In this document: piece after piece, positions 1 through 64,000 of the stretch
Layout: each line of letters begins with the position of its first letter
Numbering within the stretch: position 1 is the first letter of the stretch
Assembly (NCBI RefSeq): GCF_006345805.1
Contig: NC_042999.1
Location: 171,492,001 to 171,556,000 of the forward strand
Source of the DNA: Octopus sinensis
Taxonomy: Eukaryota
Reading direction: 5' to 3'
DNA length: 64,000 bases
Translations under genes and position numbers: made by a program
Notes under the pieces: generated by a model
Told to the model about the DNA's origin: nothing
What the model saw: the letters and a program-made list of their open reading frames with translations, nothing else
Databases searched by the model: none

Positions 1-172
1 TTTATTACTGTTCTTATTCATTCTTATTTTAACTCGTGTCCATTGTCCGGAAATATTTCGTTACACATTTGTAACATCTTCAGCAACTCTTGGTTTTCGT
101 GTGTGCTCTTGCTCCACTTACTCAATTATATTCGTCTAAGATGTGTATGTTTATGTGCGCATGCATTTGCAA

Positions 173-174
<2 letters not shown>

Positions 175-234
<60 letters not shown>

Positions 235-259
235 TGTGTGTGTATGCTTGTGTGTGTGT
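175..259. repeat. (GT)n microsatellite
   Basis: Direct; it explains the VCVC/HTHT ORFs at 43-523. Confidence 0.98.
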
Positions 260-639
260 CACTGTTCTTAGCCGCTGTATGGCGTTCCGCTCAGCCCGTC
301 CTCTCACTCCATTGTGCTGCTGCTGTCCTAAGACCCAAAATTTTGGTATAGTTCCTGTATCTCTCTGTGGCTGTGTGTTCGCCCACAGTGTTGATATCGT
401 GGTAAATGTTGTTAACACAACTGGCAAATGCAAAATGTATTGTGAGAGGGGTGAAACGGCATAGCACATCGTTAGCGAATGCCCGAATTTGACACAACAC
501 AAATACGAAAGACGACATGACAACGTGTCAAGAAAGATCCACTGGTAGCTCTGTGGATATCACGACCTGCAAACAGCAAAGAGGTGTTATGAGCAAACCC
601 CAGAAGGAGTCATCGCGAATGAAAAATTGCAAAATCCTG

Positions 640-840
640 TGAGCACATCTTAACAGAGTTCGGGAAACTGGACATTATTGTGGTGAATAAAAAGGAAAAC
701 CATACATGATAATTGACATAGCATGTCCCGGTGACAGCAGGATGAACGAGAAAGAAGAAGAAAAATGAACAACTCTGACGATTGGAAATGGCAAATACTA
801 AGGGAATCAATTAGCTTTAGCATGAAGAGATAGAAAGTAG
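640..840 (+). mobile_element. R4/Dong-type LINE, restriction-like endonuclease (RLE) fragment
   Basis: Frameshifted translation KLDIIVVNKKET..MIIDIACPGDSRMNEKEEEK matches the RLE PD..D..K motif. Confidence 0.65.
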
Positions 841-859
841 ATCTCTGCTCGGGTGACAC

Positions 860-2204
860 ACACTTAGGGCAAGTTAATATGAAGAGAGGAATTTTCCAAG
901 GAGACTTGTTACTGCCTTTAATATTAGTCTTATATCTGATCCCTCTCAGTTGAGTATTAAGGAATGCAAAAGGCAGGGTACCAGATGAAGGCACCAGATC
1001 AGAAATAGTAAGGGAAAAATTAACCATTTGTTTTACATGGGTGATCTGAAGCATTTTAGTACGAATGAAAAATACAAACTGTAAGACTCTTTAGCAAAGA
1101 TATTGGCATGATATTTGTCATAGGTAAGTATGCGATATTAGTCATGAAAAGACACAGTCAACAGTGAAGTCATCCTATCACCAGACGGCCAAGTATTAAA
1201 ATCATTGAAAGATGGAGACAGTTATAAGCATCTAGGAGTATTAGAATCTGACAAAGTACTAGCTATAGAAATGAAAAAAGAAATTTGAGAAGTAGTATAT
1301 CAGAAGCGTGAGGAATCAAGGCTAAATGGTCCAAATCTATTGAAGGCTGTAAATATTTGGGAAGTATCTTTACTGAGACATTCAGCAGCTTTTGTAGATT
1401 ACACAAAAACTGAATTAGCAAAACTAGACAGAAGAACTAGGAAGGAATTCAATATGAACTGATGATTGCATCTAAGGTCAGGAGTTGCAAGGTTATACTT
1501 ACCTAGAAAGGAAGGTGGAAGCGGATTAATATCAGTGGAATACTGTGTGGAGTTAGCTAGAGTAAATATAAACTCCTATGTTGATAATAGGGAAGAACGG
1601 TTATTTAGAGCTGATACAGTTACAGCAAGACATAGGGAAACCAAAAATACAAACGAAGTTAAAAAGTAGAAAAAAAGATCAAAAGTTATCTGACTGGCAG
1701 GAGATGCTTTGCATGGTAGTTGCAATAGTATTAGTGTGACATTGTTATGGTTGTAGAAACGAAGGCTGAAAAGGGAGAGAAATTGTTTGTTAGCAGCAGC
1801 ATGATCAAGCATGAAAGACTAATTGAATAAAAGCCAAGATAGGCAAAAACCAAGTGGATTCCCAATGTAGGCCATGCAAATCAAAAGAGAAAAGTGTTAC
1901 TGATATAGTAAGTGAATGTAGCATGCTGACACAGAAGGAATACGAGAAAAAACATGAAAACCTGGGTAGAGTAATCTACTGGAAGTTATGTAGAAAGCTA
2001 GGATTTGACCATAATGATAAATGAGATAAACATGAATCTAGCAAAGTACTGGCAAGTAAGATATATAAGATTTTGTTTGACATTAACATTCAGACTGATA
2101 GAGTAATAGTAGCTAGAGAGTTTGATTTAATAGTAGTAGTAATAGTAGTAGTAGTAGCAGCAGCGGTAGTAGCAGCAGCAGCAGTAGCAGCAGCAGCAGC
2201 AGCT

Positions 2205-2247
<43 letters not shown>

Positions 2248-2627
2248 CAGCAGCAGAAAAAGAGAATAGAATATGCCAGATAATTGACTTAACAGGCCCA
2301 AACAAGTGATGAAAAAGTCAATATGAGAGGAATAGACAAAATAGCAAAGTACCATGAACAAGTCATTGAATTACAAACACTATGGAAAGTTCGAGTAAAA
2401 TGTGTCCCAGTAGCTATAGTTGCATTAGGAACTATCCCAAAAGACTTGAACAGATGAAATGAAGAAATACAAAGAAAACCCAGTATAGTACAGCTCCAGA
2501 AAATTAGGGACAGCTCGGATACTTAGTAGCGTTCTTGGCTTCTAAGTTTACATGTTGTAGCCCGATGTTAATAATTTTTCTTTTCCAACAGTCTAATGTT
2601 TTGTATGTATATGAATAATAATAATAA
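860..2627 (+). mobile_element. Degenerate 5'-truncated R4/Dong-clade non-LTR retrotransposon (RT, CCHC, RLE)
   Basis: RGIFQGDLLLPL; NHLFYMGDLK (YMDD-like); RLYLPRKEGGSGL; CRPCK..SEC knuckle; FDINIQTDRVI..DLIVV..CQIIDLTGP; PVAIVALGTIP. Many stops and frameshifts; ends at (AAT)n. Confidence 0.9.
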
Positions 2628-2998
2628 TCCTTACTACTGTAGGTAGAAAGCCTGAAATTTGTGGGGAGTGGATAAGTCAATCACATCGATCCCAGTACTT
2701 GACTGGTACTTAAATTATCAACCTCGAAATGATGAAGGGCAAATTCAACCATGCCGGAATTTGAACTCAGAACGTTAAGACGGACGAAATACCTATTTCT
2801 TTACTACCCACAGCGGGCTAAACACAGGGAGGACAAACAAGGACAGGCAAACGGATTAAGTCGATTATATCGACCCCAGTGCGTAAATGGTACTTATTTA
2901 ATCGACCCCGAAAGGATGAAAGGCAAAGTCGACCTCGTAGCGGCCGACGAAATACTGCTAAGCATTTTGCCCGGCGTGCTCACCATTCTTTCATCTCG
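2628..2998 (-). mobile_element. SINE family A, chimeric/nested double copy
   Basis: Two copies of the core (plus strand TCGACCCCGAAAGGATGAAAGGCAAAGTCGACCTC-like, resembling the MetaSINE domain) plus a B-box-like GAGTTCAAATTCC on the minus strand. Homologous to 14151-14354, 34797-34930 and 40544-40975. Confidence 0.85.
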
Positions 2999-3029
2999 TA
3001 ATAACAACAACAACAACAACAACAATAAA

Positions 3030-3620
3030 ATAATATTAAAGAATATTAATAATAGACACATTTCTTATAATATTAATAATAAAATTACTAATAATATTAT
3101 TAATATTAGGTGTAATAGTAATTATAGTACAAACCTGTTTAAGGAAGAAATTGCCGAAAGAAAAAAGGGTTTATAATTGTACCGATATTAATACTGACGC
3201 TAATAGCTCTAGGATTGATTTTCATGTTACTGATACACCCGTGCGGAATATTTACAATTATAATGATTTTAGTGATAAATCTCCTAACAATAATCTTATG
3301 TGTATGAGTGCTATTAATAGCAATGACAGTCATAAAATGAATAACCCTATGAGTAGGCATAGCGGTCTTGATAATCTAGATAGTACCATTAAAACATGCA
3401 TATTTAAATATCGCAAATCCAAAAGTCAGCAGCACTCACGCAATGGTGATGTAAACTGGTTTCATTTACTTTGGTCACTAATATTATTACGAAACCGTGT
3501 TAAAAGTTATTTGCCTCTACGAAGAAAAATTTCCTCCCGTTCAGTAAATATTAACTATATGTTTGATAAACCTAATTTCATTCCTAGTCTAAAGAGCAGT
3601 TTAGCGGGAATAAAAGGGCG
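3030..3620 (+). mobile_element. Probable degenerate Penelope-like element fragment (Asn-rich linker plus thumb motif)
   Basis: ORF 3151-3669 is Asn-rich and contains RNGDVNWFHLLWS, resembling the PLE RKxxIIWFNPP motif. Confidence 0.4.
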
Positions 3621-3682
3621 TAGCCTGTCAACGCAGCTTGTCACTACGCAGCCTGTCACAATCAAATAATGTTGATGATGAA

Positions 3683-3715
<33 letters not shown>

Positions 3716-4262
3716 ATGGCCCGGGACAGCCAAGCTAATATGATGGAAAATGGAGTAGACCCAAAGTGCCGATTTTCCAACGAGGATATTGAAACAATGA
3801 ACCATCAAATTTCTGGTGCAAGGTTTGGGCACCAACTGAATATAAATCAAGACATGACAGAGTTGACGAATATGTACACTGGTTAATTTATCGACAACAT
3901 AAAATCAAAACTGCTGACAAATGCTACAAACACGTTCCCGACGCTGTAACTGAGAGAGATAATGTAGCGTTTCTTTGGGACTTTCCACTACATACAAGCC
4001 AGACCATCGGAACTAACAAACCAGATATTATTGTGAAAGGCCAAAACAATAAAAGCTGTTTTGTGATTGACGTGAGTATAACTTGTGATTATAATATCTC
4101 GCACAAGAATTCGATAAGCTCAGTAAATATCAGGAATTACTGATTGTAATCGCATAAAGTAGGTATCTCAAGACGATTACAATAACAGTGATTATAGGAT
4201 CATTCGGTATGATGAAAAAATGGAACTGAAAATTATTTGAGGATGATCTCTGGCTTACTGTC
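3716..4262 (+). mobile_element. R4/Dong-type LINE 3' fragment (CCHC + RLE)
   Basis: DPKCRFSNEDIETMNHQISG; RHDRV..VHWLI; FLWDFPLHTSQTIGTNKPDIIVK..CFVIDVSITCD; DKLSKYQEL. Confidence 0.88.
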
Positions 4263-4429
4263 CTTTTTTCCAGTTTTTCTTTTGTCTTTCTTTCTATTTT
4301 CGTTGTCTTCCCCTATTTTTCTATCACATCACTTTGTAATTGAACAATCTGGTGTATCTAATTAATGTATACAGTGAGTTTCTTTGCCACAGGTGTCGGG
4401 AAGAGACTCGGCAACAAATGGAAATAAAA

Positions 4430-6480
4430 CTGAAAGAAGATAATAATGATAATAATATTAATGATAATAACTACAATCCTACTGTCAGTAATGTTGATAA
4501 TAATAACTATGATAATGACAAGAAAGAATGATGGAGGTAGTAGCGACAACAACAACAACAATAATGATAATGTTTACAAGCATAACGTCCTCAGCCATGG
4601 GAGTATTAGTAAATATCGAGTCATATGCCACTTTAACAATGATGACTGTGGCAGTGGAGCAGCTGCTATTAACAATCATGATACTCTCTATGAGCCAATT
4701 ATTTCAACTTCTGACTATGTTACCTGTATATGTAACGGTACTAGCCACTGTTGTAAAAGCAATAGTGTCAGCAGAAGCTCTGAAAACAATGCCCTTAACC
4801 CAGATGACACCCGCATTGATTCTAATATAAATAATGTTTATGAGGCTCTCAATAACCAAGGGAAATGTTTTAACTTCAACAATTGCGATGGTAGTACTCT
4901 TGCTGGTAATAATCGCAACTCCGGATAATACGGAGAATTCTATTGGTGCTAGCAATGATCATCACTCTCTACAGTACTTGAATAACACTGGCAGTACTAA
5001 TGTACACACATTTCCTAAATATGTGCTTTTAAAAAGAAGATTATATGCCCTGGATATGATTTATGCCTCACTAAAATTATTTTCTATAGATCAGATACAA
5101 AAAACTAATCTAACTTCCTTAATTTACATCGATTCCACTTCTCGCAAATTTAAACATTCTTATATATTCAATAATAGCAATGTCGCTAACGTTACAGTAC
5201 TCGCGGGAAAAATTGGGAATTAGAATACAAAAACATTATATACCAAATTAGGTGGAACATAAGAGAATTTGCCTGACTGTATTCAAAAGAATGGCATGGG
5301 TGTAGTCAATGTTGCGAAATATGAGAAAAGCTTAAATGTTCACGTAATATCAAACTTAGTGTGAAATGCTAACCTTACATTAGAAACACCCTCTTCTTTA
5401 AACCAGTTATCTAATTGACTTCCTATACCACTGCTTATATTTAATTTCTTAGGTTCAACTTAGGAATAACTGTAACGTATATAGACTCGTGTCATTTAAA
5501 TATTATTTAAATATTATTTATGCGATATTTCATAACATGTCTTTGGTCTCCTCGTTATTCCTTCTCATTACAGTTTTTGCAACCTCTGTATTCGATAACT
5601 AGTGACATATTTGATAATCCAGTGTATGACCTCTTAACCCTCTGTCATTAGTCTACGCTTTCTTCATGTTTTTATATTATCTTAAATCTTTATATTTTAT
5701 GTACGTATATATAAATGTGCGTGTATGTATAGGTGTATATCTATGTGTATATATACATTTCTGTGTATTTCTATGTGTATGTATAAATATTCATGAATAT
5801 ATATATGCGTGTGTGCGTGTGTGTATGTGTGTGTAAATATGTGTGTGTACATGTTTGTCTAGAAGTGTGAGTGTGGCCACGTGCATACCTATGCTACTAG
5901 AGTTGGATAGAAGGAAACTAAAATAGTGATGTCAGTCTTATGACTTTCCGTTGTCCTGAGGGTTGTAATAACTTTAATGTCAACTCATGGCTACGCTATT
6001 TCTTTGATTCTTGTACGTTATGAAAGTCAATGTTCGCTATAAACTAAGTTAGATAAGTGTTTTGAAATAAAGTAGTCGTTTGATCCCGTTGTTTCTCGCA
6101 TGCCTGTTGAAGCAACTCCTCAATAAATTCGAATATTATTTATAAAATACCGTATTTAACAATGTTGATATGATAGCTGCTTGAAACTTTAGCAGATAAT
6201 ACTGGTTATATGTTATGTAATATATGAATGCCTCAATAAATTTCTACTTAAACAGATGTAAATTTTTAACCCTGTTTGTGTTCTCCGTTTACAACTACGC
6301 CACATCTAAAACCAACTCCGAGTCAGATCTACGCTTTAATTGCATTTGGAACTTACATACATACAGCATCCTACCAAAAACTTGAAAGCTTCAGTGATTT
6401 ATTTACCTCAGTATGAAACCCATATTATTGCAAATAGCAATTTCTGCTGTCCTATGTATTTGTGTGACTAGATTCTGCTG
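4430..6480 (+). mobile_element. Old Penelope-like element 3' part (Asn-rich linker, degenerate GIY-YIG, non-coding tail)
   Basis: About 5120-5330 reads LIYIDSTSRKFKHS..NVTVLAGKI(W)ELEYKNIIYQIRWNI..CSQC across a frameshift, parallel to the GIY-YIG at 54891-55376. The 3' boundary is uncertain. Confidence 0.6.
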
Positions 6481-6511
6481 AATCCATTAACTAATACACA
6501 CACACACACAC

Positions 6512-6572
<61 letters not shown>

Positions 6573-6599
6573 TATTATTTAAAATATTATTTTACATGT

Positions 6600-8437
6600 A
6601 TTAAAACGCTGCTATTAATTTCCTACATTGAGAAAACTCAAACTTATTCTTCAAGCGCAGACCACCTATCATAACGAACTGAATAAATTAAAGAATAGAA
6701 GAAACGCCAAAAAACTGAGAAGGCAGGGCAGCATGAAGAAAACAAACAATGAACAAGGGAAAAGGAAAAACAGTAAGTAAAAAGTAAAAGAAAAAAGAAA
6801 GTAAAAAGGTAAAGAACTCTCTTTAAAAGACAAGGCTGGAAAATTATCAACTGAGTCAGGAATAGCCAGAATTTTCTAATTCTTCAAAATATAATTTATA
6901 TATATGCTTGCTACCACTGAATATTTCTGACCTGGAGTTCTTTAGGGAGTTAGGAATCTTAAATCTGAACAGCATCTACGCTCTTTCAGTCAAACAAAGT
7001 CTATATTTATTCGATCCATTCAAATAAGGTATGTATTTACCAATTACTTTCCATTCAATCCCACGCGGTATTTTGTTATATTTCGCAGTCCATACGTAGC
7101 TAGCCAACGTAGTAGCTTTTCTTATGTCCTTATGTCTGAAGGAGGCTACGTGATTGTTATAGCGATTTTTAAATTCATCTTCACATAATCCAATGTAGAT
7201 CTTATCAGTTGCATTATTATTTAGGATTGCAGTACCTTCTGTCTCATTTATGATAGGTTTAGTCATACGTCGTTGGTCTCGCAACAGTTGCTACTAGATT
7301 CAGGCTCTTGGTATTGACCACCTGTAATGATACTCTTCATATTTAGGCAGCAGCTATACGATAATTTCCCAGAACGCCTATTAAATATTTTCCTATATTT
7401 GTGAGTGTCTTCAACTTCTTTGTCTCGAAGAGACAGGAATCTTTTACCAATGTTAATTTTTATATTGAGTGAAATGTGATCGCGAACCAAATAATTTTCC
7501 TTGGCCTATTTTAAAATTGCTTATTATCCTGATTAGTACAAGAGTGGTTATGTACTACTTTATCTTTGATGCCACTAGATCTATTATTGATATTTTGATT
7601 ATTATTAACGGGAATATATATATAATTAACTTTGAAGCCACTATTGGCATGGGCTTTGTTATAATAGGGGCAGCTTTCACGAAAATTTCTTTGGAAGAAG
7701 AGAGGTTAGACACTCTGTTACTAATATTAGCTACCGGATTTTTAAATATTACAGGAAGGTGACAAGACTATTGATGTATATATAAAAGTGTCCCTTATGC
7801 AAAGAATTATGCAAAGGTTTATCCGAGAAGGAGTCGAATTCTAGGGAAACGCATAAATAATCAACTATAGAGACATTAGTAGCTACTGTAATTTTAAGTC
7901 CTAATTGATTAAACGTAGAAATTAGTTGCTTCCTATGTGTGTCAAGAAAATATCCAAACCGTCGCCAGGGTATAGGCCAATGTCATGAGATGGGTATCTA
8001 TATTACAATGTGTTTATTATAAACAATCCCACAAGATCACAGACGTCAGCACTATCATATGACACTATAGATACATCAAATATTTCATCACTGTGTGACT
8101 TTGTTTTACCTATGCAAATCCATTATTGAACAATAGTGTTTTCGTCGCATGCCTGATAAAATCTAGGTCTATAGGGTCAAAATCAGCATATGATTTAACT
8201 AAGTAAATAGCTTTATTAAGCAGTGATCTAGATATAGAGGGATAAATGTCTATAATATCAAACTGGGTAACTTTACACTTATTCTTATGTTTGATGTTAT
8301 TAAATCAATCTGTTACAGTAAAACTGTTACTCTATTGTTGAAACCCAGCAATTTCCCCAACACTATGATTAATATTTGTAAGTATTGTTTTAGCTTCTAG
8401 CCCAATTTCAGGTCACGCTGAGTTTAACAATCTACAA
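6600..8437 (-). mobile_element. Penelope-like retroelement (RT + C-terminal GIY-YIG), 5'-truncated, degenerate
   Basis: RT: KCKVTQFDIIDIYP, FDVSIVSYDSADVCDLVGLFI, IGLYPGDG (GLYRDDG-like). Thumb: NIGKRFLSL..KIFNRRSGKLSYSC. EN: IYIGLCEDEFKNRYNNH..TTLASYVW..RLCLTE. Confidence 0.92.
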
Positions 8438-8439
8438 GA

Positions 8440-9000
8440 TTGGTAAAAGATTCCTGTCACTCCTAGACAAACATTTCTAGCAACTTACAGATACAGGAAA
8501 ATATTCAATCGGCGTTCTGCCCCAATATGAAGAGTATCATTACACGCGGTCCATAGCAAGAGCTTGAATCCAGTTGCAACTGTCGTGACACAGGATCTTG
8601 TCAACTTGACCAATGATGTATTACTAAATCAAACATATATGAGGCAGACGTTTGTGCAACACTAAATAATAATACAATTGATAAGATTTATATTGCCTTA
8701 TGTGAAAGCGAATTTAAAAATCTCTATGCTAATCCCATAGCCTCCTTCAGACATAGGGACAAAAGTGATGCTACTAAGTTGGTTAACTACGTATGGACCT
8801 TGAAAGATAAGGAAACACCGGATGTTATTAATGGGAAAGTAATGGAGAAATCCATACCTTATGCGAATGGATCGAATAAATGTAGAATTTGTTTGGCTGA
8901 AAGAGCGCAGGTCCTGCAGAGATCTAAGATCCTTAATTTTCTATTGAAATCTGCTAAAAAAATAACGCAACTTCGAGAAGCAGTCTGGCTTCCACTAGAG
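8440..9000 (+). mobile_element. Inverted partial copy of the same Penelope-like 3' region (thumb to GIY-YIG)
   Basis: ATTGGTAAAAGATTCCTGTC at 8440 is the reverse complement of about 7431-7452; ORF 8779-9084 NYVWTLK..PYANGSNKCRICLAERA parallels 6976-7284. Confidence 0.88.
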
Positions 9001-9335
9001 AAAGTGATATTTCATAATTATAAGAAGATAGTACATTGTTATTTTTGTTTTACTCCCAAAGTTCACCTAACATTAGCTTGGTGAATTCAACTTTCCCAGA
9101 AAATGACAAGGATAAGAAGCAGTTCTTAGGATGTACTTTATAACTACTTCAGCAACATGTCGATTGTCGCATAAATGTTCACTGGTTATCTGTAATAAGA
9201 GCTAATTTCTCTCAGTCATGCATCAGCAGTTTAATAGTCCACTGTTCCGGTCACCGTGACATTGAATGCATCGAGCAGAACATTTCAATATTGTAAGTAG
9301 TTTTAACTGGAACAAAACTGCTGACGGCTTTCAAA

Positions 9336-9395
9336 TCCAGTTCACTTATATTAGTTCCAGTTCACTTATATTAGTTCCAGTTCACTTATATTAGT
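9336..9395. repeat. 20-bp tandem repeat x3 (TCCAGTTCACTTATATTAGT)
   Basis: Three exact copies read directly. Confidence 0.95.
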
Positions 9396-10141
9396 AATTA
9401 TTCGACTCAGTGATACATGCATACAGGTTGTGAAAACAAGAGTATTCAGGATAGAATCTGATATATTTGATTAGACCTCTTGATATTTATAATGTAATTT
9501 AAAACATATAAAAAAGACACAGATGATATTTTCCAAATCATATTCAACCGCGTTTAATAGTTAGATGCTCTAGACGAAGCGAGATCTCACTACATTAATC
9601 CTGATAGGACCCGCCGATTTCTTTGATTCTTTTGTCAGTAAATTATTCAACAGAAGTGCGAACATTTCTTAAAGAATTACACGTACTGAATGGTATGAAA
9701 TATATCATCGGATATTTTAGAACATGCTTCAAATCTAAAGAATTATTTATTTTCGCCTTATAGGAAAGAATACGAGAAACATTACGGGAATAGTTATACA
9801 GAGAACATTGTTACGATATACAACATATGCTCTTTTAAAATCAACATTCTTCCGACTTTTGCCTCCTAATGATACATATATATTTTCAAGATAATTCTAT
9901 TCTCCTTCACCAAACGAGCTATACATTGAGAAAATCATAGCCATGTTTGCCCTATAATTTTTACCTAGTCATTTTTCATCTTAAATCTAATATTTTGCAC
10001 TACGTACAAGATTTCCAATAATTCAAATGCTTCCCAACGGGAAAAGTATCATTTGATCTTAAGAGCAATTTAAATCATAGTTTCCAATACGTACACGTAT
10101 ATATGTATGAGTGTGTGTGCGTACAATGAAAGAAAGAAGGG

Positions 10142-10179
<38 letters not shown>

Positions 10180-11179
10180 AATGAGGAATGAGAGATTGCT
10201 TAATAACCATAAAATCACCGCAAAATAAAGGGGAAAATCCATATTTTTCTTGATCTTCAATATTCTATGCACACAATCGTTAATAACATGGTCAAGTATT
10301 ATAGTTTGTTATTTTATGAAATAATACGCTTTGATAGAAGGTGTTATATTTATGGATTACCCTAAATCAATATTATATGAAATGAGAGAGAATCGAGTGA
10401 TAATTGGAGTTTCATATCAGCATGACATTAGCAATGTTATGCACAATAATGTCGCTAAATTCAGAGAACTCCAAAAGTAATAGTCATGGTTCTGGTGCTT
10501 CTCTACAGTTTTGAGGAAGTTGCAGCCATAATCATTCATCACTGTTTGAATCTGTCTAACGCTACACATGCAAGAAACATAGAAAAATTGTAACGTACTA
10601 CAATGCTCCATTCATTCGTGAAAATGTATTTCCTCAAACTTAGTTAACGATAATGCATAATGGAGCTGAAATCGTTATTGCTTGCTTTAACAAAATTCAT
10701 ACTGAAGCCCTGTGTATAACGATCATATGAAGCGCGATATATAACGACCAGCGGTGACAATTATAATAGTATGCTCTGTATTATATTTCCTGACTGAATC
10801 ATTGCTATAACTTCATATTTGAAATTTATAATGCGGGAGAATATTCCTCAGTCTGAAAAATAGGTCGTGTGGTATAATGGAACGAAAACTAACGATAGAT
10901 TTGTCTTTTAACAGAGCGTCATTCAATTTAAATGTGTCTACATAGACAATCATTTTTTCGCAATTGAATAATTGAGTTACTGTACAGACAAGTGTAATGT
11001 GTTTTACCTATGCGCATCTCTGTTGATTTCTGTGTCCACATAAGAAGTACAACGTGCCACCGATGCTAGTGGTGTATAGAAAAGTACACATACTAGATGA
11101 TAAATCACTTATTGCAATTATCTCGCATATAGTTCATCGCTGCTGGTTAGCAAATGTAGTGCCGTCGGAGGCGGTCTAA

Positions 11180-11400
<221 letters not shown>

Positions 11401-12088
11401 AGTTTTAGGCTGTTATGTGAAACAGTGAACGTTCAATGTGCTTAAGTGTCGTGTGGAAATCATACTGGAAATTCATAGGTTCATTTGAATATTTTACTGG
11501 TTCACGACTTCTCAGTTTTCTAAACATCGTTTACGTGACGAATCTTAATGTTGGTGTAAGAGGTGCACATATTTCTGCTTGGTTCGAATATTTTTTTTTT
11601 TTTATCCACTAATCTGTTTGTGATGAGTATTCGAGAATTGTTTTCTCATTATCTTTTTTGTGATAAGTATCCATACACCTGGTCGAGAATACATTATGCA
11701 TTATTAACCTATTTAAATATGCATTTATCTCGAAATAAAATATTAAAGCATACATAAAAAATGCTTATAGAACAACGGTGTCAAAGATAATGTTTGAGTA
11801 GAAAATCTAGTAAGAGATAAGAGAGAAATTAAGACGACTGAAATTAAGAGAATATTTTAACAAGTACACAAACTACAAACAAATTACTATAACTGGTCGG
11901 GCTATTATAAGTTCTTACATTTGGTGCATATTATAAAAATGCTTTGTGGTATGGATTCCGTTGCTCAGAAAAAGAAATGCTTTGAATACAGTTTGATATT
12001 TGGTATTATTCTGCAAACGGAGGATAGCTTTCAATACAGTTACTTTAACGAGATCATCGTACTCTGTTTAAATTCAGATCTTTCGTGA

Positions 12089-12243
12089 TAAGTAGCTTCC
12101 TTACCTGCCACATGGTTCCGGGTTCATTCTCAATGCGCGGTACCTTGGGCAAGTGTCTTCTACTATAACCTAGGGCCGACCAAAGTCTTGTGAGTGGATT
12201 TAGTAGAAGGAAACTGAAGGAAGCCCGTCATATATATGTATAC

Positions 12244-12291
<48 letters not shown>

Positions 12292-12510
12292 TTGTGTTTA
12301 TGTTTGTGTGTCTGTGTTTGTCCCCTCACCATCGCTTGGAAACCGATGGTGGTGTGTTTACGTCCGCGTAACCTAGTGGTTCGGCAAAAGAGACCGATAG
12401 AATAAGTACTAGGCTTACAAAGAATAAGTCCTGGGGTCGATTTGCTCGACTAAAGGCGGTGCTCCAGCATGGCCGCAGTCAAATGACTGAAACAAGTAAA
12501 AGAGTAAAGA
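12089..12510 (+). mobile_element. SINE family B with internal (TA)/(TG) microsatellite
   Basis: tRNA-like head GGTTCCGGGTTCA, then CCTTGGGCAAGTGTCTTCTACTATA; 3' GGGGTCGATTTGCTCGACTAAAGGCGGTGCTCCAGCATGGCCGCAG. Colinear with the reverse copy at 26487-26896. Confidence 0.9.
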
Positions 12511-14024
12511 AGTAATGAGTATCTAGAAATTTCCCTAATGATGCAAAACAGCTGGCAAATTTTTACTTAAGCAATTTTAAAGAAAGTGGCGTTGGTACAT
12601 ATTCGAAGACAGTTGATGAGGGATTTATAAGAAAGGATGTCACAGATTATATTTCAGAATGAGATGGTGCCTTAAATCCGGAACAAGACGAAGAGGTTCT
12701 CATTGAGAATAATGAATAGTAACTATTGAATAGTATCTTAACATTTCGACGGTTGCTCATATGAATAGTGGTTATGATATTCTAATTCTTTATCTCTCAT
12801 CAGTTATTATTCAGGGAGTAGTCGAAATATATAGGCTTTTGCCTGTTCCCTATTATTTCACAGAAGATGAAGATCACTGGACAATTGAGACGGAAACACT
12901 AGTGAAATCTGTGGAAGGATCTGACTGAAAGACACATTGTATAGTTGTGAGAATCCTGGATACCCAACTGGTAATCTTATTAGCAAAAAGAACTCGAGAT
13001 ATATTTCTGTGTGGCCAAAAATTATGACATTCTGCCTGTAGCGTTAAAAAATTTACAAATGAATGTTTACAGAAAAAAATAAATTCAAAATTTTATCATC
13101 CAGAAAAGCAATCATGCAATTCTATGAAGTTTACAAATCCGTGCAATTAATGTCATTATTTTCGTCAGCTAGAAGTCCACAGGTGACAAAGGTATGCAAA
13201 TAAGTTGCATTGATGGCTTAAGAATGGATAAAGTGACCTTAGAATTCGAAAACTTTACCTTTAATTGACCGGCCAGTGTTAATCAAGTCTACTTAAGAGG
13301 TTTTCTAGCACCAAAATATGTGAGAATGTACCCGTTACTGAAAAGATTGGAAAATAAAAGATACAACTTCATAGAAATACTCGGAAATTTAGCTGAAATT
13401 ACTGTTGAATTTTTTAAAATTACAACCTTATATGAGTTGCAGGCAGGTATTTGCTGGGCATTGCGCTTCTCCTAAATTAATGTTTCCAATTCGATGGAAT
13501 ACAGGTCGAAATGAGCCTTTATATCTTGATGAAAATTATTGATGTGAAGTATATACAGCTATAGGTATTTATGCTGTTCCTGGTAAAGTTTTTGGTGAAA
13601 ATCCTAATCGTAGGCATTAAAAATTTTCATTTCCACTCGATCAAATATTACTTCATGAGCAACTGAAGAAAATAAGACAATTTCCTCAAACATTTATGCA
13701 CTCATTCATTGCCTAAATGTAACGTATGTTATTCATTTATTTCATCAAAAACAAACATTGATAAATCGTTTATACTTATATACGTACATGCATGTATATT
13801 TTATGCAGCAAGGTATACGTACACGCGTGCACACGCACACACACACACACACACAGACACACACACATACACACACACTCACTCACACACACACACACAC
13901 ACAAAACACACACATATATAAATAAATATATACATGTACATATACCTATACATGCACATACGGCACCTACATAGATGTACACACACGCACGCACACTCAC
14001 ATTGATTAATTCCAATAAAAGTAT

Positions 14025-16006
14025 TGTAATGTGGCTTCCTCGCACTGGTGTGACGTGTGACTGTCGTTGTACTGTAGTTGCTATCTTACGCTAGTAGCCA
14101 CAATAGATATTAGTCATCGGATACCGTTGTAACTCTTCGAACCGTAATATTCTTTTCTACTCTAGGCCGAAGGTCCGAATTTTTGGGGGAGGGGGCCAGT
14201 CGTTTAGATCAACCCAGTACGCAACTAGTACTTAATTCCGAATTGACGAAATGAATTGTCGACCTCAGCGGAATTTGACTCAAAACATAAAGACAGACGA
14301 AATGCCGCAAAGCATTTCGCCCAGCGTGCTAAAACTTCTACCAGCTAGCGGCTTTCTTCTTACCGTAATATAAATACACTAACTTCTGTCTTACTATCGC
14401 TGAAAGCGCCACAAGTCACCGATTACACCTAAGGAATCCCAACTTTTCGACTCTCGACCCTTCCTTAATGACGGAGATATTGGTCTATTTATAATGGTTG
14501 ACTCTTACCCCTTTTTACCGGGAGGGGTATACAGTTTAACTATAAATCTCCCCTTTTAATCATTTTATTTAACAATCAATTCTTTCTCTTCCCCACATTT
14601 TATTTTTATATACTCAATATCTTCCTAGGGTCTACTTTTAGGATACAGTGTTCTTTCTTTTCTTTGTACGTGTTGTTTTGACTTCTTGTAACTGTGTTGG
14701 ACCATGAAAAGTGTCATATAGCCAATCCATCGATATTTCTATACTTATTGGTTCCTTGTCTATGACTTTTTCCATTTCTGTTTCTTATACCATACCTCAT
14801 TTCATTCATCCTATGTATGTTTCTCCTTCCCAGTATTGCTTGCCATGTTTGTACATGCTTACATAAACCTTTTCAGCGATACTAAAGAATATTGGCATGT
14901 CTTTTCGAGCACGTATTTTTTTCTTCACTGGTAACATTTTATCGAATACTGGATTCACCTTTCCAGTGAACATCCATCTGGCGCATCTTTGATTTCCTTG
15001 TGAAAAAATCAAACACATGAAAGAATCTGGAGTAAGCACACCCAATCTAAATCTCTTACATTTCTTGTTGACTCTGCCTGTCTGAGTAGCGAAGTCTTCA
15101 TCTTCGCTCTTTTCTATGTTGAAACATTTCCATCCATCTCGTATCAAACAGGGAGCTCTTTTGACATTTTGTGCAAAATTTCAACTGTGTCAGTGAAATT
15201 TGTGTCGGACGCTTTATTTATTTATTTGTTGGTAATATGAAGTTATTATACTTCTCATACTCTATTGTCGCCAGTTTTCTTAAAACTAGACGCGTTTTCG
15301 TTTCATCCGTCCAATCCTGACATTCTTTTTTGAAAATGTGTTCAACTCTTCGAAAATAAGCCTCGATGGTTACTCCTTCTTGAAGGTTATCTTTGAATTC
15401 GCTTATGAAATTTGCTAAATGGCCAGGCGAAAATGTTTTCTCCGGTTTGTTTATCAAGTGCATTAGTTGTAACACTTGCTGCTGCAACCCTTGTTGTTCT
15501 TGTTGTTCCTTGAGTTGTAGTTGTTGCTGTTCTTATAAATGAACTACCTCAGCTAACAAGTCTTCCATATTTCAGGATCTTCGTAAGTGTGCACAAAAAG
15601 AATTTTGTTTCTTTTTTTCGAGTTATTTAATTTTCCACGTGCATTAGTTTAAACTCTACGTGTGAATGCTTATTTTCCACTCCGCGTAAATTCTTTTTTC
15701 CTCATCGCCACTGTTGTAAACTGGGCTTCTCCCACTGGTGTGATGTGTGACTGCCGTTGTACTGTAGTACCTGTTTTACGCTAGTTGTTGCTAGTCATCG
15801 GATACCATCGTATCTCTTCATACCAGAAAAGTAATACAGTAACTCCTGTCTTACTATCGCTGATAGTTCCAGTAGGCACCGACTAGAACTGTCGACTCTC
15901 AACTCTTCGCCTCTCGACCCTGTCTTGATAACCAGCTATTGGTCTATTTATAATGGCTGTCTGCTACCACTTTTTTACTAGGAGGGATATACAGATCCAC
16001 TATACA
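14025..16006 (-). mobile_element. Internally deleted Ty3/Gypsy (Mag-like) LTR retrotransposon
   Basis: Direct repeats 14025-14546 and 15715-16006 (TG..CA). PBS TGGCGATGAGGA (minus, 15699-15710); PPT AAAAGGGGAGA next to 14547. Gag N-terminus ISEFK..GVTIEAYFRRVEHIF..WTDETKTRLVLRKLATIEYEKYNNFILP is fused to an integrase C-terminal remnant (KVNPVFDKMLP..EKVYV..QYWE). Confidence 0.9.
14151..14354 (-). mobile_element. SINE family A inserted in the 3' LTR
   Basis: Flanked by a ~17-bp TSD TCTTC(GA/TT)ACCGTAATAT (14134-14150 and 14355-14371); absent from the other LTR. Confidence 0.9.
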
Positions 16007-16815
16007 AAAAAAGGGTTTACATAAAGAGTCAAGTAATTCAGAAAAAAGTCTGAAAAATTCAAACAAGAATGTGAGATCTTGTTTTTCGTACCTCATCCAA
16101 AACTTTGTTTCACAGATATTTAAGAACCTAGTCTAGAAACTGTCTGTACCGTTCACATAAAACTGTCAGTATTAGGGATAAAATATTCATTTGACTTCGG
16201 GAGTAATTATAACATTTACATCCTTATATCATGCATCATATATTTATTTGTTCATCTGCAACGAATAATTTAATGAAGTTTTGCTTCCATATATTTAAAC
16301 AAAATTCTTCATCTGAAAAAAAAAATTCTTATTATGTAAATGAGTTTCGAAAATCAACATTTGTTTTTATCAATTTTTTTAATGTATATTTGCTGAGATC
16401 ATTAGACAATTTCAAACTCTGTGTTGCCTTTCTGCTATAGAAATACCTTTGGCAGAGATGCAACGTAGATTTAGGATTTAGGATTTAGGAATAAGTTGAA
16501 TCTGATAAATGGGAACAAAAGTATGTTGACAAATGCTCTACGAAAATGAAATTATGTGTGTGTGTTTGTGTATGAATGCATGCGCGTGTGTGTGTGTAAG
16601 AGAGAGAGAGAGAGGGGGGGAGATATCATTGAATATATTCTCTATTGAAATAATCCGTTATCTTCTGAAATACTCATTAATGATGTGAGGAGAACTTGAT
16701 GTCGGATAGTGAGGTATTTAATTCAAAAAATGTAACCAAATATTTGCGAAAAACAGACACACACATATGCACAAGGACACAGAGACAAAATATATGCGTG
16801 TGTGTGTGGGTGCGC

Positions 16816-16898
<83 letters not shown>

Positions 16899-17211
16899 GT
16901 ATATTTATTATAATATTATCTTTTCAACAGTTATTCAATATAATCTGTTATCAAGAAAACTCTAAAGTGCTTCAGCATTTGTCTGAAATAATGAAATATG
17001 TTCTAATAAACAAACACTATCTGATTTTGAATAATAGAATTGGTAATAAACAAAAGCCAAACCACAGAAAGGAATCCGAATAACAGAGAACCACCATGGT
17101 AGTTCGCTGATATTTCTGGATAATAAAATCATAAACTCGCATAATATATAAGAATACGCTGTAAAAGGGAATTTGCGATTCACTTCTGAGTTATCACAAT
17201 GCAAATTCGTG

Positions 17212-17378
17212 TATGTATGTATGTATATATATATATATATATATATACAATAATATAGTTATATATATATATTATATAATGTATATATATATATTATATA
17301 TTATATATATATATATATACTATATATATATTATATATATATATTATATATATATATTATATATATATATAAGATATT

Positions 17379-17410
<32 letters not shown>

Positions 17411-17827
17411 ATATAATATTTATATTATTATATTATATAGATATATTTATATATATAATATATTTATTATATATATATATTATAGATATATATATATATA
17501 TATAGATTATATATTATATATTTATAATATATTATAGATATATATTTATTATATATTATATATATATATTTATATAGATATACTATTATATTATATATAT
17601 ATATTATATATATATATATTATATATATATTTTTCATATATATATAATTTTATATATATATATAAATAATATATATTATATATATATAATATATATATAT
17701 ATATAATATTTATATAGATATATTATATTATATAATATTTATATATAATATATATTATATATTATAATATATATATACTATCGATATTTAGATATCCATT
17801 ATATATATATATAAATATATATATTAT

Positions 17828-17861
<34 letters not shown>

Positions 17862-17992
17862 ATATATAAATATTATATATATTAAATATATAAATATATA
17901 AATATATATAGTAAATATATAGCGTAAATATATATATATAATACTATGAAATCTCTTTTTAAATATATATGAATATATATAAATACATATAT
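17212..17992. repeat. Long degenerate (TA)n tract (~780 bp)
   Basis: Direct. Confidence 0.95.
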
Positions 17993-18226
17993 CAATAATA
18001 GAAATATTAAAATTACTAAGTCTCTCTAAAAGAGAACAACGGCAGCGTTCCCGGAAAATAATAGTTATCGCCATACTAATATGGCATTCTTATAAAAATA
18101 AGATAAAGCTGTCCGCTTATTAGCTCCATGAGGCAACGCCTTAAGTTAGCTATTTGATACATAAACTGTATCCATATAACCTTCGAACAAGGGAGGGGGT
18201 CAGTCGCTCCACACTACTTGACCGGC

Positions 18227-18277
18227 AGCTACAGACGCGTTTCGGGGTATTGCCCCTTTTCAATGAAGATCGTAACC
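18227..18277 (-). ncRNA. Type I hammerhead ribozyme, U3-A8 core variant
   Basis: Minus strand GGTTACgatcttCA-TTGAAAA-GGGGcaataCCCC-GAAA-CGCG-TC^TGTAGCT; palindromic stem III ACGCGT as in PLE minimal hammerheads. Confidence 0.8.
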
Positions 18278-18800
18278 AGAACCAGTAGGTGTCGCTTCGG
18301 ACAATCTCTGTTCCGAAGGTTTTATTTACCTAGCTTTCGGTGAATACATCCACTTGTTTTCAATAAGAGAAATATTAAATTCCTAAGTCTCTCTAAAAGA
18401 GAACAACGCAGCGTCCCGGAAAATAATAGTTATCGCCATACAATTGGCATTCTTATAAAAATAAGAATAAAGCTGTCCGCTATTAGCTCCATGAGGCCTC
18501 GCCTTAAGTTAGCTATTTGAACACAAACTGTATCCATATAACCTTCGAACGAGGGAGGTCAGTCGCTCCACACTACTTGACCGCAGCTAATAAGCGGAAC
18601 TTTATTCTTATTTTTATAAGAATGCCATATTAGTATGGCGATAACTATTATTTTCGGGAACGCTCCGTTGTTCTCTTTTAGATATGTAGACTTAGTAATT
18701 TTAATATTTCTATTATGAAAACAAGTGGATGTATCCACCGAAGCTATATATAAATTAAAACCTTCGAACAGAGATTGTCAGAAGCGACACCTACTGGTCT

Positions 18801-18847
18801 GGCTACGCTGCATTGAAAGGGGCAATACCCGAAACGCGTCTGTAGCT
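18801..18847 (+). ncRNA. Second hammerhead copy (inverted monomer)
   Basis: GGCTACgctgCA-TTGAAAGGGGcaataCCC-GAAACGCGTC^TGTAGCT; one A and one C shorter than the first copy (mutation or homopolymer error). Confidence 0.65.
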
Positions 18848-18955
18848 GCCGGTCAAGTAGGTGGAGCGACTGACCTCCCTGTTCGAAGGTTATATGGATT
18901 ACAGTTTGTGTATCAATAGCTAACTTAAGGCGATGGCCTCATGGAGCTAATAGCG

Positions 18956-19205
18956 CAAATGAAGACACATACAATAGAAGAACAAAATGGCTGACGGTTA
19001 GTAAGGAGGGACACACAAATAAGAAAGAAGAAAGCAAAGGACCACTGATGCACTCGCAGGAGTGTGACGAAAGAACTCTGGCCGAAATAAGATTAAGGTT
19101 AATGTAAAGTAATTAAGATTAATGAAGCAAAGTAATACCAAATATATAGTGCGTGTGTTTTTATTGGCTAAACTGGCAAAATGGCCATTCCTAAATACAA
19201 TATTC
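18956..19205 (+). mobile_element. Non-coding repeat with hammerhead-like motif, same family as 36395-36669
   Basis: 19017-19200 aligns with 36483-36666; CCA-CTGATGC..GTGTGAC-GAAAGAACTC-TGG at 19042-19081. Confidence 0.7.
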
Positions 19206-20070
19206 TTCTGCATACATAGAAAAACAAAGAGTGAAACTGATAGTATATAATAAATATTATGATTTAGATTCACTCCTTATTGAATTATTCGTTAAGCTCT
19301 GAGAAAAATAGGTACTTTACTCCTTCTCTAGGTCACAGATTTACAGAAATCAATTGTATAAAGATTCCTGGCATTCTTATTCAGATAAATGTTTATTTCC
19401 TCATGAGGTTCATTCTAAAAGAACAAGAAAGTGAAATGTACCTCTACTACACGAAGGCAATTTGAATCTTAAGAATCAAGTTAACAATGTATCACTGACT
19501 GTTGGGAGATGTTTCTGTCTGTGGTATAAAATACTAAATCAGTTTAAAGCAATGTACAGCAAATATCAACCATGACAGCTAATGGGATTTTGTTAATCAT
19601 TGAAGTAGTTATTAAATGTTATACGCAATACTATTGAATCTGATTGGGAATGAAGCAGCTATCACTAGTGTAAGATAATGAATCTTATTAACTTAATAAA
19701 AGTAATCAGTTATAACTCAATTATTTTGGAAAGAGTGATATTAATTTTAACTGTTCCAAATAGTATGGCTTCATCTGCAACAAAACTGCAAATTCTATAG
19801 GCAATAGCACACAGGAGGGAGACTCGGGCGTTGTTTAGTTACGTGGAGGTTTGCATATAATCGTGTTCAAAATTTGCAGTTGTATAATTTGAGTGTAAGT
19901 GTTCTGCAGAGGATAAGTAACTGGTCATTAGGTAGAATAGTGTTAATTGCATACAACTTTGTAATAAATTGTGGCTGCATGCGTATGATATGAGTGATTA
20001 TAATGTACCATACACTATGATGGAACATTGTTTATGTTGTATTTTTATAGTGACTGTTTCTTTTATACAT

Positions 20071-20210
20071 ACAGGAGTGGCTTCGTGGCAACATGGTTGC
20101 CACATGGTTCCGAGTTTAAAGACACTGCATAGCATCTTGGGCAAGCGTCTTCTACTATAGCCAAAGTCTTGTGAGTGGATTCGGTAAACGAAAATTGAAA
20201 AAAGTTCGTC
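20071..20210 (+). mobile_element. SINE family B, 5' half
   Basis: CACATGGTTCCGAG..CTTGGGCAAGCGTCTTCTACTATAG..GTGAGTGGATT matches 12109-12230. Confidence 0.8.
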
Positions 20211-20215
20211 ATATT

Positions 20216-20259
<44 letters not shown>

Positions 20260-20589
20260 CATATATATATTGTATGTATGTATGTATGTCGTATGTATGT
20301 ATGTATGCATGTATGTATGTGTATAATATATTATATATATATATATATATATATGTATAATAAATATATGGATATATATGTGTGTATGTGTGTATAAATG
20401 TAGAAGGTTGAATAGAACACACGAGTTGATATATATGGAAAAAAGTCAAGGTAGCAGATGCTAAAATAATTTTATAAAAAATACATTTCAGCTGTAAGCA
20501 TGGAAAACAATAACATTTGGGATAAATTAAAAGGAAAGTTTTTTAAAAGAACATTTGCATAGTATTCAAATACAAGGGACATTTTCCTT

Positions 20590-22600
20590 GTTTCTGCCTG
20601 TCTCTGTCTCTCTTGTTTACTTTCGTGGGTTCGAGGTCGTTGTGAATTCTTGGCAAAGAAGAAGAAGAAGGAGAAGGAGGAGGAGGAGGAAAAGAAGAAG
20701 ACGAATGCGGGAGTGCCCTGATAGTAGTAGAATGCTAAATGGCCAAGTGCCCTAAAAGTGACTTGTGGATTATAGTAGTCATTGAATTCTTGTGACAGCT
20801 CTTTTGAATGTATTGTTTTTTAATATTTGCGCAAGTGTTTTTCTAAGCAGCAATAGTAGTAAAGTAAGGAAGGAAGTGGTGGAAAGAAAGAGGGACGAAG
20901 AAGAAGAGAAAGAGAAAAGATAATATAATAAGGGTATGCAGGTGGATGATAGTTGTAGGATGTTAAATGGTCAGGTGACCTATAAGCAATTTTCTTGTGG
21001 ATTATAGCAGTGATTGAGGCTGTTTTTTAATGAATTATTGGGTATCTCTTGAATGTATCATTTGTAATATTTGCGCGTGTGTTTGTGTTATTCTAAGGCC
21101 GTGGTGGATATGCCGTTTGTTGTAGATGTGTTCAAAAGGATTCTGTATTTTGTAATAAAGAGAGTCTCTTTATTAATTCGTTGGCTACAGGTTGTATCGT
21201 CCCTGAATTAGTAGAGGGGGAAAATTCTAAAGCTTTTTGTTATTGGTACAAATGTCGATGTGTTGGTAAATGCTATTTTTCTGTCTTGGGAATTTTGATC
21301 TGGGATCTGGGCAGAGCCATCCTTTGACGTAAACTGTTTTTTTGTTTGGCCCATATATTGCTCTTGACTTCCAGAGTGGATTAGTGGGTATATCAGGTTC
21401 TCCGAATTGTATGTGAAACTTCTTTTCACTGTTTGAAGGAGAACTCTGATCCCTCAATTATATTCACGCATATCCCGCAGTTGAGTCTTCCACATTTTTA
21501 CTGACGGCTTCTGTGTTGCTGATGAGCGTATTCGGGCGTGTTAGGAGACTTTTCATAGATTTGGGTTGTTTCTTGCTTTTTATGATGGTGTGTGTTTGGA
21601 GGATTAAGTTCATACTGTGGTCCTTTCTTAACAGGGGAATGTTTTGAAGGATGGTGTCGAAGGCTAAGAATGCTGTGTGTGGATATGTATAGAAGGGCTT
21701 TTGGTTGTAAATCCTGCTTTGTAATAACCTCAAATTGAGACCTATAACAGGTCCCGCATGCGAAACCCACCACCTCTTAAAACCATTCCTCAAGCATGTC
21801 AAAAGCGACATAAGGGACGAACTGGATATGCTCAATCACCTTCCTGAAACAATAAAGAAAATCACTCTAGTAAAATCCTTCGATGCAGTCCACCTCTATT
21901 CCAATATTCCCCACAACCTAAGAATAGAGGCAATTCAATTCTGGCTGGAGAATTACACCAACGAACTCCCACATTACATCAAAAAGGAATTGGTGATAGA
22001 AGGGCTAAAATTCATCTTGGAGAATAACTACTTCGTCTTCAAAGACCCCTTTTGAACGCAGCTACAACAAACGACATATCTACCACGGCCTTTGAACAAC
22101 AGAAACACACACGCAAATATTTAAAATGATACATTCAAGAGATACCCAATAATTCCTTTAAAACTTTTTAGGTCACCTGACCATTTAACATCCTACTACT
22201 ATCATACCACCTGCATTCCCTTATTATATTATCTCTTCCCCTTCTTCTTCGTCTTATTTCTCTCCACCACCTTCCTCACTTTACTAGTATTATAAACAAT
22301 ACATTCAAAAGAGATCTCTCAAGAATTCAATGACTACTAACATTCACAACAAGTCACTTTCAGGGCACTCGACCATTTAACATCCTACTACTATCATGGC
22401 ACTCCCGCATTCTTCTTCTTTTTCTTTTCCTCTTCTTCTTCTTCTTCTTCTTCTTCTTCTTTTTCTTCTTCTTCTTCTTCTTCTTCTTCTTCTTCTTCTT
22501 CTTCTTCTGCTTCTTCTTTTTTCTTCTTTTTCTTCCTCCTCTCCTTCTTCTCTGCCAAGAATTCGCAACGACCTCGAACCCACAAGAGTAAACAGACAGG
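20590..22600. mobile_element. Rearranged Penelope/Poseidon-like element with ~550-bp inverted terminal copies
   Basis: 20590-21135 and 22055-22600 are inverted repeats. The minus strand 21135-21735 has a GIY-YIG remnant (NSENLIY..QYMGQT); plus 21735-22055 is PLE RT (LRPITGP..KSFDAVHLYSNIPH..LKFILENNYFVF). Confidence 0.85.
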
Positions 22601-25199
22601 AACAATTACAGTGCAATACATTTTAGTGAGAAATTTGCGCCATTATACACACCTTTGTACAGTAGTAGTTTATGTATGAACTCGTGACAGATTACATAAT
22701 AAGCTAATCCCGAGAGTATTTGAAATTAGAACCAACAAAGGTATGGCACAGTATGCATTCTATCATGTCTGGCAACACACTTTGCGAATATTGATAATTT
22801 CCTCACGAAATCGAAAAAGGATCGAGAAACTGAAGTAATAACCTTCAAAATTCGAAGAATCGATATAATTATACTCCTTGCACTTATTCTATTGAGCAGA
22901 GAGTCTCCCACACAACGATTGCGTATTGAAAAAGGCTTCAACAAAAGCGAAAAAATTTTGTTTTATGTAGAGAAATATCAATGTAGTTGATTTACCGATT
23001 GTATTTAGGCACACGATTAACACCAGATAAAGTAGTAATACGAAATTAGAACGGTAAATGATACTTTCCACTTTATCGTATTAATTAAGGAAGTATAGAT
23101 ATGCGGTTGATGGAAATTGTTGATAGACGTGAAAATCAATTATCGTGGATGTAGAAATTTGAAACTCATTTGATGTTATCCACTTCAGAGTCAAATTGCT
23201 GTTCAGATATACAGTGGCCTTAATTATTCATCTTAAGTTTCTTGCACATGAGTCTGCGCGTGTGTGTGTGTGTGTGTGTGGGGGGGCTATGTGTGTGTTT
23301 GTAAGTGTGTGTGTGTTAGTGTGTGTGTGAGTGTGTGCGTGTGTGTATTTGAACAAATGAAGTATTCATCGATTTCACTATCTGTTTTCATGAATGAGAT
23401 TTACTCCTCTTTTAACAGCTGCCTCGTTAATAATATTCAGGAAATGAATGCATAAAGATAAGGAATACATTTTAAACAAAACATCGATGCTTAATTATTG
23501 AAAAGCCGTCACGTGTCTATATAGCATTACGGAAAAAATGTTGCAAAAGAAAGGCCATTGAGTTCTTTAAAATGACCCCGAGCAACTTAAGTAATATACA
23601 GATTTTAATTAGCGATAACCATGCAATAGAATCGCGATAACAGATGTTACTGTATTGTGGCTAATTGGTTTTTGCAAGTATTGGTTGGAGTTCATAATAA
23701 GGAAAATATATTAAGTTCAGCAGAATAATTACTAAGTCTTTCCTTTCAATTATATGCAACAAAAAGTGAAGAAATATGGGAAGTTTTTATGATTAAATTA
23801 GTAAGTCTGTTATTTTAAAGAAACTCAATACATATTTATTTGAAGTTTCCAATTTCATTTTACTTTTTCACAACGATTTTCGGTATCATTTCGTGATCAA
23901 AGTAATAAAAGTTATTTAAGAATGCTGCTCCATCTCAAATTATTTTGTTTCAAGTGAATGAAAATTGCAGTCAAGTATAATTTTGCACTGAATTTCACTT
24001 ACAATCGAATTATTTATCCAAGTTGCATAATGATTGTTGTATCCGTAAAAAACTTATGGAAGGAAGCTGTTATTGAGAAATACACAACATTACAGACTGG
24101 GTAAAACCGTCTGGTCTACCCAAGTTTTCTGACTACAAATAAGATATAATTTAATAATTAATTGAAAAACATTGATATAAATCATTTCGCATTCATGATA
24201 TCATACAAAACAGGAAACTACAATGTAAAACTCAAAAAATATATAATTGTATTTCAGAAATATAAACAGTAAGTTGCAATAAGCAAAACATTCAGAACCA
24301 GTTATCGCACTAGCATTGACTCGCATACGCATTGAATCGGACAGAATGCATCGTTATTTATATGTGTATCAACTCGAGAATTGGCACTAAAGAGTTACAC
24401 ACACACACACACACACACAGACGCAGATACACGCACACATACAAACAAATACACACACACGCATGCATGTTTGTTTTATGTTCAGTTATAATAAACAAAT
24501 TTTTTACATAAAGCTGATAGGTTACTCTACACTTTTGTAGAGTACAAATTTATTATTCTCATACAAGAATGTTGTTGAGAGTGACATCGAAGTCTCGTCT
24601 AGTCAGCCCATTGAAAATGATCTAACGAAATTCGATGGATTAGCGAAATTTGTCGGATTAGCAAAATTGAACGGATTGTATATGTGTGTGAGTGTGTGTG
24701 TATGTGTGAATGTGTTTGTATTTGTGTGTGTGTGTGTGTAACAAGTTGAAAATGATAGTCATACATTTTTCGTCTATTGGAGCAAATTTGGCTCACAGCT
24801 GTTCCCAGTAGTCATTATAGGTACATTACTGATAGGTTTATTCAATTGATCTATTGATTAAATGAGAAAATTTGAACGACCTAAGGAAATTAATTCTAGT
24901 TTTATTTTAGCCATTTTCTAGTTATAACAAGAAGAGCACTGCAAAATGGCTATTGCCTGGGGAAGGGAAAAGATGGGAATATGCAAGTAGAATAAAGAAC
25001 GCAGGAAGGCAGGTTACAAAGGCGTGGAGATATGTAAGGTGATGGTATAAGAAGCAGGGGCATTCTATTGCCAAAATTGGGAAGATCAAAAGTCATAAAA
25101 TATAAATAGAAACATTATTTCTTCTATATCTCTCAATCTCTCACATTCTCTCTCCCTCTCCCTCTACAACAGAATATGTTACAGAAAAACTGATACACC

Positions 25200-26160
25200 A
25201 ATATTTCAATTCCTACTTAAAAGAAACATCCCATACAGTGTGTCAACACACATCCGTGATATAGTGACTGGCACCAACATACGTGAAATCAGGCTCAACG
25301 AACTCAAAGGCTTCTTTACAATGCAGAAATATGCCTTAGGATTAATTAATAAGGGAATTAAATAGGCGCTGAAAATGAACATCACCCAACTACGGACAGC
25401 TACGGAAAATGTTGAAAGATGATTCCATTCGATAACAAACACAGTCCTGGAATAACCAACATCTTTGACGCCATAAAATCGAACTTACCCATACTCCTAC
25501 AAAGCCCCAATATGAAAAATCTGATAGAAAAAACACCTTACGGAATAGTAAACGCCAACCAAAACCTCTAAAAAAAATACCTCACAATGGCAGAATTCAA
25601 ATCAGAGAATGAACCAGATTTCTTAATAAAATAATATGGAGATAGGAGATGTGGAACATGCAAGAACCTCAACAGCTTCAAATACTTGGAATGTGGTTTC
25701 CACATAAAATTCAAGAGCGGATCCCTTTTCAAAATAAATGCAGATATGAACTGCAAAACGCAAAACCTCATATACCGCATGACCTGCCCAAACTGCATAG
25801 AAAATTACATTGGCGAAACAATTATCTCTGCGAACGTGTAAGAATCCACAGGCAACATATCCAACAAGAGGAATTACGCAAGATTCCATTAAGCAAATTT
25901 CTGGAAGTATGCAGCGACGGAAAATTCTAAAATGTTCCCTTTTACAAACGTGCGCGGGACGATCCGCAGTACTGAAAAGCAATGGAACTACATTTCATCA
26001 AAACTTCTCTCCAAAATTGAATGTTTGAAAGAAAAGCGGAGACAGTACATTTTGTATCTTTTATATAACTCAAATATCGGAAACATAATGCTCATCTCTG
26101 AAAATATTCAGATGTATATCTGTGACATTAAGCTGTGTAATATTGAGATGTTTATAAGTG
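25200..26160 (+). mobile_element. Penelope-like element 3' fragment (thumb, Cys motif, GIY-YIG)
   Basis: DRRCGTC; DMNCKTQNLIYRMTCPNCIENYIGET; LCERVRIHRQHI; frameshifted. Confidence 0.88.
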
Positions 26161-26428
26161 TTATATTAATGATCGAAGTTACACAGTATAAACACGGACA
26201 TATTCCCAAGCATAGAGACACACACATACGCACGCACAAACTCACACATGCACGCACAAACTCACATGCGCACGCACAAACTCACACTTCATCAAGGGAT
26301 TCGCTCCAAAATTGAATATGTGACGGTAAAGCAGAGAATTTGCATTTTTCGTTCCTAATGTGACTCGTCTCTAGAAATGTTCAGGTATATATATATGTGT
26401 ATCATTGGAATGTTCTAGCTTTACGTAT

Positions 26429-26464
<36 letters not shown>

Positions 26465-26486
26465 GTAAAATTTATTTATTTATTTA

Positions 26487-26896
26487 TTTACTCTTTTACT
26501 TGTTTCAGTAATTTTACTGCGGCCATGCTGGAGCACCGCCTTTAGTCGAGCAAATCGACCCCGGGACTTATTCTTTGTAAGCCCAGTACTTATTCTATCG
26601 GTATCTTTTGCCGAAACGCTAAGTGACGGGAACGTAAATACACCAGCATCGGTTGTCAAGGAATGCTAGAGAGTCAAACACAGACACACAAACATACACA
26701 CACACACACACATCTATATACATACATATATATGACAGGCCTCTTTCAGTTTCCGTCTACCAAATCCACTCACAAGGCATTGGTCGGCCCGGGGCTATAG
26801 CAGAAGACACTTGCCCAAGATGCCACGCAGTGGGACTGAATCCGGAACCATGTGGTTGGTTAGCAAGCTACTTACCACACAGCCACTCCTGCGCCT
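26487..26896 (-). mobile_element. SINE family B, near full length
   Basis: Reverse-complement match to 12089-12510; head GGCGCAGGAGTGGCTGTGTGGTAAG with A/B-box-like motifs. Confidence 0.9.
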
Positions 26897-27254
26897 ATTT
26901 AACTACATTTCATAAAAAAAATTCTCTCCAACACTGATTCTTTGAAAGAAAAGGGGAGAGAATACAATTTTGAATTCTAAAGAGGAGTAAAAGAAAGAAA
27001 ATGAAAAAGAAGGAAAGAGGAGAAAAAAGAGGGGAACAAAGAAAAAAAGCAAAAAGACTTTCAGTGATGGCCTCACCGCACCTGTATTTTTTTAAGAGGT
27101 CACCAGCCTTAAACCCATTCCAGTACAATGGTAAATGATAAGTAAATAAATAAATAAATGAATAGTGAATAGGAAGGGGGACACCCTATCTCTCTCACCC
27201 TCCCTCTCTTTTCCTATCTATCTGTCTGTCTGACTATCTAAATATCTATCTATC

Positions 27255-27888
27255 AGCGTGTGGGACAGGTCGGTTTATCAAAAGAGTCTATCGTGAATAT
27301 TGTCGCGTCTCCTTCCTTGAAACGGGAAGGAAGAGCCATTTTCATCGTACTGTGGCTATGGCGAAAGAATGTGTATCATGGACGCGTCTGAAAGGTCTGG
27401 AGACAAATACTTTCCTCTCTGGTCAATCTCTCATCTACGTCTTCAACTATCACTTGAAGAGGAAGGTGAGAGTAGAGAGGGAAGTTTTGTCTAGTGAATG
27501 CTTCAAAAAAAGACAGGTGAGTGTAGCAAGGATGGCACGTGGGAATGACGGAGCCAGCTTGAGCATAATCCTATGAACCAAAAAAAAAACACGAAAGGAA
27601 AAAAGGGTCACTTACTGTAATGTGTTTTCTTTTTGCATGACACTTTTGCCCTAGGTTCCCGTGGTCTTTTCCGTAGGCTTTTCTATACACGGACAAACCT
27701 AATCTGTTTTCACTTTTTATATTGATATTTCCAATATACACGATCTCTATTGATCGGCCCTACGTTTTCCTCTTTTCACTATCCCTTTTGATCGAAATTC
27801 GAGTTTTTTTTCCTTCTCTTTTCAAAAAGAAAACCTCTACGTTGTATTTTGTCCCTTCTGTGTTCAGCCATGCGTGGGCAATAAAGAA
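27255..27888 (+). mobile_element. Probable Tx1/L1-type LINE 3' end inserted in a (CTAT)n tract
   Basis: C-terminal ORF (..MAKECVSWTRLK..YHLKRKVRVERE..FKKRQ..IIL*), pyrimidine-rich 3' UTR and AATAAA at 27880; (CTAT)n on both sides. The clade call is inference. Confidence 0.5.
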
Positions 27889-28021
<133 letters not shown>

Positions 28022-28288
28022 CATTGTCATGGAACCTAACCTGAAAAACAAAAAAAAAAAAACAATGTTTTCTTCTAACTCACCGCCACCAAAAAAAAAA
28101 TCATCTGTTTTATATAAATGAACAAGCTGTTTTTACATTCACAAATTTTTATTCTTGAAATGAACAAAAACGCGAATAATAATGAAGAAATAAAAAAAAT
28201 TTTTTTCCAAAATTCCGACGACTTTTTCTCAATATTCAATTTCTGTACATCACACCTAACACACACACAACACACACACTCTCTCTCC

Positions 28289-28328
<40 letters not shown>

Positions 28329-28807
28329 ATTTTGTATCGTAATGTAATAACTGCCATGTGTTATAAATATATTTTACTTATAAATAATGCCTGACATAGT
28401 ATTTAGTACGTTGGTTAAAAAAATAGATGTATATATCCTGTCAAAATTAGTCAGTTTATGCTTAAATTGCCTTCAGCATACTTGTGGTGGTAAGCAGAAT
28501 CCAGCCAATAAGAGATATCTGATTTGTCAAAAACATTTATTAATGCTGCAAATCCTTTTTCTTTCATACAATGGAAAATAGCCAAGAAGAAAATGCTTTG
28601 TAGCCTTACTTACGCCCCCTCCCCACAGTAGATACATACAGTCATACGAACAGAAATGTTATACTTAATGCATTTGTATAACTAAATGCTGTGAAAATAC
28701 ACTTAATTCTATGCATACAATAAAATATGTCATATTGATACAGTTCACATTACTTAACCTGCTCCCAACACAAATTGCTACAAGTACATACATGGATTGT
28801 AACGTGT

Positions 28808-28986
<179 letters not shown>

Positions 28987-29041
28987 ATGTATGTATATAT
29001 ATATATATACTTTATTTTAAGCAGCAGAAAATTCAACAAAT

Positions 29042-29079
29042 CTGTTACTCTGAGTTTCTCGTTGCCGTTCATCAGACAG
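29042..29079 (-). ncRNA. Mirror-image minimal hammerhead
   Basis: Exact reverse complement of 29104-29141. Confidence 0.7.
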
Positions 29080-29103
29080 TTTTTACTAGAATTCTAGCAA
29101 AAA

Positions 29104-29141
29104 CTGTCTGATGAACGGCAACGAGAAACTCAGAGTAACAG
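29104..29141 (+). ncRNA. Minimal type I hammerhead ribozyme
   Basis: CTGT-CTGATGA-aCGgcaaCGa-GAAA-CTCaGAG-TA^ACAG. Stem I CTGT/ACAG, GCAA tetraloop on stem II, near-palindromic stem III. Caveat: A.A mismatch at the base of stem II. Confidence 0.7.
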
Positions 29142-29251
29142 ATTTTGTTGAATTTTCTGCTGCTTAAAATAAAGCATATTACTCTACCACTGGTATTTGA
29201 GTACTCTTTTTTCCACCTTGTTTCACATTTATGTGTTTACTCCGGTCTATA

Positions 29252-29322
<71 letters not shown>

Positions 29323-31347
29323 ACATATAGCCGTATTTGTATTTGTGCGTGTGTGCATATATATAAACTTCTGATTAAGATTTCGGTTATTGAAAATGGG
29401 GGCTGTTTCAAATTTGATAGCACTACATCATTTGAGATATATTTTATGTCATAATATATATTTGTGTTTTCATAAGACAAAGTGTATCTAGGTGTAAGTA
29501 GATTGCCTGCTATTTCTTGGAGGAAGTTTTCCTGGTGCCTTTAAAAAATTACTTTCTTTCTTGTTTGCTTATTGAACATCGTAGTAGTAAAAAGAAATAA
29601 AATTGTTGGTTTACAATGTTGCTAAATAATTTGAGGCTGACACTGTTAGAGGAAGTCTGTACTGTCTCTGGTTCCAAGCTTTGTGTGTCTAGTAATATTA
29701 AACTGCATATCGTTTCATAAATGTTGATTGGATTTTTTACGTTTCACATATTTTGCAACCCTCAAGGCAATGTTTAAAACAAAAGATTTTTGTGATATTG
29801 ATGCCATTTATTTTAGTCGTAATTTTTGCGATTCTACTACTAACCTGCTTCAATTCTCATAATGATCAGCTTTGTTTAGTGGGAATAAGTGGGCAGCAGA
29901 ATTAAAACTGACGCAGGGAGGAGCAGAGGATGATGGTATCAGGATCTCTGCACTGGAAATTTCTATGGTACCACAAGTATATTTCTCGGACCATTTTGAC
30001 TTTATTGTTAATTTTCTCATTCTGGATTATGGTAATATCGACAGTGTTACACTTAAATCCTTGGTATTCCTTGATACATCGTGAAGCTTTTCCGACTGAA
30101 CTGAATATGACTGCTAAGTACAATAACTATTTCTAGTTTAGATTAAAATCATTTACTGATATCTAATCCATTATGTACAGTCAAGTGCTTAGAGTCTTCT
30201 GCAAAAACTGTTTAGTACGTCTGATGTCAATCGTAACATCATTTCTGTAAATAGTAAAAAAGAACTAGGCTCTATTCAAAATCAAGGAGACAATTAAGGG
30301 CTTTTCCAGATTTTCAGTAAATTTCGTTGATCACAAAATATATTTTCTCTGCTGATGAGCATTTCATCTAATGCTGTAGATTAAAGACAATGCAACTGTA
30401 GATCTCCAAACTGCTGCCTTATAAACAACAACTGTCACGGGAAAGAACTCGTATACAAGGACAAGATCACGGACACCAACTGAGTAGGAAACACGTATAT
30501 CGGGTTGACGTGCAACTACTTCAAGGAAATGTATATACAACACCTGGCGTAATGTCCCTCGATTCATTGTAGCATTCACAATAATCTCTGCGAACTAATC
30601 GGGGATGTGTTTTCCAAAATGGAGGTGAACACTTTTCTCCTCGTGATCAGCTTGAAAAATTGTTGACTAAGATATTTTCCTAATTTTCTGAACATGAAAG
30701 CAATGGTAGACTTAATTCACACACATGCACACAAAGAGAGACAGACAGACAGACACACATATCTGACATCCAGTGTTTAAGATTTCTAATCCAAGCTGCC
30801 TATAACAGTTTACCAAATACAAACGTCATACAAAGGGCAAAAGTGGATCCTGTCCCTCTTTCAACATCTTTTCAGCAGCTGCTCCAGACACTTAGCTGAT
30901 TTCCACTACCGCTGATGGCATGCGAAGGTGCTCAGAGGGGTTGCAGTGGTGTTATTTCAGCAATAGCTATAAAGCCTATCACTGGAATTTTAGAGGAGGT
31001 CATTACATGGCTTTAGAAAAAAAGGGCAAACCACTGGTTGGCTGATAGTGGGTTATAAGGTGGGTCTTGATGAAAACTGGTAGGGTCAAATGGGTCAAGG
31101 AGTCTGATGTTGAAAGTTCCGATAGCACTGGGTCCTGAGAAACATCGCTGATGATGCGTTCTAGACCATCCGCAAAATTTATGCATACAAACACACACAC
31201 ACACACACGCAAGCGCACACACGCACACGCATGCGCCCCCATGTATACATACATACATATATATATATATATATGTATGTATGTATATATATATATATAT
31301 TATATATCTATATCTATATATTTATATATATATATTATATATATATA

Positions 31348-31387
<40 letters not shown>

Positions 31388-31388
31388 C

Positions 31389-31432
<44 letters not shown>

Positions 31433-31433
31433 T

Positions 31434-31490
<57 letters not shown>

Positions 31491-32221
31491 GTATATATGT
31501 ATGTATATCTGGGGCGGTGGAAATCTATCAAATATACCTAAAAGCAAGATTGATGTTTATTCTGTACATATGTATGCTGGTCTTTTGAATAAAATTCTTA
31601 CTTATATGAATTGCATCATAATTTCCTACAGTATCTGGTCATGAGCATTTCTGTGTTTTCGCTATAAAATTCCCCGAGAGAATAAAATGTTTTCTTCCAA
31701 ACCAACTTGCTGACTTGGCTTTATTTGGATGTTTTAGCAAAACAGTCTCTAGTTTGCTGAATATAGATAAATCAACGAAACTACCTTAGCAATCGTTGAG
31801 TAGAAGGTTAGAGCAGATAATTCAAATCGTTTGCCCAGTGCTTTCATAATGTCACTAATCCGCTCCTTCTCTATTTGATTGATACCGGAAGGATGAAACC
31901 CAAATTTTCTTGATAATCGGATGTAAGCACTATCTAATATTTTACTTGTAGTTAATGTGTGAGTGCCTGTACGCCGTATCCGTGTAAATTATTAAATTAA
32001 CCACTGAGAATTTCCTAAAACATTGTTTACTGATCAACTGCTGTGTTTTATGATATGTATGACCCAAGATATTTATAATCAGAAACCATATTTAAAGGCG
32101 CACTGTTGAGAGTGTGGATGATGCAATCACTGTTGGACAGGCACTTGTTTATGTATTCAGTTTTGGCCTCATTGAGGTAAAGACCTACACAATTTGAGGC
32201 TTGTTCAAGAGATTGGAAAAT

Positions 32222-32751
32222 ACTTTCTAACTAGAAAGGGTATGGCCTGGTCAACCTGTAATGACATGCATAAGATCTGGTCATCAAATCTAAGTAGAGA
32301 CTTCAAACTTGAAATATTCAAAGCCACAGTCGAACCAATTCTACTACATGGCTCAGAAACCTGGAGCTTATCAAAGAAGCTTGAGAGGCGGTTGGATGGA
32401 ACCTACACTCGCCTCCTTATGAGAGCTCAAAATCTCTCGTGGAAGCGCCATCCAACCAAAATGCAAATTTATGGGAAATTACCACCTGTGTCATCTCTTG
32501 TGAAAGGTAGGAGAGTCCAGTTTGCTGGACATTGTTGTAGAGCTGAAAAAGAAGTAATTTCTACTCTTCTCCACTGGAAGCCATCTACTCGCAATACCAG
32601 AGGGCGCACACTCTCCTACCCTGATATAATCTCCAGGGATACAGGCATCCAGCAACAGGACCTCCGTAATGCTATGATGGACCGTGAAGTCTGGCGTAAC
32701 ATAGTAAATTCCATTGTCGCGACCACGGTCGAACAATGATGATGATGATGC
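32222..32751 (+). mobile_element. RTE-clade LINE 3' end
   Basis: Open frame FKATVEPILLHGSETW..RLDGTYTRLL..RRVQFAGHCCR..MMDREVWR; stop directly followed by a (GAT)n tail. Confidence 0.92.
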
Positions 32752-33716
32752 TGTGTTTTGGAATAAACTATTTGGTAAAGGATAGCAGTTTTCCTATTCA
32801 CGTTGATAACGAGTTATAAAAATACTTCACAATTATGCATCAATTTCCTTGTTTGATATGACGAAATATATTTGAAATTCAGTAGATCGTGACATTTGAA
32901 GCCTCCACCCACCAAAAAGAAGTAAATACCACGAAGTGACTCGAAAATGGACCCGACAATAGGCAATCAGCGTTTTCCGAATAAAATCAGATCTCTCTGT
33001 CTGTATTATAGAGAAAGAATGCTATTGATTCGATGTACTTGCTATGAGAAGAAGAATATATGCAATAAAAAATTAAGTTGAAATACCTGCAAAATTAATG
33101 CAACATTCAATACAAACTTAATGCTCAAATATCTGTGGAATCATTTGATATCCATTGTGAAGGCAAATGCATATATCAAACGATGTTTAAATTTGCATAA
33201 TGCATATATATATAGCAATGCTAATATTTATATTTAAGAGAAGTATGTTTGACATATAGATTTATTCAAGCTTAAGCAGAAAACATGTATAGCTATCCCT
33301 CCTGTTTGCCGGTAAATATCATGTTTATGCATTTAAAATCGACTAATCTCAAAGGAAACATTACATTAGTTATAACATACGTCGAATAGCTTGAGATAAG
33401 AATAAACAAATATTGTAAATAAAGGAAAAGGGTATTAAATGAAATATTAAAATGTGATTTAAAGACATTTCTATGCGAAAATCAAATAGGCTAAACATGC
33501 AAAAAATATTTCTTAAGGAGCGGGATTGAAGCAGCACGCACACGCATACACATATGCACAATCTCGTAGATGTGTGTATGTATTTTTGCTTGTGCAACAG
33601 AGAACTCTTACTCTTCGAAATAGCAACGTTGTAGCTATTGATAAGTTCAATTGCTAATAAATAATAACGAAATGCGCACGTGTTATTAAATGTAACAGGC
33701 AATCTAGATTGTGTGA

Positions 33717-34040
33717 ATGTGCCTGGCTTAGCGGTTAGGGTATTCAGCTCACAATCACAGGGTCGCAAGTTCGATTCCCGTTGGTGCGTTGTGTCCGCGA
33801 GCAAGTCACTTTATTTCACATTGCTCCAGTTCACCCAGCTGTGAAAAATGAGTAGTACCTGTATTTCAAAGAGCTAACCTTGTCACATTCTGTGTCACGC
33901 AGAATCCCCTTGAGAACTATGTTAAGTGTACGCGTGTCTATGGAGCGCTCAGCCTCTTGCACGTTAATTTCAAGAGCAAGCCGTTCTGTTGATGGGATTA
34001 CCTGGAATCTTCGTCGTCGTAAGCGACAGAGTGCCAGTTT
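33717..34040 (+). mobile_element. tRNA-derived SINE family C
   Basis: A box TGGCTTAGCGG, B box GTTCGATTCCC, then a GCAAGTCACTT..CACCCAGCTGTGAAAAATGAGTA central domain. Confidence 0.8.
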
Positions 34041-34796
34041 AATCTAGATTTTGCAACTCAGTGAGTCTCGAACAATCGGCTGTCAAGATAAAATTCCACT
34101 ATGAAAATAGTAGAACTGAATTATAGAACTAAATTTTAGAACCAAATTATCTGTAATAGATCAGGATATATGTAAAATTATTCACAAAACATCTACAAAT
34201 ATTGACCTTTTTCTAACAGTAAAAATCATTACGCTAGTATCATAGATAAGGATATGGGCAATCACTTGAAAGGCCGGATGGGTGCTTCGCTATTTTTTTA
34301 TAGGGATAAAACGACTTTACTTTACTAAAGTTTCATAAGATCTGGTTGGATATCGAATTTCACTACATGTATTTTATCTTACCATCAATATCTGATTTTG
34401 GTGGGTAATAAAAGAAATCGATACTTAGGCACCTAGATTGTGGTTCAAGAATTAAACATACCATATATTATTGCATTGCATCAGAATGCAATTAACATTT
34501 TATTTGTCTGGGATGGATGCTAGCAATATCAAGAACTTGATGTAATCTACAGTATTTTATTTGTCTTGCCTAACAATGATAAATCAGATGACAGTTCGAG
34601 ATAAAATCATTATACATATAAATCATTACAATGTTTGAACAATTCTTAGCTTTTAATGAACAAGGGTTCACCAAATATATATTGCGATTGTAGCAACTGG
34701 AAATATAAGTTAGAATTTTAACTGTATATATTTACCTGAGATAAAGCAATTCGAGAACGTGGGATCATTTCAAACTATATCTTGCAATGATAATGA

Positions 34797-34930
34797 CGGC
34801 TTCAAGTTTTGGAACAAGGTCACTAACTTTTAGGGGAGGGGATAAATCGATTACATAAATCCCAGTGCTCAACTGGTAATTATTTTATCAATACCGAGAG
34901 GATTATGGGTAAAGTTGACCTCGGCGGTAT
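34797..34930 (-). mobile_element. SINE family A, 3' fragment
   Basis: Similar to 2640-2760 (GGGGAGGGGATAAATCGATTACAT..CCCAGT..CTGGTA..GACCTCGGCGG). Confidence 0.7.
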
Positions 34931-36056
34931 TTATGTAAACTTTCGGAGGAAAGCCGTTCATGTTAACGTCGACATGTGTATAAATAAGTAACGTTTTTAC
35001 CAGTAAAATGCATACGTACATTTTCAGTTTTTGATAGTTTTCATTGCCAAGTAGATTGGGTATAATTAAACTTATATATCTTAGTATTGACAATATAGGT
35101 ATCTAATTCTTTTTTTAATTTTGTTAAAATAAATTATTTTTTCTGTTGCCTGTATTTTCGAGCTTTCAAAGTTTTTTTTTAACTCAGCGTTACAATTGTA
35201 ATTGACGGCAGGATTTGATTTGTCTTTTCAAGGAATTTGATACTAATTTCTTCCATTCAGTAGCAATATATTCTGTGCTGTTAACGTTATCAAACGTAAG
35301 CAGGGCCAATATGTATTTTCTGAATTCTACCGTCTATGTGTTCATTTACTTGTGCATATGCTTTTATGATTATATGTATTTGTTCACAAACCGGCAATAT
35401 TGTTAGATTTGTCACCTGCAATATCTTCCATGTAACCCGTTTTTGTCTTGCCACCCTTAGCTACATTAAGAAGAATAACAGGTTGAATATCATGAAGTTA
35501 TACGTAATTTTCCTAATCCCTTTCAGAGGAGGACCGACGGGAATGACAGCGCTTCAGAAATAATAATTTCACTCCACTTACGCGATACATAATTTCTGTA
35601 TTAACCTGCAAACAGTTTAATTTATCTAAGTAAATTTGAAGAAAACACCCTGTTGAAATATAGGATTTGCAATGTACCGGTCCTTTGGTGATGGAATAAT
35701 GTCCTGCATTCTTGAGATATACATTGAAACAAGTATTCAAAGCTGGTGTCACGTTCAACAATAAGTATATATAATGATAGATTGATTTAAGCTAAAAGAA
35801 ACAGAATATCTTTAGAATGACATTAAGCATTGAATTGTATTAAATCACTAAAGAAATACCAACAAACAAACTAAACGAACAAACCAAGCATCTTACAATA
35901 TACATTGTATAATATATAGTTTAATATGCGCTCTTTGATCTGGCATAAGTTCAAACATTTGATATGCCTCACAAATGAATGTATAATGCGTCGATATGGA
36001 CGTACAGGATCACACAAACACATCAACACACGCACATATAGATTATGTATATATTC

Positions 36057-36122
<66 letters not shown>

Positions 36123-36195
36123 TATGGATGCGTACTTGTTCACATCAATATGCATCTATCTGTCTGTCTCAATGTCTGTCTTTGTCTCTCTATTG

Positions 36196-36285
<90 letters not shown>

Positions 36286-36394
36286 TATAATTAAGGGCTA
36301 AAGAGGGTTATTCTAAAGCCAAATACACTGTTTTATCCACTTATAATCCGCTTGTTATATATATATATATATATATACTTATAACGTTTATATA

Positions 36395-36669
36395 TTTGTT
36401 GTGTAAGATTTTTTATGTGAAGTCGTGTGTTGAAACAGACATTGTTGTATTTCGGAATGGTCATTTTGCCAGTTTAGCCAATAAATAAGAAAGAAGAAAG
36501 CAAAGGACCACTGTTGCGGTCACACGAGTGTGACGAAAGAACTCTGGCCGAAATAAGATTAAGATTAATGTAAAAAATAAATAACACTGAAGCAAAGTAA
36601 TACCAAATATATAGTACGTGTATTTGTATTGGCTAAACTGGCAAAATGACCATTCCGAAATACAACAAT
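36395..36669. mobile_element. Fold-back non-coding element with 43-bp inverted repeat and hammerhead-like motif
   Basis: 36441-36483 and 36627-36669 are perfect inverted repeats; CCA-CTGTTGC-g-GTCACACgaGTGTGAC-GAAAGAACTC-TGG at 36508-36547; TA-rich flanks. Confidence 0.75.
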
Positions 36670-36813
36670 ATATACTTATACATATTAGGTATTCCTATAC
36701 AGACAAATACTTACACACTTAATTAAGTACAAGTAGACACACACAGACACATACAGATATAAATATGCATGAATATGTATATGCTTGTATGTACGAATGT
36801 ATGCATATATATA

Positions 36814-37033
36814 TATATAATTAAGGGCTCAGTAAAATAATTTACTTTGCCACATACTGACATTTTTATAAATAGCAGCCAAATTTCAGTATGTGGCAAA
36901 GTAAATTATTTTATTGAGCCCTTAATTATATAAAGTAATATTTTGAATACGCCTTGAATGGTCCTTTTACATACTGAACACTACTTGGTGAAATTAATTA
37001 ATAACTAATTGATTTTACCCTTAATTATTGATA

Positions 37034-37037
<4 letters not shown>
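36814..37037. mobile_element. Fold-back element with 47-bp inverted arms plus tail, between (TA)n tracts
   Basis: 36814-36860 vs 36886-36932 (1 mismatch), 25-bp spacer, ~105-bp one-sided tail. Confidence 0.8.
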
Positions 37038-37090
<53 letters not shown>

Positions 37091-37096
37091 ATATAT

Positions 37097-37735
37097 AAAC
37101 TTAGATAAACTTAGATATGTTTCGACCAAAGATTGGTCCAGGCCATGTCTAACTTAATAGCACCACCTGATAGGATTATTCGAATCCTGTTTAAGTCAAG
37201 TTTTGTTCAAGTTGTGAGTTCTTGTTGGGTGAGTTGTATCCAGTTTTGTTCAAGTAGTGAGTTCTTGTTGGGTGAGTTGTATCCAATTATGGGTGGCTTA
37301 TCTGGTATTCTTTGAAGGAATCTATCCAGACTCTGTTTAAAGTTGATGGGATCCTTTTCCTCTTTGATCTCCCTCGGGACAATGTTAAATAGGGTAGGAC
37401 CTGTTGAGGAAAAGAAATTATGTTGCAGTGTACATGTATGTTGAGATCTTGAATTGGGCAGGGGACGTATAGCCCGTGGTCCATGTCTTGGATGAACCTT
37501 GAAGCTAATGTTTAGGTCGTTTGGGCAAAGTTGGCGGTATATTTTCAAAATCGTACAAATGATGTACCGCTCACGGCGACGCTGGAGGGAGTAAAGTTTC
37601 AAGGCTTTAAGGCGGTCCCAATAATCGAGAACAGCCATGCCTTCAATTTGTTTAGTGAGAGCCCTCTGGGGTGACTCAATTCTGGAGATGTTTTGTCTTG
37701 TGTGAGGAGACCACAGTGGGCAGCAGTATTCAAGG
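37097..37735 (-). mobile_element. CR1/L2-group LINE 3' end
   Basis: LEYCCPLWSPH..IESPQRALTK..LDYWDRLKALKLYSLQRRRER..FKQSLDRFL; tail of (ATCTAAGTTT) repeats. Confidence 0.9.
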
Positions 37736-38488
37736 TATATAAACTCTGTCAATATTTCTTTCGTATTTCAAGCTGTAAATATTTGTTCAAACGAGGTGCA
37801 TATATCGCATCATATTCTAGTGTCTGTTGCCATCATCGTGGCAGAAGCTGAATTCTACGCTTAAAATATTTGGTTGGCTTAAACCAAAAAAAAAAAAAAT
37901 TACCTGTACCTCATCAACATTATTGACCCTCCGTCCATGTAGGAAATGAGCTGTGACAAGGAAAAGGTGGTAATCTGATGATGGTCGTCTGGACTTTAGG
38001 CAGTCTAAGTCAGTACGTCTTTGACCCAAAGGTTACTCGAGTTTACCCTTGGTCAATATGGCTGTATGTACGAGGGCATTGACATGCAGTAAGCGTGTTG
38101 TTTTATTATTACCCACTAGGGGCTACATAGATGGGACAATACAATCGGGAAAATGAATAATGAATTATGAAGTTTGTACAATGTGGTGCAATGGAAGTAA
38201 TAATAGAGAAAGAAAGAGGGAGTTGAAAGAAATTCCTGTTCCCAACATCCTGACCAGCATACTGAAAACTATTCTTTTTTAATTATATTTTGCTTAGCAC
38301 CTTAAGGGGAAAAATGCTTTTAGTGATGACTGTACCCCACCCTGTTTTCATTATTTCCTCATCCTAAAAGAGGTCACCACCGTTGAACTCATATCTCATG
38401 CCAATAGCTATACAATGGTAAAAAACTAAATAAGTGAATAAATGGTAAAACCCTTTCCCTCCCTCTCTCTAACTATCTATCTATCTGC

Positions 38489-38574
<86 letters not shown>

Positions 38575-39349
38575 ATCTATCTATCTCCATTGTCCTGGAA
38601 CCTCACCCCAAAATTAAACATCTATATCTTCTAACGTAACACGCGCTTTATAACTTTGAGAACGGAATGTGCTGGGACATTCATTAGTTTACATGCAATT
38701 TGTGAAATTTCTTCCTAAAGGTTAGTGCCATTCGACTCTCTAAAAAAGTTTTTTTAATTCTAACATTTGGAAAAAAGTTACTCCTCTAAATATCATAAAC
38801 ATTTTCAAAAGTAATTTCCAAAATAAACATTTTGAAACAATCTTTCCCTACATATTATAACTGTATCAAGGAATTAAACTATAACACGTGCTCCATAACG
38901 TCTAGAACTGTAATACGTATTGAACTCAGTCTCTCTTACTATATTACCTCTTATAACTCTCTACTATAAAAAAAACTTAGTATTTTTTCAGATAGTAATA
39001 AAATTTGTCGGACTTAATTTCAAGCCGTCGGCCGTCGGAGCTGTGGAAACTTGGCGCACTCCGATTGCATGAAAATAGATTCGACTGATTTTATTATTGC
39101 CTTAAAAAATACTAAAAAATACTAAATTTCAAACATTTTATGGTCAAATACTTTTAGAGCAATTCCAAGCCATAAAAATCGCACTTTAAAATAGTGTTTA
39201 GCGACAGTGGTGTAATTTTACTACAAACTACGAACAGGAGTTTAGATAGGTACCGGCTACTACAAATAAATGTTTGCAAGTACATCAAATTGTCTTTGAA
39301 TTAAGTGGCGGCAGAAGAATTATTGTCGAAGTTTTAAAAGGCAAGTTTA

Positions 39350-40005
39350 TTGTTGTCTATGTCATATGGCAGTGGTACACTTCCCAAAAATAAATCTCCG
39401 TCAACAGAGGACCAGTTTGCAATCAAACGAGCAAAGGTTGCAGAGAGAAAAATAAAGACCCGTGAAAATGAAAATCCCGATCAAATGGCAGCCAGGAGAA
39501 CTTCGATTGTGGAGAATATGCAAAGACTTAACGACTCTCAAACTCCTGAAAAGGCAGCATCCGAGAGAGCATCAAATTCTCTTACCAAGAGCAGAGAAAG
39601 TGTATTAGAAACTTCTGAACAAGCTAAATCTATGAGAACTTCCAATGTAGCCAACATGAGAAGAGTAATAATAGAAATAAGGAGACCTTCCAATGTTGTA
39701 CAGCACTTTGCTGTACAACATTGATCAAGACAGAATGCAGTCCAGCTTGTGAAACTTATTCAATATGAAGCCATTCAAGTCTATTCCTCCCTACATATTG
39801 TAATTGTTGGAGAACCCCCAAAAATGCATCTATTGTGGAGCATTGAAGTTTAAGGATGAATCCCAAGGCGTCCGCTGCTCTAGTGGAAAGATCAAACTCC
39901 AGGACTTTCCAGCTCCACCAGAACCACTCAAGTCATTGTTGGCTGGATCCACCAATGAGTCCCGGGTTTCCCGAAGAAAATTAGACGTACAACGATGCAA
40001 TTATA
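39350..40005 (+). mobile_element. Helitron RepHel N-terminal fragment (pseudogene)
   Basis: CIYCGALKFKDESQGVRCSSGKIKLQDFPAPPEPLKSLL matches the Helitron N-terminal Zn-finger, preceded by ET.EQ..R-type repeats; stop at 39724. Confidence 0.85.
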
Positions 40006-40393
40006 TATATATATAATACAGCATTACCATAGTTCGATGACTGCAATAGTAAAATAAAGAAGAAGCGAAAAAACTTCTAACCACTTTTTATAGTAGATGA
40101 ATAATGATATTAAAAGCTTGTATAATATAATTAATTTATTATATTATTCCAGTTTCGCATCATTATTAATTTATTAAATTAAGAATGGTATTAATTTAAC
40201 GAATTAATAATGATATTAATAAATTAAATTAATTATAACATTAATAACATTATCATTGGTTTATGAAATTTATAACGGTATATTCATTTCGTATCACCAA
40301 CAAAATTCATTATAAGGGCAAATGGATGTAATTTTCTAAATAATTATTTAGCAATGTCAGAAATTAATTATCAACAACAACAACAACAACAAC

Positions 40394-40462
<69 letters not shown>

Positions 40463-40543
40463 TAACACTATATCATTTTTGAGGGAAGGAAAATCAGTTT
40501 CTTACTAAAAGTTTGAAAGTGTGGAATATATGCAACTGATAAT

Positions 40544-40975
40544 CATTTGTCCTATAGGCACAAGCCCTGATATATTGTGGGAGGGTCCCTTCCCTTACAT
40601 CTTAAACAGTATTTGACTGGTACTTATTCTATCGATTCCGAAATGATAGAGACAAAATCGACCTTGGTGGAACGTCAACTCAAAAGGTAGAGAGTAACGA
40701 ATTGCTCTAAGCATTTTGTCCAGTATGCCAATGATTCTACTATTTTTATGCAAAGAATTATCGTTTCTAATATAGGAACAAAGGATGAAATTTTTGAGCG
40801 CGGAATTAGACGATTAACTCGATAACAGTTCTCTAGAATAGTGCTTATTTTATCGATCCCGGAACGATAAACGATGAAGTCGACTTCTACGGAATTTTAA
40901 CTGAGAAAACAAGAAACAACGAAAAGCCGCTAAGCATTTTCCCGACCTACTTAAACATTCTATCACCTCACAGCA
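40544..40975 (-). mobile_element. Two tandem diverged SINE family A copies (40544-40742, 40760-40975)
   Basis: Both show ..GGTACTTATT.TATCGA.CC.GAA.GAT..GTCGAC..GGAATTT.AACT..CTAAGCATTT; between (AAT)n tracts. Confidence 0.75.
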
Positions 40976-40977
40976 TT

Positions 40978-41034
<57 letters not shown>

Positions 41035-41809
41035 AATAATGATAATAATAATAATAATAATAATTCAATGGTAAGAAAAACCTCTCAATGGCAAGAAAAA
41101 CCTCTCAATGGTAAATACGCAAAGAGAGCAAATAATGTCGATGTTGACATCACGATATTGGATATTGTGCGTCGTCTAAAATAACAGCAACAACAACAAC
41201 AACAACAATAATAATAATGATGATGATGATAATAATAATAATGGTAATAAGCCATGACGGAGTACGAGGCAGTGGCTTTTATGGCTTTGATTTTAACAAA
41301 TTCGAATGTTACCATGTACATTGTATTGGTATAAAAGATGGCCTACAGCAAATCTTCTGCTCAATACCACAGTTTTGTTTGTCAATTGTTTGACCATAAC
41401 TAGTTGATTATGCCCCTTAGTGGCTGTCAATATGTATATCTCTGATCCTGAGCAGAAATAGTGGGGGAGCATCATAGCCATGTGATGAGTGGAATTCTTT
41501 TGAGTTTGGATAATTCTCCTGTGGAAACATGGGTGTTTCGTTCAAATTCCTTAAACAACCCTTATTCAGGAACTATTTGCAAGGGTTGTGCTACTCTACC
41601 TGAAGAGAATTCTAACAGACTCCCACCCGCAATGTCATGCGCTGTTTATCGTGATATGAAATCACTATCTTGCGCACATATAGTTGTGCTGCAGGTGCCT
41701 GGTGTACCCTTATCAGATGGGTAGTCATGATGGGTATATCGGGCTTTGTATATTTTACCCCAGTGTCACTTTGAGGGCATGCACTACTCTCTCACTCAAT
41801 AACAATAAC

Positions 41810-41876
<67 letters not shown>

Positions 41877-41879
41877 TAA

Positions 41880-42330
41880 TAGTAATAGACTGGACCAAAA
41901 GCTATATATGGAAACTTGACAAAAAATCTAGAAAGTTTTTGACAATATATGTAACCTACCATCCAAAAGCTGATATCAATCGGCTGTACTTGAGGAAAGA
42001 CCGGGTAGGAAGATGCTTAATAGCAGTAGAAGCATGTGTACAGATAGGAAGGGAAAAGGCTAGTAGAGTATTTACAGAGCAGCACAGAAAAATTACTAAA
42101 GACATTAAATAAAGAAAAGGTGATCAAGTGCTTAAAAGTAGAAAAAGACCAGAATGAAATTCAAAGAGAGAACATCAGACAGATTAAAGAGAAACATCCG
42201 CATGGTCAGTTTTGGAGAGCCACTAAAGGCGTACGTGGAATAAAGTCCTAGGCCTGGCTAAAAAAGAGGCATTTAAAAAAACAATCCGTGCACCTAGTTG
42301 TAACAGCCCAAGATCAAGCAATAACAGCTG
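41880..42330 (+). mobile_element. R4/Dong-type LINE internal fragment
   Basis: IDWTK..KLDKKSRKFLT..HPKADINRLYLRKDRVGRCL; HPHGQFWR; AWLKKRHLKK..VTAQDQAI; preceded by (AAT)n. Confidence 0.85.
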
Positions 42331-42947
42331 AAAACTTGTTGATACCTAAGGTTACCCGCTACCAACTTAAACCATACCAGGAATAAGATTGGATCTGAGT
42401 CAAACTAAATAATAATAACTTTAGATACCTTGGATTAACATAATTTCGATTTGAAAATAAAACATCTCTCTCTGAATAAATATAGCATTCGATCGATATA
42501 TATTCTGCTGTGACATATTCAGCCCACATCGACAATACATATGACAAAGTATTGCTGTTATCCTATCTCGATATATTTGCACACTATCATGCATGGTTAA
42601 ACAACAATTAGCACACAAAATATATGAATATCCACTTGGTATCAATACAATCATCAAGACCATAGTTTCTTCGGTCCAGGAACACATCCACCCAGATTAA
42701 AATAACAGAAATGGAATATGGAATATATTTCAGAAATATAAAAAAAGTTGTAAACAGCCACTTGAACGATAAGAACGCGTGCAACATATGTTACCGGTCG
42801 AATAATTTTGAATTCGGTTGTCTACATACAGGTTCCACCAATTTATTTAATTATAACTGAAACCTCACAGATGACCAATTAGAGCACAAACACAGCGTAC
42901 CTATTCGTTTAAATCACCAGTGAACTGAACTGCTGATATTCCACACA

Positions 42948-42990
<43 letters not shown>

Positions 42991-43229
42991 GACATGTATA
43001 TATATATGACCCTTCTGTCCGGCACTAGTCGCCATGATAGATCGTTAGCCACTACACACATTTTTTCTCTTCTTGTTTCTCTCATTGTTTTTTCTGTGTC
43101 CCTTTCTGTAGAAGAGAGTAGCATCGAAACGTAAAAGAATTTTTCTATTTCTGAGCGTTATACTAATACATCTGTTTTGTACACCACCTGTCTTCCTCTT
43201 CTGTTTTTTTCGTAAACTCTCCCTATATA

Positions 43230-44461
43230 TCTTTATATATATAAAAGTGAGAATGTGTATATGTCTGTCTGTGTGTTTCCCTAAAACTTGAGAACTACCC
43301 AATCAATTTCATTCAAATTTTACACATGCCTTACTTAGAATCGGGGGATTGTCATCGGCAAAACTTTTTTTTACTTTTTGCCTAGGGCGATCCCAAGGCA
43401 ATATCATATCATCGATACTATGATTCCCTAAATATTGAGAACTACACAACCAATTTCGTTCAAATTTTACACATGACTTACTTAGGGTCCATGTAGTGTC
43501 ATGGGCAAAAAAAATGTTCAACATCTTGCCTAGAGCGAGCCCATACATGCCTTACGTAGAGTACGGGGAGTGTCATCGGCAAAAAAAGTTCAACTTCTTG
43601 CCTAGAGCGAGCCCATAGCAATATCATATCTTCTCCACTATTTTAATATTACGTGTTAAAAGTGAAACAAAAACATTTCTCTATTTCATGTCAGATACTT
43701 TCACTTTAACAATAAAAATAATAATAACGATTGAATTATATGTAGTAAGTAATAGTTAAAATCAAACTAAAGTATAATATAATCGTAACATAACAAAAGT
43801 AAAAATAGCAATTGGTATAAAACTGCATCAATGACTTGAACTTGAATAAGTGGTTTCACATGAATGGGAATAAATTAAAAATAAAATTAACGTGCAGAAA
43901 TGGAATAGTCCAGATGGACAATAAAAAATTAAATTAAAGAAAAGACTATTGTCTATAAAGTATACAATGTAGAGAAAAAAAAGATTTGAACACATGGAGG
44001 AAAGCACCTTCGAAAAGTGTCTTGGTGCGACTATGAAAGATATCTAATCAGAGGCGGTAAATTTGCCACAATAGAAGCAAGGTTCGAGTCAACGGAGTGT
44101 GCAAGGGAGTACTCGACTCGAACTTGCACAGTAGAAATATTTTATTTTTACCTTTATATCTGGGACGTAGGACGTCCCGGAAAAAATTTAAAATCTCCCA
44201 ACCCCAGAATTAGAGGTAGGCTGGATTGTAGCCACACTTCTACATACAATTGATCGAAATTACAAGAGACGGGCTAACAATTCCAGTCTGTTATAAATTT
44301 TGAGTATTGTCATCACTAGCGATATCAAGATATAACTTTGTATTTTGTATTTTATGTGTAGATGTATATATATAGATGTACATGTAATATGTACACATAT
44401 ATATACACATATATACACGCACTAGCACTGTGACCCGGCAACGACGGGTCTTTAATGCTAG
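43230..44461 (+). mobile_element. Non-autonomous Helitron
   Basis: 5' A|TC start; internal ~155-bp tandem repeats (43280-43630); 3' hairpin GACCCG-gcaacga-CGGGTC (44432-44450) then CTAG|T; no TSD. Confidence 0.8.
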
Positions 44462-44483
44462 TATATATATATATATATATATA

Positions 44484-44645
44484 CGACGGATTTCTTTCAG
44501 TTTCCGTGTACCAAATCCACTAATAAGACTTTGGTCGGCCCGAGGCTATAGTAGAAGACACTTGCACAAGGTGCTACGCAGTGGGACTGAACCCGGAACC
44601 ATGTGGTTGGGAAGCAAGCGTCTCACCACACAGCCACTTCTGAGC
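44484..44645 (-). mobile_element. SINE family B, 5' half
   Basis: Matches 26733-26890. Confidence 0.85.
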
Positions 44646-44658
44646 GTAAAAGCATGCG

Positions 44659-44717
44659 CTTCCATGCCAGGAATTGAAACCGGGCCGCCTGAGTGAAGAC
44701 TAGTAAATCACTACTAA
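44659..44717 (-). pseudogene. tRNA-Glu(TTC) pseudogene
   Basis: Minus GATTTACTAGTCTTCACTCAGGCGGCCCGGTTTCAATTCCTGGCATGGAAG resembles the 3' two-thirds of eukaryotic tRNA-Glu(TTC); the acceptor 5' strand and D arm are decayed. Confidence 0.7.
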
Positions 44718-45539
44718 GCTTGAAATATAATTTTAAATATCTGCACTAAACCACTGTCCTTTGTGACCTTAGATTGATTGACCCTCCAGCCCCATTTTAC
44801 TGAAACTTTAAAGTTTGAGCTCTCACCCCGATGCAATACTGACATATCTTTACCATTATCTTCACTTTTATTTTACTTTTTATCTTTATCTTTACCTTTT
44901 TACCCATATCTTATCTTTATTCCTCTCTCCTCCATCCCTCTCTCTTTTTCTCTTTCTCCTCTCTCTAACATATACTCTCACTCATAAAACCCATTTATGT
45001 CTATCTTACTTTCTCGTTCTATATACACATTTACATACTATCTATCGCTTTAATATGAATACATCATTCGAAATATTGCCAACATATCACCTGGATTTAC
45101 CTTGGATTTTAACTAAGGACTTCATGGAAGTACCAACCAACACCCATATTCTCTGGAATAAGATGAGTTGTGAAGATTAACCTGTCGCCTGTATTCTATC
45201 TTTACACTTTATTCTTTATAAACTGTGAATATATATTATTTCTTGTAAACGGCAAAATTTCATTGTCTAAAATATTCATGCCTTGTCTCTGATGACGGAA
45301 TATTCAGTAAGAATTCAAATTCACCTGACCCTCATAAATTTATTCTAAACGACTTCAGATACTCGTTCTGCCTTGGTTTTACTTTTCCCTCTAATAAAAT
45401 ATATGCCTGCTATGACGGAACCCTGATACCGATCCCTAGATACAGCCTCAGCCGTGAACTTGGATCCTAACGGACAACCAGCTACAGCACTTACCCAGCG
45501 TACCTATTCGTTTAGATCTCAAGTGAACTAAACCCCTCA

Positions 45540-45605
<66 letters not shown>

Positions 45606-46030
45606 TATATATCTTGTTTTTCCCTGTCCTGTCTTTTACTGTTTATATTTTTGTACTGTCGTTACTGTCCTGTTTTTTTACCATTTTTTACCACTCTGCG
45701 AAAAGATCTCAGAATTTTAATTGATTTGCTTTTCGCAGGATGGAAAGTTTCTTGTCGAAGATACGTCTCGCTTTTATCCTTCGAAACGTAGAGTAGATGA
45801 AACCATAGCGACTGAAGAAGGGGTTTTTTCTTTGTGTTAATTGTCCTGTACTCCATTTTTTGTTGTTTTTAAAAAAATGTCCAGTTCCTTTGGTTTGTGT
45901 CTATGTTTTCGTTTCTCTTTGTGTTCGACGTCCCTTTGGTGTCCTGTACTCATATATGCGTGTATATGTACATGTAGAGGTAGGTACGTACATATATGTT
46001 TATATATATGCATATGTTTTATTTCATTTA

Positions 46031-46083
<53 letters not shown>

Positions 46084-46385
46084 CACCGTCACCGACCAGG
46101 CTATCAGATGTTGCTACACATCGCTGGTCACAATGCGCTAAGTATTGTTGTAGCCTTCAAATGGTGCCACGCCGCTCGCTAAGGGAACAAGCCAAAAGAC
46201 GAAAGAGTGAGAGAAAGTTGTGGCGAAAGAGTACAGCAGGGATCGCCACCACGCTCTGCCGGAGCCTCATGGAGCTTTAGGTATTTTCGCTCAATAAACA
46301 ATCACAATGCTCGGTCCGGTAATCGAAACTACGATCCTACGATCACGAGTCCGCTGCCCTAACCACTGGGCCATTGCGTCTCCAC
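46084..46385 (-). mobile_element. tRNA-derived SINE family D
   Basis: Head GGAGACGCAATGGCCCAGTGGTTAGGGCAGCGGACTCGTGATC..GTTTCGATTACC with A and B boxes; flanked by microsatellites. Confidence 0.8.
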
Positions 46386-46387
46386 AA

Positions 46388-46422
<35 letters not shown>

Positions 46423-49417
46423 CATACATACATACACATACACATATATATATATATGTTTGTATGCATGTATGTGTGTGTTTTTGCTTATATGTATATG
46501 CGCGTGTTTTGTCATTTGTATGATTCCGTTTACAGAGGGGGAAAAGTGAGACTAGCAGTCGACTGAGAGATGGTTAAATAACATACATAAAGCAACAAAA
46601 CTTGAATGTGTGTCGTTGTCATTACGTTATTCTACTGTCCATCACAAAGTAATGGATATTAAACCAGTTACGCTTGATTTGCGAAATTAATATTTCCATA
46701 GCAAAATGTTCTCTACAAAATAAATATTTAATTCCGTTGTTCCAGCCGAATAGCACAGTGTCTGTATTGTTTAGTGAATGTCATCCTGAATTTACTGAGA
46801 ACAAACTTTACAATTTATCTGATATAAGAAGCTTTCGAAATTTCTACACTGGTTAAATCAATAGTATTCAGTAATAATATGCCTCGGAGGTTTTTCAATA
46901 AGTGACATCCAAGCTGCATGTTCTGTAAAGTTGTCACTCTACCTAATCGACTTCAGAAGTTATGAATGACAGAAATATTAAAATATCTGTCAGATTTGAC
47001 TCAACATAATATATACAACAATAACGAAACACAGACACTACATATATTACGGAAACTACGATAAAATGCACAAATTATTTACGTAGCCTGCCTTCCTAAT
47101 ATCCCACATTCAGATTTCATAGTACTCTTTTGGCGTGCTTTTTAAAATAAATTTGCAACAGCAGCTAATACATCCTACCTTCGTTTTAAAGAGTTAGACT
47201 AAACATTTTCCAAGCCTCCATTATACACGAACACACAATATATTAGAACACGTCTTCTTATAGCTCATACTAGTCTTCATTGGTGTATTCATTCGACGTA
47301 TCAGAAACGGAAGCTAAGCGTATTGATCACACCAAATACTGCATATTTCTTATTTTTTCACCTATAAAACGCAAGCACATTAATTATTACTTTGGAGAAA
47401 GCCATGTGTGGGATATTCGCAAACACGCAAACACACAGTCCCACATCGTACTGTTGTCTGGCTTACCACTATGAACACATCGAAACGTCTACTGGTAACA
47501 GCAAAACAAATGAGAATTAATACTTCGCCTTTCCGAATACCTTTATTTTATTGTAAATCTTTCCGGATATTATTCAAATATATACACTAATTAGAATATC
47601 ATATTCCCCATAAACGCCTAACTCAATAATTTGTGTTTTCTGTAGTGTATATAATTAAACAAACAAAAAGAAAAAATATACATGGCATAAATAGATATCG
47701 CTAATTTCATATTTCCTGCTCCTCTACGCAAATGTATTCTGAAGTATAAACGCGTACACTGCTTACATATAAGAACTATATTATCCAGCTGAACTAATAC
47801 ACAGCAAGACAAACTCCATTGTCATATTTTGTTTAGGATCAGTTTGCTGTGAAACAGAGAGTATCCGAATAGATAATCGATTAACACATTGAAACACAAT
47901 ATATATGGTCCCACATAAAACATTAAAAGAACACAAATTCACTAAGCACTCTCTCTTAAACTACAATTTACATAGCGAACTGATTATGGTACAGTCGTAC
48001 ATGAAAACATCTTGTTTTTTTTCAGAGACTTATGGCCTACTCGTTCTGTCACATCATCAATTAAGAAATTACTTCGTCACAAAAAATAGACAGGTGTATG
48101 CGGAACAGTGATTGAAGGTGTACTGAAATTTCGGTGCCATTGCAACAGATTGTGCAAGTGACAATATAATTGCTGCATGAAATTATTGATGGGGTATTGA
48201 GCTGTCGTTTTATGTACCAAAATAACTGTTTGGATATTCGTGGATGTTCGCGGCTCTGTTGCCAAATATTGCAATCCCCTTAAAATATTACCAGTTTTAA
48301 TAAGATACACCTTTGATTAATATTCTGTCAGGAAATAAATCTTTTACTACTTGCTATTTGAAGTTATAAAAATCATTATATAAAAGATATTTTGATGTTG
48401 TAGTCGTTGCTGTTTCTGTTGTTGTGGTATCGTCTTAAGATAGCAGTTATTTTCCAACCTCGTCGAGTGAAGACAACGTATTACTCAAACAAGATATCGA
48501 CCCCCGAAACTTTGGATGATGAATCTATTTCACTAAAAGGTGCTGTGCGTGTGTGAATATGCACGCGCGCGTCTGAGTATTTATGAAGAAACTTCGTGAC
48601 TACTGTACGAGACAGAACGTACGTATATGTGCCTTACGAAAAAATATAGATATATTCTTCGCTACTGTTTAACGTCACCCATCGAGCATGGCTCAGCTTG
48701 AAAGCCTGCCAATAACCTTCATGTGGGCTGTGATTTGGACATAACATATATATCTCCCTTAGTTAAGTAAAAACAAAACAGTGTATACTTCATGGTAAAT
48801 TTGACTATTTTTTATAGATCGATCAATTGCATTGAGCCATTTCGTGTGCCTGATAGTACAGGGAGAGTGTTTGAATATGTACGATAGTACGTACATTACT
48901 ATCCACAAACATCAGCTATATTTTTAATACAAATATCACCGATATGTTTGCATGAAAACTAATGAACGAATGATTTCAGTCAAGCAAAATCATGAACAAA
49001 CTGGAAGCTGCAGCAACAATAGTTACTATACATTTTATTTAATTCTATATTTTTCCCCAATGTGCAACACATTGACGGTTATAATTCTAGGTCAGCTTAT
49101 AGCATTTCATTCCGCAGTACTGACATATGAGCGGAATTGAAGCAGAACAATAACTTTATTCAAATGTGTCCTGCGCTCTATCCAATTTCCCTTTAGCTAT
49201 TTCAACCAGAACTCAATTTTAGAAATATCTATTAGGGAAAAAATTACTCTTACAATAAGAATTGACTATTTCATTCAATATTGAAAATGTCATATGCCCA
49301 CTAACACACAAACACACACACACGCATACATACATACCCGCATACATACACACCCGCACGCGCGCACACACACACACACACACACGCATAAGCGGACATG
49401 TATATACACATGTATAC

Positions 49418-49493
<76 letters not shown>

Positions 49494-52400
49494 AGCACAA
49501 ACACAAACACATACACATATATATTCACAATATATTATATCACAGTTCTTATGTGATATTCAATAATATTTGATGACATTCGTTACTGATAAATTTCATA
49601 TAAATTCTTTAATATTCATATAGGCTATTTTTCCTCTTAAGAGCTATATCGAATTGAATTCATTCTTATCTTCAATAAATAATCGATTTTTTTTATTCAT
49701 CGCGAATAAATTCTATCAAATAAATTTTTTGTGTAAATACAAGCGGAAATCGGTTCAAATTGCAGACTTATTATGTGCGTTACTAATTCATTAGAAAGAA
49801 TTCATTGCGTTTTATATCAGCACTTGCATTTATCATTCCAAATTTCCGTTCTATTCAGTGTAAGGATATGTGATAATGAGAAATCAATTTTGTTTAGTGA
49901 AATCATTGAACTCTATATACAAACATGTAGAGATTAAAATATGGCATTTTGTAAGATTGAAATAAAATTTATATGATATCTTACTCTGTAGATAACACTC
50001 AAATGAAAGCTCCATCAGTCTTTTAATAGAGCAATCCAAACAGGCATACGGATTACTTTAGGAAGCTACTGATAATGGCTGATGACATATTGAGAAATTT
50101 TAGAATAATTATAATGGATAATTGAAATAGTGAAAAACATTTACGATGATTGGTTAGTGAGAATATATTGGTTGTATTCTTAAATTTGAAATATTTGTTC
50201 GTACTTAATAATAAGAGGAATATATTCGGCCGAAATTCTTCTCGCGTTTTTGTTATCTATTAATTGATATATTGCAACTAAAATGACTATTTTCTCCAGT
50301 GCACAGATATTTCAACATTGTGTTACACTTAAATTGGTTTATTATACGAAAAATAATCATTTGATTTGTTGAACAATAAACAAATTGTATACTTCATAAT
50401 ACTCTCATGCAGAAATGATATTTCTGTATTTAGACTATTTGGTAAAGTAGAGACACAATGACTACCACAAACATATTTGGATTTCTTTGGCTTACATTAT
50501 TCCTAATAATACCAGCATTTAATTTTACTATGTTATTGATAACTATAACTTATGTTATTTTTCAAAATAATTATAGCACGAATTTATTCAATGAAAACTT
50601 ATGCCTACTACAGTAAAAATACATCTGTTATATGGAGGGTCAAAGCAACTAATGTTTCAAACTGATTTACCTTTTCTTTTTAGTTTACTGCATCGAGAGT
50701 TGCTATAAAAGATATTCTCATTAGAACCAATCTTTATAAATGTCATCACATCATGAGATTTCTCATTTGCGGAGTTATTTGGTAGATATAGGGTTCTTAT
50801 CGGTATATCTGTTGTGATTAGAAATTTTGTTAACATGGCATAAATTGTCGCCGAAGTTTTACAGGAATAAAAATGCTCATTCTTTTCATTTAATATCACA
50901 TGTAGCTTATTTGCAAATGCCAAATGTGTCACTAATTCTGTAATGAACACGAATTATATAAATCTTGAATACAAACTTTGCATACACAAAGTTGTTTTTG
51001 AAATTAAAAATTTATGAAGTTATTGAGTCAATTCTCACTCTACAAATTGCCCATAAATTTATGGATCTTAATTTTAGGTGACGAAAGATGCTTCTCAATT
51101 TAACATCTGCCGAGTGATTACTTTTAACATTAACGTCAAACGTGGTGCTGGATGGTTATTTAATCCCCTACGAAAATACGAAAGCAAGCAACAACCTCAT
51201 CTAATTAATTCTTATTAATGTGTATACAGTGGGTTAATATCAAATTTCAAATGGGATCACATCAGCTTGGTAATGCACAGATAGTAAAGGCTCAAAGAAG
51301 TCTTTATTTCGATTGGCTTTTGGAAGACTCGGGGCATAAAGATACAGAAGAATTTTGTATGAAAAGCGAAGGTGCAATATCATACTAGCATATCTAATGT
51401 ACCGATAAAGCACAGCTCGTTCCTTTTTAAAAATGACGTTAACAGCTTTAATGTCTGGAAGTTAAAATAGTGGACAAAGGTATCAGATATGAATCGAAAA
51501 TCCTTAAAAAGTAATCGCTAAATACAATTCAAATTCATTCTAATTTTCTTGTCTAAGTGAAAAAGCTAAAAGAAATTCTGCTAACTTAATAACAGATTAA
51601 TTACTTATGCTTCACTTAAAACAAAATTTGTTTCTACTATATTTTTATTTGTCATGTCGAGTACAGAAATGCACGTTATATGAGTCATCTGATAACTTAC
51701 GGATCCATTTTTGACATTAGTGTTTCCAGATGTATTTAACCTGTACGATATTTTAGTTGGAATTAGCTGTAATGGCTGTCGTATGTCATGCACAAGAGTA
51801 ACGTATGAATGCAACTAATGTATAAATTATGATTATTTTAAAACCTTAAATAACCACAAAAATGAAATGCCTAAATCTCTATATATTTATGCACAAAAAG
51901 TCCAACAATTGTAAAACTGTTGGAAGTTGAGTGTATAAAATTAAATGTGGCAAAGGCTCGGATGTTCCAACAAAGAAAAAACATATTCCATTAAATAGAT
52001 ATCTGCAGTTTGACTAACAAGTCTATGATAAATAACAACCATTGAAGAGAACTCAAATCTAAAGACAGCGTCATGAGGACGAGAACGACGTAAACTAACC
52101 ACAGAACAACGTCTGTAACCAAAGTTTTCTCCCGAAAAATCGAATAGTCGTGTAGTATCAATGACACTGCTCATCTGAATATGTGTGTGTGTATTTTCTG
52201 TTAGTATACAAACAATATCCAAAGAATATGAAATCACTTTGAGCAGTACCGTCTGCGTAGTTAAAAATAGACGCTTCAATATTATAATATTATACGTAGT
52301 GGAGTGTACTGAGGAATAAAATCAATTTCTATAGCGTACTGTGTGCAGTCAACTGAATCGACATCACTATATCAATATCAATTAATGGGTAGACCGCATC

Positions 52401-53139
52401 GTGAAGAATCGCAAATTCAAGCCTGTGAAATAATGTTATTTTGAATTCTTTAAATAAAATCGAAGATATCAGTGATAAGAATCGTTCAGTTTAAGTGCAG
52501 TTGCCTTTATTCGTTTGCTGTCTTTGAAATTATTCAGGATACAGCTTCAAATGTATATAAGATTAAAGAAAAACACGTTGCTGCCTATAGAACTTCTTAT
52601 GTATTCATTTTAAGAAAACCCAAGAATAATTATATAAGTAAGATAGAACATATTGTAAGTTGAATCGATCACTGCTGATTACAAATAATTAATTTTCCAG
52701 TTACGGAACTTGTGTATAGCAGCTCTTGTACAGTGCGGAAGACTTGTTCGATTGTTTGACATTCGTATTATCTTTATGGAAATGCATTTCTAATAGAATG
52801 CACAGCAATCCGACCTAGTCGATAATGAATACGTATCTCAAAGTTGTTATAAATTAGTGATGAAACAAATTGGGTAAATGTTAAATTTGAAGACAGGTGT
52901 CATAGATATATATATATATATATATATTTGTTGAAATGGATAAATGAATTATCTTGTTACGGATTATTCAAAATTTAACCGATACCTGGGTAGCAAAAAT
53001 CACAACAGAAAAAACACGGTTGAGGTTACGACCATGGGGTGTCGCAACCGTGCCTTAGCGCGGATAATTGAAGTTTTATATATTTAGTGAAGAGAAGAAA
53101 TGGAGCTGAACGAAGATTCTACAAACTTCCTTTTTATTA

Positions 53140-53223
53140 TTTTCTACACATGTTTCAAAGGCTGCAAATTTCCAAATTCGGATTGAATAAGGAGACCATT
53201 TTGCAGCTTTCTCTTCAGGAAAA
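53140..53223 (-). ncRNA. Type I hammerhead ribozyme with long stem II
   Basis: TTTTC-CTGAAGA-GAAAGCTGCAAA..TTTGCAGCCTTT-GAAA-CATGTG-TA^GAAAA. Confidence 0.85.
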
Positions 53224-53831
53224 ACCAGGAATATAAATCTCCAAAGCAAATGCGCAGCAAGCTATTCGAACAAAACGCTCCCTAGGAGCCCATGGTAAGG
53301 CACAAAACTGTCTCTCAATGTGCGTTGACGTCAGGGTGTGTGAAGGCCGACGAAAAAGTCCGTTGGAACAAATCGAGGTCAAACTGCGGTTAAATTTGGT
53401 AGGGGAAGAATTCAAGAAAACCAAAGAGTGTGAATACATTCTGTATAACTAATGTTAATGTTCGAATTGTTTTAAGAATGAAAGCTATCTTATTTGGGTG
53501 TGAGAAACTACTTACATGTATGTGTGTGTGCGCCTGTGTATGTGTGGCAGTATGTTAGGAAGCAGTTAGTGGGAAAATATATTGCAGATATTGTAGGTCA
53601 AGCGGCTGATAAAAGCCTGTGTCTGTGTGTTCGTCTGTGGTCAGTTTATACACCGATGACTTGTTAAACAAGGGGAGTATAATCCCTGATATTGTTTCTA
53701 AATAAGTAGCAGATCATACGCTAAAAGGGGAGTAATTTCCCTTTACAAATTTAATTCAAAATTTTTTTTCCAAATTTTTTCCAAAATTTTTTTCCTTTCT
53801 AAGGACATCAAGGTGTTAATTATCTTAGGCT

Positions 53832-54317
53832 TCAATTGTATGCAAGAAATGTGTGCCGCCTCCAATGGGGACATCTGAAAGAGTTTTGCAAAATCGCGTT
53901 AACTAGCCGCCCTCGGGCGAACAAAATGTGAAAAAGTTCAGAGTTGCAGAGATTACAGATTCTTTTGCCTCTATCAAACGGTACAGACACCGATAAAATC
54001 GACCATTCCAGTCTAAATGCTGAATTCGCGTTCTTCAAACGCCAGATCAATTTACTTAGTCCGGTCGCGTGTTGTTTTCTAAAATCTCGAAATGTTGTGA
54101 AGTGGTTCGATATTCTCACGGCCAATTTTGATGATGACGCTCCGATATACAAGTAGACATCTGATTCAGTACAAACTCTGCATTGGTAAATGGCATTTCT
54201 AATCTTGGAAATACTAGATAAGAACCTTATTCTATTGGGATTGGCTTCAGATATTAATACGGCGTTCTTATTACTATGATGATTGCGAGAACTGCGGCTG
54301 TCTTCGACATTATACAC
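53832..54317 (-). CDS. GIY-YIG endonuclease domain of Penelope-like element (left arm)
   Basis: NAIYQC..YLYIGASS..RISNH..TGLSKLIW..ICNLCNSE..CPH. There is no ATG; it is a truncated part of a longer ORF, open further upstream. Confidence 0.85.
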   Translation of the reverse strand: MYNVEDSRSSRNHHSNKNAVLISEANPNRIRFLSSISKIRNAIYQCRVCTESDVYLYIGASSSKLAVRISNHFTTFRDFRKQHATGLSKLIWRLKNANSAFRLEWSILSVSVPFDRGKRICNLCNSELFHILFARGRLVNAILQNSFRCPHWRRHTFLAYN

Positions 54318-54890
54318 CCCATTATCAATACTATTTAATGGAATATCACCTGTATATTCCCTGGCACTGAGATCGCTGTGATTGCTAATGTCCGTGATGC
54401 TACTGTTGTCAAAACCGTTGCTAAAAGTGTTATTGGCACTCTCTACATTAATGACTCGGACAGTGCTCTCTGGGTATTATGCCACTGTTAACTCACACAA
54501 AGTTAGGATAGCCTTCTCCAACACTAAGAATCTCTCACAGATAATTTCCTCCCATAACAATAAGCTGCTAAATAAGGCCCTCTCACCAGAATAACGCGCA
54601 GTAATAATAATAATAATAATAATGATAATAGAACCGGCACAGAGATTAGCAATCTCCATACCAGCCATGGAGTTAATAATAGGAATAAGGATAGGAGCAA
54701 TGGTGACGACACTAGCGTTAGTAATGGTAATGGGGATGAGAGCACTGTCCGAGTCATTAATGTAGAGAGTCCCAATAACACTTTTAGCAACGGTTTTGAC
54801 AACAGTAGCATCACGGACATTAGCAATCACAGCGATCTCAGTGCCAGGGAATATACAGGTGATATTCCATTAAATAGTATTGATAATGGG

Positions 54891-55376
54891 GTGTATAATG
54901 TCGAAGACAGCCGCAGTTCTCGCAATAATCATAGTAATAAGAACGCCGTATTAATATCTGAAGCCAATCCCAATAGAATAAGGTTCTTATCTAGTAATTC
55001 CAAGATTAGAAATGCCATTTACCAATGCAGAGTTTGTACTGAATCAGATGTCTACTTGTATATCGGAGCGTCATCATCAAAATTGGCCGTGAGAATATCG
55101 AACCACTTCACAACATTTCGCGATTTTAGAAAACAACACGTAACCGGACTAAGTAAATTGATCTGGCGTTTGAAGAACGCGAATTCAGCATTTAGACTGG
55201 AATGGTCGATTTTATCGGTGTCTGTACCGTTTGATAGAGGCAAAAGAATCTGTAGTCTCTGCAACTCTGAACTTTTTCACATTTTGTTCGCCCGAGGGCG
55301 GCTAGTTAACGCGATTTTGCAAAACTCTTTCAGATGTCCCCATTGGAGGCGGCACACATTTCTTGCATACAATTGA
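54891..55376 (+). CDS. GIY-YIG endonuclease domain of Penelope-like element (right arm)
   Basis: Same protein with 4 aa differences in 161. The frame is open from ~54576 through an Asn/Ser-rich linker; GTG is not a real start. Confidence 0.85.
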   Translation: MYNVEDSRSSRNNHSNKNAVLISEANPNRIRFLSSNSKIRNAIYQCRVCTESDVYLYIGASSSKLAVRISNHFTTFRDFRKQHVTGLSKLIWRLKNANSAFRLEWSILSVSVPFDRGKRICSLCNSELFHILFARGRLVNAILQNSFRCPHWRRHTFLAYN

Positions 55377-55980
55377 AGCCTAAGATAATTAACACCTTGA
55401 TGTCCTAAGAAAGGAAAAAAATTTTGGAAAGAATTTGGAAAAAAGATTTTGAATTAAATTTGTAAAGGGAAATTACTCCCCTTTTAGCGTATGATCTGCT
55501 ACTTATTTAGAAACAATATCAGGGATTATACTCCCCTTGTTTAACAAGTCATCGGTGTATAAACTGACCACAGACGAACACACAGACACAGGCTTTTATC
55601 AGCCGCTTGACCTACAATATCTGCAATATATTTTCCCACTAACTGCTTCCTAACATACTGCCACACATACACAGGCGCACACACATATACATGTAAGTAG
55701 TTTCTCACACCCAAATAAGATAGCTTTCATTCTTAAAACAATTCGAACATTAACATTAGTTATACAGAATATATTCACTTTGGTTTTCTTGAATTCTTCC
55801 CCTACCAAATTTAACCGCAGTTTGACCTCGATTTGTTCCAACGGACTTTTTCGTCGGCCTTCACACACCCTGACGTCAACGCACATTGAGAGACAGTTTT
55901 GTGCCTTACCATGGGCTCTTAGGGAGCGTTTTGTTCGAATAGCTTGCTGCGCATATGTTTTGGAGATTTATATTCCTGGT

Positions 55981-56064
55981 TTTTCCTGAAGAGAATGCTG
56001 CAAAATGGTCTCCTTATTCAATCCGAATTTGGAAATTTGCAGCCTTTGAAACATGTGTAGAAAA
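55981..56064 (+). ncRNA. Type I hammerhead ribozyme (right arm)
   Basis: TTTTC-CTGAAGA-GAATGCTGCAAA..TTTGCAGCCTTT-GAAA-CATGTG-TA^GAAAA; predicted cleavage after 56059. Confidence 0.85.
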
Positions 56065-56117
56065 TAATAAAAAGGAAGTTTGTAGAATCTTCGTTCAGCT
56101 CCATTTCTTCCCTTCAC

Positions 56118-56170
<53 letters not shown>

Positions 56171-58455
56171 TCTAATATCTATACAGTCTTGGTTTTTTAG
56201 CTTATTAAGCAAAAATTCTTATATATATATATATATATATATAGCAAGGGCTTCTATATGAATTTTATTGCAAATGAACATGGAATGGTTTTTTCAAACA
56301 GCTAAACGTAAACGAAACTTGAATAATGCAGAACTGGAATACCATTCTGCATATAGTGCTCTCATGGGTCCTTATAAAGATTACCTATGCAAATGAACTA
56401 GACAAGTGAACAGTCTCCTCAAGTGACGGTAATTTCTCGTCATGGTGCATCACATTTATGGAAACAAAACGAATAATTATGTATTTTGGAAAATTACGAC
56501 ACCATATTTATATTGGAATTCCAGATCAAACTTGGTTATTTTGACGTTAGTAAATTGATAAATAAATGTTCAGTGAAGTGGAAATGGGCTATAGCACTGC
56601 AAGGAAATGGTTTTTATATGTCTTACGTGGCAAAACTAATACTACTGAATAGTGGCAAACACTGCACAGAAAATAATATTCTTCACCCATATAGGTACGC
56701 ATCACCAATTCATTCGGCCGTTACTTCTGCATCTCATTACAAATTTTACAGATGAACATTATCTGACCATTATCTAACCATTATTTCATTCTATATACAG
56801 ATAGTCATCCGATCACGTCCAACGCATCTTTTATATTATATTTCCTTCAACGTTCTAAATACAAATGTTGATACTTAGGAATTCAAAGAAAATTATTCTT
56901 TATTCTTCCGCACTTTTTTTCGAAATGGCCTGAAACGAGGTGCGGTCTACTATGCCACGGGGAGATATTTTTCCCTTAGCCACCATGGTCTCCAAAGCGT
57001 AACAGTTAGTGGGTAATGTACCTCCTTCTGAAAGCAACTAATACTTGAAGTCACTGACCTATAAATGACCTTATTAATAGAACGTCTGCGCAGTATTTCC
57101 TGGAATTAACGTGAAATGTCTATATAAAAACATTCACGCTACAAATGTGCAAGTTGGTATGGATAACAAAACTAGCATTTCAACGTAATGATTTTGTTTT
57201 GTTCAAAACAAATCTTTGGAAGCTCAAATATTTGAAAGTTTTATTTTCTATTTTCTTTTTATTCTCTGGATATTTAAATACTTGTTATGGAGATACACCA
57301 GCTGTTTGTGAAAGATCATTTTAATTGCTGTTTCTGTTGTTATCAACTTTCTTTGGACATATTATTCAGACAAAAATCCACTGAATTATTATGTCTGTCA
57401 TGTGCAATGTTAATAATTATATCCCAGTGGAGCTGTAAAAATAGATCTTTTCGAATTGTATAGTCGGACAAATGACAAGTATATATATTTTTTAACGCAA
57501 CATATACTTTTTTATTAGAATTAAACTATTTTTCTGTAAACATTATACATCTGTGTTAATACTACCTATATAACAGCAATGGTTTAATCTACAAGTAGAT
57601 CGATCTATTGTCAGATTCACATTCAATTTGCAGTAAAAGGGCTATATTTAGGATGTATATCTTTCGGATATAAAGTAATTTATAGGGCTATGTGAAAAAA
57701 ATAAACATTAATATATGGTTAATATTATGAATATCTTTCTTTTATTTGATTCTGCGCTGAATTGATTGTTTTGGTAGGAACCACAATATCATAATATTTT
57801 AATCTAAAAGAAAATGAGTATTTGAGAATGCATCGTACGGTGCATGAATGCTTAATTTATGTACATTTTGAAATAATATTTAAAATGACATTCATTTCCT
57901 GATTTGTACATTTTAGAAAATTATTCATGCTTTATATATATTCTAAAATCATAAAAACAGAAAGTCTTATATTCCAATAAAATCACAAGAAATGCTTGAG
58001 TGAAGGATTTTATCGTGGTCTGCATTTGTTTTTGTTGTTTTTGTTCAATGCAGTTAAAAGCGATAGGAAAACACATTTTTTAAATCCCCGTCAAAACTTA
58101 GAAAGTCCAACATGTATGAGTGAGCTTCTACAAACTAGGCTTCCACCTTCTAATTTTGCACAAACTAAATAAAATCAATTTAAACACCTTTGTTTATTTC
58201 GGAATGATTAGGAACCCAACAAATATAAATCCAAACTGATACAGAATCACCACAATAGTAGCAACAGCAACAGTAGAAAAGCAAAGAAAAGCCACAATAC
58301 CGATGCAACACGTCAAAATAATCTCGACAGGTTGCATAGTGAAAATGATATGCTCACTAACGCATGATACATTCTTTCTCAAACTGAAAACATCCGTGTC
58401 TCATGTGTAAATCTCAATGACCACGAGAGTAAGCAGCTTAGCAACAGCTTGGCTT

Positions 58456-58469
58456 GTTACTATGGAAAC
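58456..58469. promoter_or_regulatory. RFX X-box motif
   Basis: GTTACTATGGAAAC fits GTHNYYATRRNAAC; a second half-site TAGCAAC lies at 58439-58445; the context appears non-repetitive. Confidence 0.45.
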
Positions 58470-58823
58470 AGACGCCTATATGTCTGTAGCTTCCGACCCA
58501 AAAATTGCAACCTTTAAAAGCTATTCTTTCTTTATTTATTTATGTCGAAAATGAATTTCATGACACTGATTATTTTACAAAAGTACACCAATATGCCAAA
58601 TATGAAATCAAGTGGGAAAAAAAATGAAGAAATTGAAAAGTGGCAGCCAAACAGAAAAGCTCCTCATGGCCAAGAAAGTTGTGCGTCTTTTCAAAAACAA
58701 CCAAAAGAGACAAATTCCAAACAAACAGAAGCAAAGCAATTCCTCATATCGTGTAATAATTAACCATCATGCCACAACAGACTCATTACCATCATCAACA
58801 TCGTCACTACTGCTACCATTTCG

Positions 58824-58941
58824 TCTTCTTCTTCTTCTTCTTCTTCTTCTTCTTCTTCTTCTTCTTCTTCTTCTTCTTCTTCTTCTTCTTCTTCTTCTTC
58901 TTCTTCTTCTTCTACTACTACTACTACTACTACTACTACTA
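58824..58941. repeat. (CTT)n(CTA)n microsatellite
   Basis: Direct; it explains the poly-Leu/poly-Arg ORFs. Confidence 0.98.
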
Positions 58942-59103
58942 GTGACCAACCTCAAATACTCTTTTCCACCTATGACAGTGACCACATTCAGTCACTCTTT
59001 CTTCCTCCCCGTCCCACCATTACTGCCTCAACATCAACACTACCAAGCTCAGCTAGCACCATTACAACTGCTGCAAGTCTCCAGACTTTACCATTCCGTC
59101 TTA

Positions 59104-59140
<37 letters not shown>

Positions 59141-59199
59141 TACAGCTTTCACTACCAGAATGTCATCAGAGTAATAACAAATCTAAACCTAAAACTATT

Positions 59200-60000
59200 C
59201 ACAATCTACACATGCGTCTGAAAGAAAATCATAAACTACGACCCCAATCTTTACAAGCGAAGCTATATACTTAGTGTCTATGTTGAACAAAAGTGTTGAT
59301 TTAGCAATAACTGGGTTCTACAGATCATCCTATCGCCACTATTGTATTTGAAAGAATTTCTTAATAATAAGTCTTCATTCAACAGTGCCAATCTGATAAT
59401 GTTTTAATGATGGGTGACTTAAATTTACCCTGTGTTGACGACTCTACCCATACCTTGAAGGCAAGTGTGTGCATATCAACCCCTGGGAAAACAGTTGTGA
59501 AATCACTTTTCGAATTGATGGACGAATTTTCCCCCTCCCAACTCATGCTTGTTCCAATGAGGTTCAATAAAAACTCATAGTAACCACACTAAGACTATCC
59601 ATAATATTTCAGCAGCAAAAAGCACTACTTTTCAATCACAACTTAAATTCTCTGTAGCCTGAGATTCTGGCAGCCAAAATTGATATTGAACGTTCTAATT
59701 CCAAAACACCCTATTGACCTCTTAGACACACAAAATGCTACCTGGGATGCAATCACTCACGATCTTTCACTCATTGATTGGTCTTTCACTCACTCTATCA
59801 CTCTAAACAGCATCAATAAATCATGGCATTTATTTAAGGACATTGTCGCAAATATACATTCACAACTCACCCCACTACTATTCATAAGCAAAACAATACA
59901 TAAGCTCCCACGTAACAGAAGAACATTCATAAGAAAAACAAAAGAGGTTAATCGAAAAATCAATATTGCTAAGTGCAATATACCAAGTAGAGAGATATAG
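59200..60000 (+). mobile_element. Degenerate APE-endonuclease LINE fragment (CR1-like)
   Basis: FYRSS; NVLMMGDLNLPCVD (GDFN-like); QLMLVPMR (QxVxxPTR-like); LSLIDW..INKSWHLFKDIV. Confidence 0.6.
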
Positions 60001-60149
60001 CTTTTCTATATATTGACAGCAGGATATTAAATGAGTTACGAGTAAGGAAAATAACTTCGCTCTTGCATGGATAAATTACTGTAAGGACAACGACAGTGTA
60101 CCACACAGCTGACGCTTAGTACATCTGATGATGCTCAGAGACAATGAGA

Positions 60150-60345
60150 AGATAAACAACTTTCTGGAGAAGAGAATGGGAGAATGGGAAGCTGACATGT
60201 ATAAAGATATCGCTAGGTAACATGAAAATATGCAGAGACATTTTTGAAGGCGACTCCCTTATTCCGTTACTCTTCGTCATTGCACTAATATACTGAGAAA
60301 ATCTAGGCCGGCCTATGAGTTTACCTAATCCAAGATAAGAATGAA
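60150..60345 (+). mobile_element. Short R4/Dong-type RT fragment, ending at the hammerhead element
   Basis: VNMKICRDIFEGDSL..LLFVIAL parallels 870-950. Confidence 0.6.
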
Positions 60346-60349
60346 TTAT

Positions 60350-60407
60350 TACCGTATTGGTCCAATTTCGGGGTTAATTCATAAGAATTTTCCCCTCTTC
60401 AGCGATA
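60350..60407 (-). ncRNA. Type I hammerhead ribozyme (inverted copy)
   Basis: Exact reverse complement of 60891-60948. Confidence 0.88.
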
Positions 60408-60890
60408 AATACGTGGGATATAAGTGAAATACTTACTCATACCCATACTTATGAATTAACCCCGAAATTGGACCGATACGGTAATAACGGATTTTTTAGA
60501 AATTTCTATCGGGTTGTGTCGAGACGCATAAATTATAATGGTTATTGACAATTTTTGTCTTTTCAGCATATTTGGCATTAGAATTTTTCTTTTGCCTTTA
60601 TCTTGTAAATTATTTATAAATTTAACCTTTAAAGGTATTTTTTGATATGCTGGCCATTGATAAAATTTTTTTCCCGAAAAAAATTTTATCCTTCATTAGT
60701 TATAAATTGAATAGTGTTCACTTCCGGATTCTTTCACTCTGTGAAAGTTTCTAGTTCGAATCACACGTGCCTCGAGATGTGCCGAAGATTTTCTATTTTG
60801 GATATATTTGGGGTGCTTAGGTCTGCTCTGGACTTAGTGCTTGCTTTTTCCATGGGTATGAGTAAGTATTTCACTTATATCCCACGTATT

Positions 60891-60948
60891 TATCGCTGAA
60901 GAGGGGAAAATTCTTATGAATTAACCCCGAAATTGGACCAATACGGTA
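60891..60948 (+). ncRNA. Type I hammerhead ribozyme, canonical core
   Basis: TATCG-CTGAAGA-GGGGaaAATTCttatGAATTaaCCCC-GAAA-TTGGaCCAA-TA^CGGTA. Confidence 0.9.
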
Positions 60949-61084
60949 ATAACGGATTTTTTAGAAATTTCTATCGGTTTGTTTCGAGACGCATAAATTA
61001 TAATGGTTATTGACAATTTTTGACTTTTTTTCGGCATATTTATTTGGCATTAGAATTTTTATTTTGCCCTTATCTTGTAAATTA

Positions 61085-61120
<36 letters not shown>

Positions 61121-61389
61121 TGTATGTATGTATGTATGTATGTATGTATGTATGTATGTATGAATGTTTGTATGTATGTATGTATGTATGTATGTATGTA
61201 TGTATGTATGTATATATAAGAATTTTTGCGTATAGGACAATTGAAAAATAATTCTTAAAGACAGGATTATCTAAAATTTCCCGTGCGTATATTAAATTTC
61301 TCTCAAAATAAGTTAAGAAACTTACATATCTACAGTTTTCGAAAACACAGACGATCAGCTGTAAAACTTTAATATCTACAACATCAGTA

Positions 61390-61522
<133 letters not shown>

Positions 61523-61644
61523 CTCTATATATAAACTATTTATATATATATATATATATTATATATACATATTATGTTTTGTGAAATTTGATTTAGTATT
61601 TCTAAATTGAATTTTTCCCTGTAAGTTCGGAATAATATTCCCTC

Positions 61645-61645
61645 A

Positions 61646-61692
<47 letters not shown>

Positions 61693-61787
61693 TATTATTA
61701 TTATTATTATTATTAATATTATTATTATTATTATTATTATTATATTATTATATTATTATTATTAATATTATTATTATCATCATCATC

Positions 61788-61827
<40 letters not shown>

Positions 61828-61847
61828 TATATATATATATATTATAT

Positions 61848-61882
<35 letters not shown>
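61645..61882. repeat. (ATT)n/(CAT)n/(TA)n compound microsatellite
   Basis: Direct. Confidence 0.95.
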
Positions 61883-62381
61883 GATAATTTTTTCTATCAG
61901 TAATTAGAAATAGAACAAGGTGAACTGGTTCTTTTCAATGCCAAGATCAGCGACGTCATTGATTGCTAGTTGTAGGAAACACATTTGACTTCCGCTGACC
62001 CCAAGGGTGTGACGCCCCCTTTTGTCTCCTTACCGCACAGGAATGCCCATTGATGATCTCCTCACCATTTTCCGAAACTATTTACTAAACTGTGGTCTAT
62101 TCACCAAACTGATTCCTTCCTCTTGCTAGTCCCTTCAGCCCTCACATATTTATTGAAATTAAACAGTATTGGTTATACTCTCACCATGACTACAAATGTT
62201 AGCCACAACCATAGAGATCACGGCACTATTGGTGGTAAATAACGATGAGCAATACTGTCATTTCAAGGTTAAAGTGAATGTAACGATATTAATAGCAGAG
62301 TCGACAATAATGTCAGAGAAACAACCGTGTCTACATCTGTCACAATACAATCATTACTAAACATTTTAGTGTATCACAAAT

Positions 62382-64000
62382 ATGTCTAACAAAACACAAA
62401 GGAAAACTACAACAGTACACCAAATCGCTTGTCCTATGGTTAATATGGGAGCGCGACTCCCAGGAGAGAGCCAGCCTGAGGACGAAAAGTCATCCACTGG
62501 TAAAAACTCTTCTCTGAATACGAACCTCGATGGTCACTTGAACGGGAGGTACCCCTACTCGAGCCCTCGAAGTCCACCACCACACCCACCACAGAAAGAA
62601 AAATGTAAGAGTATCAAGTGGGGCCAAGAAAAGTACACAGAAGTAATATACGCATATTACTATGTATTATGCAGGCGATCTGAAGAGGAACACACTGCAC
62701 ATTCTTATAAGATATGGAGAACACGAAATCAAGACAGCAGACTATATTTGGACGCGGTTAGCAAATGTTAGGAAGGATATCCTCAGAAATAAAAGACTCA
62801 CAGGTAGTGAAGTAACTGCGATCAGGCACGCAGCGGAAAATGAGCTAAATAGAAGGCAACAAGGAAATGAAGAAGCAGATGAAGCGAGCAACCCTCCACG
62901 AGTATCAACTGAAAGAATAAACAAAACATGCAAGCGTTTAGGGAAATAAATAGTAATGAACCTGATACAAATAGTGAGGAAAGTGGTAAAGAAACAATAT
63001 TTGAAGACTAAAAATTTTCTGAAGAACACACAGTCTACGATAGAACTGAAGCAGAAAATCCTGAATAAGTTTGCAGTTGTACGACACACAAATATGCATA
63101 AAAGAGAACCACTTCACAAAGCTTTCAAATACAATCCAAACTAGAAAAGAAATTGAAATTGGAAACTATGTCACAAAGGAAATTACATAAGAACTAAAAC
63201 CAGATCTCACTGAATTAAATGAAGTTATTTTCGCAGCTTCTAATACAACTGAAACCAGCTGTATGCCTCTGAAAAAAAAATAGTGAAATACAAACCCGAG
63301 AAGAATTCCGATCTGGAAAAGTAAAATTGAAAAAGAGACTGAAATAATGAGAGGTGAAATGTCAATATTGAATGATTTAATCTGTGGAAACCATCTGAAA
63401 ACCAGAAAAGGACGAAAGATGACGAGAAAACATAAATTCTAACCAGGAGAAGAACTGCTTTCAACAAAAAACAAAAACAAAACACACACACAAAAAAAAA
63501 TCACTCCAACAAAATGTCCAAGCAAAATCTCAAAGAATACAAAGATTTGAGAAGAGAAACAAATTTTACAAACAAAATAAACTGTTCACATCCAATGCGA
63601 AATAGGAAATAGGAAAGGAGAACAAAAACTGTTGAAGACTGCGCTTCCTTGGAAGAAGATGAAAACTAGAAAAATATCTGGAGTAATGAAGATTTACAAT
63701 GAAAATGCAGACTGGATTAGACAGACAGAAGGATCCTACCAAAACTTACCAGAACAAGAATGGGAAGACATCATAATAGCAGACCTAAGGATGACACTCA
63801 CGAAGGCTCATAAGTGGAAACCCGGTAATGATAGGGTGCCAAATGTCTAGCTCGCCTCGCTCCCGTACGCAAACGAAAAGTTGGTCCAGTTATTCAATGA
63901 AATTATGAGCGATCCTGCGAAAGCACCCGACTGGTTAGCAAGCGGTATTACCTACCTTCTCCCAAAAAATAATGAAGCCAAATTTCCCCAGAACTATTGA
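62382..64000 (+). mobile_element. 5' part of a degenerate R4/Dong-type LINE, running off the window
   Basis: N-terminal IKWGQEKYTEVIYAYY..YKIWR..LANVRKDILRNKRLT; RT start HKWKPGNDRVPN..PDWLASGITYLLPK..PQNY; frameshifts. Confidence 0.85.

What the first reader, a model, noticed from the sequence alone, without database searches (positions are those of the whole stretch)
18361..18600. Tandem array begins 2 nt from the predicted ribozyme cleavage site
Seen: on the minus strand the hammerhead cuts GTC^TGTAGCTGC. The second tandem unit stops at ...GCAGCTA (18589), so its 5' end is TAGCTGC, 2 nt downstream of the cut. The inversion joint uses an AGCTA microhomology (18585-18589). Inference: the reverse-transcribed template was a self-cleaved RNA; the cDNA end then re-primed by microhomology to make the inverted copy. 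This is a fossil record of ribozyme activity in vivo.
Basis: partly seen in the sequence, partly recalled or inferred. Interest (0 to 1): 0.7.

Follow-up and report, generated by a model that had tools for sequence, protein, structure and literature searches.

The report
Hammerhead retrozyme with head-to-head inversion
A short, high-copy mobile repeat with a predicted self-cutting hammerhead RNA sits here as 1.7 tandem units joined head-to-head to an inverted unit, and the joint lies 2-7 bases from the predicted cut, so this one copy may have been made from self-cut RNA, but other copies do not repeat the pattern.

Summary
A ~360-nt unit with a type I hammerhead (U3-A8 core; predicted cut 18234/18233 on minus) forms 1.7 tandem units (18589 to 17992). 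They join head-to-head, through a 5-nt AGCTA overlap, to an inverted unit (18585-18957). The overlap puts the 5' end 2-7 nt past the cut, not exactly 2.

The family is abundant (846-1991 contigs per DNA run), has no long ORF and fits a non-LTR retrozyme with Penelope-type insertion anatomy.

The inference goes beyond the data. One end lands this close about 2% of the time by chance; any of 7-10 ends, 14-20%. The three other hammerhead-bearing head-to-head insertions in the window do not start at their cut. Of 3 strand-switch joints in reads, none is this one; the nearest is 16 nt from the cut. Both arms read through an intact cut site. One polymorphic site argues against plain fold-back, which the three other insertions do support.

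A cut template is about even odds for this copy and unproven for the family. The scan has one similar note from another genome, whose follow-up also judged against ribozyme-cut ends.

The parts
18234..18589 (-). Unit A of the direct arm: starts at cut+3 (TAGCTG) and ends at the GTC cleavage triplet; 356 nt
17992..18233 (-). Unit B of the direct arm: cut+1 to cut+242, 3' end abuts the (TA)n array
18228..18269 (-). Type I hammerhead of the direct arm: U3-A8 core from 18263, stem II GGGG/CCCC with loop CAATA, 2-bp stem III, predicted cut between 18234 and 18233; stem I is broken by letters private to this copy
   Evidence: (tables 3, 4)
18585..18589 (.). AGCTA microhomology at the head-to-head joint (cut+3..7 of unit A, cut+109..113 of the inverted arm)
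18585..18957 (+). Inverted arm, 373 nt: cut+109 through an intact hammerhead to cut+120 of the next unit
18807..18846 (+). Hammerhead of the inverted arm, stem I intact (6 pairs, pair probability 0.93-1.0), predicted cut between 18840 and 18841
18756..18894 (+). Long imperfect rod with the hammerhead at its tip (about -69 kcal/mol, z -7.0)
17212..17992 (.). (TA)n microsatellite at the 3' end of the direct arm, the likely insertion target
18958..19200 (+). Copy of a second, degenerate hammerhead-like repeat family abutting the inverted arm in the same sense (19017-19200 is 90% identical to 36483-36665; membership of 18958-19016 untested)

Best explanation
This is a copy of a high-copy ~360-nt hammerhead-bearing tandem repeat of the non-LTR retrozyme type, likely inserted beside a (TA)n run by a Penelope-like reverse transcriptase working in trans. 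Inferred steps: the nicked target primed cDNA on a multimeric RNA at cut+242. Synthesis ran through one uncut or re-ligated hammerhead junction and reached the 5' end left by cleavage at the next hammerhead. The cDNA end, 2 nt short or trimmed, paired its AGCTA with TAGCT about 100 nt back on antisense DNA, and synthesis from there made the 373-nt inverted arm. Shown: the anatomy, the motif, the microhomology and the abundance. Inferred: cleavage, the enzyme, the order of events.
For: Anatomy and joint. An end within cut+1..+8 arises by chance at about 2% for one end. The family keeps the core unchanged: no variant at 5% or more is listed at 18232-18262, and the majority letters restore stem I. 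The rod around the inverted hammerhead is strong. The cut+3/cut+109 pairing is 0.00 in uncut RNA and 0.02-0.28 once the upstream part is removed, and appears in the minimum-energy fold of unit A. Three other hammerhead-bearing insertions have inverted arms copied from their own direct arm (100% of 101 nt, 100% of 43 nt, 98.5% of 1394 nt); one ends in an ORF whose look-alike cluster carries GIY-YIG in 11% of members (lead only). Published precedents: inverted 5'-truncated copies and (TA)n targets in PLEs (PMC8557442, passages); self-priming on an antisense template (PMC3846280, passages); snap-back junctions and ribozyme-set 5' ends in R2 (PMC11331408 passages; PMC3774820 abstract).
Against: n=1. 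0 of 3 other hammerhead-bearing head-to-head insertions start at the cut (about -34 nt, -62 nt, >1.3 kb upstream). Of 3 strand-switch joints listed from 3891 contigs, none lies at 18227-18231 (18129/18218, 18102/18254, 18265/18331). None of the 24 loose ends shown (of 177) lies at the cut. Depth across the cut changes -13%, -35% and +11% in three DNA runs, with no consistent step. The inverted arm has the short GACCTCCC form like unit A, while its predicted template, unit B, has the long form; both forms are common in the family (short 43%, 75%, 37% of depth). As DNA, the terminal fold-back has probability 0.08, rank 46 of 364 stops. In the one PLE studied in vitro, uncut RNA was the main template and no RNA-seq reads ended at the cut (PMC11167929, main text).
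Confidence: 0.45

Rival explanations
1. Same element and same Penelope-type fold-back, but the template was an uncut multimer or a circle. The reverse transcriptase stopped near the cut by chance, and the palindromic AGCT there happened to allow the joint.
For: Both arms read through an intact cut site. 110 of 364 stop positions offer a 5-nt fold-back match. With 7-10 ends to look at, one falls this close 14-20% of the time. Other insertions and read joints are away from the cut. Published models use circles or uncut RNA as template (PMC7229834 discussion; PMC4209133; PMC11167929).
Against: For a single end the coincidence is about 2%. Units A and B differ at a family polymorphism, so a single monomer circle was probably not the template.
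Confidence: 0.35
2. Both target strands primed cDNA (twin or double priming). The inverted arm was copied from RNA upstream of unit A or from a second RNA, and the two cDNA ends were joined by microhomology. If it was one RNA, it was uncut at that junction.
For: The inverted arm shares the short polymorphic form and a 1-nt deletion with unit A rather than unit B. A PLE protein nicks and extends both strands in vitro (PMC11167929). The arm abuts a same-sense copy of another hammerhead-like family, as a template switch would leave.
Against: Over cut+3..+120 the tally is even (3 events side with A, 3 with B) and the letters are noisy. In the 60-kb element the inverted arm matches its own downstream unit at 2 of 2 differing sites, as fold-back predicts. 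Conversion between arms or polishing could explain the shared form.
Confidence: 0.15
3. The inversion is an assembly or long-read fold-back artefact beside an 800-nt (TA)n array.
For: About 10 differences per 100 nt between arms, mostly 1-nt indels. This exact joint is not among the joints listed in four runs, although those runs need not be the same individual or species.
Against: The inversion is offset (arms start about 105 nt apart in the unit), has microhomology, ends in different flanks, and matches three cleaner insertions of the same build in the window. A similar strand-switch joint exists in independent contigs (X1, 18129/18218, depth 51).
Confidence: 0.05

Closest known systems
Metazoan non-LTR retrozymes (PMC7229834; bioRxiv 10.64898/2026.07.22.740005)
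   Same: 150-450-nt tandem unit with a type I hammerhead, GC under 50%, no ORF, many copies, a strongly self-paired RNA; mussel units are 350-390 nt.
   Different: The core is the U3-A8 form. This copy is dispersed and carries a head-to-head inverted arm; a term search of the two main texts found no use of 'inverted' for retrozymes. Cleavage and circular RNA were not tested here.
Penelope-like elements with partial tandem and inverted pLTR (PMC3846280, PMC8557442, PMC11167929, PMC4209133)
   Same: Partial tandem plus an inverted 5'-truncated copy joined head-to-head with a short overlap; (TA)n target; type I hammerhead, the U3-A8 variant being described in Schistosoma PLEs.
   Different: No RT or GIY-YIG ORF; no similarity to the 3' region of the ORF-bearing element at 53-56 kb; the arms' 3' ends differ by 122 nt rather than by a 30-40-nt tail; no clear target duplication.
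R2 retrotransposons with an HDV-like 5' ribozyme (PMC3774820, PMC11331408)
   Same: Precedent for a ribozyme cut defining the 5' end of inserted DNA, with microhomology priming and rare snap-back junctions.
   Different: Different ribozyme class and element. In R2 the link is shown across many junctions; here it rests on one.

Membership tests
Type I hammerhead ribozyme | Conserved core (CUGANGA or the U3-A8 covariant), GAAA, NUH triplet, stems I-III | tested here: met
   By inspection: TTGAAAA, stem II GGGG/CCCC, GAAAC-GC-GTC; stem I 6 bp in the inverted copy. The inverted copy is one A and one C short, the direct copy has a broken stem I; family reads show no core variant.
Type I hammerhead ribozyme | Match to an Rfam hammerhead model | tested here: not met
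   0 matches at gathering score and 0 at E up to 10; the canonical-core motifs at 53 and 60 kb were also missed.
Type I hammerhead ribozyme | Self-cleavage at the predicted site | not testable with these tools
   Needs in vitro transcription; stem III is not formed in the monomer ensemble, so a dimer fold may be needed.
Non-LTR retrozyme | 150-450-nt unit in tandem, one hammerhead per unit | tested here: met
   Period 358 in the window; all 28 bins covered and contigs run from the end of the unit back to its start in 3 of 3 DNA runs.
Non-LTR retrozyme | Non-coding, GC under 50%, multi-copy | tested here: met
   No ORF of 120 aa or more overlaps 17992-18957; GC 40%; 1991, 1021 and 846 contigs laid in three DNA runs.
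Non-LTR retrozyme | Two consecutive complete hammerheads at the locus (the preprint's 'active' criterion) | tested here: not met
   One hammerhead per strand; the direct arm holds only one.
Non-LTR retrozyme | Expressed as linear and circular RNA | tested here: inconclusive
   33 contigs laid from run X11, whose RNA status is a guess; contigs cannot show ends or circles.
Autonomous Penelope-like element | ORF with RT and GIY-YIG endonuclease | tested here: not met
   No ORF in the element.
Penelope-type insertion | Partial tandem with an inverted 5'-truncated copy joined head-to-head | tested here: met
Penelope-type insertion | AT-rich or (TA)n target | tested here: met
   3' end abuts 17212-17992; a contig in X11 leaves the unit at 18062 into (TA)n.
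Penelope-type insertion | Fixed 3' end with an optional 30-40-nt tail; target duplication | tested here: inconclusive
   3' ends seen at cut+120, cut+172 and cut+242; no convincing duplication in the AT-rich flanks.

The most novel reading that the evidence does not exclude
Hammerhead-cut linear RNA, not only circles or uncut multimers, serves as the template when Penelope enzymes mobilise retrozymes, and the family carries a junction hot spot just 3' of the cut. Two junctions pair nearly the same sites (here cut+3..8 with cut+109..113; in run X1 cut+16 with cut+105, orientation not given). Genomes would then hold a countable DNA record of hammerhead cleavage in the germ line, and the head-to-head anatomy would tie retrozymes mechanistically to Penelope enzymes.
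Probability: 0.25. Interest if true: 0.65.

Novelty: new member of a known kind. Interest (0 to 1): 0.35.

Why it matters
What hammerheads do in Penelope-like elements and retrozymes in vivo is open: one paper calls their function unclear (PMC8557442) and another found cleavage dispensable in vitro (PMC11167929). A breakpoint peak at the cut in a family with many copies would answer this from genome data alone. The Penelope-type inversion on a non-coding retrozyme also supports trans-mobilisation by PLE enzymes, which the papers read argue from co-occurrence, homology and phylogeny. One locus settles neither point.

Tried and rejected
No whole genome is held, so copies could not be collected. 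Exact family motifs found nothing in metagenome, viral and prokaryote contigs. A loose U3-A8 pattern gave 21 + 3 loci; none matches the unit beyond the pattern, so all 24 were dropped. No RNA holder is on record; X11 is a guess, so nothing is concluded on expression. Only 4 of 23 listed runs could be laid, on one unit (18056-18418), and 153 of 177 loose ends were not shown. Depth dips at 18264-18289 and 18134-18146 follow letters private to the window and are not read as truncation. The X11 joint 18265/18331 sits on a loose end and near a local hairpin, so it is doubtful; it is still counted among the 3 joints. The near-equal coordinate sums of three joints (36347, 36352, 36356) were considered as a shared stem and rejected: the two regions share only TAGCT by eye, and 18102 is a known alignment break. 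Reverse-transcriptase stalling at the hammerhead was considered; the rod begins about 60 nt earlier, so it does not predict cut+3 (inference). A second motif hit for the neighbouring family at 30450 is chance. Pfam and PDB searches did not confirm the GIY-YIG reading of the 53-kb and 8-kb ORFs. My relaxed hammerhead descriptor gave 0-4 hits in shuffles and also missed the 18-kb copies. Paper searches showed no study mapping PLE or retrozyme 5' junctions onto hammerhead cuts; the library lacks most subscription papers and no supplements were read.

Full report
Setting. The window is AT-rich and full of microsatellites, as in an animal genome (inference). No whole genome is held.

Observation. 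On the minus strand a direct arm runs from 18589 to 17992: unit A (356 nt) and 242 nt of unit B, ending at a (TA)n array. The unit holds a type I hammerhead: TTGAAAA, stem II GGGG-CAATA-CCCC, GAAAC-GC-GTC, with the predicted cut between 18234 and 18233. The U3-A8 core is a covariant described in Schistosoma PLEs (PMC4209133, parts 1-2 of 4 read). Unit A starts at cut+3. An inverted arm (18585-18957, plus strand) starts at cut+109, passes an intact hammerhead (cut 18840/18841) and ends at cut+120. AGCTA at 18585-18589 fits both arms, so the direct arm's 5' end lies 2-7 nt past the cut. Rfam sees no hammerhead. The inverted copy sits at the tip of a rod with z -7.0; the direct copy reaches only z -1.9. 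The arms differ by 13 substitutions and 25 indel events in 392 columns. At several sites all or nearly all family contigs differ from the direct arm, so many letters are private changes or errors.

What it is. Laying four runs on one unit placed 1991, 1021, 846 and 33 contigs, covered all 28 bins, and showed contigs running from the unit's end back to its start in all three DNA runs. No variant at 5% or more is listed at 18232-18262, and the majority letters restore stem I as in the inverted arm. There is no ORF of 120 aa or more. This fits metazoan non-LTR retrozymes (PMC7229834, parts 2-4 of 6 read; bioRxiv 10.64898/2026.07.22.740005, parts 1 and 3 of 5 and passages). The partial tandem with an inverted 5' copy beside (TA)n is the usual build of Penelope-like insertions (PMC8557442, PMC3846280, PMC8969392, passages).

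Test of fold-back. Three other hammerhead-bearing insertions have the same build: 60346-61080, 53077-56127 and 36441-36669 (the last with a degenerate core, read by eye). Their inverted arms match their own direct arms at 100% (101 nt), 98.5% (1394 nt) and 100% (43 nt). At 60 kb the arm follows the downstream unit at both sites where the units differ. This supports self-copying as the usual route here and agrees with the self-priming reading in PMC3846280 and with snap-back junctions in R2 (PMC11331408, passages). At 18 kb the evidence is mixed. The arm lies within the direct arm's span, and the joined 5-mers pair in the minimum-energy fold of unit A. The pair probability is only 0.02-0.28 in RNA (0.00 in uncut context) and 0.08 as DNA, rank 46 of 364. 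The arm has the short GACCTCCC form like unit A, although fold-back would copy unit B, which has the long form; both forms are common in the family (table 4). Over cut+3..+120, 3 events side with A and 3 with B; over cut+109..+242, 10 side with B and 2 with A, but where one search covers them A's letters there are private, so they say little.

Test of the cut template. One end falls in cut+1..+8 by chance 2.2% of the time, or 2 of 110 if weighted by 5-nt matches; any of 7-10 ends does so 14-20% of the time. The other three insertions start about 34 nt, 62 nt and more than 1.3 kb upstream of their cuts. Three strand-switch joints were listed: X1 18129/18218 (cut+105, cut+16; no shared letters), X5 18102/18254, X11 18265/18331. 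None is at the cut; the X1 joint is close to the present pair, but its orientation is not given. None of 24 loose ends shown (of 177) is at the cut. Summed depth from bin 18212-18224 to bin 18238-18250 changes -13%, -35% and +11%; the tool warns that this is no copy number, and tandem units would dilute a step. Both arms cross an intact cut site, so uncut or re-ligated RNA was also copied. In the anole PLE, cleavage was not needed and no reads ended at the cut (PMC11167929, parts 1-2 of 4 read). R2 shows that ribozyme cuts can set 5' junctions (PMC3774820, abstract only). My estimate, not a tool result: a likelihood ratio near 30 on a prior of 3-5% gives about 0.5-0.6 for a cut template in this copy; I give 0.45 to the full model with fold-back.

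Enzyme. The 53-kb element ends in an ORF with look-alike clusters at 0.94-0.96, one of them with GIY-YIG in 11% of members. It aligns with the 8.6-kb ORF (E 3e-12, pairwise). Pfam and PDB gave no support. I read both as PLE endonuclease remnants from recalled motifs and anatomy. Neither is shown to be the partner: the 18-kb element has no other match in the window.

Verdict. The element is a new member of a known kind. The claim of a record of cleavage needs the genome-wide breakpoint plot, which could not be run here. Searches showed no such plot in print; supplements and subscription papers were not seen and may bear on this. One earlier scan note from another genome (e1-7789363) reached a similar sceptical view; I did not test it and do not count it as evidence.

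Noticed in passing
window 60346-61080: Second hammerhead family (CTGAAGA core, cut after 60943, 465-nt period) with a partial tandem, a 101-nt inverted arm identical to 60852-60952, and a 3' end in (TA)/(TATG)n; the direct arm starts inside the stem II loop.
   Followed up: partly
window 53077-56127: 1394-nt inverted repeat (98.5%) around a 270-nt loop, with an Asn-rich ORF ending in a GIY-YIG-like stretch, a hammerhead-like motif about 68 nt from each 3' end, and (TA)n beyond; looks like a young 5'-truncated Penelope-like insertion.
   Followed up: partly
window 36441-36669 and 19017-19200: Third repeat family with a decayed hammerhead-like motif; the 36-kb copy has a 43-nt inverted 5' arm. 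The 19-kb copy abuts the 18-kb inverted arm in the same sense: a nested insertion or a template switch.
   Followed up: partly
window 6950-8936: Old inverted pair (74% over 524 nt) with an ORF remnant at 8617-9084 similar to the 53-kb ORF.
   Followed up: partly
window 29005-29179 and 36814-36932: Near-perfect palindromes (97% and 86%) next to (TA)n runs; origin not examined.
   Followed up: no
window 12085-12515, 20098-20210, 26480-26897, 44466-44648: Another dispersed repeat family flanking (CA)n or (TA)n runs.
   Followed up: no
window 32176-32739 (+) and 37207-37767 (-): ORF fragments that read like C-terminal parts of non-LTR retrotransposon proteins (recalled resemblance; no Pfam match above cutoff).
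   Followed up: no
run X1, joint 18129/18218 on window 18056-18418: A strand-switch joint pairing nearly the same two sites as the window's junction (cut+105, cut+16), one contig, depth 51, orientation not given.
   Followed up: partly

Follow-up and report, generated by a model that had tools for sequence, protein, structure and literature searches.

In the genome of Octopus sinensis (assembly GCF_006345805.1, contig NC_042999.1, positions 171,492,001 to 171,556,000, a stretch of 64,000 nucleotides that we call the window), a short element lies between two microsatellites. Most of it is a palindrome of 165 nt with zero spacer, centered on the word GAATTC at 29089–29094, where an inverted arm on the minus strand (29010–29091, 82 nt) meets the direct arm on the plus strand that it mirrors (29092–29174, 83 nt). 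This junction, which has related centers in other copies, was defined by comparing the arms; they differ from each other at only two places, a mismatch (29085 against 29098) and one extra T in the run at 29143–29146. To the right, and only to the right, the element continues as a 72-nt tail (29175–29246, plus strand) with a predicted hairpin at 29180–29203. The left end has no counterpart to this extension, so the element is asymmetric and its termini are unequal. Repeat annotation places (TA)n microsatellites on both sides, at 28842–29009 and at 29248–29320; they are the likely insertion target, and a target-site duplication would look the same as the repeat that flanks the element. The near-perfect, spacerless palindrome and the (TA)n on either side of it, both claimed in a preliminary description of this DNA, are thus confirmed (one substitution and one 1-nt indel between the arms). 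Elsewhere in the window there is no second copy of the palindrome element, and at the locus itself we found no tandem direct array.

As RNA, 29010–29248 is predicted to fold at -138.5 kcal/mol (z -21.3), and none of 200 shuffled sequences folded equally well. The same description had denied the element any coding capacity, and in substance that stands, as there is no real coding capacity; taken literally it does not, because an ATG in the hammerhead core (29111) opens a frame of 18 codons (29111–29167). Position 29166, which lies inside the stop codon of this frame, differs in 62–67% of the depth of the repeat family described below, and given that variation the frame may be the start of the parent element's ORF.

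The hammerhead motifs and their predicted folding

Each arm carries, as had been proposed, one 38-nt hammerhead motif (29104–29141 on the plus strand and a mirror copy on the minus strand), and in both arms the core (CUGANGA, GAAA and UH) is intact, with three stems around it. The proposal that the palindrome is made almost entirely of these two hammerheads went too far: together they account for 76 of its 165 nt.

With its outer pairs included, the predicted type I minimal hammerhead of the plus strand spans 29097–29148. Stem I (29097–29107 with 29138–29148) has four base pairs (29104–29107 with 29138–29141) and, beyond a 1x1 loop, six further outer pairs (29097–29102 with 29143–29148). The core CUGAUGA (29108–29114) leads into stem II (29115–29124), which consists of two C-G pairs, a GCAA loop and an A.A at the base; then come GAA (29125–29127) and the palindromic stem III, ACUC-A-GAGU (29128–29136), of 3–4 bp, after which a GUA cleavage triplet follows, with the cut predicted after A29137. 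The mirror motif on the minus strand (29036–29086) has its core starting at 29075 and its predicted cut after 29046, and a substitution, together with the lack of one T, weakens its outer stem I.

How easily might such a motif arise by chance? A strict type I descriptor, which was composed after the motif had been seen, matches the window four times, at this pair and at another one (60402 and 60896); 200 dinucleotide shuffles averaged 0.045 matches and never exceeded one, with a single match in 9 of the 200. At gathering score Rfam gave 0 matches over the window, and no hammerhead family is among the 35 matches returned at E<=10 over 28950–29300. Those weak matches were rejected; they are topped by miRNA-precursor models, which fit any hairpin.

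The G10.1-C11.1 pair that closes stem II, described as highly conserved in the passages cited from PMC4209133, is missing, and A29115.A29124 stands in its place. This A.A may inactivate the ribozyme, as the preliminary description warned, but it need not, because natural hammerheads with stems II of 1–2 bp and with a U-U mismatch at the closing position are reported in the cited part of PMC3088659. A single arm is predicted to misfold, the share of the hammerhead being about 1e-4 (a figure that does not include tertiary terms). In a co-fold of two right arms, the minimum-energy state is a double hammerhead, only 2.2 kcal/mol below two monomers, which supports the earlier suggestion of a minimal hammerhead of the dimer type; in co-folding prediction, neither the left arm nor the bare 38-mer adopts the double-hammerhead fold.

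The repeat family in public sequencing runs

Half or more of the element's words are present in 20 of 24 listed public runs (8 organism labels, 11 studies), and we sampled the family at a likeness of 82% through the contigs of four of these 24, X1, X5, X8 and X11. Matching contigs number 547 in X1, 13,191 in X5, 3,908 in X8 and one in X11, and the repeat family is very abundant in these runs (depth summed over contigs does not measure copy number).

The family has two recurring 3' ends. At the short one, (AT)n begins behind 29179 (79 contigs in X5 and 33 in X8); at the long one, it begins behind 29246 (118 contigs in X5, 105 in X8 and 6 in X1); and the tail between them measures 67–72 nt. At the octopus locus the end of the left arm matches the short family 3' end, and the end of the right-arm tail matches the long one. 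C>T at 29175 is found in 7–14% of family depth. On the other side, before 29091, other copies carry non-palindromic upstream sequence (12 contigs in X8 and one in X1), of which about 30 nt are visible, and because those copies continue upstream of 29091, the arm represents the truncated end of a longer sequence.

Where do other copies invert? Inversion joints that cross the arms fall at no fewer than 13 different sites (13 of the 15 joints listed, from 25), and the family includes near-symmetric joints as well as asymmetric ones. Two complete hammerheads are kept in none of the 13 listed joints and one complete hammerhead in 1 of the 13, and six further arm-crossing joints keep no complete hammerhead. 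X5 supplies all 13, one of which X8 has as well, and each consists of one or two contigs with 21–27 letters on the short side and is flagged as weak; joints very near the center register as gaps, which biases the joint count against center-like copies. A center that is 8 nt shorter does recur, at 29086, with two contigs each in X1 and X5 and one in X8, and diverged center-spanning contigs occur in X5 (records 10 and 11). The center bin holds 0.25%, 0.17% and 0.06% of peak depth in three runs, so that center-like copies are a small minority. A change of 29085 A>G, considered as proof of a shared center, was rejected, because the same signal arises when right-arm contigs align on the left arm.

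Within the ribozyme, a U4C change in the core is common (14%, 75% and 16% of depth), and this is the only invariant core position that varies at 5% or more. Position 29124 has the variants A, G and T, with an A-U closing pair in 2%, 23% and 12% of depth and an A.G in 12%, 37% and 18%. At the level of 5% or more, we found no compensatory change and no change at the Watson-Crick-paired stem positions of the plus motif; the family has only 11 substitution rows over 239 nt. The single contig of X11 (161 nt) is identical over 29091–29246 and stops short of the left arm; the RNA origin of X11 is a guess, so that the contig does not count here as evidence of expression, and no run on record as RNA is among the listed holders of the family.

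The last 80 nt of the element (29167–29246) are common to copies with different upstream sequences, with loose ends before 29167, 29168 and 29171 in X5 and X8, and the hairpin predicted inside this shared segment starts at the short 3' end. Several families may, in other words, share one tail. We take the tail to resemble repeats of octopus genomes, and a 21-nt motif from it has no match in the metagenome, viral and prokaryote genome collections. Going by titles and the opening lines of abstracts, none of the papers listed treats this family, or a hammerhead element that forms a fixed palindrome (Repbase, Dfam and some supplements are outside that scope and may hold the family); three tail motifs have no match in paper texts, and three motifs are absent from one supplementary file of PMC8557442.

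Origin of the palindrome and fate of its ribozyme

What, then, is this element? We consider it highly probable that it is the 5'-truncated end of an abundant repeat, likely the pseudo-LTR (pLTR) of a Penelope-like element (PLE), set head-to-head with an inverted copy of itself in (TA)n, and that any transcript through it would fold to a rod in which the hammerhead stays shut. Four traits of PLE pLTRs recur here: a type I hammerhead with a short palindromic stem III; an inverted, 5'-truncated copy placed head-to-head, with a palindromic junction; an optional tail at one end, with two recurring 3' ends; and insertion into AT-rich or microsatellite DNA. The cited passages of the PLE literature describe much the same arrangement. 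In PMC3846280, PLEs have an inverted pLTR and an optional one-sided tail, and palindromes at the inverted junction are read as self-priming; the general scheme of PMC8557442 has an inverted 5'-truncated copy, a tail and a bias toward microsatellites. PLE pLTRs carry minimal hammerheads, with dual motifs 100–700 bp apart on opposite strands (PMC4209133), and these minimal hammerheads cut weakly and as dimers (PMC4209133; reviewed in PMC6765202). In the purified Anolis element, the tail lies between two reverse transcription start sites, cleavage is at AT-rich DNA, extension takes place on both strands, and the ribozyme depends on the protein (PMC11167929).

By analogy with that work, the origin of the locus can be pictured as follows. 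The GIY-YIG endonuclease of the parent element would have nicked an AT-rich target; reverse transcription would have started at one of two internal sites, the end of the tail or the short end, and would have halted just 5' of hammerhead stem I; and the inverted arm would have been formed by fold-back self-priming at a short self-complementary word. Each arm would then be a 5'-truncated pLTR copy, the inverted one without a tail and ending at the short family 3' end. We lean toward fold-back self-priming, given that the stops of the two arms lie no more than about 2 nt apart, and the alternative, two separately primed cDNAs joined head-to-head, is a close rival and somewhat less probable. In either case, the hammerhead would be cargo from the parent element, in which it would cleave in dimeric form, probably weakly and assisted by protein.

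Pen2a and Pen3a of Adineta vaga (PMC3846280), together with the scheme of PMC8557442, share with the octopus locus the truncated head-to-head copy, the palindromic junction, the extension at one end and the microsatellite target; the octopus locus differs in consisting of two repeat ends only, with no ORF between them. With the minimal hammerheads of metazoan PLEs (PMC4209133) it shares the type I layout, the intact core, a palindromic stem III with a minimal loop, the predicted dimer and the pairing of motifs on opposite strands, whereas the spacing of the hammerheads is about 30 nt here against the 100–700 bp given there. PAc (Poseidon of Anolis carolinensis, PMC11167929) likewise has two 3' ends that define a tail, AT-rich targets and a start codon in the hammerhead region, but the octopus family has a longer tail, and its ATG lies within the core instead of where stem II begins.

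Some evidence counts against the PLE reading. The tail of 67–72 nt compares with 30–40 nt reported for PLEs in the passages cited, stem II has 2 bp and lacks its G10.1-C11.1 pair where the Schistosoma families of PMC4209133 have 7–8 bp, Rfam contributes no hammerhead match, and neither an RT nor a GIY-YIG ORF is linked within the roughly 30 nt of upstream sequence. The departures from the published cases are small (a longer tail, a stem II of 2 bp whose closing pair is non-canonical, and repeats that enclose no ORF), and on the comparisons above the element is very likely a PLE pLTR remnant. The preliminary description had offered the smallest truncation product of such a pLTR as one of two origins. 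The truncation itself is supported by the two 3' ends running into (AT)n, by the upstream continuation and by the inverted arm with its one-sided tail; the superlative has to go, as other copies invert further 3', inside the ribozyme or past it.

The layout is one already described for PLEs, and the locus is one of very many debris copies; taken singly it matters little. The family is of more use, in that its abundance, its two sharply defined 3' ends, separated by about 70 nt, and its many joints offer material with which to separate two models of the inverted pLTR. Fold-back self-priming and two primed cDNAs could be told apart genome-wide by the symmetry of the junctions and by which arm bears the tail. 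A hammerhead that has only 2 bp in stem II and a non-canonical pair closing it would, if it cleaves, also widen the range of hammerheads a little.

Did the parent have to be a PLE itself? The repeat might instead be the end of a non-coding hammerhead retroposon, SINE-like or retrozyme-like, that had no ORF and was mobilized in trans by a PLE, and we judge this unlikely. The idea draws on a family without a linked ORF, on 3' 80 nt that are common to copies with unrelated upstream sequences, and on the derivation of animal retrozymes from PLE pLTRs (10.64898/2026.07.22.740005). Non-LTR retrozymes (see also PMC7229834) resemble our element in their non-coding nature, type I hammerhead and presumed origin from a PLE pLTR, but they consist of units repeated in tandem and in direct orientation, with a type I hammerhead in every unit, whereas the octopus locus is a single inverted pair without a tandem direct array, and the few backward joints in the family have no common unit length. 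Since such a retroposon would be inserted by the same PLE mechanism, it would alter the identity of the parent and not the reading of the locus.

The second origin in the preliminary description was a self-standing, MITE-like element, that is, the palindrome and its tail as a non-autonomous PLE-derived unit that re-amplifies with a fixed center. MITEs are short, non-coding, hairpin-forming elements at TA-rich sites, and as a short non-coding hairpin at a TA-rich site the octopus element is like them; nearly identical centers do, moreover, occur in three runs (the 8-nt-shorter form in X1, X5 and X8 and the diverged form in X5). Unlike MITEs, it has no internal spacer, its ends are unequal instead of matching terminal inverted repeats, its copies are not uniform in size or structure, and its center varies, with most of the family sequence off the palindrome center. 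The recurring centers are not identical to that of the locus, at least 13 other joints exist, the center bin reaches only 0.06–0.25% of peak depth, native upstream sequence exists, and the cited part of PMC3846280 already reports that inversion favors a point at the pLTR 5' end. We therefore set the self-standing element aside as quite improbable. One may also imagine, with as little expectation of being right, that a fold-back subset with a near-fixed center re-amplifies across species, and that its hairpin transcripts would trap the ribozyme and feed double-stranded RNA to small-RNA and A-to-I pathways, thus silencing the parent PLE family.

That the palindrome is a fold-back artefact of assembly or library is very improbable: no aligned contig covers the whole stretch and the exact center is absent among the contigs listed, but there are two differences between the arms, the left arm stops where other members of the family also end, only one side bears a tail, and three independent runs contain similar inversions.

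There remains the ribozyme within the truncated pLTR that we favor, which had been described as having a built-in on/off switch between a rod and a ribozyme fold. The hammerheads lie on opposite strands, so that one transcript consists of one hammerhead plus its antisense, and therefore no dimerization can occur within one transcript. The antisense arm is transcribed first, whichever the direction, and folding prediction has the rod as the minimum already while the 3' end grows through the core. The ensemble energy of the rod is -140.5 kcal/mol, against -59.2 kcal/mol when the hammerhead is constrained, and an advantage of about 81 kcal/mol predicts a permanent lock, not a switch. Only transcripts that start at about 29082 or later are predicted to escape the rod. 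In other words, the model predicts a hairpin that keeps the hammerhead shut rather than switching it; the on/off switch is not supported, and the hammerhead at this locus most likely does nothing. A switch retained by the host for regulation, toggling between rod and active ribozyme, could point to the two intact core motifs of this copy and to the late-starting transcripts that would escape, but it is hardly credible against the size of the energy gap, the antisense arm made first in either direction, the motifs on opposite strands and the fact that most other inversions of the family cut through the ribozyme.

Other repeats in the window

Several further repeats of the window are noted as observations in their own right. 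By Pfam at cut-off, 5 and 10 frames of the window gave no GIY-YIG, RT or host-gene family, and the fragments at 32048–32739 and 37207–37767, which by eye look like C-terminal parts of a LINE reverse transcriptase, have no Pfam match at cut-off. A short imperfect palindrome at 36814–36932 (86% over 116 nt) adjoins a TA tract and has no hammerhead motif. At 18010–18955, a (TA)-rich tract adjoins a direct and an inverted repeat unit whose copies differ by many small indels; by eye, this repeat seems to contain a degenerate hammerhead with a palindromic stem III. An old inverted pair at 6950–7454 and 8436–8936 (74% identity) overlaps a frame at 8617–9084 that by eye resembles the end of a GIY-YIG endonuclease and has no relevant Pfam match.

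Three larger arrangements are head-to-head. At 20706–22409, a diverged inverted repeat (74% identity) surrounds an RT-like fragment at 21801–22052, which we note as a lead only. At 53077–56127 lies an inverted element of about 3 kb, with arms 98–99% identical and a right end that meets (TA)n; each arm has a GIY-YIG-like ORF (54576–55376 on the plus strand and 53832–54476 on the minus strand), and in a comparison with GIY-YIG clusters the ORF scored 0.95, with PF01541 in 33% of members, which is again a lead only, as Pfam itself gave no match for it. The descriptor found no hammerhead in this element, and among 396 candidates there were no longer homologues of 54900–55373.

At 60346–61084 is a second family of minimal type I hammerheads, with cores at 60896 on the plus strand and 60402 on the minus strand. 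Here an inverted short arm is followed by a truncated direct copy and then by a direct arm that reaches a microsatellite, and the inverted arm, of 101 nt, is 100% identical to 60852–60952. In these hammerheads stem II is long and closed by the canonical G-C pair, loop III measures 1 nt, and the dimer is predicted to take the double-hammerhead fold. As the same inverted layouts are found at 60346–61084, 53077–56127 and 20706–22409, head-to-head retroelement debris is common in the window.

What the first reader, a model, noticed from the sequence alone, without database searches (positions are those of the whole stretch)
52926..56127. 3.2-kb palindrome: two divergent intact GIY-YIG domains, each followed by a hammerhead
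Seen: ~1.39-kb arms differing by roughly 1-2% (eye count), both endonuclease frames open (4 aa differences), no RT core, and canonical hammerheads ~600 bp past each stop. Inference: a recent 5'-truncated PLE insertion with an inverted second copy. Read-through from either side gives a >1.3-kb dsRNA hairpin, a potential ADAR/Dicer substrate (relevant if the host is a hyper-editing cephalopod). The hammerhead would be masked by the antisense arm unless it folds first. The EN type (CxLC..E, terminal CPH) resembles Naiad-like PLEs; the clade call is tentative.
Basis: partly seen in the sequence, partly recalled or inferred. Interest (0 to 1): 0.7.

Follow-up and report, generated by a model that had tools for sequence, protein, structure and literature searches.

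The report
Head-to-head Penelope remnant lacking zinc finger
This palindrome is two truncated, likely dead copies of a Penelope-type jumping gene joined head to head inside an AT repeat of what is likely an octopus genome, an arrangement already described, and its one unusual trait is that the family lacks a zinc-finger motif proposed to help find such repeats.

Summary
The palindrome is real: 1,390-bp arms with 17 substitutions and one 4-bp indel, two open GIY-YIG frames, a type I hammerhead about 610 bp past each stop, and (TA)n at both ends. It is a head-to-head pair of 5'-truncated copies of a high-copy Penelope-like retroelement (PLE). An Octopus sinensis relative carries RT and this endonuclease in one protein. 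It is not Naiad: the endonuclease is C-terminal. It works like the Hydra clade (CxxC, CxH, hammerhead, TA target), and the same inverted layout is listed for Hydra-clade Penelope-13_HM. Neither frame has a methionine, and the right copy has a frameshifting deletion, so 'intact' holds for the domain only. New detail: this lineage lacks the Hydra-defining CxCX5C linker finger (6 relatives share the loss; all 9 published Hydra proteins seen keep it) yet sits in (TA)n. The copy reaching further 5' has the shorter 3' end, which favours two separate priming events over simple fold-back. Transcription, dsRNA and editing are untested; in any read-through transcript the hammerhead would emerge after its antisense partner. 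Junction not confirmed by reads.

The parts
52906..52927 (.). left (TA)n target tract
   Evidence: sequence
52928..54470 (-). left copy: 5'-truncated PLE with the longer 3' end
   Evidence: family contigs cover it in 4 of 4 runs laid
52928..53076 (-). about 150-bp 3' extension present only in the left copy; element sequence, not flank
   Evidence: summed contig depth at 52970-53043 is of the same order as at 53118-53191 in all 4 runs, and zero at 52600-52895
53140..53223 (-). type I hammerhead, predicted cleavage after 53145
   Evidence: descriptor search; folds
53832..54196 (-). GIY-YIG endonuclease domain, left copy; open frame without Met
54471..54474 (.). 4-base filler at the head-to-head junction
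   Evidence: left arm ends at 54470; family contigs stop matching before 54475 (loose ends)
54475..56127 (+). right copy: 5'-truncated PLE reaching 263 bp further 5', with the shorter 3' end
54475..54737 (+). unique spacer = RT-thumb tail and start of the Asn-rich linker; about 31-bp frameshifting deletion at 54588
   Evidence: tblastn of P0154: residues 210-249 in frame +1 (38 of 40 identical), 260-324 in frame +3, residues 250-259 absent
54588..55013 (+). Asn/Ser-rich linker with no CxCX5C finger
   Evidence: 23% Asn, 15% Ser over 131 residues; 0 Cys in residues 100-146; alignment
55014..55376 (+). GIY-YIG endonuclease domain, right copy (Y149, Y162-I-G164, R173, H177, C226/C229, E232, N245, C254/H256); open frame without Met
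   Evidence: model pLDDT 89, best fold match I-TevI catalytic domain Z 9.9, rmsd 2.4, 89 aligned
55981..56064 (+). type I hammerhead, predicted cleavage after 56059
   Evidence: folds
56121..56169 (.). right (TA)n target tract, joined at an internal AT run of the element
   Evidence: sequence

Best explanation
The unit is two 5'-truncated copies of one Hydra-like Penelope retroelement family joined head to head in a (TA)n tract, likely made in one insertion event and likely unable to make protein. Shown: layout, open Met-less endonuclease frames, GIY-YIG fold, hammerhead motifs, an RT-bearing relative, loss of the linker finger. Inferred mechanism: the RT-endonuclease of an intact parent nicked both strands of the symmetric (TA)n target; each nick primed its own cDNA on RNA from the same source copy, one from the far 3' end and one 150 nt inside at an AT run that resembles the target; both stopped early (at positions equal to 54738 and 54475) and the two ends were joined with a 4-base filler. 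The arms have since drifted apart by 1.2%, roughly 1-3 million years if they began identical and were not converted. The hammerheads are passengers of the 3' UTR; a read-through transcript would hold only one sense copy, made after its antisense partner, so it would be sequestered in duplex and has no cis partner for the dimeric fold.
For: Architecture: (flanks are not homologous; the repeat ends at element termini). Parent: P0151 (O. sinensis XP_036366068.1) has GSxD, YRDD and thumb motifs, then matches the spacer frame at 92.5% and linker-EN at 72%; loose ends before 54475 in 2 of 4 runs (as listed) continue into sequence that translates to the thumb peptide seen in P0154. High-copy family with 3'-heavy contig depth in 4 of 4 runs of 3 organism codes (summed depth, not copy number). 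Precedent: inverted 5'-truncated copies are typical of PLEs (PMC8557442) and listed for Penelope-13_HM with a hammerhead on each strand (supplement); an older pair of the same layout lies at 6874-9036 of this window. A purified PLE protein cuts and extends both strands and starts RT at internal sites (PMC11167929). Same source: at 13 of 17 listed variant positions in the left frame both arms share the letter that differs from the runs' other letter. Hammerhead: active-like fold -13.9 kcal/mol against -161 for duplex with the other arm; monomer helix III pair probability 0.03-0.05; helix III octamer is self-complementary, -6.0.
Against: No listed contig bridges the central junction, and only 32 of 3,546 pieces were shown, so the structure rests on the assembly. 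The unequal 3' ends are explained equally well by a later 150-bp deletion between the internal AT run and the TA tract, which would let a fold-back origin stand. No full-length intact ORF of this family was found, so an active parent is inferred; P0151 is a gene model that begins at RT motif 4 and leaves the frame late in the endonuclease. Gene conversion between arms could make the insertion look younger than it is.
Confidence: 0.78

Rival explanations
1. Same element, other route: the first cDNA (right copy) folded back and primed on itself 263 nt from its end, copying itself into the left arm; the right copy later lost 150 bp of its 3' end by microhomology deletion into the TA tract.
For: Minus-strand geometry fits fold-back (the loop lies on the primer strand). 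Arms share private letters at 13 of 17 listed positions. Self-priming on an antisense template is proposed for head-to-head Penelope repeats, and microhomology deletions are common in them (PMC3846280).
Against: Needs a second event, because a fold-back copy cannot be longer at its 3' end than its template. The junction has a 4-base filler and a 263-bp loop, not the short palindrome described for A. vaga junctions.
Confidence: 0.25
2. An older single insertion was duplicated in inverted form at DNA level, or the arms are kept alike by gene conversion, so 1.2% understates the age.
For: Both arms share letters that differ from nearly all family contigs in the runs laid (for example 54172, 53908, 53369, 53126).
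Against: The inverted repeat stops at element termini and includes no flank. Shared letters also follow from one source copy or from a species difference between window and runs. At 3 listed coding positions the right arm keeps the family letter and the left differs, as independent drift gives.
Confidence: 0.1
3. The palindrome is a functional host module: a dsRNA source for editing or silencing, or a domesticated endonuclease pair.
For: Both frames are open with catalytic residues kept; arm duplex about -2,550 kcal/mol if transcribed through; octopus has much hyper-editing and many long near-perfect inverted repeats (PMC5625713). An O. sinensis gene model (P0003) splices from the endonuclease into the 3' UTR at sites that exist in the window.
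Against: No Met in either frame; frameshift upstream; open frames are expected at 0.6% drift per arm; 5 of the 7 arm substitutions in the coding stretch fall in codons that change the residue, counting the adjacent pair as one codon, no sign of constraint. An older pair of the same kind in the window has simply decayed.
Confidence: 0.05
4. The palindrome is an assembly or fold-back read artefact.
For: Junction not bridged by any listed contig and flank not covered in the 4 runs laid; such structures are known to trouble assemblies (PMC8557442).
Against: Arms differ by 17 substitutions with a transition excess (10:7) and no homopolymer indels; 3' ends differ; flanks are unrelated; each end sits on a TA tract as PLE ends do.
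Confidence: 0.04
5. It is a Naiad element.
For: (TA)n target; Naiad remnants exist in Octopus.
Against: Endonuclease is C-terminal and ends the ORF; RT lies upstream in P0151; hammerhead present; no CCHH.
Confidence: 0.01

Closest known systems
Hydra clade of C-terminal EN+ Penelope-like elements (Craig et al. 2021, PMC8557442), e.g. Penelope-13_HM
   Same: C-terminal GIY-YIG without CCHH, CxxC and CxH around the catalytic E and N, type I hammerhead near the 3' end with an ac..gt-type short helix III, (TA)n target; Penelope-13_HM is listed with a 5'-truncated inverted copy and a hammerhead on each strand.
   Different: No CxCX5C linker finger (present in 9 of 9 Hydra proteins in Fig. S7 text); about 140-residue Asn/Ser-rich linker; 3' UTR of about 900 bp; hammerhead helix II long with a 30-nt hairpin extension; two 3' ends 150 nt apart.
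Hydra-1_Obim (Octopus bimaculoides)
   Same: Octopus host, Hydra-type RT and endonuclease motifs, (TA)n target, 3' hammerhead.
   Different: Different family by eye: it keeps a CSCR..CP..C finger, has a short linker and an unrelated hammerhead sequence. Not aligned by program.
Adineta vaga Penelope families with Asn-rich inserts and inverted pLTRs (PMC3846280)
   Same: Head-to-head inverted structures; in-frame Asn-rich segment between RT and EN.
   Different: Their inserts are 460-554 residues or more; host is a rotifer; junctions carry short palindromes.
Naiad PLEs
   Same: (TA)n target, inverted 5'-truncated copies.
   Different: Naiads have N-terminal EN, CCHH, and no canonical hammerhead; all three differ here.

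Membership tests
EN+ Penelope-like elements | RT and GIY-YIG endonuclease in one ORF | tested here: met
   Met in relative P0151 (RT motifs then linker and EN, 72-92% identical to the window frames); the window copies are truncated
EN+ Penelope-like elements | GIY-YIG fold with catalytic R, H, E, N | tested here: met
   R173, H177, E232, N245 at columns at least 90% conserved among 102 aligned sequences; fold match to I-TevI Z 9.9, EndoII 7.7, UvrC 5.9; Foldseek had no match at E<=0.001, best rows were GIY-YIG nucleases; Pfam gave no hit above cut-off
EN+ Penelope-like elements | type I hammerhead in the terminal repeat region | tested here: met
   descriptor hit in both arms, 0 of 1,000 arm shuffles; Rfam silent; cleavage activity not tested
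EN+ Penelope-like elements | pLTR partial tandem | not testable with these tools
   5' end of the family is not in the window and no genome is held
EN+ Penelope-like elements | optional inverted 5'-truncated copy | tested here: met
Hydra clade | C-terminal EN | tested here: met
   stop follows CPH motif; RT upstream in P0151
Hydra clade | CCHH motif absent | tested here: met
   the CRVC in the window core is private: relatives P0003 and P0151 and nearly all contigs have Tyr at 154; 0 of 74 scorable EN hits had CxxC in the core
Hydra clade | CxxC and CxH flanking the conserved E and N | tested here: met
   C226-x-x-C229, C254-x-H256
Hydra clade | CxCX5C linker motif upstream of GIY | tested here: not met
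   0 Cys in residues 100-146; absent also in P0001, P0002, P0003, P0004, P0006, P0151; present in 33 of 34 scorable RT-search hits, the exception being P0151
Hydra clade | insertion in (TA)n | tested here: met
   both ends of this one insertion; not tested family-wide
Hydra clade | DKT and RWK motifs in the N-terminal RT region | not testable with these tools
   no N-terminal piece of this family was found; 23 of 29 long relatives have DKT and 13 of 29 RWK; close RT relative P0156 has DKT and RWR
Hydra clade | RT groups with Hydra elements | tested here: inconclusive
   P0151 groups with finger-bearing P0155, P0156 and with P0162, P0021 (SH-aLRT 97; quick tree, 56 rows, no labelled references, no outgroup)
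Naiad clade | N-terminal EN followed by CxC linker and RT | tested here: not met
   domain order RT-EN in P0151; EN followed by stop and UTR
Naiad clade | CCHH present, canonical hammerhead absent | tested here: not met

The most novel reading that the evidence does not exclude
A recently active octopus lineage of Hydra-type Penelope elements replaced the linker zinc finger with an Asn-rich spacer and still inserts into (TA)n, which shows the finger is not needed for microsatellite targeting; its head-to-head insertions with 3' ends 150 nt apart record two independent priming events and keep seeding kilobase-long near-perfect dsRNA templates in a hyper-editing animal.
Probability: 0.4. Interest if true: 0.5.

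Novelty: new variant of a known kind. Interest (0 to 1): 0.3.

Why it matters
The palindrome itself is ordinary PLE debris. Two small points are of use to PLE specialists. First, the linker finger has been proposed to help recognise (TA)n (PMC8557442); a finger-less lineage that still lands in (TA)n is a natural test of that idea. Second, how PLEs make head-to-head repeats is unsettled (self-priming in PMC3846280 against two-strand priming in PMC11167929); the relation between 5' extent and 3' end across this family's insertions separates the two and can be counted in any good assembly. It also shows that host gene models in O. sinensis named 'dyrk1', 'myb-like' or 'DDB_G' are pieces of this element.

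Tried and rejected
Own-genome search: no genome held, so no copy count, empty site or full-length parent. Rfam: 0 hits at gathering over 64 kb, 12 weak hits at E<=10 over the unit, none a hammerhead. Pfam: nothing above cut-off for the window proteins or 7 relatives. Word-index search for long relatives of the EN: none of 56 candidates scored. PDB sequence search with the 102-row profile: 0. Metagenome scans with P0151 and with a hammerhead pattern: nothing; viral-contig scan could not be built from the alignment. Sequencing runs: no RNA holder on record among 24 listed; 'RNA?' labels are guesses. In the 4 runs laid, the unique left flank had no cover and no listed piece bridged the junction; A>G and T>C counts in the RNA-guessed run (8, 15) were like those of the other three (5-7, 13-17); family-wide contigs cannot show editing, so this is no evidence either way. 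The careful tree did not finish; the quick tree is quoted, and its 'noEN' labels come from a pattern that misses some endonucleases, e.g. P0021. Earlier scan notes: 3 look-ups, nothing. Considered and dropped: CCHH finger from the CRVC in the core (private change); a stand-alone EN-only foldback family (RT-bearing relative exists); a homopolymer sequencing error at 54588 (10 codons are missing, not one base).
Full report
1. Observation. The inverted repeat is real. Arms 53077-54470 and 54738-56127 align over 1,390 bases with 17 substitutions and one 4-base indel; 10 are transitions, 7 transversions. The unit is not symmetric: a 267-bp unique spacer lies between the arms, and the left copy runs about 150 bp further at its 3' end (52928-53076). 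Both outer ends abut (TA)n, and 2 kb of flank on each side share nothing at E<=0.01. Frames 53832-54476(-) and 54576-55376(+) are open and differ at 5 of 212 residues, 2 of them in the nuclease domain; neither has a Met. A type I hammerhead descriptor hits each arm, 610 and 614 bp past the stops, with 0 of 1,000 arm shuffles and 2 of 40 whole-window shuffles positive. Rfam does not detect them.

2. The protein. Pfam gives no hit above cut-off. phmmer over 1.84 billion representatives gave 1,856 relatives at E<=0.001, 150 listed. An AlphaFold model on 102 rows (pLDDT 89) matches I-TevI at Z 9.9, rmsd 2.4, 89 aligned, then T4 EndoII 7.7 and UvrC 5.9; Foldseek had no match at E<=0.001 though its top rows were the same family. 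Y162, G164, R173, H177, C226, C229, E232, N245 and C254 sit at columns conserved in at least 90% of rows.

3. The parent. The closest named relatives are Octopus sinensis gene models, so the host is likely an octopus; this is inferred. P0151 (XP_036366068.1) carries GSxD, YRDD and thumb motifs, then matches the spacer frame at 92.5% over 40 residues and the linker-EN frame at 72% over 198. So the family is RT first, EN last. Against P0154, residues 250-259 are missing in the window and the frame changes at 54588: a deletion of about 31 bp in the right copy. Contigs of 4 runs (3 organism codes; 4 of 24 runs listed) cover the element in 26 of 30 bins, deepest at the 3' end, and do not cover the unique flank. 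Listed loose ends before 54475 in X1 and X3 continue into sequence that translates to the thumb peptide upstream in P0154, which fixes the right copy's 5' end at 54475 and leaves a 4-base filler. No listed piece bridges the junction; 32 of 3,546 pieces were shown. No full-length ORF of the family turned up.

4. Clade. Craig et al. 2021 (PMC8557442; passages, the Hydra section in full, supplement parts 2, 58, 59 and search hits) define Naiad by an N-terminal EN and lack of canonical hammerheads; both fail here. They define Hydra by C-terminal EN, no CCHH, CxxC and CxH around E and N, hammerheads, (TA)n targets, DKT, RWK and a CxCX5C linker. The first five hold. The CRVC in the window's core is private (Tyr in P0003, P0151 and nearly all contigs). 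DKT and RWK could not be tested. The linker motif fails: no Cys in the 47 residues before the core, replaced by an alignable cysteine-poor segment shared with 6 relatives at 39-72% identity (P0001, P0002, P0003, P0004, P0006, P0151), 3 of them O. sinensis and 3 unnamed. All 9 Hydra proteins in the text of Fig. S7 keep it, Hydra-1_Obim included, as do 33 of 34 scorable proteins among P0151-P0215. Among the 150 EN hits, 74 could be scored and 48 had the motif; of the 26 without, 3 belong to this lineage and the rest look decayed, frameshifted or carry part of the motif, by eye. In a quick tree of 56 RT stretches P0151 groups with finger-bearing relatives (SH-aLRT 97; no outgroup), which suggests secondary loss. 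I file it as an EN+ PLE that works like Hydra, a finger-less variant, not a plain Hydra member. Four literature searches showed no description of such a lineage; Repbase, Dfam and the O. vulgaris repeat library of PMC13282606 (passages only; 31 recently active Penelope-like families) were not seen and may hold it unnamed.

5. The palindrome is a known layout. Inverted 5'-truncated copies are typical of PLEs. The Hydra sheet lists Penelope-13_HM with one, and a hammerhead on each strand. Cervera and de la Pena (PMC4209133, part 1 of 4) note paired hammerheads on opposite strands. This window holds an older pair of the same build at 6874-9036, arms 74% alike, with RT remnants and an intact finger motif, and a small inverted hammerhead pair at 60.3-61.1 kb.

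6. How it arose (inferred). Both copies point outward, so each 3' end faces a TA tract. A fold-back copy cannot outrun its template's 3' end, yet here the copy reaching further 5' (right) has the shorter 3' end. Two primings, one per strand of a symmetric target, give this directly; the anole PLE protein cuts and extends both strands and starts inside the RNA (PMC11167929, parts 1-2 of 4). The short end falls on an internal AT run like the target. The rival is self-priming (PMC3846280, passages and Discussion) plus a later 150-bp deletion. I put these at about 60 to 25. At 13 of 17 listed variant positions in the coding stretch both arms carry the same letter against the runs' other letter (these are from the 40 of 148 variants shown), so both came from one source or were converted. 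With the rate quoted in PMC13282606 (JC 0.09 = 25 My) the arms give 1.7 My, Poisson range 1.0-2.7, a rough figure.

7. Function. Without a Met and with an upstream frameshift, neither copy can give protein unless spliced into a host transcript. Open frames are expected at this age. If transcribed through, the arms would pair (about -2,550 kcal/mol), and long near-perfect duplexes track hyper-editing in octopus (PMC5625713, passages), but nothing here shows transcription. The hammerhead has a stable helix II but weak helices I and III (pair probabilities under 0.08; active-like fold 3 kcal/mol above the minimum), with a self-complementary helix III octamer suited to dimers. A read-through RNA has one sense hammerhead, always in the arm made second, and duplex with the first arm (-161 against -14 kcal/mol) would win. 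Cleavage there would trim only the end of the duplex. The retrozyme preprint (10.64898/2026.07.22.740005, part 1 of 5) concerns tandem hammerhead units and does not describe this layout in the part read.

8. Verdict. Real, ordinary in layout, dead as coding sequence, wrongly assigned to Naiad. The finger-less linker and the unequal 3' ends are modest, testable additions. Interest 0.3; new variant of a known kind.

Noticed in passing
window 6874-9036: Older head-to-head pair of a finger-bearing Hydra-type PLE: minus copy with RT remnants (7669-8439), thumb and EN; plus copy starting near 8436; arms 74% alike over 524 bases.
   Followed up: partly
window 60337-61096: Small non-coding unit with two type I hammerheads on opposite strands (CUGA at 60402 minus, 60896 plus), a partial direct repeat (60445-60624 / 60910-61096) and a TA/TATG tract at the right end; looks like a miniature pLTR tandem plus inverted copy, unrelated to the finding's 3' end.
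   Followed up: partly
window 30304-30681: A further decayed Hydra-type endonuclease remnant on the plus strand.
   Followed up: no
window 52930-53232: Summed contig depth over the last 300 bp is about tenfold that over the EN, and loose ends at 53232 and 53118 show other elements that share this 3' end but not the sequence upstream: sister families or a short non-autonomous derivative.
   Followed up: no
window 54450-54523: Depth spike in runs X1 and X3 at the right copy's 5' end, several times the neighbouring bins; unexplained.
   Followed up: no
window 54469-54474: The junction filler with its two preceding bases is the reverse complement of a 6-base word about 10 bases upstream of the breakpoint in the family's loose-end sequence; could be a short template jump or chance.
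   Followed up: partly
window 55153 and 55821 (mirrored in the left arm): Splice donor-like and acceptor-like sites matching where O. sinensis gene model P0003 jumps from the EN into the 3' UTR; whether the splice is real is unknown.
   Followed up: partly
window 4434-4928 and 3040-3669: Asn-rich open frames resembling the low-complexity linker type of these elements; no match was found to the finding's proteins.
   Followed up: no
window 20655-22594 and 17992-18955: Other inverted repeat pairs (75% over 492 bases; 92-93% over 115-136 bases), not examined.
   Followed up: no
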